DNA from: Patellaria atrata CBS 101060
Lineage: Eukaryota
DNA: 64,000 bases
Direction of reading: 5' to 3'
Assembly (NCBI GenBank): GCA_010093705.1
Contig: MU006095.1
Span: 930,001-994,000, forward strand
Below are positions 1-64,000 of this stretch, one piece after another (the stretch's first letter is position 1; each line of letters opens with the position of its first letter). Made by a program: the position numbers and the translations under genes. Under the pieces are notes generated by a model. That model worked only from the letters and a program-made list of their open reading frames with translations. It did not search any database and had not been told where the DNA came from.

Positions 1-258
1 GTTCGATGGATGTGACGATTCTCCAAGACGCGCGACGAGCACCGATGACGTTCTTGTAGGCAACGGAAAGAAGGTTTCGCTCCTCAACGGAAAGCTCTTG
101 ATCAGCGGATGCGACGGTCTTCATGTTCTCGACCATCTCTGGAAATGAGGTTAGACTGGTCTTTCGTGTAAGAAATAATCATAACCAAAAGGCCTACCTT
201 CATATCGCTCGGCCTGCTCGGCAAGCTTTGCTAGGTAGACGGAGTCCTCGTAACCCAT
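1..258 (-). CDS. artA: 14-3-3 protein, 5' part (continues beyond window start)
   Basis: Manual translation [69 protein letters not shown] at 258, GT-AG intron 197..139; not in ORF track. Confidence 0.97.
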
Positions 259-273
259 TTTGACTGTGATATT

Positions 274-895
274 CTGTCGAGATTGGATTAGTTATGATGA
301 TATTGGATATTCGAAGAATATCAGATCGCACGGAGATACTGAGGGTTCCAGTGAGAATGCGCGGTTGGTTGAGAAAGTGTGTTGAGTTGAGAATGAGAGG
401 TAAGAAAACAAAGAGAAGAGCTAGCTGTGGAGTTAAAGAATACGCTAGCGTGACTTGTGAGGCAGTGTCCGAGACGACTTCACTTTGGATGACTGAATGT
501 GAGTGTGTCTTTCGTCAATGCATGGACAATGCGAAAGTGAGGTTGGTTTATGTGCATGAGAAGCACCGGCTGATTACAGGGAGTTGAATCTGAGACATGA
601 GACATCCAAAGAGGCTCAATATTCCTTAATCGTCAAGCGAACAGAAGCCGTCAAGAAATACTAAGAGACTCAGGCATGAGATAGATAGCATTGTCCGACA
701 ACCGCGATCTCGAGACACTGCAAACACACACTGCAGTGTCGATGAAGGCGGGTGGCATAGGATGACGAAAGGGACATCAACCTCACCTATATATGACAAA
801 GTAGGAATCGGCGGTGATGCGTAGGGTAAAATGGTAGATGCAGGACTTCGATGGGGTATAGACAGCGACAGCAATAGTTGAGAGATCGAACGTAC
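274..895 (-). other. Putative long 5'UTR intron of the 14-3-3 gene
   Basis: Minus strand has CTAAT branch point and CAG acceptor at 276-274, 15 nt before the ATG; candidate GTACGT donor at 895-890 (donor uncertain). Confidence 0.45.
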
Positions 896-1654
896 GAATA
901 ATGGAGTATTGTCGAGGAGGAAGAGTTTTTGTTTTGGAGATTGAGGTAATGGAAGATTGAAAGTCAAGTCTTTGGCTGGCAGGAAGATTGGGAAAGCGGG
1001 ACTTGGATTAGCGACAAAGTCTTGGCAGTAAGACCGGGGCTTAAAAGGATGTGCAAACAGTTGCAGTTTGACCACCACTCGTCCACTTCCCACTCTGAGA
1101 TGTCATTTAAGGTGGATGCCGCACGGGATCAAGAGGACTTGCGCATTTCCAGTCCTTTACTGGTACATCTTCAAAGATACAACAATACCTGCGTAAATCT
1201 GCTATGACTTATAACCAACCAATAATTTGACCAGCTTTAGTAGCCTTGTGACATGTCATTGCTACCTATCCCACGTGTAGAAAGTGGGATGAATCAATCT
1301 TGCTTAGCAGTTAAATGTGTAGTAAGGTAGTTAAGATCTAAGAAATACAGAATGCTATCTATTAATACCATGTCTCTAATTCATGCTGAGACCAAATGCA
1401 TCTAACCACTATAGATTCCCTGTATGAGATCATGTCTGTTGTTAATATTTCTTTACTATCTGAACAAAAGTCACGTGCTGTAACTCCGTCCCTCTTTCCT
1501 CGTGACGCCAGGGTAGGTGCATCATACCTTCCTCAAAAGCTCCTCACGATTGGATCACCCCATCTCCAATATACCGTACAGCAGACCCATTTAAATACCT
1601 ACAACTCCCGTCCAACCCCAAGTATCCTTCCAATTCAAAACAAACTCAACAACA

Positions 1655-2153
1655 ATGATGCGAACATCCATCATCCGATCAATTCGCCCACTTCAAGCTA
1701 CCCGTGCTCTATCCACCACCGCGAGAGCTATGACAGAGGGTGCAACTGGCTCCGGGTCGTCACGCCCGGGAGGTATGCGTTCAGGGTGAGTGTATAACGT
1801 AATTCCACCACATGAGGTTGTAGTACTGATGGTGTTCCCTTCACAGCGATGCCTTCAGCAAGCGTGAGCATGCCAGCGAGGAATTGTATATCCGAGCGGA
1901 AGAGAAGCAGAAGTGAGTTCATCCAACGACTTCGATGAGGATTGGAGGATCATATACTGATCCTGTTGTAATATAGGCTCCGTGCTCTCCAAGAGAGACT
2001 TAAACAAAGCGAGCAACACATGAGGGAGATGAGAGAACATCTGTATGTTTTATCCTCGGGCTTGGCATCGTTTCCGACAATTCAAAAAGATTGGTTCTAA
2101 CATACATATACAGTGAAGAGCAAGAGAGGAAAGCAGGTGGCGAGCAGAACTAA
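1655..2153 (+). CDS. INH1: Mitochondrial F1Fo-ATPase inhibitor (IATP family), 4 exons
   Basis: Spliced translation MMRTSIIRSIRPLQATRALSTTARAMTEGATGS..GDAFSKREHASEELYIRAEEKQKLRALQERLK..; Arg-rich presequence; three GT-AG introns; missed by ORF track. Confidence 0.9.
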
Positions 2154-2588
2154 ATTCATAGACGACTCGCTGTATTGTAAACTGCGAAAATGACCGCCAG
2201 GGAATCCTAGATCGAATCTGTGACCTCTGTGGACTGGACTATTGGTTATGTATACTAAAACAGACATCTCCCAAGTTTCGAAATACATCAAGTGTTTGTA
2301 CTCGAAAGCTTTTCAAGTACCTTATTCTGCTATCGTACATTTTGCACTACTTATGCTTATCTGTTCTGGACTAGCGTTACGGCATTCTCCGTACGACTGC
2401 TGTTACGCTCAAACCGTGTACAGAGCGGTAGCAGATATTTCTATACCTTTCCCTTGGTGACTGTGATGCGTACCTTCAGTAATTAGACCCAAACTGAACT
2501 GTGGGACTGGATCAAACCCTGGCACCAGAGGTTTCCCACTGAATCCCAGTAAACACAACAACACAAAAGTAACATAAAAGGGATCACC

Positions 2589-4755
2589 TTATCTCCCGCC
2601 TCTGAAACTCCTATAGAAGTCATCAGCAGGATCACTTCCGACCCCATTCCAACCATTATGGCGAGCAATCCCTGCACCCTCCCTTTGAGCAGCTGCGATC
2701 TTGCCCTTCAACTCCGCAGCACCACTATCGATGACTTGGAGCTGTGCAAGATGAGAGTTTAGGACGCGGATGACTTGAGAAAGCTGTTATATATTAGTCT
2801 AGTAGTTCAATATTACCAAAAGAAATTAACTCACAGGATCATCTGACTTGTTACTCCTGCTCACCGAAGCAGAAATGGAGTTCGTCTCTTCGACCATCTC
2901 ACCAAGGCTTTGATTAAGCTCGTTAAGACGAGATGAGAGCTTTTCGGCCAGTTTATATCTGTTTGTCCAAGTCAGCCAACACTCTTCAACTATGACATAA
3001 ATGGAAAACGGTCACATACGTCTTTTCCCTCTCCGAATCCGGCCCTTGTCTCTCCCCACCCATCTGCTTCTCTAATAACGCATCCACCTCACCCTCATAT
3101 CTCGTCAACCATGTATCTAGCTCATGTTGCTGCATTTCTACATTCGAAAGCTGCCTCTCAACCTCTGCCGCATCCCTCTCGGCCTGAAAGGTCTTGTTGA
3201 ACAGAGTAGTGATCTTATCACTATTCTCAACCAACAGACGATCCCAAGCCGCAACCTGCTCGGCCTGCTTCTGGAAGTCCTTTTGGTACTTTGAAAGGTC
3301 AGAGGCCCAACGCGTGATGATCTCGTCCATAGATTTGTTCTTTAGCCTCGACTGAGCAGGAGGTGGTGGGCCGGTGGTGGAACCGCCCAGGTTGCCCAGG
3401 GTCGGACCAGAAGGCTGGTTGCCATCTCCACGCGTAGTTGTGGGGGTAAGGATACCGGCAGTTACAGAAGTATCAGATGATGCTACAGAAGCGGTCGTAG
3501 TTGTAGCTGGCTGTACTCTTGGCTGGCCCAAGCTAGGGAAAATACTAGGCATTGATGAAGCAGGCATACTTGTCGCAGGCTTTGCTCCACCAATACCACC
3601 AAATAGTGACGCTCCAGAAGTTCCAGGAGCTGTGGTTCCCTGCGATGTGCTTTGCTGCCCAGACGTAGATGGTGCTGAAGATGTAATACTAAATGACAAA
3701 GAGCTAGGTTGAGAAGTTGAAGAAGCTCCAGCAAAGGAGAACGTTGGCTTGGGAGCTTCTGTCGCTTTGGTAGATGCTGGCGTAGTTGAACCAATGTTGC
3801 TGAACAGGGATTGCCCGGTAGTAGAGGTAGCGGGTGTGGAAGACGGTTGTGCTGGTGCTGATGATGTAGCTGTGGAGGTAGGCTTGAATCCGGAGAAGGA
3901 TGGGGTCTGAGGATTAGACTGACCTGACTGTCCACCGAAAAGAGATGAACCACCCTGGGGAGTTTGCGGTTTTCCTAGATTGCCGAACAATGCTGATCCA
4001 CCAGACGTCGCGGGCTTTTGCTCTGAGGAAGCAGAGCTTGATGCTGGAGTCTGTTGATTATTTCCTTGACTAACTGAGCTGAAAAGAGTTGTTGGAGGTG
4101 GAACAGCAGGCGTGGTGGAAGTATTTCCAAACAATGATGGCTTATTGGACGCTGGCGTTGACGCACCCGCTGGAGCAGACGAAGTGTTGTTGGATCCTGA
4201 AGTTCCAAAGCTAGGAGTTCCAGAAGTTCCAGTCGAACCAAAGAGACTGCTGGTAGTCTGCCCCTGTGTTGTAGCAGGAGCGCTGCTCTTTGCTCCTCCG
4301 AAGAGAGCAGAAGCTGAAGACACTTCAGTTGGTTTCGGTCCAAAGTTGAAGCCCGAGCCTTCAGTTGCTTTGGGTGTACTAGTTCCACCTGTTGTTCCAA
4401 ATAAACCTCCACCTGAAGTTCCTGTAGAACTAGGAGTAGTAGGTTTGCTGAACAGACTGCTACCAGTATTGCCTGAGCCACCTGTTGTACTAAACAAGCT
4501 GGGACCGGTAGAGCTACTTGTTGTGCCTGAGCCAGCATTTCCCCCAAATAAAGTATTACTTCCACCTGATGCTACTGCTCCAAACAAAGGCTTTTGACCC
4601 TGTGCTCCGGAAGCGAGAGGTGATGAATTGTTCGGTTGGTTGAACGAAAAGCTACCAAAAGAACCGAATGTCGATGTCTGTCCTGAACCTGATGTAGCCG
4701 ATGAACCTGGCGTACTTGTGCCGGTGGATTTTGGAAGGCCGAAGTTGAACGACAT
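2589..4755 (-). CDS. NSP1: FG-nucleoporin Nsp1/Nup62
   Basis: SLFG/FSF repeats, then Nsp1_C motif LKNKSMDEIITRWASDL..QVAAWDRLL; two 3' introns, last exon LSQVIRVLNSHLAQLQVID, TAA at 2589-2591. Confidence 0.95.
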
Positions 4756-5248
4756 TGTGATTGTTACTCTCTACTCTTGCTCGAGAAGAGTATGCAAGGG
4801 ATAGGCAGTTTAAAGGTTAGAGCTTCAGCTCCTTGAAACCGCGGCGAAAGTCCAATCGAATGAACCTGGAAGTTGATTGCGATTGGGTGATCAAGCTGAT
4901 CCTGAAATATTCGATCGGAAACCGATGTGGTTGTTGACGTTCGTTGGAGTTGTGGATAGAGAGAGGTAACAAGACGCGCTTGGAAGCTTTCGTTGCTCGT
5001 GTCTGTTCTGCGAAAGGCAGTGCCAAGACTCCGCGGTTCAGGGACCCCTCCGTACCCTTTGCTGTAGATAACCTCTACTCCATGCGGTACGGAAGTATCA
5101 CAGCCACAAATGTGCTTTATCGCCTGAGGTGCCGCTGACATTCACGTGCAGTGGAGTGATTGAGCTGGCTCAGGCTTCATGACTTAATATACTTAGAAGC
5201 AACTAACTTCGAAATTCCCAAGCAGTATCTTAGAATTAAGAACACACA

Positions 5249-6991
5249 ATGGCAGACCTCACACCACCTAGGAAGAGGGTCGAGCTTGAAGATCCAGGAG
5301 CACACGAGTTAGGTACGAGCAGATATGTCACTTTAAAGCCAATCAAACACATTGCTGACTACTATCCTTCAGACTCCTCTGGTGACGAACACTTTTCTGA
5401 TGCTTCAGAGGGTCGAAAACCTACTTTAGACCAAGCGGGCGCCGACCGATCAAATGCCACATCCCCCATTCCTGTCACTCGGGTAGAAAGAGTCGATGAT
5501 ATACCCGCACATGGCGAAGTGCCCAACACTCCCGCCTACAAAATGCGTATGGCCGACGCCGTTCCGGACGAAGTAGAGGTTGTCCCAGAAGGGCAAAGGA
5601 GCCGTAGTGCTTCATCGTTAAGGGCAGGAGACCGCCCCTCGGCGCCCAGCAGTCCAGTACCAAAGACAGTCGTCGAGAAGGTAGATCCAGATGTCCCGGG
5701 TCATGGTGATGTTCCTGGTACAGATGCGTATGAGCTACGTAAGGCGGATGCTATACCAGATTTGATACTCAAAGCTCCGCCAACCCCGCGCGGGGATGCG
5801 TTTCCAGAAGGTAAGATAGGTTCTTCGTTTTCCTTACAGCGAGTCAATTGACGGAAGAAGGATCACCAACTGTTTTGAGCAGATCAGAACACGAATTAGA
5901 CGAGCCTCCTAGCCACGATAACGACGAGGAGGATGAGGCTGAGGAGGATGGAGACGGCGAGGGCTTCGGTGATGACTTTGACGACTTCGAAGAAGGCGAG
6001 CAAGGGAACGATGACGATGATTTCGGGGATTTTGATGATGGGTTTGCAGAGGATTCAGGGGGTGGTAGGGAAGATGGGACGGCGTTTGCTGAAGAGTCTT
6101 TTCAACCTTCCCCTGTTCCTCTTGCTGCTCCCCCTTCTCTTGTAAGTCATTTAGCTCTACAGTCTGAAATAAAATCTATATCTTCAATGCTCAATGTTCC
6201 CAAAACACGCATCTATCCTCTTCCTCCCCCGTCCCAAACGCCTCTATTACAAAACCGAAACCTCCACTAACATCTTCTCTCCCTAGCGCCTTCTAGACTA
6301 CTCCAACCTCCACTCCACCTCTGACATCAAATCCTCCCTCACCCCCTTCTACACCTCCCTATTCCCCTCGCTCCCCTCACCCTCCCCCGACCCTCCCCTC
6401 TCCACCTCCTCCAACCCTTCCCTCCTCTCCTCCCGCTCCTCCTCTCTCTGGTCCCAGCTCCTCGCCCCACCCCCTCTCCAACCTCCAAACTGGCTCCGCA
6501 GCCGCATCCGCCGCCTCTTCCTCGTCTCCCTCGGCGTCCCCGTCGACCTCGACGAAATCCTCCCAAAGAGCGCACAGAAAAAACTAGTCCTGCCATCTGT
6601 TCACCTCTCCCCGCGTCACTCTGCCGATATACGCAGGATTCGCAATTCCTCCGCCAACGACTCTAGTACCTCTTTATCGTCTTCCACCGGGGGTAAGGGG
6701 GACAGAGACAGGGACAGGGACAGGGATAAAGGGAAGGGAAAGAGGATGGAGCCACCCCCTTTCGACGAGTCGGCGACAATGAGGCTCGCGCACACGACGA
6801 GGGAGAAGTTGACCAGTTTCTCGGATCGCGAGTTGAGGGCGCACGTGGCGGTTTTGGAAGAGGCGAGGGAGAGGGCGGAGGAGGCGCTGCGGTTTTGGGA
6901 GGAGAGGAGGCTTAGTGCCGAGGGGGATAAGGAGGCTTTTGAGGGGGTGATTGAGAATTTGGTTAGGCATGCTAGGAGGGCGAGGAAGTAG
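5249..6991 (+). CDS. Conserved fungal protein, DUF5102/Laa2(YBL010C)-like, multi-exon
   Basis: Acidic DDFDDF/DDFGDF motifs; manually translated C-rich exon gives SLWSQLLAPPPLQPPNWLRSRIRRLFLVSLGVPVDLDEILP; C-terminal FEGVIENLVRHAR. Confidence 0.75.
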
Positions 6992-7239
6992 GGTCTAATA
7001 AGGTAGATGGGCATGGAGGGCTTGGGGGGGTTGCTGTGTGTGAAGAGGGAATTGGGATGGGGGTTGGAGTGAGCGTTCAGGTGAAAAGTTCGGGTATCGT
7101 TGGTGGTACTGTTAATTAGATGGGGGTAATACATGATATTACGATGAGGAGTGAGGTGCAATTCTCGTGAATAATTCGGTCATATTTCGCTAGCTTATCC
7201 TGGAATACTCGATTGAGGGTATCTAAGCCCAATGCCTCC

Positions 7240-8661
7240 TCAACCCGGAGCACTTCTCTCTACACCTTCCCCAGTCCCGGTCTTGCTATCCGCGTCTGGG
7301 AGCTCGACATCTTCATCCTTCTTCTCGGCTTGTTTATCATCGTCCGCCTCCCCCATTATAATCTCTGGACTGCCCAACCCCGTCCCCTTCTCACTCTCCT
7401 TAGCCTCCACACTCTCACTCAAGCTCCTGCCCACCGCGGCCTCGATATTCAATCCCCCACCTGTCCCCTGGGTCTGCGGCCCCATATCCTCCATGCCAAT
7501 CTCCTCCGGTCCGCGCGCATGCGGATGTTCCTCATCCAGCCGCGGGGTCTCACTCGCCGCCTCCTCACCGCCGGCCGCAACACTCGACAATCCCGCATTT
7601 GTAGTGGTAGCGCTAGGACCCATGCTGGAGCGGAGGGAGCGACGCGGGGAATTCTGCGCGACGAGAACCACGCCCGCTTCCTGTTCTTGGCGGAGAAGTT
7701 CGCCTTGCGTCACGGCTCCCGAGTCTGGGAGTGTGGGAGCGGGTGTTTCTGTGGCTAAGCTTGAGGCGGAGCTGGATGTCGAAGTTGGGGAGGTAGAGGG
7801 TGAGGACGTCATGCCGCTTACCACGGAAACGGTTTCGATACGTCCGGCGCCATTAGGCCCGTCGACTATAGTCGTGCTTTCGGACTTGAAATCGTGGTCT
7901 GAGCCGTTGGAATTGCGGAGCCAGGGGATCGGGGTGAGAAGCGCACCACCTAGGCTCTCGTCGGAGCCGAGAGCTGTGGCGGTTGATGAGATTGTGGCTG
8001 TGGTCCCGTTGAGGAGGCCGCCTGTGCTGGGAGTGGGAAGGATGGCCTGCGGGAGGGGAAATATGGATGCCGGACTGGAGACGGAGGATACACGGTCTAG
8101 AGCTTGGAGATAGGAAGGGAGATAGTGGTAGTGTGCTTTTGGTTTGAGGATGAGTTCGGCTAAGCGCTGGATTGTGTGGGGTGGTCCATTAGTGAAGTTC
8201 TTCGAGAGTGATGTTCGTATACTTTGGTGTAGAGTCACCAGGACTGGAGGTAGGGTTGAGTTGTCGGATGGTGATGTGCTATCTCGTGAGGTAGAGGCAG
8301 ATGGCCGTGTCTGGTTTGGTCGGGGAGGAGGAGCATTCTCCTTGTCTTGCGAGTCTTGACTTGACGGCTCGAGGGGGGAGCCTAGTCGAGGAGGACGAGG
8401 TTCTGGAGGGGGTTGGCGGGGTGTGGGGAAGTCATTGATTATATCGTCAAGACGAGCGAGTATGAATTCCAGGACTCTGGGCCATTCGTTGCTATAGATA
8501 CATCAGTCTGGACGATTCTATGGTAACACGTCTATATTAAAGATACGTTTCGAATGATCCATCGTGTGCAGCATGTTCGAGTATCTGTTCAGCTACAGAG
8601 TGAGATCAGCTTTCCGGGACCAGCTGCTTCAATGGTCTTAGGCTCACTGACCTGACAGCAT
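7240..8661 (-). CDS. Protein phosphatase 4 regulatory subunit 2-like (Psy4/PPP4R2)
   Basis: PPHTIQRLAELILKP..YLQALDRVSSVSS motif; two short 5' introns join ATG at 8661 to the main ORF; acidic tail. Confidence 0.75.
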
Positions 8662-10084
8662 GTCTAGCTTTGCAAAAGCGATGTATTAGAGGAGACGTGG
8701 TAGCGGAATGTTGAGACGCGAGATGGTCGAGCTCAAGACGCGTTCAAGAATTATATGGACCCGGACGTACAGAGAGAGTGCCAAGACCGCTTTTTAAGAC
8801 GGTATTTTGGGATTGTCACAGCTAGAACTATACATACACCTTGTAAGAGCCGCACTGCAAGCAATAATACGGGAAGCAGTCATACGGATGATGCCGTACT
8901 CTGTACAATATACAAAAAAAGCCAAGTTCAATGTTGGTGGTGGGTACATGTTCAGTACGTAAAAATAGACCATCGTGCTCTCCGAAAAGTGCAACTCAGC
9001 CCCCAACAGGGGATGTCCAGCAGCAGATCATATGGAGGTACTTGTACAAAGGTAGAACACCAATAATGAATACTTGTATACTACCTTACTCTATTTATTC
9101 CTATTTAGGGCCGTCTAATGCATTCACGACGTCAATGGAAAGTATTCATGGTCAACGTATTGAAGTGATAATAGAAGTCTCGTGTGCGGTGCTGTTGATT
9201 CCATCTTGCTCCTCAAACCTCGATATCAGTGCCTTTAAGATCTCGAAAACCAACTCCTTCTACCACCTACCGACTAGAATTCTTGGTGGAGTAAGAATTT
9301 GTTTGACAATTCGGCCTGGACCTTGACGTGAAAAGTCTTTGGGTAGCTGAACAGACAAGAGCTGTGGCTAGCAGTTATCTAAAAGAGACTTCAAGAGTGG
9401 CTTTGGTGGGTATTGGCGCTCTGCACCGCAGTTGCACCAACACCGCGCCCCAAACTGTCCCTATTCTCCTCCATTCTTCTTCGACAATCCTCAACTTCAC
9501 TCATCCTGCTCTTCTACGAACCTAATTCCGTTTTCCTTGCTGTGACGCTCGACACTCGTTTCCTTTCCTTTATTTCTCCCGTCTCTTCGGTAACGAAATT
9601 CGCGTCCCGTCTCGACATCTCTTAACCCTATCTCAACCTTAGACCCTCTTGGTTTCATAATCCCGCGACTCTTCCCTGCTTCTGCATTTCAAACACCAAC
9701 AGCACCGTCAAGAGCCTCAGAACTGTCCATCCACGCCATCCAAGGACTTGACGCTCGTCCAATTCGAACATCCCGTGGTGGCACCGTCTCAATACCCCTA
9801 ACCATACCACAAACATCTCGCCATAATTTTGTTTCGGCCAACACAGATATCTGCCATATACCCTCGTGCACCTGCGCGAGTCTGTACGCTCGTTGACAAC
9901 AGCACGCAGTCAGTGAAGTTGCCGCATTCTGGCGGCGGATAGCATCAAAATTTACTCACACGAATCACGGGCTTCCCTCCTCGGAGGTCCACCGCTGGAT
10001 CGGAACTATCAACCTTACCCAGGAGGCTACCATCATCGTGAAGGGTATCCCACAGTAGCTCCACCATCACAAATATCGAACAGA

Positions 10085-11235
10085 ATGTATACACCTAATT
10101 CAATGTGGACATGGTCCTTCACCATCGTTGCTACGTTGCAAGCTATCATCGCTATAGGACTAGAATCGTACGTTCATCTCAACGTCACTCGTGAAATCTG
10201 CCGGGTACTGGAATGACTATTAACATTTATTGATGTAGATATGTATTCGGTAAATTCCAATCCAGTCTAAAGGGAAATGCAGAAGCAACAACACAATCAA
10301 GAACGATTCCCACATATCTCTCCGTTTTCATATTCGGTTTCCTATATCAGTTGCTATTGGTATGGGATGCCCTGCGGCTGAAGAACACAATTCAGGTCAT
10401 AGGACTGTGCCTCTACAATGTTGGTATTCTAGTATATGCTGCTATCCAAATGGATCAGATTGATGATGCTGTGGACTATCTGGCAACGCACGGAAATCAA
10501 ATCGATGCGGAGTTCTGGCAAGACGTCAAACCTTTTTTGATCGCCATACCATGTGTAATGGCTTTAGGGACTATCCTCCTCTCATTCATCGCCTGGAAAC
10601 TCTACGACGAATTCGCCTGGACAATCTACAAGCACATCTCCGCCGATCTCCGCCTCAAGCGCCGATATTTAACCTACCAAGTACATTCCCTTCCTCTCAG
10701 CTCCCTCACCTTCCACAATAGCTAACAATATCACCAGATTTACATCGCCCTCCTCAAATTCGACTTCTTCTTCTTCCTCGGCTTCACCGTCCAATTCCTT
10801 GTCATCGTCGTCAACACAACCGACGTCGAATTTTACCTCACCATCGCCGCCGTGCCCATCACGATCGCCCTCCTCCTCCTTGCAGGCTGGTTCACCCGTA
10901 AAGAAAACATCGCTGGCATGGTCGCCATCATCATCATCTACTTCGGTGCCCTCGCTTACTTCCTCTTCAAGCTCATTCGCATGTACAAGGTCGGAGACGA
11001 CCGCGTTCTGGATTATCTCCCCGCCCGCAGAAACTTGAGCAGTTTTGCAGTCATTACGATATTGTTGTTGATAGCGACGATCGTCCTGGCGTGTATGTGT
11101 ACGCATAACTTTGGCAAGGGGTTGAAGCCGCATGTGACGAGGAGAAAAGTACCGGATGTAGAGGACATGAAGTTTGGGCAGAACGAGTTAGGACCGGTAC
11201 AAGGACAGGTCCCGTCGAGGATGACGATCGATTAA
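10085..11235 (+). CDS. UPF0658-family multi-pass (Golgi) membrane protein, 3 exons
   Basis: MYTPNSMWTWSF.., WDALRLKNTIQVIG, EFAWTIYKHISADLRLKRRYLTYQ/IYIALLKFDFFFFLGFTVQF, ends RMTID. Confidence 0.8.
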
Positions 11236-12303
11236 GTTCTTCACGGAGCGAGGTGCAAAAATCTTGATATATTGTAATTGAATTGGGGATTTCCCATGGA
11301 TCTTGGGGGCGTCTATGGTTCTAGGTAGGTATTCCACCGAATAAGCAGGTTAGCTCCTGCACGATATTCGGAGATACTGTAGGGTATAGTATCTGGAATT
11401 TACTCTTTCAAATTTGCAGCTATGACGGCCAATCTGTTTTGTTCTGTGCGGTTTTTTTTTTTTTTTTTTTTGTGTAGCTGTAGTCCGTTTGTTGGCATAT
11501 CATACCCATCTTGCACGTTGTTGAAAATAGGGGTGTAGGAGTAGTTGAATATGAACCTTTTACAAATATGCACATCTAGGGACTTCGCTTCGAAATCGCT
11601 TCTGTCCTTTGTGTTTTTGATGTTGGTGCTGGATGGACAGTGTTGCGTGTCTTCTCGATTCGTGTATTCCGAACGATATCAAAGAGGGAGGGTCCGATAT
11701 TGGAATTTGTCCCCTCGCATCCCGTACTGTAAGGCAGGTACACCAGGGTTATCAGGGGAGTCAAAGTCGTCACCGTCATTGGTGAGTTTTGCGTAGTCAC
11801 TGTTACCATCGTCATCATATCCCCGTCCTAGGCCTTCATTCCCTTAGACAATCACCATCCCGTGTTAAAATTTGTCTATCGCACGACTCATCTCTCATCT
11901 CTCAAATCCAATATCTTCATCCCTGCACTATCCTCAATCCCAAACCCCAAACCCAAAGAGAAACGCGTCATCTGGTCTATCCGGTTTCTCAGAAACGTCT
12001 AAACCACGATTCGGGTATCAGAATAGGAACAGGACGGTTTGCATGCTATCCACTGTACCAGCTACCGATATAAAATCCGATATGAGAAATATGTCTCTAT
12101 TTTCCCTTTCTCTCCGTTCCTATAGAGAAAGAAGTAAACTAGCTAGACTAGGGTATCTTCCACCGTCATGATATCGTATCATATACACACATGGGGGTCT
12201 ACTATACAAACGCCGCGGGAGCCATAGTCCCCTCCTCACTCCATCAAGAGCATCATCGTTCCTCGAGTCTCTGTCTCACCTAGTCCACTCCAGTTCACTC
12301 CAT

Positions 12304-13198
12304 TCATACCTCCTTCCCCTTAATCCTATCCCCACCCTGACTATTAAGGTAACTAAGATAGCAATTCCAACCTATACACATTAGCCTCAACTCGCACCAT
12401 TCCCCTCCCCGAACAAACAAACATAAAAATACAAAACTCACCAAGACTAACAAAATTAACCACCAAAACGCGATGTTCGAGAGGGACAAGCTTGAAGTTG
12501 ACGCCCTGCACCCACGGCCACACCATCCAGTTCTTCTTCAGCGCCTCGAGGTAGCTGCTCTGCAGTTTGGCCTTCGGGTCGCTGCCTTCCATGACGGCCA
12601 TGCTGCTGAGGAAGACGAGCAGGTTCGTGCTGGCGAAGATGGTTTGGTCGGCCAGGACCCGCGCCGCGATGGTTAGATTGTGCGTGCGGAGATTGATTGT
12701 GCGTTGGAGGATGCTGTACCACGTTGTTGCGGCGGGGCCGAAGATTGCTTGGGTGGGTTAGTTGTGAAGAGATGAGGAGGAGAAGGAGGAGGTGTGAAGG
12801 GGGAGAGAGGAGAGGGGGGATGTGGATATACCTCCGCCGTAGAGGGCCATGCGGCCTGTGCGTGCGTAGTTGTGCTTCTTGATACCGACTTTCTCGACGC
12901 CTTGCTGGGCCATCACATCACCGGTTCCGAAGAGGATCTGAACGGTTTTGTCAGTAGGGTGTTATGCGTTACGCCACACCCTCGAGTGAGGATGGTTGTG
13001 TGAGGGTAGGATAGTGGAGTATAGAGGGAAGTAGACGGTGTGGAGTAGAACGGAGAGTATAAGCGCAGGAGGAACCATACCGCTGTGGAGATACTCTGCG
13101 TGAGCAATGGACGCGTCTTGAGCTGCAATTGATACCTGCGCTGTTGTCAGTCCATAGTGATCGAAATGTACTCGACCCTTGACTTACCAGCGCCACAT
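12304..13198 (-). CDS. SYM1: Mpv17/PMP22 family membrane protein (Sym1)
   Basis: Exons give [78 protein letters not shown]. Confidence 0.92.
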
Positions 13199-13993
13199 CT
13201 TGGATGATTCTACTGTGGGTTAAGAAAATGGGAAGTAGAATGTCTGTGTACAAGTGGCAGCAATGAGTAAGATTGCTTGCGCGTTGTGATGTTGCAGACC
13301 TGCTGCTCTCTTCGAACATTAAGTGAGCTCGTGCTTCGAGGTCTGATGACGCAGTTCAGGGAAGTGCAGGGGTATCGGATCGGGAATTCTAATTTAGGCA
13401 ATCTATCCATGGCTAAACCAAATAACCAGAATGCCACTGCAATTGAAGGATGTTGATATAATATCTAGGGAGCTGTTATTTTGACACCCTCTTTTTTATA
13501 CATTCCTTCCACTTGCAGGTTATAAACAAATAAACTGTGACTTCTTTTCGTATCCCAAAGACTCGTGGCCTAGTGGTGGGAAACTCCCACCACTACAATC
13601 AGGCCAAAACCAACCGGTCCAGAGGTCAAACCTGGGAGGGGGGGACGATGCCCTTAAGTAGAAGTACCACGCCGCTCGTCCAAATGGATAGGAGCGGGTG
13701 GGAACTTGTTTTGCTTTTTTCTTTTTTTCTTAAAAAAAGGTTTTCAGGCGCTTTTTAGAAAGGTGGTGTTAATATAGTAAGGAGGGATATCAAAAAAACA
13801 GCTCCCAAGATCTATTAGATAAGGTACTGATATTCTGTATACTCATACATCATCAATATTAAAACCAATACGTGAACTCGATACTCAAAGAACTCCTCGC
13901 TGAAAAGACTGGTATCTAAAAGAAATGCAACGAATAACGCCAGCTGCTATGATCAATCATATTTACAACAAAATGTTCCATTTATATCCTCCT

Positions 13994-15182
13994 CTATGCA
14001 TAAGGATCGGGTGTCCTCCAGTTTTTGTACAAGCAGCTACAAAGGCCCGTTGTCTCTGTTCCATTGATTTCGACAAAGTCTCCGAGCTCACCATTCTCGA
14101 CTTTGTAACAGTTTGGAACATCGGCACCGTTAGCGATAACCTGTTCTGCACGAACAGCAAAGGGCCACGCTGGATAAGCGTCATCGTCATCGAACATGCT
14201 CGAAGTTGGATAGTCTTTCGCCATCTTTGTGTAGAGATATCCTTGAAAAGTAGTGCCATTGAAGAAGCATTTGGTACTCGCACCATCACCAGTTATGGCT
14301 GTTCTTGGGACTACAACTTTGTCCATGGTCACCTGGAATCTGTATCTCTCGCTATCGCGGCCTTGGTCGAGTAACTTAAGAGGAGTTTTATTAAAAGTTA
14401 TAGAAAATGGATTCTGCGAAGACGAGATTTCATAACTGTCATCCGCAGCTGAGCTAATGATCCAGTTGAACGTCGCCATTGCGCCTTGCTGATTATCATT
14501 ATATGTAGTATAGGGAGGGCAGGTCCATGTTGAAGAATCCGATGTGCAGTTGGTTTGGACGGTATCAAGAAAAGTGACCATCGAGTATGATCCTTTAGGA
14601 AAATTAGAGCTTAAGGGGTTTGTAGAACCCGGCGTTCTGGTTGGAGATGGTATGCTTCGGCTTGGATCCAGACTTGAAGGGTCTTCCGTAGCTGATTGAG
14701 AATCACTTGTGGTCGAACTGTGGGTATATCAGTATCATAGATAAGTAATCGTTGAGTGCTCCTTACTTATCGCCTCCCTTCTTTTTGACAACGCCAACGA
14801 CGACTCCAACAACGACTGCTATGATGAGCGCAAGAAATACCAGGAGTATTATCAATAGTCTTTTCCAGCCACCTCGCTTGACAATGTGTTTATTATTTTT
14901 CCACCCAGTAAGCCCATCGCCCTTGAGGTATCCATCGGACCAGACACTGTAGGAATAACTCGAATTCGAATTGGAGTTATCCTCTAGGCTCTCTCGCGGG
15001 ATATCACCAACGATGAGTCCACTCTTCCGCATCGAATTACGGCCGGGACCCTTCAAAGTTCCAGGTGCAGCATCACTGCTCTCGAGAATGACAGACAACC
15101 TCTGTCCTGCCGGTGTCGATATACGTTTCTCAGCTGGAGGGGACTTCTTGGCCGGTTCCTTCACTTTGAATAGACTAGCCAT
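13994..15182 (-). CDS. Conserved fungal type II single-pass membrane protein of unknown function
   Basis: KRGGWKR plus hydrophobic TM segment, intron near 14720-14765, then Cys-containing extracellular domain (TWTCPPY..CSCLYKN). Confidence 0.75.
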
Positions 15183-16302
15183 GATAGCGACTATCCCGTC
15201 AGGCGTAGAATCAGCCGTGATGAGTCTCTATTAAAGAGCTTCGAGTCGAGAATAAACAAAGAAGCTCTCCACGTGCTCCTGGATTTTCGGTTTTCAGTCA
15301 AGCATAGCGAGTGACTTGATAGACCATGGCTTGTTAGAAGTAACAGGACGAGAAGGAGGAGCACATTGGTAGCAACGGGGCGTCCAAGCGTGTGGCATAC
15401 CGGTACTGTACTGCACATTAATTGGCACAAACCTAAAAGACGAAGCAGAAACAAAGTCGAAGGCGTAACTTTAGTTAGCTGCTACCTTAGTTACCTCTTA
15501 GATTAAGCCACCCTTGTTTTTTACAGGGCCAGCACGCGAGATCGCAGTTAGACAGACAAAATACAGCTAGATCGTGCACTTTGAAGTTAGTAAAGTTACA
15601 GAACTAGAACAGATCTGTACAGGTCTGAATCGAATTCGGACTGTTTGGCGAATCGTACGGGGTGGAGAGCGGGATTGCGAATCTATTAGGCTCTCCGTCT
15701 CAGAGTTGTCAGCCAAAACGACCCACCCATCAACGTTCAACAATAACTGTGGGATGATATAGTCAAGTGCTTAACGAATCGACAGAGAAGTCATTGTAGT
15801 AACACTCCGTCTTGCACTTAAGTTTACTGTGCTAAATTTGAATTCAATGGATGGAGTATCTCTCTAGAAGACATCGAAATGATTTCCTTAGTGCCACATG
15901 TTTTATTCCATCCAGAAGCTTTTCGTTCCTCATACATCAGTCAACACCACTATCGTTCGACGGTTATACACAAACTCTAGAACTTGACAAATTTGTGAAT
16001 TACATGATTCTGAGCGGGAACACATTTTCTCCCTTATACCCCTTTTTTGTATGCTCTGCATTGCTTAGTCCGGGTACGTTTAGATAACGTATGATCAGAT
16101 CATCTCATCGACCACAAGATTTGACTTCCTACCAAATAGAGGCCTTCTCGAGCACAAGAGTGCAGGTAACGCGTCTCTTTTTACTGTTATCTCATAAACG
16201 GGTCATTTTCACTTTTAATTCCAGCCATTACTTAACATGTTCCATCCAGCTTCGAACCCTTTCGAAAGCCTCTTTCACACTACAGAACTAAACACGACCG
16301 GA

Positions 16303-18506
16303 ATGATAATTGTACGCATCAATTCTGGTTCCGACGGGGATTCCACCCATCAACCAACTTCTAGCAGCATTACCCTCGTTGACCCACCGGGCATTTACCT
16401 GGAAAAGATCGCGACACTTTGGATGAAGGAGCAGAGAAGAGATCGTCCAGGTATAAGAACTCCCAGTATTATAAGAATGTCGAGCGTATGCTTCATAGCT
16501 AATCTCATTGGAAGATGTGACATACAGACTAGACAGGCTTCCAGCAGGCTATGCTTTGTACCAGAAACCGCGCCTTAACAATCCTAAACATGTAAGGTCT
16601 CTATCGCTATGTTTGAAAGTCGTTGCTCATGAATCATAGATGGACAAATGGTTGTACGGTCATCCAAGTCACAAAATTTTCGACTCCCCAAATAGATTTT
16701 TTCCCCATTTTCTATACCTGATGAAGAACAATGGCAGTAATATAGGCTGCCAATGCGATGTATGCCTCGCAACTGGTGGAGTGAAGCGTCCCAAAAAAAA
16801 CCCAAGTCCAGCAAGTTTAGCAATGAGTCAGACCATCACGCAAGATAATTCAACGGAAAAGGCTAAAGGTATGTCCGTAACTAATCATGAAGTGTGGGAA
16901 TGGGTTGAATAGCTAAATCTCAATCTACAAAGGACCTGGTCGAAGACGACCAAAACAGGCAGACTCTTTTGGCAAAGTTGACAATGAAGGCAACCCCGAC
17001 GTGTACCGCAATTCAATTGACAGACTAAAACGGCTAGGAGCTATTGACGAGCCAATACGTGAACCGATGAGTATGGACTGGAGGACGGAACGTGACCTAC
17101 TTCCTTCACTCCTATGGCAAATCTCGAAACAACCAGCTTGGATCCCGCGCATAGCTGAGCTCGTCTTGTATGTGCCTTTAATCCCAGCAGATCTTGAGAT
17201 ATGCTGGAATAAAGATGGTAACGACTATATGTTCTGGCACACTAAACAGAGGATGTGGTTAGGATATCCCCATTGGTGGGCCGGTGTAGTCGGGCAGACA
17301 GCCGACGAAGAGGTAGATATTGAAGACTTGGTGAAAGAAGGACCGAAACGGAAAGGCGTGAACTATTCTGGGTTTCGCATCGAGGCGTACCCGGACCCCA
17401 ACGACACACATAAAGACTTATCTAAGCAGTATAAATACGTTCCCCTCCACCACACAAGACCATTTGCATTTTACCGCAAGTTTCTTAAAGGCACCCCCCA
17501 GGAAAAATGGCATCCGACCATCAAGCACGCGTTTACTGTCGCTTCGTCGTTCTCATTGGTCGAGAAATTTCATTTTAGGGGCAACTGGCCATCGGCAATG
17601 GTATTTTGTAAGGGCATCTACATCGGCTCGGAGCTTGTAGTTATTGGGGATACGGTCCGTCTATGTCCACTACGGGAACAAACTCCACTACATGAACAGA
17701 CCCGTGTCACGGATATTCTTCATGTTACGGGTATATGTCTGAAGTTCTCAAATCTGGATAAAGCCAATGAGGACGATCATGATGGGGGACACCCGTATAA
17801 CACGACAGTGTATGTTATAGGCAAAGGTTTCACGCTGGACCCAAGCAGAGCACCCGGTGAGGTGCCAGTTGACTCAAGATCTAGTGTACTCTCGCCAAGT
17901 TTTGACGATTATGGCAACTGGTACCCTTTGCACAACCCGACCCAAAGCTTACAAGTTCCCTTTCATCGTGTGATAGGTCGTTGCTATGAAACTGAGGCAT
18001 TGACACTCTGGTTTCCACCGGAGAAAAACAAGGAGATGGATCTGGTCCTCAGACTGAGTGAAGGATTCGAAGGGGTCCAAAACGCGAGACGTTGGTCCTC
18101 CAGCAAAGACTTGCGAATTCTACATGGAAAGAGTTGGTACTGGGGCGATTCTCGAGTTGACTCACTAGATCTTGAAACAGTCAATGGGCAAACAGTCAGT
18201 CGCTTCGACCCCACGCGAGATCCTAAAACATGGAGAAAATACATCCGAGTTATCGAGGGTATTGCGGGAGCAGAGGATAAAGATGCGATCAGAAAGTCTA
18301 CTCTAGCAGAACGTCCGCTGCGTAAATTCAGTTTAACCAATAGTACCCTTGTACAAGCAGCGCAGGATGCTGATGAGGAGGTTGAAGAGCTGGAGATTGT
18401 GGAGAAACGAGCAAATTCAACTGGCGAGGAGAGTGCTGACGAGCTTCAGATAGGGAATGTTGTGGCCACTCCAAAGCGACAACGAGTGGAGATAGTCATC
18501 GACTAA
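16303..18506 (+). CDS. clr2: Cryptic loci regulator 2 (Clr2, SHREC complex) homolog; start may be further upstream
   Basis: SDGD N-terminus, DKWLYGHPSHKIFDSPNRFFPHFLYLM..CQCDVC, IYIGSELVVIGDTVRL; three introns. Confidence 0.82.
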
Positions 18507-19086
18507 ATTCTGAGAATGATGAGGTGGGAGTCTTATCGATTTCCCAGCCTCCTCAATTTTGTACACTACTATACTAGGAAAGATGCGAAAATGAAACTTG
18601 GGTGCTGGTTGAATGCAGGAGTTGACGCACAATGAAGTCAGTCTTTATCCTCGAGGTGGCTGGGGTAATGAACAAGAGTCGGTCAATATCAAATCAGAAT
18701 TCTTAACGACACCTTTTGACACAACTGTACATGATGTTCATATCTAGGATAAATTATACTCACCATGTTATACCGTATTCCGTACAAACACAGTATTTTG
18801 ACAAACTGGTGCTAGTACAGATGTAGGTTTGTATGCAAGGCACCCGGCAAAACAGGAAAGCAACCCCCCAGGGACGCGTGACCGAAGCGGACGAACAACC
18901 AACCACTTCGCCTCTATGCTATACAGAGGTTGATTACCTCACAGTCATCGAAGACCGGTACCTAGAACCTACCTCACTCTCCTCTTTCTTCTTCCTTCTT
19001 ATTAATGTCTAGTATTATGGTTCGCACACATCACAAATCCCAAACTTCGCGCTCTAAGTTTCTAACGTCGCGCGTATACCTCCGAC

Positions 19087-21643
19087 ATGGAACAACATTC
19101 CGCGCAACCGCGATGTTGCTGCGGGAATGAAGATTGCCCATATATCGTCAGTAATGGAAAGCTTCTGGAAGGTCTAGAACAGGATGTACAGACTGCTGCA
19201 CAACTAGGGCAGGTCAGTCTCTTTCTTTCCTATATATTTGTGAATAACACGTCCCGTTATCTACATGGCATCAGCTATACATGATGGCTTGAGAATAGCT
19301 CTTCCTCCACTGTGCACTGAGTCCTACATTTCTCCACTAACTTGGTCGCTACAGGCTCTCCTTTTACGCCATGAATCATGCATGGCAGAGTCCGAAAAAG
19401 AAAGAGAGCTTATGACCACGAGTATCGAAAGGCTCGAAGAAGAAAAGAGAGACTTAGAGATCCGGAATGCGCGAACTATAGAAGAGAACCGATCACTGCT
19501 AGATCAACTTGAAGGTCTCAACAACGCCGTGGCAGAATCCGACGAGCATATCAAAGCTCTTGAGGCAACACTCCACGCTACGCAACTTGAACTACAAAGG
19601 TTGACGGTTTTGGCTGCGCGAACAGAGAGTCTAGAAAAACAATTGACGGATCTTGAGAACGAGCAAGCACAGCTTCAGAATTCCTTTGTGGATTCTGTTG
19701 AAGCGGAGCGAAGTGCTATACAGCGTTGGCGAAGAGCAGAACGGACCATCGTAGAATTGCAAGATCAAATAGATCGGATTGAAAAGGAAGCAAGAGAAGA
19801 TAGGGAACGTCATGTCGAGGTCGTCGGCCGTATGGAAAGAAGACGAGCTGTGGAACGTGAATTAGAAACAGCTGCTGGACGATTAAAGGGTACCGCCGCA
19901 GCAAAAACATCCGGGCGGGATAAGAATGGCAGCAACGTTGTCTCGCATTTTGTCAAGGATATTCTACAGGATAACGCGAACTTACAGCTTGGGATTGTGG
20001 AGCTAAGAGAGATGTTAATGAATTCTAATGAGATGGTGGAAAAGTTAAGGGAACAGTTGACCCTTCATCGACCCTTGGAGGACGAGTTGGAAGGAACCAA
20101 AACACCGACATTACGCGCCGAGATGGAAAAAGAAGAGAAGCCGGTACGGAATTCTGAGGTACACTTTCACCATCATTATCATGTGCCTACTGCTCTTGAG
20201 GGAACCGTCAGGAACAGTAAGACGGTTGTACCTCGTAGAGTCAAGAAGAGAAGGAACATCATTACACCTGGCCACTTTACACCTCCGCTCTCTGGTCGCC
20301 ATACTCCACGTTCCTCTATATCTAAGCTCCAACCTCCTACACCTTCATCTACAGCGGCGATCCTTTCTCAAACCTCTGTTACGATACCGCAACCGCAAAA
20401 ACGATCCAATCGTTGGTCAGTCCAGTCTAATCAAACTGCAATATCCGCTCTTTCCTCTGTTCCTAGCAGTCCTTATTCAAACTCCCATCGAACATCGTCT
20501 ATCTTCGACCGTGTATTCAGCGATAGAGGAATGGAGTCTTCCCGACCTACAAGTCCAGAAAGTAACGATCCTGGGTCACCGTTGTTTGTTCCTATAGAGG
20601 AACAAAGAAGTACAGCTGAAACCCCACGGCGCAGTATATCAACTCCAGCAGCTTTTATCCCGCTTGGAAAAAGTACGCCTTTTCCGTCTACTAGCATTTC
20701 CGATATTACGTTCGGTGCAACCTCGAATCTAGACCCAGATCTTGCCAAAGTAGAAACAATGTTCGACCGGGATGTTCCAGAATTAAATCTACTACCAAGT
20801 GGACACCCCACAATTCCAGAGGAGAACGAATCAAATATAGACCCACTCTCGTCTCCATCACTACTTTCCCCTGGCTCCACAACCGACAATGATGTGGAAT
20901 CCCTTTATACCCCTCTCACGCACCATCAAGAGACCTTTAACCATCGTTCTATGTTACGCCGTGCTACCTCCCATGAGTCCATTCTCTCGGTAACAGGGAT
21001 GGATATTCATCAACACGTCCCAACCCTGAGATCCCGACCATCGCAGTTACTAGCTCCCGGTGGCTTGTATGGATCACCGTCGACGTCTCTTGCTGAAAGT
21101 CAGGCCGTCTTGAGCAATGTCACAGCTTTAGGGATGAGCCTTGGTGGAGAAAGCCGGGATCTCAATCGTCAACTTCTGAAAGGCATGGCTGCCGATCAAC
21201 GACGCCCGCGGAGAGTAAGTGTTGATATGAGTAGCTCCAATAAAGAGACGTTTGGGAAGAAAGTAGGTGGTTGGGTATGGGGACGCTGGGGTGTTACGCC
21301 CTCTTCTTCCACACCATCGTCTCCTGTGGAAGTCAGTAGTGATAGGAGAAAAAGTGCGAATTCATTGCAGTCAGATTCAACTAAAAGAGACGGGACACTA
21401 CACCCTTCATCGGCGGTATCGATTCCCGGTGGTTCGCGATCTACTGTTCGTTCAAACGGAACGAAAGATCTTCAATACTCCTCTACACCTAACATGATGA
21501 AGCTCCGTGCCCCTGGCGTTAACCAGTCAGGGCCTATTTTTGGGTTTCCGAAAGAACCTAAGACGCCGTTCAAGGTCATCGTGGAGGATATAGATCGGGA
21601 AGCGTTGGTGGAAGGTTTAGCTGAGGGGTTGACAGAAAGATGA
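19087..21643 (+). CDS. Conserved fungal coiled-coil protein of unknown function
   Basis: Exon 1 RCCCG..C..LEQDVQTAAQLGQ spliced to ALLLRHE; long coiled coil, HFHHHYH motif, Ser/Pro-rich tail. Confidence 0.8.
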
Positions 21644-22823
21644 CCAATACTCAGGCGTACACTCTTTTTAAGCGTTTTTTATCGTTATGGGTACTGTACA
21701 ATTGTGCTTATACTTAGAATACCCTGGGCTCGTTGGTCATTCTAGGATTTAATAGAAGTTCACATCATTTGGGGATATCTAAGATAGAATATAATTTTAG
21801 ATTAACGACATCGTTCGTTCTGTATAAATTAATTATGTCCACCTTCACTGATATGTATGTCCTTTCGATAACTTAGTGAGATTATAAACGTCGATGGTTT
21901 CTACAATTTCTTACCTAAGCTCAAGGTTCGGCTCCCTTCCCGACTTACCTTTCAGAACATTCATTCTTCTTCCTCACCAACTCAGCCAACTCTACTAAAT
22001 ACGACGTTGTGAGCATCAGATGACCTATAATAGCAAGCTCTATTAACATTTCGGAGTATGAGCGAATTATTCCGTAGTGACACTAGCTGACTGAACGATT
22101 GAGGTACAATTAAGGTTCAATTAAGAACACTCTCCAAAGCCTGTTTCAGAACGTTCAGAAAAGCAGGCCACCAGGAAGAGCCGGGAATTTATCAAAGGAT
22201 TTGTGAGGCAATTATATAAAACCTGGGGATTCTGGTGTATTCTATTGTTCCTGGATCCGACGCCCCCGTCCTCATATCATAAAACGCCTCTGAGGTCAAT
22301 TAATAGAGATTACCTCCTCAGTTCAACATCGTTTCCAGGGGATACCCTAGGTTGACAATATCACCAGGACGTACAAATCTTTAATCCCATTCTTCTAGAA
22401 GTCATCCTGCCCACATAAACCGCTTTTTATACACGGCCATGGGTAATAATATCTTGATATAGGGAGTCGGTGTCTTCTTGTCCGAATCTAAGGTCGAAAG
22501 AGGGCTTCGATTTTCAAGACTGGATATCATCTTTCAGAAATTGGTTCAAGTGCATTTTGTTCTTGTCGAAATATATTATGAACTAGTATTCTTCCCCGCA
22601 ATTCATTCGTTTCGTTCACACGTCTTTCATAGCATCCCGGCAAGGCCTACCTAATTTCCCTCCTATAGTTGAGACGTTTTGATCACCCTTACCATCAAAT
22701 ACGCCACAGCGTGGATTTCAGTACGGAGATTATCTGTAAAGCTGGCAATACAAAATAGTATATCCCCACCATGGCGCAGTGTAAGTCGAATCTCTCTAGT
22801 CCAGCCTTGCGATTCTCTTCATC

Positions 22824-23873
22824 ATGCGTCCCCTTCTTCTCATTCCGCTCTTTACTGCTGCGGTACACGCTGCTCTAGCGTGGAAGGGTGTCGACTGGTC
22901 CTCCACAATACTCCAAGAATCCCAAGGTAGGAGTTGGAAGAGTTCAAATGGACAAACACAACCTCTAGAGACGATCCTCAAGGACGCGGGAGTAAACACC
23001 GTCCGCCAGCGCATCTGGGTCAACCCTTCCGGTGGCACATACAACCTCGACTACAATATCCGACTCGGCAAACGTGCCAAAGCAGCCGGTCTCGCCATCT
23101 ACCTCGACTTCCACTACGCAGACGACTGGGCGGATCCCGGAAAGCAGCCCACACCTGCAGCGTGGAGGAATTACAACATTGACGACCTGACATGGAAAAT
23201 ATACAACTACACCAAAGAAGTGATGGACGGCTTCCAGTCTAACGGTCTCGCTCTCCCCATCGTCTCTATCGGCAATGAAATCCGCAACGGTCTGCTCTGG
23301 CCCCTCGGCAAGCTCGACCAGAACCCCTACAACACCGCACGACTCCTGCACTCGGCATCCGCAGCGATCAAAGACTCGACCATCTCCCCCAAACCCCGCA
23401 TCATGTTGCACATCGACAACGGCTGGGACTGGGGCCTGCAGCAATGGTGGTACGACACGGTGCTCAAGCAGGGCCCGCTCGTCGCCTCCGACTACGACAT
23501 CCAGGGCGTGTCGTACTACCCCTTCTACAACGAGAAAGCGACGCTCGCGAGCCTCCAGTCCTCCCTCCGCCAGATGAAGAGTAAGTACAACAAGGCGATC
23601 CAGGTCGTCGAGACGAACTGGCCGACCTCGTGCTCGAACCCGAGCCGCCCGTTCCCTGCAGACGTGAAGAATATACCCTTCAGCGTGGAGGGACAGAGGC
23701 AGTGGATGCAGAAGGTTGCTGCGGCGACGAGCGCAGCGGGTGGAGAAGGACTGTTCTATTGGGAGCCGGCATGGATCGATAATGCCGGGTTGGGCAGCAG
23801 CTGTGGGTGGAATCTCATGGTTGATAATCAGGGGAGGGATATGGGGAGTTTGAATGTGTTTCAGCAGATTTGA
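22824..23873 (+). CDS. galA: Arabinogalactan endo-beta-1,4-galactanase, GH53, secreted, intronless
   Basis: Signal peptide, KGVDWSS, DFHYADDWADPGKQ, SIGNEI (acid/base), VETNWP (nucleophile), GLFYWEPAW. Confidence 0.95.
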   Translation: MRPLLLIPLFTAAVHAALAWKGVDWSSTILQESQGRSWKSSNGQTQPLETILKDAGVNTVRQRIWVNPSGGTYNLDYNIRLGKRAKAAGLAIYLDFHYADDWADPGKQPTPAAWRNYNIDDLTWKIYNYTKEVMDGFQSNGLALPIVSIGNEIRNGLLWPLGKLDQNPYNTARLLHSASAAIKDSTISPKPRIMLHIDNGWDWGLQQWWYDTVLKQGPLVASDYDIQGVSYYPFYNEKATLASLQSSLRQMKSKYNKAIQVVETNWPTSCSNPSRPFPADVKNIPFSVEGQRQWMQKVAAATSAAGGEGLFYWEPAWIDNAGLGSSCGWNLMVDNQGRDMGSLNVFQQI

Positions 23874-24249
23874 AAAATCCACTTTCATACAAAAGCAGCA
23901 ACATATCTTATAGCTTTACACTTCGTATAACTTCACATACGAGGATCATCCCTTACATATCTGAGACCTGGTCGTGAACCCTTTTTCTGTGCCCAAGGCT
24001 GAATAGACCTATGACGTAGCGCCGATCATACCATAAATAAACTCCCTCCTCACTATTATTCCCGCCGTACCATCCCATTCTCAACAAATCTACAAACTCA
24101 AACCTTACAACAAAACCCATAAAACCTCAACATCCAAAATCCATATCCTCAAACCCCATAAGTACATCCACCCCTCCCCCACCAACACCAAAACCAAACC
24201 TCCAAAAAGGAAACTACAACCTAACCCCCTCCCCACCCAGAACAAAACC

Positions 24250-24507
24250 ATGCCCACCAACGAAAACCCACTCACATCCGGCATCAAAGTCGTGACGAGC
24301 ACAGTCGGCAACACAGCCGCAGGCCTCACGAACACGGTGGGCGGCATAGTCGGCGCAACGGGACGGGGACTCGGGGAGACGATCGAAGGCGCTACTGGAA
24401 ACGCCGGGAAGGGTGTTGCGAGGGGGGTCGCGGACGTGGGGAATGGGGTTGAGGATGCGGGGAGGGATGTCGCCGGGGCGGTGAAGAGGGCTGGGGAGGG
24501 GCGGTAG
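24250..24507 (+). CDS. Small Gly-rich amphipathic-repeat protein (85 aa), unknown function
   Basis: Good start context (AAAACCATG), C/A-rich leader, repetitive VGNTAAGLTNTVGG..GLGETI..GVADVGNGV. Confidence 0.7.
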   Translation: MPTNENPLTSGIKVVTSTVGNTAAGLTNTVGGIVGATGRGLGETIEGATGNAGKGVARGVADVGNGVEDAGRDVAGAVKRAGEGR

Positions 24508-24846
24508 GGGTTTTTTAGGATGGTATTAAGGGGGGAAGTTGCATGTTTGGTAGTTCTAGGGGGATTTTATATTGTTGTTATGGTTGAACGTTTTGCGATT
24601 GTTTTATTGAACTAGCCAATCGTTTCCTTTCGTATATCCTACTTGTACGATGGAAAACGGAGAGACGGATAACGCTGTTGGAGTGATACAATGTGATTTT
24701 CGTGCCTTTATTCAAACCACAAACTCCCATAGCCGGTCCATCATAAGTAGGGATATCAATGTTAGCTTTTTAGAAACTTTCAGAGGGAAAGTTGTGACTC
24801 TAAGCCCCAATATACCTCTAAACTCCGATATCCGCGCAAAGAGAGC

Positions 24847-27800
24847 TCAAAGGAAGAACCGAAACATCTTACTGCGAGATTTAGTCAATCCTTTTGACTT
24901 TCCCGTAGACAACTTAGATTGCTGGCTCGGGGTATCCCGCTCCTCGATCTTGAGCGGTTTCTGCTGCTCCTTGAAATCGATCGTTGTCGCCTTCTTCAAT
25001 CCAGGCTCAGTCATATCCTTCGGTTGCTTCTGTTCCTGCACGACTTTAAGCGCTTTCGGATCCTCCTTCTTCCTTGGATCAGGGGTGGGTAAACGTTCCT
25101 TTTTCGGCGCTACTTGCGCCGCATCTTTTGACAGGGCAGGAGATGGACTACTCCTCTGCTCAATCCCCAAGGACCGATTCGTATACTTCTTGAGTCTATT
25201 CCTCTGATCCCTTTGCAGATCAAAATCAGCTGGCAGAAACGCCGACGGCGAATTGTGAAAATCCACAGGTTTGGTCCGAGCTGGTTGCGCCTCATGATGT
25301 GAGTGCCGTTTACTGCTCGACAGATTCTGGGACTTTCTTCGGTCGTACGAGTTCTCGGACCGCATGCTGCTGTAGCTCGCAGATCTCTTGGTGAAAGAGC
25401 TTGTGATGCTCGCCATACTCAGCTTTCGCATCACCGAGTTCGCTGACGCCCGGATGGGGTTGTCGGGACGCTTCGGTGCCATTGCAGGATATGGTAGCAC
25501 ATCTTTGGTCCAGACATCTGCTAGTGATGTCTCTAGACGTGTCCGTTCGGCCCGACGGGGGGCTAATGTAGGGACATGTGCCGGCGAGAGGTGCGATTGA
25601 GAACGGTTTACTGAAAGAGAGTTTGTGGGACTGGAGTTGATGTTCTGTGCGTGGGTGTTTTTAATAATAACTTGATTTTTAGTTCCCTTGGGTCCTAACG
25701 TCGATGCTCGTTGCATCGAGAGTCGTCTTGTGAAGTTCCCGAATTGACCGTAAATAGAGCCGATTGGTTTCAAGGTTGATATTAGTGTAGACTGAAAATC
25801 TTGAGTGGCGGTACGACAATTAGAAGAATCGCGATTTTCGACACTGATACGTTCAGCTAAATGGGATTTCCATTGCTCCTCTTCCTTTGCTGAACAGCCA
25901 CTCAATATAAGCTCAAACAGCCGATTACTGGACTCAAAAACCAGCTTCCACGTGAATGGGGCTGTATGACACTGTAATCCTATAGCCAATTAGCTATTGA
26001 AGATACAAATGCTACGGAAATGAGTGTAGTGTTGAAACTATTGAGGACACTTTACATACCCTTACCATTATCAGAGTCTTCAATTGATGCGTTTGCAAGA
26101 CGAATTCCCGCAACCACAGTATAGCAGTGCGTCCGTTTTGATGCTGTTGCAAGTATGAGGCGCGATTTGTAGAGTATGCAGACCATATATTGCCCTTTGG
26201 TCTTTTCTACTGTTTGATATGCAACATGTAGGACGCCACATAGAATAACGTGGCCCAAGGTCCGCAAAATCACAGCCGGAGAGGTAGTCTACGAGTGAAT
26301 ATATCAGTACAATACAACGATTTAGGATCGCTGTCATTGGGAGCTTACAGAATCTTCAATAATAAGCCGGTCTTGAAGCAGCCAAGTGGTCTCGATTAGT
26401 CTCCGCGTCTTCGGGTCATCTGTGGCTTTGTCAATCTCGTTCGTTATCTCCTGGAAGCGAGATAACGTCTTATCCAGTTCTGTGTGCGCTTCCGGGTCAT
26501 CACAAACAGGAGTTTGCTTAAGCAAGTCGTTAAGTAAAAGCGGATACCGACAAACCCTCTGTATTGGCTACAAAGGTCAGAATATTGAAAGTGAAACGAG
26601 AGGAACACTAACCTTAATAAGTAAATCGGCGAATGTAAGCCCTCGCTTGCCGGAAGAAGCTTTGATATATGCTGGATTCAATGAATTCGAGAGTGCTTCG
26701 ATTCCTTTCTCGTATGAATGCCATGTTGGTATAAGCTTATGTGTAGATTCAAGGTCTTGTAACATAGTCTCATATTGAGCACCGTAAGCTTCGTATGCGA
26801 AGAAACGGTTCGTCTAGAATCTTTAGTTAAGCTCGTTAAGAGAACTTGTTGGGATTACCGACAAATCTGCCAAAAACTCTTGCCACATCTCTTACGGTCT
26901 TTGTATCGGCAGTATCTCCTATTCGCGGAGGGCCAGCCAATCCTCCACCATCTAAGGAATGTCGGTGCTTCATTCTAACCTTTTTGGCCGGCGAGCGGTA
27001 AGGAATGACATCACTGCGCCAGCGTGTATGCTTAGGCCTCGGGGTCGAGGAGAACTGTTTAGTTTCATGCATCGTATATTCGGAATGAGGCACTGCTTTT
27101 TGTAGTTCACCTAAAAGCTCTTCATGTAAGTCTAAAATCTGTGCCATGCTCCGTTGAATGCAGAGGCGGTCCCAGGTCGTCGACGAGATGACAGTTGCTA
27201 ATAGCGTGAAGTACACCTGTCATTCTAGTAAGCGTAGTTCTCATTATCCAAATCAATCGAGCTCACATTCACTAAAACTTTGAGATCTCCGATATACCCC
27301 TCTTCAGAAGCGATCAGCTCTTCCAAGATCTTCCTTCTCTTTATAGATCTTCCCCAAGCTGCTTCGTCTAAGATGTGCCCTACAGACGCTGCGGCGCTGT
27401 CCATTGACAGGCGAACTTCGGAGAAACCACTACTTCTGTTGTCACTTCTCACATACCCAGTTCTACCTGTTCTTCGAGAGAATGGTCCAAGGCTTGTACT
27501 TGCTAGTGTTATCGAGGCAGATTTAACAGCAGTAACGAAAGCGAGAGACGAAGTAAAAGAACCAGACTTTCTATGCCTCCGATATTCAGAACTCACAGTT
27601 CGGAGATGAGGTTTGCCACTAGTCAGTGCTTGATGTTCATAGGTACTCGGTTTATTGGGGGGAACGGGTTCTTGTAACTGTCGTGTATTCCTTTTCCGCA
27701 AAATGCTTATCCAGCGCTTGAAAGGGACGGGATCATTGTTAGGCTGAGTATTGACTGGTAATACTAGCTCTTCTTTCTCGAAATCTATAGTGGTTATACC

Positions 27801-28304
27801 ACTCTGATCGTCTTTTGAGCTATCGTTACCGGTAATTGACAGGATTGACACAGGGGATGGAGCTTCCAGGAGATGTAGGTCTTGCACAAGTGGCTCTTGA
27901 ACGGTATTTGGAGCGCATTTAGGACTGTTATGAATTTTGCCCTTCGAAGGAGTGGTCTGAGATAGAGTTCGTAGTGACAGGTGACCGGTAATCCAGCTTG
28001 ATTCACTAAGGGTTGGAGAGATAAGGTGTCTTCCAGAATATATCTGCTTAGCATTTTCTCCTAAGCTAAGTGAAGTTCGGGAGTTAGCTGACAGAGGGAT
28101 GTTCTCATTCATTCTCTGCCGTGAGTTGGTTTGGAGGGATAGAAAGGATGTCACAGACGCCGGAGAGCCCATACGATAAATATTATGTCGGACAGTTCCA
28201 TTTGACGCGTTATCTGTTAGAGCGGAGCTTGGTCGAAGGTGAGGATCATCACTGAAGGATCGCTTGAAAGGGCTGACAGGTGGTATTGACAAAACAGACG
28301 CCAT
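24847..28304 (-). CDS. Rho guanine nucleotide exchange factor (DH-PH), multi-exon
   Basis: KRRKILEELIASEEGYIGDLKVL and TFADLLIK/PIQRVCRYPLLL DH motifs; PH-like exon (GHVILCGVLHVAY) and long final exon. Confidence 0.88.
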
Positions 28305-28985
28305 ATCTTTGTCCTTATTTCGGATACAGATTCATTGGCGTATTAAGAGGACTGGAACACGAAGGTAAGACTAGAAGGTAATAGTAAAGCTGTAGAAGCT
28401 TTGCAAACAATAACTGAAAAAAAAACAATTGAATTCTTTCTACGGAAGCTGGGAAACCGCAATGCTAGTATCTGGAAAGCACTGTGTACGATTGACATCC
28501 AAGGAGCAGATAAAATACAAACCATAATCCAGATCTACCAGCGGTAAGTCCCACATTCTCTGTCACAGAGCTAGATTCTCTCGCACCTACCTGTACTGAG
28601 GTACAACGAGCAGCAACTAACACTATCATACGTAGGATACATGGCAGGTTTGACGTCTTCGTTTCCTTTGTAGACCACATTTTACAAACCCGGCTTTATA
28701 CCACTGTATAGATACATAAGCTATCTAGTGTACTGCCTAGGTAGGCCATCACCATTGGAATTGGAATGGTATCGAGGAGCCGTGTTGTGACGGTGGTATG
28801 AGTACGAATAAAAGGAAGAGACGAATATAAGAGCGGTGAAACACCGGCGCCTGCCCCCACCTCATAGAGCTCCCTCCAAGCGCCACTTTTGTATACATCT
28901 TGAGATAGCTATCCTATTGACAAGCTAATTCGATATTTGCTCTATACAAACCAGCATATTTGGATCTCTTTCTTTGTTGAGCTAG

Positions 28986-29830
28986 ATGGGTCTTAGAATG
29001 GATGATATACATGCTCCCACGATGTCCTCTGGACCTACATCTAATGGCTATTCGAATGGGGTTCCAAAGAAACATATGTCTCTCATGGAGCTCATCGCAG
29101 AGAAAGACAGAGTAGAGAGCGAACTACTGGCTCTAGCTTCTGTGCTAGAATCTGTGAGTGCCTTACATAGAACTGTACTATGGCTTTTCTGACCACTTTG
29201 AGTGCAGCACGGAGTCAATATGAATACTTCTTTAACCACGCTTGATGGCTATCCCAGAGATGACCTTGATATTGCACAGAGTACGCCCGGGTGGACCCTC
29301 AAGCATCCAAACTGCTCCTGATTTCAAAACCTAGTACGCACAACAAGGGCTCGTATAATCCACCTACGAAATGATCATAGGCAGTTGATGGGACGAATCG
29401 AGGCAGGTCTCCATGAGCACCATGCATCGGCTGCCACACCAAGGCAAGCTGAGTCGACCAGCTCCTCGAGAGAAGACAGCTCAAACATTTCATCCTTCGA
29501 GGCACCTTTTGCGAAAGTCAATACCGTTGTCCCTGGGAGCCCTGCAGAGACAGCTGGTTTGAAGGCTGGTGATAGTATAATTAGCTTCGGAAATGCTAAT
29601 TGGATGAACCATGAGAAACTCAGCAAGGTCGCAGAGGTTGTGTCGCAAAACGAAGGCGTAAGTCATCCCATCTGCAAAGTCACTTCGTAGGGCCCTAATT
29701 AGTGCACCAGCGGGCAATACCAGTCAAAATTTCGAGGAGCAATCCACCTCAGCGAATTGAGCTACAGTTAACACCACATCGCGATTGGGGAGGGCGTGGT
29801 TTATTAGGGTGTCATCTCCTTCCAATATAA
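28986..29830 (+). CDS. NAS2: 26S proteasome assembly chaperone p27/Nas2 (PDZ)
   Basis: MGLRMDDIHAP, HGVNMNTSLTTLDGYPRDDLDIAQ, RTTRARIIHLRND, PFAKVNTVVPGSPAETAGL, WGGRGLLGCHLLP. Confidence 0.95.
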
Positions 29831-30417
29831 ATTCTACATAGCTTGCTGGCTGGTACCTTCGTCGTCTTCGTGGCATTCATGAGTGGAAGCAGTCGAGACG
29901 GTGCATTGGGCTCCTGGCGTTCCTAAGATTGTTTCATCGGCGAATGCGGTATGAAGGTATGATATTCTAGGCAACTACAGCGTATTGTAGCCTTGGGTGA
30001 AGGTCCTGTTTCAAAGACGCTCTCGTCCACACAATTCTCATATCTTGAATGCTGGCGTTGATAAAAGGAAGTTTCGAACTCGTCTGCTGTGACTTTTTGT
30101 TGGTAATCGTGATCTCACATTTGCCAGGTAGCGAAAATTGCCAAGGCTGGCAAGTGATCGGGACATTGCTGTCACAACAAAACTCTTGCAGCCCACTACG
30201 CCCACCATCTTCTACCCGACTACTTATTGCCCCCACGAACAATCTTTGCATCCTCTTCTTTAGCACATTCACACATATTTCCTCTCTATTAACGATCTGT
30301 TTTAGAGGTAAAAGCCCTTTGATTGCGATCATCAGATTTCGATAGAACACTCGACTGACAGACCAACTCAGAGCTCCGACGAACCGCAACACAACTGTCT
30401 CCACATCTGCCTACACC

Positions 30418-31343
30418 ATGGCTGAAGCTGCGCAAAATGTTCCAACCTTCAAGCTTGTTCTTGTCGGCGATGGTGGTACTGGAAAGGTGTGTATCTTATT
30501 TCTACAACCTGCGATCGTCCACAGCCATCAAACCGCGAACATACCTTCCGTTAGCTGTAGAGATTAGTACTAACGTTCATGTGCTTATCAGACTACCTTC
30601 GTCAAGCGCCACTTGACTGGTGAATTTGAAAAGAAGTATATTGCCACACTAGGTGTTGAGGTCCATCCTCTCGGTTTCACCACGGTATGTCCAGGGTCTG
30701 ATCCTTTGAATCTTCAGCGTATCGGCTTACAATCAAACAGAACCTCGGTCAGATTCAATTCGATGTCTGGGATACTGCCGGTCAAGAAAAGTTTGGTGGT
30801 CTTCGTGACGGTTACTATATCAATGGACAGTGTGGTATCATCATGTTCGACGTCACATCCCGTATCACTTATAAGAACGTTCCCAACTGGCACCGTAAGC
30901 TATTCGTTTTATCGGACTCTAAGGCTGCTATAGATATGTACTAACGTACAAAGGCGATCTCGTCCGTGTCTGCGAGAACATTCCTATTGTATTGACTGGC
31001 AACAAAGTCGACGTCAAGGAGCGCAAGGTTAAGGCTAAGACGATTACTTTCCATCGCAAGAAGAATCTTCAATATTACGATATCTCGGCTAAGTCGAACT
31101 ACAACTTCGAGAAGCCCTTCCTCTGGCTCGCCCGGAAGCTTGTTGGCAACCAGACCTTGGTAAGTTGCACGGTATCTTAAAGTCAAGCCGTTAATTACTA
31201 ATCCGATACAGGAATTCGTCGCTGCTCCCGCTCTTGCTCCTCCCGAAGTTCAGGTCGATCAAGCTGTCCTCGAACAGTACGCCAAGGAGATGGACGCTGC
31301 TGCTCAAATGCCCCTTCCCGATGAGGATGATCAAGATTTGTAG
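30418..31343 (+). CDS. GSP1: Ran GTPase
   Basis: [64 protein letters not shown], acidic tail PDEDDQDL; four introns. Confidence 0.98.
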
Positions 31344-31893
31344 ATGACATCTACATTCGCTTATGCGAACTTGTCTGAGGTTAAGCATGCATCCTCACGA
31401 CTACGATTAAAATGGGATATTAATCACGGATACCATGTTATGGAGGAATCGGGATGGTAGTGCATTTCGGGGTGTGTTTCTTTGCTTGTGTGGTATTTGC
31501 TAGCATTCCATCTAGAGAGCTTCACAGGTAAACAGTCCACTCACTGCCTTAGTTCCATGGAGTGCTTCAATTTACAGTCTAGCAAGGGCTACTTTACAGC
31601 GAGTCATTTCTCTTCTTCAGTAGATCTCGAGCTAATTTCTTCGAATGAACCTAGCTCTCGTGGGAAGGTTGCAGCGAGCTGGGCTATAGATAAACCCAAT
31701 TGTATGTAGATTCAGCGACGATTGTTTGGAGTCAAACGAACGGTTTCGTCATCTGCAGATACATGTGACACACTTCTCCCTTTTCATAACTGTAATTGCC
31801 TTTTCCTCCCCCCCACAGCTTATAAAACTTCGCAAACTTTCATTGACCAACCCTTTTGATTTCTACCCTACTCGTTCTACAATAATCGGCGAA

Positions 31894-33512
31894 ATGAAGA
31901 TTAAAGGGAAGCAAGTAATCTCAGTTCAGATCAAGGCTAAAGTCCAGAGTGGCTAACGTTAGATACAGGCCCGCTTCCGCTGACTCCAAAGGTCGGAGTT
32001 GCGTTGATATTGAGTTGAGATGCACTGATAGTGAAACCGATAACTTCGATGTGATTGAGATTCGTCACCCTTAGTTCCCGGCTACGTATCTTGGGATCTC
32101 GTTCCGGAGAACCATACGTGTAGCCGATAATGAAGATACCTCTGATCTACCACCCGACTTAGGAACATTTCCGTTGTACGCTGTTGATACCTACAAGAAT
32201 AAGCTGCCTGAGAGTATTAGTGAAAAGGGTGGGGTCTTCTTTCCCATGTATCGTAAGTATGTCTTGCACGCGTTATTGTGTGGAGATCTAATGTGAAATA
32301 GAGCGAGAAGCGATGTGGATCAACTTTACAAGTTCAAACCCATTCGCCGTCCGTGTGTTCGTCGGTGGAGTTAATGCCATATCTGGGGATCCCATGGTTG
32401 AGACCGAAGATACTATACTACGGCGTCTAAAGCTCGTTGAGCAGCATTCATCCATTCAGGACTACCTAGTCACATCTAAACAGCATTGGCTCGATGGCAT
32501 TGCCGACGAAGATGGGAAAGTGAGACAGTTTGTCGCTATGTCTGTTGGTTCGGGATATTCAGCGGAGGTGCAAGTGACTGGTGAAGAATATATCCGTGGG
32601 ATGCAATTCGAGATCACCCCCGCAGGTCATCGAAAACTTGAACTATCAAAACCACGAAAGAAATCGGAAGGCCTTCGCGAAGAATGGGAGAGGAGAAATG
32701 ACAAGGGCAGATGCAGGCAGTTTTTCATCAAATCACTAGCAGGAAAGTCGATCGCTGTCGATATGGAACTTGAACGCACAGTAGGGGAGCTGAAGCTAAT
32801 CGTTGAGGAACGAGAGGCTGTTCCTTACGATGACCAACATCTTCGTTACCAGGGTCCCCCACTGCAAGACCATATTACTCTAACAGATGCCGGTATCAAG
32901 GGTGGAGAAACTCTAAATCTCACTATTCTTCTTCGTGGTGGCGGTGGGGAGATGGGCATCGCCGCCGGCGGTCTGATCAAACAGAGTATCATTCGCGATA
33001 CATACGACTCTGGTGTGTGGGATCGTTCGTTGACCACCTTATTCAACGTTCAGATTCTCGACTCCGCTACCTTTTCTCAGATCACTGGCCAAGATCCACC
33101 CCCTACACCTATCACAGCCGAAACCTATGCAGAGAATGACCTTCCCTACTTCCAACTATACGACGAGAAGCCGTCCGGACTTAAAGGCTCGTTCGATGGT
33201 CTTAAATCTGTTAACCAAATTGACAAGAAGAATCCAGAGACTAAGGCGGAAAGCATTGCTGAGGTCAGCAAATCTCACAACCATCTGGTGATCACGCTGG
33301 GTGCTAGGAATCCCGCCCGTCCCTTCCGCACTGTCACTGAAGTAGAGAAGGAGTTGAAAGATCTCAAGATCTCCCAGGAAAAGTCAACCGCAGCCCAGCA
33401 ATCTACTTCACATGCGAGTGACAATGAATATAAGGACGATGTCGATAAAGATAGCGATGAGGACTTCGAATATGAGGGCGAGGATTTGTGTCAGGGGTTT
33501 TATGATGTTTAA
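31894..33512 (+). pseudogene. Uncharacterised fungal protein with internal ubiquitin-like domain; in-frame TAG near 5' end (possible pseudogene)
   Basis: ISFRRTIRVADN..LPPDLGTFPLY..GGVFFPMY/QREAMWINF..WLDGIA..VRQFVAM, UBL ending LRGG, EMGIAAGGLIKQ; TAG at 32072-32074 interrupts exon 2. Confidence 0.6.
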
Positions 33513-33888
33513 GTGGAATAATCTTTGGAGTTATGATATGCTCAGGATTGAGGAGTCATTGTGGCTCATACTACCACTTCGAACGGGCTAGCTATGGGAA
33601 AGAGGACCACCTCTCAGTCCATGTGAGGGTTATCTAAAATGAGCTTCATACTTCCTGTTTGCAGTGTTGAGAACCTTCTCTGCGCATACAGCAACTTACT
33701 AGCGTCACAGCGTTATCAATGAAGCGTGTGATTAGCTTTCTTTACAAGATGCGTGATACATCAGAACATGATCTGAGGTAGATTGAGCAATTGATAATGC
33801 TACGCAACCCAGAAACAAACCCAGAACTCCTCTCACCGATACTCTCTAATCCTGAGAGCTCAGTAATCGCGTCGTACTTTCATAATAC

Positions 33889-34735
33889 TTACACCCGGGC
33901 TGATCCTTCCACATTCTTCTCTGACGTGCGGTTCCGCCCCTTCGTGCCCATCCTCCATGAATCCACCATAGAAACAACCCAGAGCAGGAACCCAAAGACC
34001 AAAAGGGGTATCATAATCCACCTGGCAGCTTTCTATCCACACATCAGCACTCACTTAGACTAAAAAAAAAACCAAAACGAATTCCACTTACCGACTCCCT
34101 ACACGTATCATTCATCTCATCCCTCAACGCAACCATCACTGCGCGTACCTGGCACGTCCAACCTTCAGTCGTATAATATCCCCTTTGAGTAGACATATAC
34201 AGACGACCCGCACTCGGCTGGCTAGGTATAACCCACGTCGCGCTATCCGCCTCCTTAATGAAGGCATATACCAGAGTGCAGATTGAGAAGGCTGTGCTCG
34301 CCGCCGCCATAAACACAATTATAAACGAATTCCAGCTTTGGTGGTGGCACTGCGATATCTCAGCCTTCATCCCTCCATAACGCTCAACCGCCCCCATACA
34401 TCCCCCCCTGGTAAAAAAAAGAAAAAAGGGCCAAGTCATTAAGGGAAACAACTCACCTTAATCTTCGGCACACTGGTAATGGCCCCGACGATCCCTGCGC
34501 TCGCAGCCACGGAGCCAGCAGCGAGTATCAGACGATCGGAACGCCTTTCGAGGTTGGCAGGGAGGAAGGGCATACTGTGCCCGCGTAGGTTTCCAACAAG
34601 GTTGGACGTCCCGGTATTTTCCCAATCGTTGACATGGGAAGAGATGGAGACCTCGAGGCCGATGAGGGTGAAGCCGAGGATGGCGAGGATGGACCCGGTG
34701 GTTATGGCTACGGTGGGAATGAGGGCGGGTGCCAT
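33889..34735 (-). CDS. Small four-TM membrane protein (MARVEL-like topology), 3 exons
   Basis: Four hydrophobic segments; TTEGWTCQ..TCRES/KAARWIMIPLLV pattern; GT-AG introns. Confidence 0.65.
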
Positions 34736-36006
34736 TTTGTGATACTTCAGTATTGTGGGAACTGCTGTTTGCTTCTAGAGAAGCGTGGGGGAGGTAGTTC
34801 TAGAGTTTAGGGTAGAGTTGGGGGATTAGGGATTAGGAGTGTGAAATGATATATTTCACTTATATCTTACTTTACAAAGACTTCTACTGTACTTATAACA
34901 TCATTGAGACGTAACTTAGGTAACCTGAGCTCTTGGTGCTTCACCGCAGCTTCAGCTCGTTCTCCCGTCCCGTCATGTCTATACTGGGGGCTAAAACAGC
35001 AAGAACGCAAAGATGGATCGGAAGCGGCGACGCTGCGCTTTGATCGGCTTGCTTGCACGGCTTGGTACTTGTTGGCATAATAGAGTATAGACGCGGTCGT
35101 CGAAAGAACGTTGAGGGTATCGGCTTGTCGGCAGTGGTGTTGGTTTGAAGGATTCCGATCCTTGTTTCAAGTCGCCAATCACACCCTATCGATTCTGAAA
35201 ACCGTCATGGCACTGGAGCACCAGGAGTGGTGGATGACCCAGCTCTTACTCAGGCATCGCGAAGGCAATGCAGGAACGACGTCAGGAGACTGGGGAGATG
35301 AGGCATAGCCTTCCTCTAACATTGTCTGCGGAATCCAGTTCAAGTAGAACTAGAAGTAATGGAGGGAACCATTAAAGTTAAGGTGTCTTTAGCCCTCTTC
35401 CCTAGAGCAAAGAGAATAATATTTATCTGCATAGTAGCTGTGATAGTAATATCTGGTGTCATTTACCTACCACATCTATACCTCCGAGAATAGCACCACC
35501 TCAGTCAGTACCCAGACTCTCATGTTATCAGCATCATCGCCGTCTACGTGGACTTTGAAGATTCCAGCGTCATCGATCTCTTTCCAATTTTGCGAATCCA
35601 TACGCTCGCGAGATCGTTGGCAGTTCGCAAAAGTTCTATACTGTGGATATGAAACCGCGAGATATAACCCTTAAGCATAATGCTATCATTTCTGTAATTA
35701 TGATTCCCGAGAAATGGACAGTAGGGAAGAAAAAGAGCTTTTAACTCAACCTCGAATTCTGTGCTTGAAAGAGAAAGAGGGAAACACCTTCGCTACCAGA
35801 TGAGCCCAAACTAACAAGAATCCCCAATTTCGGAGGAAACTGGTACCTAACTAGAGCCTATCAAGACCCCAGTGTTGCCTTACAAACACGAGAAAGATTC
35901 AAGAGAAAGATAAAATCAAGAAAGAAGAATCAAAACACCAGACCCCCTTTATCTAGAAGGCTTCCAGACTTATCAATCACCAAAAAGAAGGGAAAAAAAA
36001 GAGGGG

Positions 36007-36191
36007 AAAAAATGAATCAAAATCACAAAACAATTAGGCCCCCTTGAACCCCCGGACGGGTTTTTGCTGCCGCTGCTCCATTGACCTGAGGTTTACCGAT
36101 AAACCCGCCCGAAGGGAGTTTCGAACCGCCGACGTTTGCGTTTCGAGAGAGGGATCGTAGTCAGACTGCCTAACCGCTCTGCCACGAGGTT
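36007..36191 (-). ncRNA. Putative RNA polymerase III-transcribed, tRNA-like structured non-coding RNA (~165-185 nt)
   Basis: A box TGGCAGAGCGG (36184-36174), B box GGTTCGAAAC (36127-36118), upstream CAAC and TATA-like tract, T4/T6/T8 terminators, two long G-U-containing helices; no complete cloverleaf. Confidence 0.65.
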
Positions 36192-38037
36192 AGTTGAAGA
36201 ACGGCTTTTTACTTGGGAAATATAAAGAAGGGTAAGGCCCACTGAGAGAGGAAGACTCGTGTGCTGTTTGAACTTTGCGAATATCACGTGTGGGGATGGT
36301 TGTGAATGGCGATTGAACGGCTCTGTCACGTTAAACGGTGGTCATCGGGAGTGGGACTCCTGAGAGTTTTTTTTTCTCATTTAGTTTCTAGATAAAGCTG
36401 ATCCTCACTAACCACTCAACATCTCCGCAGTATGGGCAAGAGGAAGGAGATTCGAACGGTAGAGGAGCTGTATTGACATCATAATATATTAACTGACTAC
36501 CGGCACAACTCTACAGAAGACCCTATCCCGTCGGTGTACATGACATGGTGCGCTCTAAACGAGACAGTATCGCCACCTCATATCCTCTATCAGGATGAAG
36601 CTGATCTTGTAGGTTAGGTAATTACTCTGACCATTACACTGTTGCTCACAAGCGCTTAGTTGGTTCCCGAAGCAACCAAGTACTGGGAGCTCGTTGAGGG
36701 GGATTAGGTAAGAATATCTGCCGACTATGTAAAGGAAGCATTGAACTGTAATAGTATATTTGCTCTGAGGATATTTACTCTCTTCAATACGCATCTTCCC
36801 TCCCGTACAAGATGGAAAATCATTTACTTTGGAGAACCACACAAGACGATAGAAAACCAGGAACACGAATGGTATTGAGCACTAAACTTGGGACTAGATG
36901 TACTTCTCACTTACTATATATGAAACACCAGACAAACGTCAAAAGAGAAGAGGCATCTTCCTACACTGAACTTTCCGCATAGTTCTTACCGCGATCTGAG
37001 CGAGTACACGGATGATACTGGGGTCGTAGTGCCGTCAAGTCTCTATCTGTTACCCCAATACCTCGAGCTCGGTGGCATGAGGGAAATTTGTGGCGAGATG
37101 TTTTGTAAAAGAAACCCTCCTAGCTCTAGACTATATAGTTCGAAAGGTACCCTAGGTCATAATCCTTTTAAGTCCCAAACTCGTCCGATTCCTTTCCTCT
37201 GAAGATGAAATGCGGCAAATGCGGCAACTCCGCGCGTGATACTAAAGGGAAAATTGGAATTTACATGATAAATACTTATTTAGCGGTGTACCGGAAGTCT
37301 TGTATGGTACGTGGAAATGTCTGCTCGGCCGCTTGACTGTTGTCTGATTCATTTGGTACTGCACAATAGGTAGCGCTCCAAGGTAGTTTTGAAGTGTAAG
37401 GTACAAGTATTTTCGAACAAAAACTAGAGTCGTTACGGCGTGGGAAGCTTCCTGTAAAGGCAAATCGGTAGGAAGTCAACCTCTCCATTGTAGGTAAGAT
37501 GTGATCGCGGCTTGCCTTCGCGGGGGCGTGGCTTTCTATTCCTTACCCGTAACCGTGGCTGGGCTGATGTCAACAAGCATGAGAGGTTCTGTACAGCGGT
37601 ACAGAACCTCCACCAGAAAAGTCTTTAAACACGCGACTCGACTGCACACTGCCGGAAATCCGTAAATGTACAGCTAGACGGTTTGGTATAAGATCGCATA
37701 CTTGACTCCTAGACCCAGTTGAAACTGTTCGTTGGTTTTCTGATTTCTTGTCCTTTCTCGCTTCCAGTATTTCTCCGAATAACAGTCAAAACGAGAATAA
37801 CGAATAACGATATTTGATCTATCTACTGCACTTCAACTAAGCCATTGTGCTTGTGTATGAGTAGTGACGGTGTTGACATTCATCCTTACCTTTTCGTGTC
37901 TCCAATAAGCAAGATATTGTCGGAGTAACGCAATATCTGCAATCCAGATACTCGACGGTCTTTTACCCATAGCAGTATTCCCGAACGAACTGAAGGCCCA
38001 ACGCGACAATAACCCTCCTGGTATACGTTAGCCCAGC

Positions 38038-40179
38038 ATGCCGTATCGCTTCGTCAACCCGTTCAAGAAACACGATGTCTCCGAATTTGAGGGTGTCCTG
38101 ATTCCCCTAGAGACCGCCAATCGCCGACCCTCTGTCACAAGTATCTCCAAGGCCGAAAGCAACAAGGAGAGCAAAAAGAGCACCCGTGACCACTCACCAA
38201 GCTCCTCATCTGATTTCACAAGAACCACAATCGAGTCTTTGAAAGCTGAAGTTGAAGCGGATCTGACTGCAGGCAGTTACAATTCTGCATACGACCGTAC
38301 GTTTAGTGAACTACTGTGCTAAACCCACGCAGTATTTTTTTCTCTCGAAAGTGTTAGTTGTAAAGACTCGCGTCTGACATTGAAGTAGGAAAATCCAAAG
38401 TAATTAACAAGGCTGTTCAGGATATTGGAATGGGTTCATATCAGTGGAAACTCTTTGTTCTGTGCGGCTTCGGTTGGTTTGCTGACAAGTACGTCCTTCT
38501 ATCATATACGGTCTAGACTTGCGCTAATGTAGGGCTCGTTCTAGTCTCTGGTTGCAGGTAAATATACTCCTAAATTGTGTCTCCTCGACAGGAATGGCAC
38601 TCTACGGGTTGCTGCGAAGCCAAAGAAGGTGACATACGCTTGTGTACACAGAGCAAGTGTACAGCTACCGTAGAGTGCTAATATTTTGGGACGGGGACGA
38701 GTTAATGAATACAAACGTGGCTAATGAATTTCAAGGGTGTCGCACTTACATTACCCCAACTGGCCAATGAATTCGGGGTTGATTCAAATACGATCAGATA
38801 CACGACATTGGCTTTATTCACAGGTCTTTGCCTTGGAGCTAGCATCTGGGGTACCGCATCCGATGTAATTGGCCGCCGATTAGCTTTCAATATGACACTC
38901 TTCCTAGCTGGCGCCTTCGGTTTGGCAGCTGGCGGTGGGCCGACCTGGATCGGAACTTGCGCACTTTATGCCTGTGTCGGAATCGGAGTGGGTGGGAATC
39001 TTCCTGTTGACGGGGCACTATTTCTGGAATTTCTCCCTTTTGAATCCGGAAATCTACTGACCCTACTTTCGGTGTGGTGGCCCGTTGGGCAATTGGTTGC
39101 CTCACTTAGTATGTTTGAACTCCGTGGAATATATTACACTTGCACCATGAGCTGACAGTAGAAAAGTTGCCTGGGGATTCATTCCTAACTATTCCTGTGA
39201 GAGCGCAGAGGGTTGCTCTCGAGCTGAGAACATGGGTTGGAGGTACTTGGTCCTCACGATGGGTGCCTTGACATTTTGCATGTTCATTGGACGCTTCTTC
39301 CTATTCCATCTCTATGAATCTCCCAAGTTCTTACTGTCTCGCGGACGTCAAGCGGAGGCTGTCGCTGTGGTGCACGGCATTGCGTATAAGAACGGAGCAA
39401 AGACTTGGTTGACCGAAGATATCCTCAATGCAATCGGGGGCAACCCAGACGTCGTCCAGGATGATAAGCTGGAGACAGCCGAGATCATTCGACGTACGCT
39501 ATCAAAATTTTCAACACAACGAATTGCGCCTCTTTTCCATGGATGGAAACTCGCGGTGAGCACAAGTTTGATCTGGTTTGCGTGGACAACGATTGGCATG
39601 GCTTATCCGCTGTTCAACGCCTACTTGCCGCTTTACCTTCAAAACAACGGAGGAGGCGAAGAGGTATCGACATCTGTCGTTTACAGGAACTATGCCATCA
39701 CTTCTATCGTCGGTGTTCCCGGGAGTATCATCGCTTGTTACACAGTCGACATCAAATACGTCGGTCGTAAAGGCACTATGGGAATTGCCACAGCTTTGAG
39801 TGCCGTATTCCTCTTTCTTTTCACAACCTCAACTAATTCAGATACTCAGTTGGTCTTCGCTTCCCTTGAAGCGTTTTTCCAGGTGAGTGTTCAAGTTCGC
39901 CCACGAAGGATGATGATCACTGATAATTTTTAGAATATTATGTACGGAGTCCTGTACGCTTACTCTCCGGAGGTGTGGCCCGCTCCGAATCGCGGTACAG
40001 GAACCGGTATTGCATCTTTCTTGAACCGTGTTGCAGGGCTTTGTGCCCCAATTGTGGCTGTTAACGCTGGTCAAGTGAATCCATCAGCGCCAATTTATGC
40101 AGCTGGCGGACTTTTCTTAGCCGCCTTTGTTGCGATGTTGCTGCTGCCTATTGAGACAATGGGAAGGCAGTCCTTGTAA
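38038..40179 (+). CDS. MFS transporter, SV2/SVOP-like family, multi-exon with 13-nt microexon (38545-38557)
   Basis: GMGSYQWKLFVLCGFGWFADN/LWLQ/GVAL, SDVIGRRLAFN, GGNLPVDGALFLEFLP, GWRY, ESPKFLL, YAYSPEVWPAPNRGTG, LPIET. Confidence 0.92.
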
Positions 40180-41498
40180 ACAGAGATAGACTTGAGTGGA
40201 GATACCCTTCAGCTGTTCGTTCTTCCTTGCTCACTACTTTATGATTGGCTTTGAGAGGACTCTCTGGAATGACACTGCTGTACGTAACAATCAACTGTAT
40301 AATTGATTCTATGACTGTACGAATGTGTGAGGTGTATATTCCGAAAAACAATCTATGCTTTAAAATTTGATGGTATACTGATGACTGTACCACACAATGA
40401 TCAGACAGTGGGAATCACAGGTACAGCACCAGATTGTGATAGTAAGGATTATTGAAATTGATTGCGGTGATTGGCTGTTCGACTTTCCATTTTCCCCTCC
40501 GTGGGTATATAACCAGCTCAGCCACGCTATTGTGGCTTTGTTCTTCGATGATACAAGAAAAGCGGGATACCTTAATACCTAACCCACAGAATCGATTAGG
40601 TATTGAGGTGATCCCACGGTTGATTCGAGCGTTTGTAATTAATGGTTTTGTATGATCGTTGGGTGGTTGAGAAATGATTGGAAAACGGTACTTGTACTAT
40701 ACCCCCTGTACTGTACGGAGTATTGTCATCTGACTCCGGGGCTGAGAGTCCAGTCCTGTTCAAGGAGGGTATTTGCTTTTAACAGCTGGCATCTCTGTAC
40801 AGCCAGGCCAGCTCATGATTGTTTGCTTGCTGCTAGATCGATTGATACATCGTGTGAGCCTAGTTCCATTGCTACAAAGTAGCTTTAGCATTGACGCGAT
40901 GGTAGTAATCATATTTAACAGAATAGTCATGTTTTACTCAAATGAGATTTATATTTGATTAGGTTGTGCAGTATTGTACCGGGCGTACAGAAACAGGACG
41001 TGTTATGCGGGAAAGACGTTGGAATTCCTGAAACGACACCGTGAACTGCACAATTTTAACCAAGTGCAGCCGTAGGATGACGCATATGAAGAACTGGACT
41101 CGGTACCTGGTTCGTAAGGCGAAAATAAGAGACAAGCAAAGTCAACCTTCTTTGTTGTTAATACGCTTGGCTTAGGTTATTTGACTTGGCGAGATGGCTG
41201 TGCCGTCACCATCTCCCACCTCTCCGAGTCTTCTGGTAAGGTATAAAGCGAACTTCTGTCTATATCAACCTTATTCCCCACTTTCTTCCTCTTCCTGTTG
41301 GCTTTAATTTGCCTTCTAATTCAACAAGTACACATCTTCTTTTGAGGACCCCTAACCACCTTACACCGCACCTAGTTAATTCCGACATAAATCGCCCGAC
41401 CTTACACCTACAAATCGTGTGTTCATCACACAAGGACCTATATTACTACATTTCGCGAATGCTATTGATCAAACGTCCGATATAATAGTCTATCCAAC

Positions 41499-42373
41499 AT
41501 GAAGTTCCTACATTTCGCGACGTCATTCGTCGCACTTAGCTCCTCTGTTTCAAGCTCGATTCTGCCACCATCTTCGAAAGCGCTTGCGGTTCGGGAACCC
41601 GAAGCGAAATCGGAGACATATGATCAGTTCTTCGACGCCTCACCTCTAGAGAGACGAAGAGGAGGCGGCGGAAGGAGTAGTGGTAGCTCTGGGAGCAGTT
41701 CCGGAGGATCTCGCGGCAGTTCGTCGAGTAGTAAGTAGATACAATTCATTCATCAAAGACACTGTCATATCTGAATCGTACTTACAAAGGTGGTCGCTCT
41801 ACAGGTTCATCTACTCGCGGGGACTCTAATGCTGGCGGGCGAACAAGCACCGGCAGTGGTCCCACTCCACGATTCGGCGGAGGGAGATTTTATGGTGGCG
41901 GTGCAGTGGTTCCTTACAGTGCTGGCAGTCGTTCGCCGGCCGGAATCGTCCCTTTCATCCTGTTAGGCGGCGCCCTTCTGGTGTTTCCGGGTCTCTGGCT
42001 TTACGGCGCGTACATTTATGACTATCCGAGGCAGATCACATATTTCAACGAATCCGCAAACGCCAACGAGACAAATGCTGTTCAATGCTGGTGTTCAAGA
42101 TTTCTGGTTTGCAGTTGCGACGAGAACGACGAAGATGATTATGTCCAAGATCTCATCGGAGACGGCAATTGGCGAAATTTGGACAAGTCATTAATAACTG
42201 TTACCGACGTCAATGGGACGAGAACGGTCCTCATCAACGGCACACTTCCAAACGGAACTACTGCAAGTGGTGGCGAGGACGGCGAAGGCGCTGCTGCGAA
42301 CTTCAAACCAGTCGAATATACAGTATATGCCCTCATGGCCGCAGTACTCACCAGTGCTGTTTGGTTCATCTAA
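41499..42373 (+). CDS. Secreted/GPI-anchored Gly-rich conserved fungal protein, 2 exons
   Basis: Signal peptide, ERRRGGGG Kex2-like site, FYGGGAVVPYSAG, Cys cluster CWC..CSCD, INGTLPNGTTA, hydrophobic C-terminus. Confidence 0.8.
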
Positions 42374-42942
42374 AAGGAACCCTAACTAGACCTTCCCGTC
42401 ATTCAAGATGACATTTGTACAATATTATTCCTTTCTTGAGCGGAGTCTCTGAAGCTGTTCCATACTGTGGGAGTAACTAGATCAGCCTAGCTACCACACC
42501 CATTTAGCATGGATTCAGAAGGCTATTTTCGAGGGATTTCGGTGATGCTTCCAAGTTTCTGGAGATTTGGATTTCATGTCCATATGTCCATATGTACTAT
42601 ACGACTATAATTCTATAGAATTCCTAATCATGCGTTGATTGAGATAGTGTTGTCCTAGGATAATAACCGCACTCGGAGTATTGAGAAATGTACAAGGAAT
42701 AGTCCACAATCTGAAGCTCTTTGGAGTATTGTACCCTTTCTACGAATAATGAATTGTAGTTTCTACCCCGTACCTGGAAGCAGCAGACAGAATCTTATCG
42801 GAGATACCTTACCTTAGTTCTAACGTTATCTTAGTGCCTTGGCTTACCTCTACCTTGAGCTTCCAATTGTTGACTGAAATACTCACCACATCAGCTTTTC
42901 TTCATAAATTCAGTTACAACCTACCTTAACCCTTCGATTATA

Positions 42943-43837
42943 ATGGAACAAACACGCGCGCTAAATGCTCTAGAACCATTTCTAGCACTCTCTAAAACCG
43001 CAAACTCGCCTCGCGCAGCAGCAGACCTAATCACACAAGCAACTGGCGCACCGAATACCTATGTCTTTGCGGAGCTGCTACAGACGCCGAACATCCAGGG
43101 ACTCAGAGATAATTCGCAATACTCCGGGTATCTAAAGTTGTTAGAGATCTTCAGCTGGGGCACATGGGGAGACTATTGCTGTAAGCACGTTCCATCCTCT
43201 GAGCTCAACATCTTCCTACAGAGCTAGGCTGATGTAGACTATAGCAAATCCTGGGCTTCCAGAGCTCAATGAATCGCAGCAACAAAAGCTCAAACTTCTT
43301 TCATTATTGCCTCTTGCGCAGGCACAATCCAATCTCACATACCCCGCCCTTCAGTCGGCCCTCTCTCTTCCCAACGCTCGCTCACTAGAAAAGTTAATAA
43401 CAACCGCCATTTACGCCAACCTCCTAACCGGCACATTGGATCCAGCTCATAGCACCGTAGTCATAACCTCCACATCACCGTTGCGTGACCTTCCCCCCGG
43501 TAGCATCCCCACACTACAAAACATCCTCTCAGCATGGTCTGCTAAATGCACCGGTGTGCTAGATGACCTTGACCTGCAGGCAGAGGGGGTAAGGCGTCAA
43601 TCAAGAGAGCGCCAGCAGCGAAGGAAGAACGAAGAGAAGATGAAAGAAATGGTAGACAAAGCAGCAGAGGAGAGAGAGAAGGAGAAATGCGGGAAGAGGG
43701 GCCCAGGCTTTGCTGGACTAGGAGGTGATGGCGCAAGCGGGGAGGGCGAAGCTATGGATGTTGATGACCCGTCCTCAGGGAGAGGTGGTTCTAGAGGGGC
43801 GAAGAGAGGCGGAGGGATGGGAAGGAGATTTGGGTAA
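42943..43837 (+). CDS. csn7: COP9 signalosome subunit 7 (PCI domain)
   Basis: ALNALEPFLALSK..SPRAAADLITQATGAPNTYVFAELL, LLEIFSWGTW, KLKLLSLL, LITTAIYANLLTGTLDP; one intron. Confidence 0.88.
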
Positions 43838-44720
43838 GCTGTGGAATACATGTGTAACACTAAGGAAGTTCACCCCACAGCTTCATCTTGGTCTAAGAGT
43901 CTAGGCCGAAGCATACGGTTTGCGGATGGTGGAGATAGAACGTCTACTAAGAAGCTGCCAAGCTACGAGACTATGAAATTACGAAGCTTGTGAGCACCAC
44001 TCGAATATCGTTAAGAACATCATAAGGCATAGCGTGGCAATATTAGCGAGCATAGCAATAAAGGTATCTACCTTGAAGGTGAACTAGATAGTTCCGAGTC
44101 TCATACTAGACTGACGAAAACGGAAGAAATAAATCTTTGCTCTTCGACAGCGTCCCACGACTGCGAGACTCCTAAATCTCATCGCTGAATTTATCTATTG
44201 ACTAACCTACTGTATAGATATCAAGAATTGAGGAAAGAATGCCTAGAACGCGGGGAAATGCCAAGGATCTAGGATTGACTTACCTAAGCGCGCCAATAAT
44301 GTAGAACTTAATTTGTACATTTTGGTTTCTTCTTGCCCAGATTTCCCCATCGTTTTCCAATTTTCCAGCTAATTAGAGGTAGTATATCAAGTGTCAATAC
44401 ATATCCTTGAAAGGTCTTGTGCAAGCTGTCCGTCTTAAGCTTGTCATGACCTCCTTCCTTCTGCAACATTTGACTTCTCTGCAGACAGCATGACCTCTCC
44501 CCGGTTCGCGAGATGCAAACACAAGCATCGTCATTACTTCCCTAGGATCCTAGAACACTGGTGATTCATAGCAAGGTACGCCTGTAAGGAAATCAGCTGG
44601 TTAAAGCACATGGCCTCCAAAAGTACCTTACATAGGGGCGTTGCGCCACCCGCAACGTCGCTATTCATTTGTTTCTCCTTCCTGGCTATTCTAGGATTCT
44701 CAATGTTAGATCTCCTAAAA

Positions 44721-46568
44721 ATGCGAGCTCCTTCTGTACTCGCGTCTGCCGTCGGTCTATCAGCGGTGCAAGTAGCAGCGCAGTGCGTGGACTATGCTGA
44801 TTATTCAACACAGCGTCATGAGCCTTTCTCTGCAGGTCGATTTCAACTGTCATATCAAAGGCCCCCAGAAGAATGCCGCACATTCAAATCTCAAGGCGTA
44901 GAGGATATTATAGCACGGATGAAAGAGACCATCAGCGATCCTGACCTGGAACGCCTCTTTGAAAACGCGTACCCTTCTACCTTAGATACGGCAATCAAGT
45001 GGAGAGGAAAAGCAGCGGACACCGATGAAGAATTGACTTTCATAATAACAGGAGATATCAACGCAATGTGGCTTCGAGACTCTTCCAATCAAATGCAGTC
45101 GTACCTTCCACTTCTCAATGCTTCAGAATCTGTGGACTCCATCGCCTCTCTGTTTCGTGGAGTCATTAATCTTCAAGCGCGCTACCTACTCACAGCTCCG
45201 TACTGTAATTCCTTCCAACCACCCATAGAATCGGGTATCCCACCTGCCGGGAACGAGGGAGCAAGGACAGATATGGTGGTGCCTATCTATCCCCTCGATG
45301 CTGTTTTTGAATGCAAGTACGAACTCGACTCACTCGCCGCGTTTTTGGAAGTCTCGGCCGACTACCATTCTCGTACGAACGACACAGGATTCTTTTCCAA
45401 GTACAAATGGGTTGAAACCATCAAGGTTGTCCTCGAAACTGCCAACGCCATGATGTTGCCCACGTACGACCCAGAAGGCAGAGTAAATCAGAGCCCGTAC
45501 TCGTTCACGAGAGAGACGACACGGTCGACCGAAACACTAGCTAATAATGGTCTCGGAAACCCAGTCGCGAACGGTACAGGACTGATACGGTCTGCATTCA
45601 GACCTTCAGATGACTCCACAATTTTCCAGTTTTTGATTCCAGCAAATATGATGTTTGCGTCATACCTCTCTCAAACTGCCGAAATTATGGCCCAACTTAC
45701 TCAGCCTGAGGCCAGAGGGCTCGCCGCTCGGATGCGTGATATGTCCACAAGCTTACGGACCGCTATAACTACACACGGAACTATCAACCACCCAGAGTTT
45801 GGTGCAATATACGCATTTGAGGTCGACGGGTATGGTTCTGCGAATACTATGGACGACGCAAACATTCCATCTCTCTTGTCTGCGCCATTTTTAGGCTATC
45901 TTGAACGTCAAGATGAGGTTTATCAGACTACGCGCAAATTCATCCTTAGTGCTTCAAACCCATACTTCATGAGAGGACCCGTTATAAATGCAATTGGCGG
46001 TCCTCATGCTGGCCCTGGATACGCATGGCCGATGGCGAAAATAGTGCAGATATTGACGAGTGATGACGACACTGAAATAACAGACGCCTTGGGAGAGATT
46101 TTGAGTAGTACAGCTGGGTTAGGGCTGATCCACGAAAGTGTGAACAGTTTCGACGAGAACGATTGGACAAGGCAATGGTGAGTTATTTTATCTTCTATTC
46201 CATCCTAGTTTGCACTTCTCGGTCACTGTACGCTTGTTGTATATCTACCAGCTCATGCTCAACTCTGAGGAGTTCATATATCTTCGAGTTGTGTACGCAT
46301 GTGTGTTCGTACAGCTTGCAGCCGTTTGTACAGTCTGGTTCACTACGTACATAGAAATCAGCGGACCCCTTTATGACCAAGCGTACAGTAATCTAGAAGT
46401 ACAAGGGCAGGGAAATGGATATCCCAAACCAACCATTTTGAGAATGTGCTAACTTTACTACGTAGGTTCTCCTGGGCGAACGGGCTCTTTGGACAAATGA
46501 TTCTAGACTTAGAAGTCAGAAAACCGCACATTTTGAAGCAAAGCTTCCAGGGCACGGGCACAGGTTGA
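44721..46568 (+). CDS. GH125 exo-alpha-1,6-mannosidase-like protein (DUF1237), secreted
   Basis: [58 protein letters not shown]; likely start MRAPSVL at 44721 (in-frame ATG also at 44610); last intron 46178-46465. Confidence 0.92.
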
Positions 46569-46951
46569 GAGTAAAGTTGAGATAAAGTAGCTTTCTATTT
46601 TTATAATTATAACTACTCTTGGTGTCATCGTGAACTGCTGAAGATGTTGCTACTGTGAGCTTGGCGCGCTTTCCACTTAGGAACGGACCCTTGGGATTCC
46701 CCGCAAAGGTGCTAATCAACAATTTCCCCTCCACATCCATTCTAGAGCCGCTCAAAGCCTCGTACTGGTCTTTTCGCAATCCTATTTCATAAGGTAGTCA
46801 TTCGTTACCTGGTTTTGTATTCTGGTATCTCACATTTGCAACCTTAGGATAATAATCACAAGATCTCATCAAAATTTTTCAATCTAAGCGACCTAGTAAA
46901 CAACAGCCTGAGGTCCCTATCAAAAGCAATTCTAGCTCTGCAGAAGTATCA

Positions 46952-48559
46952 ATGGACCCACGAGAAGCTGACCGTAAGTATAAATCAGCACCCTCGTACA
47001 TCTCAGTGTCCTCCTATCATACTGCGCCCGAGTCAGCAGTAAGTTGCATTCTATAAGATATGTTTCTGAGAGAATAGTAGTTAACTATGATTAGCAGCCT
47101 CAGAGTCCAGGCTGGGCACATGAACCTCAGCCGTTTCACAGTCCTAGAGTCCAACATGCGCCCGCGCCGTCATATTTCACGTATGTTTCTCCATCTTCGC
47201 TAGTACCTCGAAGACCTGTCGTAGAGCGATCCATTACAAGTCCTATTTCCGCCAGAGATCCAAAGTATGCCAATTACACTCCTTTTGATGCTTCGCACTA
47301 CCGGTATCAAGGGATAACAACATCTTTACAAGTAGCCGAACAAAAAGAGCCTTCGAGCGACGGCTCGTACTCCGTAGAGGAGACTCCATATCTTCGCTAT
47401 GTGAGTAGTAACTGGTTGAATATGAGGAATAAGTCCGGTCGTTTTGAGAAGAGCTGGTCGGGAAACGGGCGCCATGTACAGTTTCCAAATGAAAATGAGG
47501 AACGCTCTACGCTCGTATATTACGGTAACCTTGGCCATGGAGCATATGGATCCGTGGATCGTGTCTGCTGTACGTCTCCCAGTGGTTCACTCTTCATTGT
47601 CAGAAAGTATGTAAGGGGTACTCGCGGGAAAGCATTGGAGACATTTATGAAAGAAGCAGATTTGTGTGCACCACTGAAGCATAAGCACGTAATCCAGACT
47701 ATTGGCACTTATCATACCGTTGGTTCGCCGCAACTTGCCTTGCTTCAGTGGCCTGTAGGCCATTGGACCCTCGAGGAGTTCATGGGGTCCATGGATACTC
47801 CACAGGGACCCCTTCGGTCTCATAGACCTACTCTATTGAAATTCTTTGGTTGTCTAGCTAGTGCCATAGATTATGTGCATGGAGACTCAAAACATGGTCT
47901 TAAACACATGGATATAAAACCTGAGAATATCATCGTAAAACAAATTGATGATAGGCGTGAGAGCGATGAAGAGGTCAGTGCGTAATTACCCCTGGAGTCT
48001 AACACCTCACTTACGGCTAGTGTAGTACTTCACGGTGGTTTTGAGTGATTTTGGACTTGCACGTACCGCTGCGTTCGGCGAGCAAACCCAGAACACTGCA
48101 AGCAGTGGTACCACAGGCTTCACACGGGACTATGCCGCACCAGAAGTCATCCCCCAGTATTGGGAACAAAGTCATTCACGACGCTCTGATATTTTCTCCT
48201 TAGGATGCGTATACGCAGAGATGCTGACCGTATTAACTGGAGCATATAGCTCGGGTTCTTTAGAAGCTTTTAAGAATTACCGCCAGGGTAAAGGTAGGGA
48301 CGGTAGAGTTTGCGCTGCATATTACTGTAATCTGCCATATGTCGATACGTGGCTTTTCAGAATGCAGGAGACTTGGGACGTCGACCCTGAGGCGACACGT
48401 TACGTCAGACAGTACGACAGGATTCTTCATTTGATCAATATGATGCTAAAGCATGACCCTCGAGAACGACCGAGTCACAGAATGCTAGTCACACAGTTGG
48501 ATGCTTCAAATTGTTGTTCGACAAGGTTTATCGACTGTGATTCTTTCTGGTCTAACTGA
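46952..48559 (+). CDS. Ser/Thr protein kinase, lineage-specific type, 3 exons
   Basis: GHGAYGSV, VRK, HMDIKPEN, DFG, YAAPE, SDIFSLG; open frame extends upstream of ORF track to an exon starting ATG 46952 (donor 47039). Confidence 0.85.
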
Positions 48560-50515
48560 AAGACTTATATGGGTCATCCACTCGACATCATAGAACAAAC
48601 TGCTGATGATACGTGGGAAGAATAAGCTCAGCCATTGACTATGCTTTACCTGAGCTGTCTGAACGCACATGCTGCAGACCACCTTCTTCCTACCAGAACA
48701 ATACATCGTTTACCGTGCAGCTGCGGTTATGAAGAGGCCCGACTGTATCCACGTAATGGACCATGTTGTACTGTACAACCGTACGTAGGCCATACGGACG
48801 CCCGAATCATACATCTTCCAAATTGCTGTACAAACGCTCCTAGGGGCCCTTCTACTCTGATGTATGCAGTGGAACGGGCTGTATAGGAGACCGCCAGCCG
48901 TAAGCACATCTCCGCTTTATAAGAACTCAAGACTTGATCATACTTCAGGATCCAAGTATTCGCCAGCGAGTTGTACAGCGACCGAGGAATAACAACGGCG
49001 AACAATGCAAGAGATCGGATCTACTTTGCAGAAACCAACAGGATAACGTTTGAAAGACGTTCAGTTTGTGAATCACGATGAGTGGTCAAAGTGGTCTGTA
49101 ATATCCTAATGAGGTCAAACAATATCAAAGCGCCGAATCTCACTCGTCCGTGCTCCCTTCCCCAACTTCCCAAGAGCACAAATCCCGTGGGACTGGTTAG
49201 AGCAAGTGGTACAGACTATATGGGAAGGTCAGCAATGCACGTTGGAGACACAGACGGGTGAGATGCCGAACTGGGAAGGGTGGAAGCACTGTCACCTCTA
49301 CAAAAGGGCGATGAGTCGGTCCGAAAAGGAGATGTTTTACTGGACAAGGCATGACAGGAGACAACAGCATTTAATGAATAATTGCTAACTCCCTTACACT
49401 TGATAATAGGAGCTAAGTGATGATAATAATTGTACGAATAAGAACACCTTGTACCTTGTACCTTGTACCATAGCACGCATAGCAACTTTCTTACTATCTG
49501 CTAATTTTACCATGCTGGGAAAATCTACCAGTAGCTGTGACCGGAAATAATAGAAGCTGTCAGTCAGCCAGCCTACCGTGACAGCCCACGCCAGCGACAA
49601 GTTGAAAACGGATGGGAATTGTGGAGGCCAGAACCTTGCCAAGACCTGGGGGTCGGCAATTCATGGGCAACGATCGGTGTTGAGGACCTTTTCCAGCGGT
49701 TCTAAGGGTCTTCTAGCGTGCTTTCAATCTTTCTGGAATCTTTCCGATCGCCACAGCCGCGAGAGAAATGTTGTGATCTGTGCCACCCATCATCCAAAGA
49801 GAAAAGGGCCAGATATGCACTATACCGGGTTGCGTTCATCCAGGCAGTAGGCTGTACGATGGTAAACTCGTTGATCGACACCGTTTGGTGCCTGTTTTGA
49901 GTTGGAAAAAGGGAGCATCGGGATGATGAATAGAGATGACGGCACATACGGGAGGGAGATCGGCATTATATGCAGCGCCAAGAGAGCCGTAAGTGGCGTC
50001 ACGATTGGTAGGAACGAAGAGCAGGGTAAGGTAGGGCAAAATTGCTTTCCTCCCCCCCGGCGAGAATTCGGTGATTCAGCCCTGTGGTGGAGACGCTCGG
50101 GCAACGCCTTTCCAGCTCCGCCTTACCGTACTCGTTCTACCTCGCGCCGGTAGTGCATTACTCTTTTTCTCCCTCTATCCTGCTCGACTTACCACTGGTT
50201 CTCGCCCGTCATTAAAATCCCAAATTGTCGGTTCGGTCATGGATGAGCCTGCGAACGAGGGGCTGGCGGGTGAATGCAGTACGCTAGGGCCCGATGGCCA
50301 TCCCCCCTCAGTATCGCAATCTTTATATATTGCTTGCGCCGGCCCGCTGAGTAGATTGACATCAGTCATATTCTTCGGGCCAGCCGTTTATTCAACCACC
50401 TGAAAATCCGCGAGCACCCCACAGTCCCGCTACCTGGATTGAACACACTACCTGGGCTCATCAGCACTGAGGATCCGATCCATCACTCCACCATCACGTC
50501 CGTAGAGCGTAGGAA

Positions 50516-51175
50516 ATGTTCCGCAACTTCTCCTTCGAGGCTGCCTCGAGGCATCCATCCGACCTCGACGCCCACTTATACATGGACATCTCACCGACAT
50601 CAACACCATACCTCCCTGGCGTCCCATCTCCCCGCAGTCTCCCAATGCGGAACCCTCCAATCTCAATAACGGAGCTCTCCGACCGCTTCAACGAGCACAG
50701 CATCCACCGCGAACCGAACTATACGAGCTACTTCGACATTGCCTCCCCCTCAAGCGGCGAGATCTCCCCGCAGTACGCGAGCTTCACCCACTCCCGCCGC
50801 TCCTCGTTCACATACACCGCGCTGTCGCCCACGGCGCTTCGATTGCAGCGCCAGCGCAACACGCGCCTGCAATGCGACGACGCGCACGTCCGGGACATCA
50901 CATCGCTCGTCGAGCGCATGATCGACGTGGGCGACCAATGCGTGCTCTCCTCGCCGACCTCCTCAACCACCACATCCTCCTCGGCCTCCTCGTCCGACGA
51001 CGAAGCGCCCGCAGACGACTTCGCCAGGACGCGGAGGGCCAGCACGTCCGTCATCCCGTCGCACACGCTCAGGTTCAGACGGTCTGGCGATCTGAGGACT
51101 AACCAGGAGCGCGTGATGAAGAGCCAGAGGAAGAGGAAGTATCCCTCGCGAAGGAAAGTGGGGGTGGGCAAGTGA
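50516..51175 (+). CDS. Hypothetical fungal protein (Ser-rich, basic C-terminus)
   Basis: 219-aa ORF with strong GC3 bias; RLQRQRNTRLQC..LVERMI..GDQC core. Confidence 0.75.
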   Translation: MFRNFSFEAASRHPSDLDAHLYMDISPTSTPYLPGVPSPRSLPMRNPPISITELSDRFNEHSIHREPNYTSYFDIASPSSGEISPQYASFTHSRRSSFTYTALSPTALRLQRQRNTRLQCDDAHVRDITSLVERMIDVGDQCVLSSPTSSTTTSSSASSSDDEAPADDFARTRRASTSVIPSHTLRFRRSGDLRTNQERVMKSQRKRKYPSRRKVGVGK

Positions 51176-52349
51176 GCCGGGTCTTAGGCATCCGGCGGGC
51201 GTTCTGTTGTGGGATTTGAGGGGTAGAGCATTTGCATATGATACCATGGGCGATTTTTTAATCGATATATATGGCGTATTTTCTGGGGTTTGGATGGGTG
51301 GCGAGGGATTGCTTAGCACGGTTCCCGGGGGCGAAGTTCAGTACCAATTACAGTCGCTGGCGTGAAGATGATGTTGAAGGATCGATAGCTCGACTGTTGA
51401 TCGAGCTTTACTGCTCAGTATGGGTAGTGTAGTTAATACAGGCATATAATACAGCGCTGAAGACTTCCACCATCTACTTTTCAACTCTTCCTCCCCTTTG
51501 CAGCTCAGTGAACCCTGGCTTATCATCCATCTACTGTACATATACTGGCATACTAATAACTTTGAACAATGATCGAAATTCAAACGAGTCCTCTAGTTTT
51601 GGTCTAAAGTACGGTACAGTACAACTGTTGCCGAATCCACAGTTCCGTCCTTCCAGGTCATATGCTCCTCCCCTATCCAGGATCCTTCCTGTGTCATGAG
51701 CCTAAATCCAAGAAATAGATTTCTTTGTGAATGGCCACCGATATTTCCAACTTCGCTCTTGCCTTGACAAATAAATCGTACCCTTCCCTGAGCTCTTGCC
51801 TCACCACCAAATCAATTTTCAATCTCTCGATCTCCCAATCCTACATGACTAGATTGTCTTTCCGTGTTTGGATATCTTCGTAGACATTGCCTCTCCCGTT
51901 CCATATTCTGGGTCTGACTGATTTTCATCACTTAAATCTTCTTGGTGCTAACCCCATTCAGAAGAACCCACCGTCTAGCATCCTGGAATGGTCGTCAAAA
52001 GAATATCAAATCTGGGAAAGATGTGTCAATTCGTGATTTGCAGAAGGGTTTCCAGCAGCGTATGGTTTAGATCTCTACGTTCGACCAAAGTGTCTGAAAG
52101 GAATAGTCTGTGACTGAGTGTGGGCGTATATCCTCCCTCATCGCGGCTGATACTGCTCACTTACCGTGAGGTGGGATATCGATAGCTCTTAAACCATATC
52201 TACGGTTACAGGTTTGCACAGTCTGTAGTACCTACAGCTTGAACAGTCTGATTCGCTGCGTATAGCGAAATAGGAGGCTATCCTTTATGAACAAGCGTAC
52301 AATACCCTATCAGCACCATGACATGGGAATAGGGTTTCCGTGGTTCGGA

Positions 52350-52949
52350 TCATGGGGACTCCGTAGTGTTGTCACCATCTTCGCTCATATTGTCTTCCTG
52401 ATCGTCATCCTTATCATCGTCCTTATCACCATTTTTACCACCATCCTTGTCTTGATCTGTCTCTTTACCTTTATTTTTATCTTTGACCTTCTGAGTAGTT
52501 GACTTCTTTTTAGTATTACGACGGGTGCCCCCTTTCTGATGTAATATCTGATCCTTAGTCCGCCACCAACGACTAACCGTCGACCGATCGATTTTGAAGT
52601 GGTTTGCAGCCTCTTGATGGGTAGGCGGTCGGATGATCGGTATTTCAGGGCGAGCATAGCCATCGTACTTGAAAGCCGAAACCTTGTGGTGGGTAAGCCA
52701 CATCAAGACCTCCATCTTCGTCTTCTTCGAGAACGTGGTGCGGTGCTGTCTGCGGGGCTTCGGCGCCTTATACACCCGTTCACTCAGCGGCTTTGGTTTT
52801 GGACCACGTCGCTTTGGATATTCGAAACTGGGATTACTTGGGTGAGGTCGTTGCTTGTTTGGAGGCGCTTGAGCTTGAGGATTTGGTTGTGGTGATGGGG
52901 CAATATAGGATGCGAATGCATCGAGCACAGCTCTTTCTGCAGGATCCAT
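52350..52949 (-). CDS. Helix-turn-helix protein, CENP-B/pogo-transposase N-terminal-like (possible transposon relic)
   Basis: RTTFSKKTKMEVL..PTHQEAANHFKIDRSTVSRWWRTKDQIL resembles psq/CENP-B-type HTH; AT-hook-like KRRGPKPKP; acidic tail; no DDE domain or TIRs recognised. Confidence 0.55.
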   Translation of the reverse strand: MDPAERAVLDAFASYIAPSPQPNPQAQAPPNKQRPHPSNPSFEYPKRRGPKPKPLSERVYKAPKPRRQHRTTFSKKTKMEVLMWLTHHKVSAFKYDGYARPEIPIIRPPTHQEAANHFKIDRSTVSRWWRTKDQILHQKGGTRRNTKKKSTTQKVKDKNKGKETDQDKDGGKNGDKDDDKDDDQEDNMSEDGDNTTESP

Positions 52950-53481
52950 AATATAGAAAGGTTTAAGAGATCTCTTGGAATCGAGTATTGGATACGATAC
53001 TGTCGATTGCAGCTTTTGAAATCAAAAGTACCCTCTACTGCTTGTTGCTGGCATTACTGTAAACATAATTTGGGTAGAGCACCCCTATTTATCTTACGGC
53101 TTTTCGGCTGCTACAAACCGCTGATTGAAACCGCGGATTAAAGTAGTTCGTAGATGGTTTGGGAGATCTAGGTGATATAATCGTATCTTCTGTTGGGTCT
53201 GAGTATCTCCGAGATGTTGTCTTGGAAGGACATTGAATTGAACGTGAGCGTTCCTTGGCTGCTGAACGGCGAACGATAGTGCCAAGCAAATCATGATGAC
53301 TAACCACCAAAACCTATGAGTTCCTCAATAGGTTAGGGCGCTCGCTTAACTTTAGCTTCCCACCAAAGATTCATAACCCAATAGATCGAGGCGCGGATCC
53401 TAAGCCGAAAAACATTGTCCAACCATCGACGTGGAAGAAACAGCCTTATCGGTAATCAACCCCGTCGCACACTAACTCAAG

Positions 53482-53593
53482 ATGTCATTCGACATCCCAG
53501 CGCGACTTGCGCACCAGGCCTACTGTAAGATATCTACACATCTGAACAAAATGCTAACCATCAATCCTTTTTATCGCAGTGCACTGCTACTAG
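53482..53593 (+). promoter_or_regulatory. Spliced upstream ORF (18 aa, MSFDIPARLAHQAYLHCY) in NPR2 5' leader
   Basis: ATG 53482 (AAGATG); intron GTAAGA..GCTAAC..CGCAG 53525-53579; TAG 53591-53593; second leader intron 53620-53710. Confidence 0.55.
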
Positions 53594-53733
53594 AGCACGC
53601 CAATTCTTATCCATAATTGGTGTGTCATGTAGCTCCTACGCGTCTTTCTGACCTCGAGGTTAGCGATTCGATATTTTAAAACTTGTGAGCTAACACTGCT
53701 GCTTTACTAGCGGCTAGGTTTACAGAGCCAGAC

Positions 53734-55385
53734 ATGATCAAGGCAATCTTCTTCACCCGCTTTCATGAGAGGAAAGGTAAGTCACGCTTCGCCCAATTAT
53801 TGACGTCAACAATCGCGTACGGAGTACTAACACTTGAGTCCAGGTTCCCGCGTTCTTCACCAAGTTCCAGATGGAGCTATTGTACCATCCTCATCACCAT
53901 CTGCGCTTCCAGCGCCACTATTCAATTTCAAAGACGTCGCCCAGTATATCATTCCGCGTCAAGAGTTCCGTGATCGTTTGGTGACGGTATGCGACAACAA
54001 ATACAGAATTATGGGCTATCCGGTCTGTATCACCGATCCCAAATACGAACGGAACGAATACATATTCAACTTCGTCATAGTCCTCGATGAAGATACGGAG
54101 TTCGCTGGCCATACAGCAATTGTACGGAAGCTAGGTCGTTTGCTCCGCAGCCTTGAGGAACAAGGCAATTTCCTTAGCCGTGAAGAGGATGCTGATATTT
54201 GGGACAAATTGGATGCCACTATCGAGGAACCGGTACAAGCACTTAGTGTGGCCCTTTCGAAGACATCCGTGAAGGAAGGAAAGCAGCCATTTGGGCCAAC
54301 ACAGGCCGATACGGCTGAAGAACAGCCGGAACAACAGGCTGAGTCTGGCCATGAGCGAGCAAAGTCCCCTTTCGGAGACTATCCACCATTTGGCAATGAA
54401 AGCAAGGTGTACGCATTGTGCGAGATGATTTTGGAGGATCTGAACAACTACTGCGAGTGCATGATCCCCATTGGTAAGCAAAAATGCCCACTGTCTCCTG
54501 CCGAATCACACTAATACGTCCATTTCAGACGATTCGAACACCATCAACCTTAAGCTCTTCCCGAAATACCCTCCCCCTCCCCCCGTGCATGCGTGGCATG
54601 TCCCTATCAGCACAGTACAGCTACAATCGCTGGCCGTTTCCGATGACCTCACCCTGAATCGCGTCATTCCGTACATTAACGGCGTACGCTCCGTCGCAAA
54701 AATCGCGGATCTGGCCGATGTCGACATCCATTTGGCCCGCAAGGCAATTTCACACCTCCTGTACTACAACTGCATAGTACTCACCGACATCTTCCAATTC
54801 AACGCGATCTACGCGCAGACCCCCGCGATATACAACTTCATCACGGGGCCGGAGATGCAGGCCGAGTGCCTGCGCTACGTCGTATGGGACGTAGAAAAGT
54901 ACATGAAGGACTGTGAGGCCAAGGCCAAGGCCGAAGCCGAAGCCAAAGGCAAGGCCCCCGCGAGCGTGGTCGGCTCGTACAAGAAGGACTACAAGCCCAC
55001 CTTGCGGGCCAAGTATGCAGACGATGAATTCGACCTCACCAAGTTCAAGCCGGTGCCCGAGGTCACCGAAATGAACCTCATCGACCTCTACACCAGCTTG
55101 CAGCACGGCCTCTCCGTACAGAACTGGTGCATCCAGCACGCGGATGCCCTGGACGGCATCGACGTCCGCCGTCTTATCACCTTCGGCGTCCTAAAAGGGT
55201 TTCTGTACCGCGTGCACAAGTACGCCATCGCGATGAAGGAGGTACCGCACGATGAGGATGGCTTGGGGAAGTACCTGGATGGGATGCATTCCTTCGACGA
55301 AATCTGCACGGATCTGGGCATCAGTAGCAGGGAATTGGAGGCCAAGCTCAAGGAGTATGGCGACGTACAGGTTATCCATCGTTAG
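53734..55385 (+). CDS. NPR2: Nitrogen permease regulator 2 (GATOR1/SEACIT subunit), 3 exons
   Basis: MIKAIFFTRFH, VLHQVP, GYPVCI..KYERNEYIFNF, EDLNNYCECMIPI, INLKLFP, DVRRLITFGVLKGFLYRVHKY. Confidence 0.95.
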
Positions 55386-55939
55386 ATGGGTAGGTTTGCG
55401 GTTTTTAGGATCTTTCGTGGTTGGATTTTTGTATAGTACATGCATTTACGATACCCCCCGGACGAACTTTATGTTGTAAAGTATACGATTCATCATGAAT
55501 GCAATGAGCATCCCTTTTTCTGGATTGTTCTCCTATCTTATACTATCTTTTTGTATCGTGCTACTGCTGTGAGGTAGAACTATAGTCCCTCATGCCCTGA
55601 TCCAGACTGCGCTGTATGCGCTATACAACTCGCACAAATAACCAGAAACCGAACTCCTTTCGCTACCATACGAATCATCACTTTTCTATATCATCCAAAG
55701 GGATGCTCCAACAAGACATATGGATCGGAATTTACGGGAAAGGCTGAAACACATTCCGATAAGCGAAGCAGATACCCGGGCGGGAACTCGGCTTGGGGAA
55801 AAAAAAAAAGTCAAGTTCCACGTGTCTCACGCACGCACTTTACAACCAATTAATTTAACGCCCGTGTTTCCACTCTATAAACAATATAAGTATTATATTT
55901 TTCCACCATTCAGTCTCCCTCACCCTCCAAGCGAACCCC

Positions 55940-57284
55940 CTATAGCGCATTGCACAACGCAGTGTACGGCGCCTTAGGCTTATAACTCGCATCGAACAAG
56001 AGGGGGTTATTCTGGGCCCTCCAGCTGTCCGGGTCGCGGACGCCCCAGACGGTGACGCCGACGCAGTTGGCGATGTTGAGGCAGCCATTGACGGTGGACA
56101 CGTAGTCGTTGCTCGAGGCGCCGACGATGTCGAGCTCGGTGATGGCGCACTCGTCCACGACGGCGCAGAGCTTCTGCATCGCGGCCGGGTGGCCCGCGCC
56201 CTGGCCGGACTGCAAGTGGCCCTGCGAGCCGATGCCGTCGATGGGCACGCCGGCTGCTTTCCATTTCTGCACTTTGGAGACCATGCCGTTGGTCTTGGCG
56301 TAGTTAGCTTGATCGAGACTGCGAGGTGTTAGCCTGGGGGATTTTTGAGGGGTATTTTTTAGGGGGGGAGGATCACTTGTAGTCGTTGATGTACAACTTC
56401 GTGGCGGGGTCGGCCTTGCGGGCGGCGCGGAAGGCGATGCCGATGAAGTCCTCGCCGAGGACGTTGGAGTAGACTGAGGAGCGCATGTTGCCGCTCTCGT
56501 CGAGGACCTCGTTCACGACGTCCTAGTTCACGTTAGTACCCTGCCTATCTCCCATCACTCTAGAAGGGACAAATAGTTGAGCTTACCCATGAGTAGATCT
56601 TGCCCGCATAACGTCCAAGGAGGGTGTTGACGTGGGTCTCGATGACGCTGGTCAAAGTAGCCCTGTCACGGATGTTGTTGACCCAGCCGGGGAGCTGCGA
56701 GTGCCAAACCGGGACGTGACCACGGAGCATCTTTCCGTTGGTCGTCGCCCAGTTGACGAGGTAGTCGGCGCCACCGAAGTTGAATGTACCGCGCTGGGGC
56801 TGGACGGTGTCCATCTTCATGCTATACGAGTTGTCAACATCGCTTTTATCTCCTTCCTGGAGTCACTTAAAACCGACCTGTTCTCAGGAGTGACCTGACC
56901 GAAGTCTCCCTGGATGATCTGGGCATTTTGTCCGGCCTGGAGACGACCCTGGTCGGTAGCAACACCGATGTACTTCTTGCCACGGGCCTTGAATTTCTCG
57001 TCGATGCTGCAGGGGCCAACAGGAACAGCAGCATTACCACTGCCTCCCTCAACTGGGGGGGAGACTGGAGGGGTGACAGGAGGTTCAGGGGTGACGGGAG
57101 GCTCGGGACTTGCGTTGCCTGGTTGACACTGAGAGTACCATTGATTCACCGCGACGCAAGTGTATCCCGACACGCAAGAGGTCTGGGCAGAGTTGTTTCC
57201 ACCGCACTGGCCCCATGCCTGTGTCTGCGCCGCAGCTGGGCCGATGATAGCGATTATGGCGACGAGAACGTGTTGGGGAAGCAT
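55940..57284 (-). CDS. Endo-1,4-beta-xylanase GH10 with N-terminal CBM1 and Pro-rich linker
   Basis: Signal peptide, WGQCGG..C..GYTC..NQWYSQC, PEPPVT repeats, [43 protein letters not shown]. Confidence 0.96.
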
Positions 57285-57771
57285 CTTGGCGGTGGCAGTA
57301 GCGTTCCTGTGAATATTTGGTCAAAAGATACAGTTGAAGTAGCTCGCCTGAAGGCGGATTTACTCGCTTTATAAGACATGACTCGGGACTGGGACAAATA
57401 TTCGATATATCGAGGCCTGATCCGAATGTTGCTTATAGATGAAAAAGTAATTAGTACGGGTCTTATTCCAGGCCAGGTGACATAGAGAGCGGCTCTGTAT
57501 ATGAACATGGATTGGTCGAGGCGTCCAGTTGCCGGCATGGTGCATGTCAAGCTGGGATTAGAACAGACAAGCTTAAAAATTCTCCATGAAACCGTTCTCG
57601 CCGTTGTACCGGACTGGACAGTACAGCATAAATCGAACGCATGAGAGAGGACAAGCAAAGCGCCATGAAGGGAGTGCAATAGTAGGAAGACGTGTGAGGA
57701 ACCCTTGTGCTCCCCATACCCCATACCCCTATACCCCTATACCCCTGAGGTTCCCCAGTCTTGGCTATGCC

Positions 57772-57983
57772 GGCTAAAAGGTTACTTTGCAGACTCCACG
57801 ATTCATTCATCCAAACTGAGTAGTAAATCATGTCTAGGCGTGAAAAGCTTGATAAATCCACCAAACAGAGACTAGGATTCCTTATGTGCAATCTATAGAT
57901 CTGTACCCTGCTATATTTGACCTCTCGTCTACCCGGTACCTCGATTGCAATTTAAATACCCTTCCAGAAGTTCCATGGCTAAA
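57772..57983. promoter_or_regulatory. Two XlnR-type GGCTAAA sites upstream of the xylanase
   Basis: GGCTAAA at 57772-57778 and 57977-57983, about 490 and 690 bp upstream of the GH10 ATG. Confidence 0.5.
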
Positions 57984-58320
57984 TACAAAGCGATATCTGT
58001 GGCGTGTTTGTACAGGTACCGCTTACGCACCCTGCCTTCTATCGTGCTGCGTGTACTGTACATGCGCGGGTTTCCGGTCATACGGAAAGGAATTGCGGCA
58101 TGTTCACCGACGTATCGATCGGCCTGGATATATTTAACTGCGGTATGACCCTTACAAAACTGAAAATAGTCTCAAGACCGAAACGTGAAAGATCGAATAG
58201 TGTCTTTCGAGTCTTTTTCGTTCCTGGCCTTCTAATCGTCCTATATTTGCTGATCAACATGAAAATTCCGACTGACAGGCCACACATGATAACAGTGAGA
58301 TCTCAATGAAGAGACCACCA

Positions 58321-61061
58321 TCAAACCTTCGTATTATCCATGTGGGCGAGACGTATTCCCACAGCGTTTCTATGAGCGTCCAGTCCCTCGACTTCTGCTA
58401 GTCGCATGACTGCAGTTCCAACGTTGCGTAGTCCCTCGGCGGTGAGGTTTGAACTCGTGATGTGTTTTACATAGGATCCAAGATTAACGCCAGAGTATTG
58501 CTTCGCGTATCCATATGTAGCTGCACAAAATCCATTAACATTATTGGTCTTCTGTGAATGGGCCTTGACTTACGCAAGGAGTGATTGACACCCGCAGAGT
58601 AATCACCAACACTCTCGGGTGTCCATTGACCCACAAATACACTTCCAGCATTTTGAACTAGAGGTACGACATCTACAGCATTTTCCACCTGTAGAATCAG
58701 ATGCTCTGGAGCGTACATATTACTATAAACCATTGCTTCCTCGATAGTGTTGACTACAAGAGTGACTGAGTGTTCGATGGCCCCGCGAACAATGTCGACT
58801 CTGGGTAGTGCAGTGGCCTGAGCATGTAATTCATCGTCTATCGCCTGAAGTTGCTCTGGTTTTAGTGCGACTGCTATTAGAATGACTTGCGAGTCAACTC
58901 CATGCTCGGCCTGGCTAAGTAGATCGGAAGCTACAAAGGACGGATTTGATGTGCTATCCGCGATTACAAGTACCTCACTCGGCCCAGCAGGCATATCAAT
59001 GCCCACGCCAGCGCTGGTATCGTTGGACACAACCATCTTGGCTGCAGTCACAAATTGATTTCCAGGACCCAAAATCTTGTCGACTTTGCTAACCGTCTCG
59101 GTACCGTAAGCCAGGGCAGCGATTGCCTGGGCACCTCCGGCTAGCACAATACTTTCCGCGCCTACTTTGTGGGCGACATATACAATCTCAGGCGTCAAAG
59201 TCCCATCGGCACGAGGTGGAGAGGCGAGCACGATCTTCTTGCATCCTGCAACCATTGCAGGAACACCAAGCATGAGAGCTGTGGAAGGTAGGACTGCTGT
59301 TCCGCCAGGTACGTACAGACCTACTCGCTCAATTGGACGGGAGAATCGCGAACATACGACTCCTGGCATCGTTTCAACCTGAAGAGGCTTTTCCTCCTTT
59401 TGTGCGGCGTGGAAACGTCTAATATTCTCATAGGATACATCGATAGCCTCTACTGTGTCTTGAGATAGTTGCATCAAATTTTCAGGAAAAGGGGCGCGAA
59501 GAACTGGAGACGTGAGAGAGGTCGCTTTCTCGAACTTGTGCGTGTACTTTAGTAATGCTGCATCGCCCGTTTCGCGAACATCTTTGATAATGGGGTTAAC
59601 GATACTCATTATCTTTTCAGACGAGCGTTGTGATGGTCTCTGTAGAGCTTGTTGGATCGTTTCTTTACTGTCTTGACTAGTGATAAAGCGTGTCATCTGG
59701 ATTCTGCCATTCTTCAGTCCCGCAGAATCCACTGGATCCTTTGGTATAGATGCAGCCTCTTTGACTTTCTCTGTCTTCCCGTTTGGAGCTGATTCTGCGT
59801 TCGAGATACCTACCGTCTCTGCCCACGGTCCTTTAGCGTCACCTTTGCGTCGTTTGACTTTTATACTCTTTGCATCGAGGTTATTCTCGACGTCTCCCAA
59901 GGTTACACCTGCTGCTACGCATTTCGTCAGTGCAAAGTACATAAGGTCTGCTGCTTCGAAAGCTACGTCTTCCTTGGTTTGGGCTTCGCAAAGCTCATTG
60001 GCCTCTTCCATAATCTTAGCTTGGAGCAACTTCGAATCTTTGAATAGACGTGCAGTATAAGATCCTTCCGGGGCAGATACTTTCCTACTCTGTAGAGTCT
60101 GTTCGAGCCGCGAAAGTCCACGATACTGCCCGAAACATGTAGCCGTTGCTAGATGGCAAAACCCTGCTTGATTATTAGATCTTGTGAATCACGGTCTTGG
60201 ATTTCCCGTACCTCTGCCCTTTTGTTTCACGACAAAAGAAAGACAGTCCCGGTCGCAGTCTAAACCTATTTTGACGAGCTCTTGAGTGTCTCCACTGCTC
60301 TCTCCTTTATACCATAACCCCCTCTTTCTGCTTTGATAGACTCCTCGTCCAGTCTTTAAGCTCTCCGCAACACTCTCTTTACTACTATAAACTAAACCCA
60401 GAGCTATTCCTCTCTCATCCGTGACCAATGTTGTCAAAAGTCCGTCCGGTCTATCACTGGTAGCATTGACAAGTAATAGGCTTGCGACATCAATCAATTG
60501 AGGGCCGGATACAGCATCGACCGTAAGTAATGATGCCGGTAGGACCGGAATTGCGGATAAAGTGGCAACGCGAAAAGCTTTCTCAGACGTAGGTTCTGCG
60601 AACGAGACATAGACTTCGGGTCTGTCAGTCCCATACTCTTTCAGCCAAGCTTCGACGAGTTCGACATCTTGAATATTGTGCGCATATACGCCCACAGTTG
60701 TGTCCGAAATCGCATCGATGATCTCCTGTTTCGAGTTGACTGCAATAAGAAGAATGACCCTGTCTAGATCTACGATCTTAGATGTCTCTAACTGTCGAAG
60801 TTGCTTAAGGTTTACGATGACTTTGGCGGCTCCAGAATCTAAAAGAGAGAGGATGTCATCAATAGAGGTAAGCAATGTAACATCGAAGTGAGTCGCAAAT
60901 AGACCAATTGTTTGTTGTAGATATAGGAAAGCATCCTCCACCGAACCGGGTGTTATTGTGGTGAATGCATTGCCAATGTATGATAAGGCCTTGAGGCTAA
61001 GTCCCGCGCTGGGGGAGGTGTAACTTGTGATATCGATCGCAGGTAGTATACTTGGAGTCAT
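58321..61061 (-). CDS. HIS4: Trifunctional histidine biosynthesis protein (HisI/HisE/HisD)
   Basis: SDRPDGL..YQSRKRGLWYKGESSG..DCDRD, KIMEEANEL..EAADLMYF, GLYVPGGTA, IDMPAGPSEV, DLLSQAEHG, APEHL, NHSL/PTYG; two introns; TGA 58321-58323. Confidence 0.97.
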
Positions 61062-61106
61062 ATTTGCTAGAATACGGGATCTCCTGACATTAATTGATGA
61101 AGTTAA

Positions 61107-61157
61107 AGCAGGAATGGAGCCGGCTATTTATATAGCTTTGTTGCAATTATGACTCTT
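61107..61157 (-). promoter_or_regulatory. HIS4 promoter: TATA box and Gcn4/CpcA site
   Basis: TATATAAA on minus strand at about 61107-61114; ATGACTCTT at 61149-61157; second TGACTC at 61502. Confidence 0.6.
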
Positions 61158-62129
61158 GGAGGGGTAAGATAGTTCCAAAGAGCTTAAAACATTTTTTTTC
61201 ATGTTCATTTTAGTCTGGTAACGCAAAGCACAAAACGGCCCGTTCTCGGAGCATAGGTTAGTCTGATTCTAGGTTCTACTCCACAGTTCTACCATCTGTG
61301 CCATTTTACCATTTCATTCGCTATCATTACTTTTGTTATGGTTATTAAAGAAGGATAAGCGGAGGTACCTCTGTAAAGTTTGTAAGTGAATTGAACGAGC
61401 ATGAGAAGCCATTTCTGATTCTCTTTTCTCTACTACCTTACGCGGAAAGAAGCCTATCTCCTCCACGCTCGACGCATAAAACTGCCCCAATTACCAAGAA
61501 CTGACTCTACTACCACTATCTCCTCAGAAAATCTAGCAAGATCTCCCCATGTCATCCACCGAAACGGGTAACGCAATTTGAAAGACTTCTCTCATCCACT
61601 GATAAAAGCATACATTCAAGGCAATTATTTCAGCACCGCTTCAAGCCCCATAAGATTTGCACCCTTCATGCCACCGACTCAATATTGACCAAAGGAGAGA
61701 AAAGGGTTGGTTACCAAGTTGGTGGCATTCCCCATGAAAAACATAGTTTTAACGCCGAGAGCCAACAACGCCATACTAAAACAGCTTCGAAAATATTATG
61801 TAAGAAAACTCCGCCAGGACCAGCCAATTATGCAATCATCTTTTTTCTTTTTCGGACCAGCGCTCGGAATTCTCGAGATCTGGTAAAGCATGATGTGTTT
61901 GTTGTGGGTTTATGGGTTTTAAAATATTGTTACAAGTAATTGAAGATCGAGACGAGCAATGTCATGGTAGGGATAAGGCAACGTGGGCCCAGTCAAGGGA
62001 ACGTGGCCTTTATACCATATTAGCTCGATTGATCAAGAAAGAAACTGTACAAAAGCATTGTGTCACAAGAGGCTCTTACAGGATAATACTCCTCGTAAAG
62101 ATCCTGTCATGAAACATAATAGTGAATTA

Positions 62130-64000
62130 TCACTGTCTTGGAGACCTATCGTGGAATTAGTACCTTTTCCAAAGCTTGGAAATTTGGATTTAGATTAACT
62201 CACGTAGGCGAGTAGGTGGGACTAGTGGGGCTCCACCTTGGACTACTATTGCTTCCTTGATTCGGACTGGTAGGGCTATACCGAGGGCTCGTCGGCGAAT
62301 ACTGATTTTGTGCCGGACTCGTGGGACTGTAGACCGGGCTGGTCGGGCTATAACTCGGACTCGTAGGGCTTGTTGGGCTGCGCCTATCGCTACCTGCCCC
62401 GAATTGAGGGGAAGTAGGACTGTACATTGGTGAGGTCGGGCTATATGCCGGAGAGGTAGGAGAGTAGTGAGGTGAAGTTGCGCCACGATGTGCCGGTGAA
62501 GTAGGGGAATAGCTTGGAGACGTTGGAGAGTAAGACGGTGATGTTGGAGAATATGATGGCGACGTGGGGGAATAAGAAGGAGATGTCGGAGATCCACCAG
62601 CTGCGTAAGCAGGAGATGTCGGAGAGTAAGTGGGGGAAGTCGGCGTGTATGCGGGGCTAGACGGTGAGAAAGCAGGAGAGCTGGCCCCGAAGCGCGGGCT
62701 CGTCATGCTCATACCCGGAGAGGTGGGAGAGTAGCCAGGTGAAGATGGTGAATAACCAGGAGAAGTTGGACTTGTACCGCTGAAAGGAGACGTTGGGGCA
62801 TAGCCAGGACTACGACCGCCAGAGTATGGGCTTAGCCCGCCATCGAACGAGCCACCACCATAAGCGGTTAGTCCGCCAGTATCGTCGCCCGTAGCATGAA
62901 CCATTGGAGAGAAAGCGGCACCATAGTCGGGACCACCAAAGCCACCTTCTGCCATTGGAGAGCCAAGAGCGTACGGGGTGCTGGCACCGGGGTCTGACGC
63001 TCTTACAGCAACGCCCATTCCAGGTGCAAGACCGAAGCGAGCATTGTCGGTGGTAATCGTATCGAGCATCTTCTGGTCCAAGGTGAGATCGAATTCGCCA
63101 GTACCCAAAGGTGCAAGTTGGCCCAACATAATGTTCTCCGAAATACCCCGGCAATCGTCTAGTTCACCGAAACCAGCAGCTTCGTAAAGAATCTCTACCG
63201 TCTCTTCGAATGAACAGCGCATCAAAGCACCTGTTTCGGCTCTGTTAATGCCGTGACGGGTAACAGCCATGAGATATCCACGAGCGGTCATAACATCTAC
63301 TAGAAGTGCAATGTGACGGTGGTTGACATATGAGCCGTCAAAGGATAAGACCATAGTTAACTCTCGCATGAGACCAGCACGGCAGGCCTCGATGCCGAAA
63401 ACCTCCAAGACATCCAAGAAGGAGTTAGAATAAATCCTATAAGGATTGACTCCTGGAATAGAGATGACGTCCGCGATGGCAGTGCCTTGAGTATCCAGAT
63501 ACCATTCCTTACACAAGGGATCGGACTTCCCTTTCTTGAGTGAGCCATCTTCGTCAATCCTGAGACGGGTTGTTTCATTCAAGAATGCACGCTCAACCCC
63601 CTTAATGCCACGGAGTGTGAGACTATCAAGAATGTGCATCTGAAGAGCTTTAAGGTTGGTCTGGAAGTCGGTGTCATCTTCCGCGTCCTTGGACCCTTCT
63701 TCTGGCATCATCATCCGCACACGTATAACAAGCTCGTCCGCATTATTATCGCTGAAGATGATCGCAAGAGTGGTTTTGAATGCCCGCTTGATGATCATAG
63801 CAACCTCTGAGACTTCAATATTCTTGTCCAACAATTTTCGACGGTTGAGGACGATACGTAGAAGCCACTTGGACTGACGATCGATAGAGTCCATATTATC
63901 TTCCGGAATGATGAAATACGACTCAACCATGTCCACATCAGCTTCAATAGAAGTAGACGTGATATCTGGATCATAATAAATCTCGGTCCGTTCGGTAACA
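62130..64000 (-). CDS. RPB1: RNA polymerase II largest subunit, 3' part with CTD
   Basis: FDGSYVNHRH, TRHGINRAETGALMRCSFEET, SENIMLGQLAPLGTG, YSPTSP heptads; terminal intron 62203-62146 adds last exon (SPRQ stop). Confidence 0.98.

Follow-up and report, generated by a model that had tools for sequence, protein, structure and literature searches.

The question raised by this locus is what kind of element the tRNA-like sequence on its minus strand represents: a gene for a new structured RNA, a degenerate tRNA, or a member of a repeat family. An initial annotation of the window (the whole 64-kb stretch of DNA that was analysed) had proposed a Pol III gene for a highly structured non-tRNA RNA and had named a SINE head as an alternative. 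According to the analyses described below, the element, which extends on the minus strand from 36196 to about 36011, probably belongs to a family of tRNA-derived SINEs that is dispersed in this Pezizomycotina genome. The features on which this reading draws are the following.

36007–36196, minus strand: whole repeat unit of approximately 170–190 nt, with tRNA-like head, body hairpin and T-rich tail, corresponding to the predicted Pol III transcription unit
36218–36226, minus strand: TATA-like tract TTTATATTT (TATA at 36224–36221), approximately 25–30 nt upstream of the unit in unique flanking DNA
36193–36196, minus strand: CAAC motif with which the shared unit begins, 9–12 nt upstream of the A box
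36155–36191, minus strand: tRNA-like head with acceptor, D-arm and an anticodon-arm remnant that ends in the loop CTACGA, without a cloverleaf
36174–36184, minus strand: A box TGGCAGAGCGG, position confirmed by motif scan
36127–36118, minus strand: B box GGTTCGAAAC (reading GGTTCGAAACT over 36117–36127), 46 nt downstream of the A box
36044–36122, minus strand: body hairpin with a 15-bp stem (36115–36101/36063–36049) that includes three G-U pairs and closes a 37-nt apical region, recovered by RNAfold and as an inverted repeat
36058–36104, minus strand: apical part of the hairpin, the core of the family, in which contig depth peaks and conservation is highest
36025–36039, minus strand: 3' arm of a 15-bp 'panhandle' helix with five G-U pairs, partner at 36182–36168
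36030–36027, minus strand: T run, position confirmed
36007–36012, minus strand: T6 run, most likely the Pol III terminator
36000–35993, minus strand: T8 run following the T6 run

Read on the minus strand, the head has the sequence AACCTCG-TGGCAGAGCGG-TTAGGCAGTCTGACTACGA and resembles the 5' half of a tRNA. Motifs, helix arms and T runs had all been placed correctly by the initial annotation, and both strings of a TCTGA/TCAGG pair pointed out there were found in position as well. Ten of the 11 positions of the A box fit the consensus TRGCNNAGTGG. The joint pattern of the two boxes (TGGCNNAGYGG, a gap of 25–55 nt, and GGTTCGAA) matched once in the 64-kb window and in none of 100 shuffled sequences; the B-box motif alone is ordinary, with 12 matches in the window against 14 expected when one mismatch is allowed. 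By analogy to yeast Pol III genes, the CAAC motif at 36196–36193 likely marks the region where Pol III would start. The Pol III reading given at the outset, comprising A box, B box, a start at CAAC and an end at a T run, is thus supported by the motif positions as well as by the shuffle test. The TATA-like tract lies outside the repeated part and is therefore a feature of this particular insertion site, where it may be a chance match. In the excerpted description of SINEBase, A and B boxes count as an indication of a SINE and not as proof (PMC3531059); an internal promoter of this type is present in the element. A second B-box-like word, GTTCGAATCTCC, is located at 36446–36457 on the minus strand, about 330 nt upstream of the B box of the element. 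It stands at single-copy depth, is accompanied by no A box and otherwise does not resemble the element; it could be what is left of a very old tRNA or SINE, or it may have arisen by chance.

The resemblance to a tRNA does not extend to a tRNA gene. ARAGORN at default settings, with or without introns of up to 200 nt, predicted no tRNA gene in the window, and the head folded alone with RNAfold did not adopt a cloverleaf (z −1.06), which bears out the earlier statement that the element is not a tRNA. A closed cloverleaf, by which a tRNA gene would be recognised, could not be formed even with introns allowed. Only at a threshold of 80% did ARAGORN issue a weak 'tRNA-Glu' call at 36184–36105, and the tRNA model of Rfam had no match in the element at E values up to 10. 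The likeness to tRNA-Arg(ACG) was judged by eye from the initial 37 nt together with the B box. Another copy of the element (loose end at 36140), with two differences in 30 nt of the head, reads ACA in place of the 'anticodon' ACG, and judging from this sequence the element is therefore under no constraint as a tRNA. For comparison, the excerpts of SINEBase give a rule that 60 nt should be 60% identical with a tRNA (PMC3531059). One detail of the initial annotation was not upheld, namely that the T stem does not close: GGCGG and CTCCC pair at four of five positions by eye. An intron-containing tRNA, in which GTCTGA would pair with TCAGGT across an insert of approximately 70 nt, was considered and rejected, since the remainder of the 3' part has no T arm and the ARAGORN search with introns was empty. 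A solo LTR was likewise dismissed, because the unit lacks TG...CA ends.

Known structured RNAs do not account for the element either. A search of Rfam 15 (SRP, RNase P/MRP, U6, Y, vault, snoRNAs, the Afu_* families and others) yielded no match in the window at gathering scores. With E values up to 10 admitted, the only matches, both at chance level (E 3.7–3.8), were RUF6-5, whose 15.9 bits compare with a gathering score of 70, and Methylosinus-1, whose 8.1 bits compare with one of 145. The comparison with Rfam, which had been recommended initially, thus found no family that fits the region.

The copy number of the element was approached with the contigs of two public runs (X1 and X2, one sample, probably of DNA), which were aligned to 35400–36800 at 80% likeness. 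No run of RNA was among the sequencing runs found to contain the stretch. These contigs cover the window flanks without any difference, so that the sample represents the same strain; it may be the window's own source. The flanks have depths of 379 and 322 in X1 and of 445 and 458 in X2, which define the single-copy level. Within the element the summed contig depth, which is not to be equated with copy number and which in the bins beside the core 36058–36104 includes spill-over from it, took the following course.

35964–36010: 405 (X1), 481 (X2)
36011–36057: 2,812 (X1), 3,569 (X2)
36058–36104: 22,521 (X1), 26,056 (X2)
36105–36151: 5,198 (X1), 6,768 (X2)
36152–36198: 2,363 (X1), 3,805 (X2)
from 36199 up: 322 (X1), 458 (X2)

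At single places, depth in X1 amounted to 15,728 (36099), 7,344 (36112), 4,096 (36129) and approximately 2,500 (36146–36153), and at 36041 it was 3,289 in X1 and 3,001 in X2. In depth, the central 47-nt core exceeds the flanks about 45–64-fold, head and tail only about 7–12-fold, and most core copies may therefore come from other subfamilies or from a different repeat. In total, 50 contigs of X1 and 48 of X2 match the region, distributed over the identity classes of at least 99, 95–99, 90–95 and below 90% as 20, 11, 9 and 10 (X1) and 16, 13, 10 and 9 (X2). The contigs that carry the flanks of the locus break inside the element, at 36071 and 36116. Of the eight pieces listed per run, two represent the window locus and six are other copies, and 82 further pieces match in addition. 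The contigs of other copies among the pieces listed are 97–10,188 nt (X1) and 97–19,590 nt (X2) long and have depths of 289–324 (X1) and 408–489 (X2), as expected for single-copy DNA of the same genome. The copies listed show 5–16 differences and 0–12 gaps, and their contigs start or end within the element and lead to unlike flanks.

The rise in depth, together with these single-copy contigs that have different flanks, identifies the element as a dispersed repeat of the same genome. No further copy exists within the 64-kb window, where the element is single; the tacit assumption of the initial annotation that it is dealing with a single locus is nevertheless wrong for the genome. That annotation had also held that many dispersed copies would speak for a SINE, and this is the situation encountered, with about 50 matching contigs and a depth peak near 60 times the flanks. 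Of the possibilities it had raised, the tRNA-derived Pol III element and the SINE head therefore stand, while a unique gene for a novel structured RNA is not supported, given the multi-copy contig depth. With a unit of approximately 170–190 nt in different flanks, the element is a short (<1 kb), interspersed and non-tandem repeat as described for SINEs in the SINEBase excerpts, which also state a rule of 100 copies (PMC3531059).

The limits of the repeated unit are informative as well. At the 5' side the shared sequence ends at 36196; the other copies listed end between 36180 and 36196, and the letters beyond are unlike. The 3' limit falls between approximately 36030 and 36011, in the T-rich tail and just before the T6 run, and depth is back at flank level in the bin 35964–36010. 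The repeated unit thus coincides with the predicted Pol III transcript, as a retroposed Pol III RNA would leave it. For a SINE copy, transcription, folding in vivo and retroposition could be envisaged as follows. TFIIIC would bind to the A and B boxes, and Pol III would start near 36195–36191 and stop at the T6 run (36012–36007) or the T8 run, producing an RNA of approximately 185–200 nt. The degenerate tRNA head of this RNA would serve only as a promoter, and the body would fold into the 15-bp hairpin, whose apical 45–47 nt would represent the conserved central domain of the family. The reverse transcriptase of a partner LINE would then copy the RNA into new sites, probably by recognising its body or tail.

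Some observations speak against a SINE. In the flanks no convincing target-site duplication was detected, the best exact repeat being 6 nt long, not adjoining the unit and equalled in 834 of 2000 shuffles; only TTCTT adjoins both unit ends (36201–36197 and 35989–35985). The element contains neither a poly(A) nor a simple-repeat tail and ends in T runs as a plain Pol III gene does, and no LINE, reverse transcriptase or transposase was recognised among the 30 ORFs of the window that were scanned. On the plus strand, positions 35982–36012 form an A/G-rich tandem repeat with a 14-nt period (2.2 copies, 31 nt), which is the T-rich tail of the element and the only tandem array of the unit. The tail word AGNAGGGAAAAAAAGAG recurs at 35720–35737.

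A multi-copy state combined with no demonstrable target-site duplication or A-tail would also be compatible with a repeat other than a SINE, such as a MITE or part of some larger transposon that happens to have captured a tRNA-like piece and spreads as DNA. Moreover, a perfect 12-nt inverted repeat (CTTTATCTAGAA/TTCTAGATAAAG, at 35947–35958 and 36386–36397, with 427 nt between its arms) surrounds the region. However, from these arms up to the unit the DNA has single-copy depth, so that the arms do not mark where the repeated family ends; they may be a chance occurrence, and both contain the palindrome TCTAGA. The ends of the unit itself (36196 and approximately 36011–36030) bear no terminal inverted repeats of the kind by which a MITE is recognised, the sole inverted repeat within the unit being the hairpin, and on the 5' side it begins where Pol III would be expected to start, an agreement for which a DNA transposon has no need. 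We thus regard spreading as DNA as very unlikely. Even less can be said for a lone tRNA pseudogene in decay, or a resemblance due to chance, that has neither family nor function: it would agree with the missing cloverleaf and with the weak ARAGORN call, but it is contradicted by the multiple copies and by the tRNA-unrelated body that they have in common, and the combination of A and B boxes was not reproduced by shuffling. Such an origin appears extremely improbable.

If the element is a SINE copy, as we assume, the sequence in the window should be viewed as a diverged member of the family and not as its source gene, because it differs from the other copies at several places. An example is position 36112, where the window alone has a T: on the minus strand all other X1 contigs read C, as do those of X2 at all but single-copy depth. 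In another copy (loose end at 36111) the B box is the canonical GTTCGAATC, read as GTTCGAATCTCTC over 36117–36127. The changes between copies are not RIP-like, since transitions account for only 9 of 17 (X1) and 7 of 17 (X2) of the variable places listed. In the core (36058–36104) the sole variant listed above a share of 10% is at 36099; variants below this share are unlisted, which flatters the invariance of the core. Another member of the family, represented by a contig whose depth is about 3–4 times that of single-copy DNA, has 8 nt inserted behind 36041, within the 3' part, and this points to a subfamily whose tail stem is longer.

The predicted secondary structure supports the initial annotation in part. 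Both the terminal helix and the long hairpin described there were reproduced by RNAfold, the former (36182–36168/36039–36025, 15 bp) with five G-U pairs and no mismatch. On the minus strand the whole 185 nt fold with −63.7 kcal/mol (z −1.88), and 8 of 200 shuffles did as well, compared to a z score of +0.23 on the plus strand. For the hairpin at 36122–36044, the respective z scores are −2.76 (3 of 200 shuffles as good) and −1.72 (12 of 200). As regards the designation 'highly structured', the predicted fold thus surpasses chance only modestly. It had further been argued that the G-U pairs reflect selection on an RNA. This argument is weakened by the pair between U80 (36112) and G140, which is a private C-to-T change of the window copy because the other copies have C at this position. 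At 36115, two contigs carry a change of C77 to U that retains the pairing with G143. Two pair-keeping changes, both of the commonest mutation type, are too few to demonstrate covariation.

These observations bear on a further explanation, according to which the copies form a dispersed gene family, or one functional source gene together with retropseudogenes derived from it, that encodes a Pol III ncRNA of the cell; the apical core would be the functional part and the head would act as promoter. Such a function would follow the example of the vault and Y RNAs, or of BC1 and 4.5S RNA, which are related to SINEs, in animals; in mammals, these are Pol III transcripts of approximately 100–200 nt whose promoters are internal and which possess a terminal stem. 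The element resembles them in its internal promoter, in the length of its predicted transcript and in the predicted terminal stem. In addition, the shared unit extends from the predicted start site to the T-run terminator and has no A-tail, the 47-nt core is far more abundant and better conserved than the head, the minus-strand hairpin outperforms nearly all shuffles, and the two stem changes (C/U80-G140 at 36112 and C/U77-G143 at 36115) keep the pairing. On the other hand, the copies differ by up to more than 10% and have many indels between the boxes, no Rfam family matches (none of the vault, Y, BC1 and 4.5S RNAs reached an E value of 10 in the local Rfam scans of the element), and neither metagenome scans nor searches with a translated frame uncovered relatives outside this genome. 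Furthermore, the pair-keeping changes are C-to-T transitions and the only two that could be read, and the invariance of the core is partly a threshold effect, since variants with less than a 10% share are hidden in its great depth. The pattern of multiple diverged copies fits a mobile element better than an RNA of the vault, Y, BC1 or 4.5S type, and we consider a cellular ncRNA unlikely. A related proposal starts from the core itself (36104–36058), whose near invariance in some 50–60 copies, in contrast to the diverging heads and tails, might reflect a functional Pol III RNA or a domain that binds a host or LINE protein. We deem this improbable too; if true, the SINE-like copies would be a gene family or retropseudogenes, and a fungal counterpart of the SINE-related functional RNAs would have been found.

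A tRNA-derived SINE, our preferred interpretation, has several counterparts among fungi. AfuSINE2 of Aspergillus fumigatus is described in excerpts of the respective study as tRNA-related and 140–493 bp long, with degenerate A and B boxes and heads that do not form a cloverleaf, one of its families being derived from tRNA-Arg (PMC5063351). By this description it agrees with the element in its occurrence in the Pezizomycotina, the 5' tRNA-related head without cloverleaf, the degenerate boxes, the extended tRNA-unrelated region and the low to moderate number of copies. In contrast, target-site duplications (4–14 bp) and, for AfuSINE2-1a, an ACT-repeat tail shared with a LINE are features that the same excerpts give for AfuSINE2 (PMC5063351) and for which the copy studied here showed no convincing counterpart. 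Other fungal SINEs named in this source are MgSINE (472 bp, approximately 100 copies), Foxy (approximately 160 copies), nrs1 (11 copies) and Egr1 (approximately 50 copies), which, as far as described there, are likewise dispersed short Pol III-type repeats of filamentous ascomycetes with tens to low hundreds of copies (PMC5063351). The unit of the element (approximately 170–190 nt) is shorter than these, and the head of MgSINE, according to the same excerpts, folds as a tRNA cloverleaf whereas that of the element does not. In its layout, where a strongly conserved central domain lies between a tRNA-derived head and a tail that both vary, the element also parallels the CORE-, V-, Deu-, Ceph- and Meta-SINEs, which are described as superfamilies with a conserved central domain (PMC4824008, PMC4758252). 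The domains of these superfamilies, however, are described as conserved across animal orders or phyla, whereas the core of the element is conserved within one genome.

As a SINE copy the element is ordinary and of use mainly for the repeat annotation of this genome. For true fungi, the Introduction of the AfuSINE2 study mentions fewer than ten SINE families (PMC5063351). A compact family of approximately 180 nt whose central domain is sharply conserved would be a modest addition to these few, and it could help to find its partner LINE. More generally, where intergenic DNA of fungi contains sequences that imitate tRNA-like Pol III genes, their copy number calls for a check before any of them is declared a new RNA gene.

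Outside the genome, a 22-nt core word had no match in a metagenome scan. A second scan of this type, for the B box followed after a gap by a core word of 13 nt, returned eight loci (L001–L008). These were rejected as relatives and judged to be chance matches, as they have only 13–31 nt in common with the element and no tRNA-like head; L001–L003, when aligned, proved otherwise unlike the element, and ARAGORN predicted no tRNA in any of the eight. The translation of the only frame that is open across the element (51 aa) found no candidates at near lengths and none that scored among longer proteins. Its sole match in the representative library, P0121 (E 2.4e-9), was dismissed as a spurious match to internal repeats: this bacterial-looking protein of 2235 aa consists of many near-identical repeats of approximately 80 residues, and the similarity amounts to 40% identity over 31 residues in three stretches. 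In the literature, a 16-nt core word had no match among full-text papers, a search for SINEs of the Pezizomycotina returned nothing specific, and one paper mentions SINEs only as a class (PMC6416283).

The region around the element is gene-dense. Recognisable genes in the window encode the nucleoporin Nsp1, LAA2, PPP4R2, Clr2, GH53 and GH125 proteins, NPR2, an MFS transporter, a kinase and a ubiquitin-domain protein. The neighbouring GH125 protein shares 61–71% identity with its best relatives, of which those with names are mostly from Dothideomycetes and some from other Pezizomycotina; the host is accordingly a filamentous ascomycete to which nothing in the protein database searched is very closely related. 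Finally, two adjoining ORFs on the minus strand at 58467–61127 contain PRA-CH, PRA-PH and histidinol dehydrogenase domains, as found in the fungal His4-type trifunctional gene of histidine biosynthesis.
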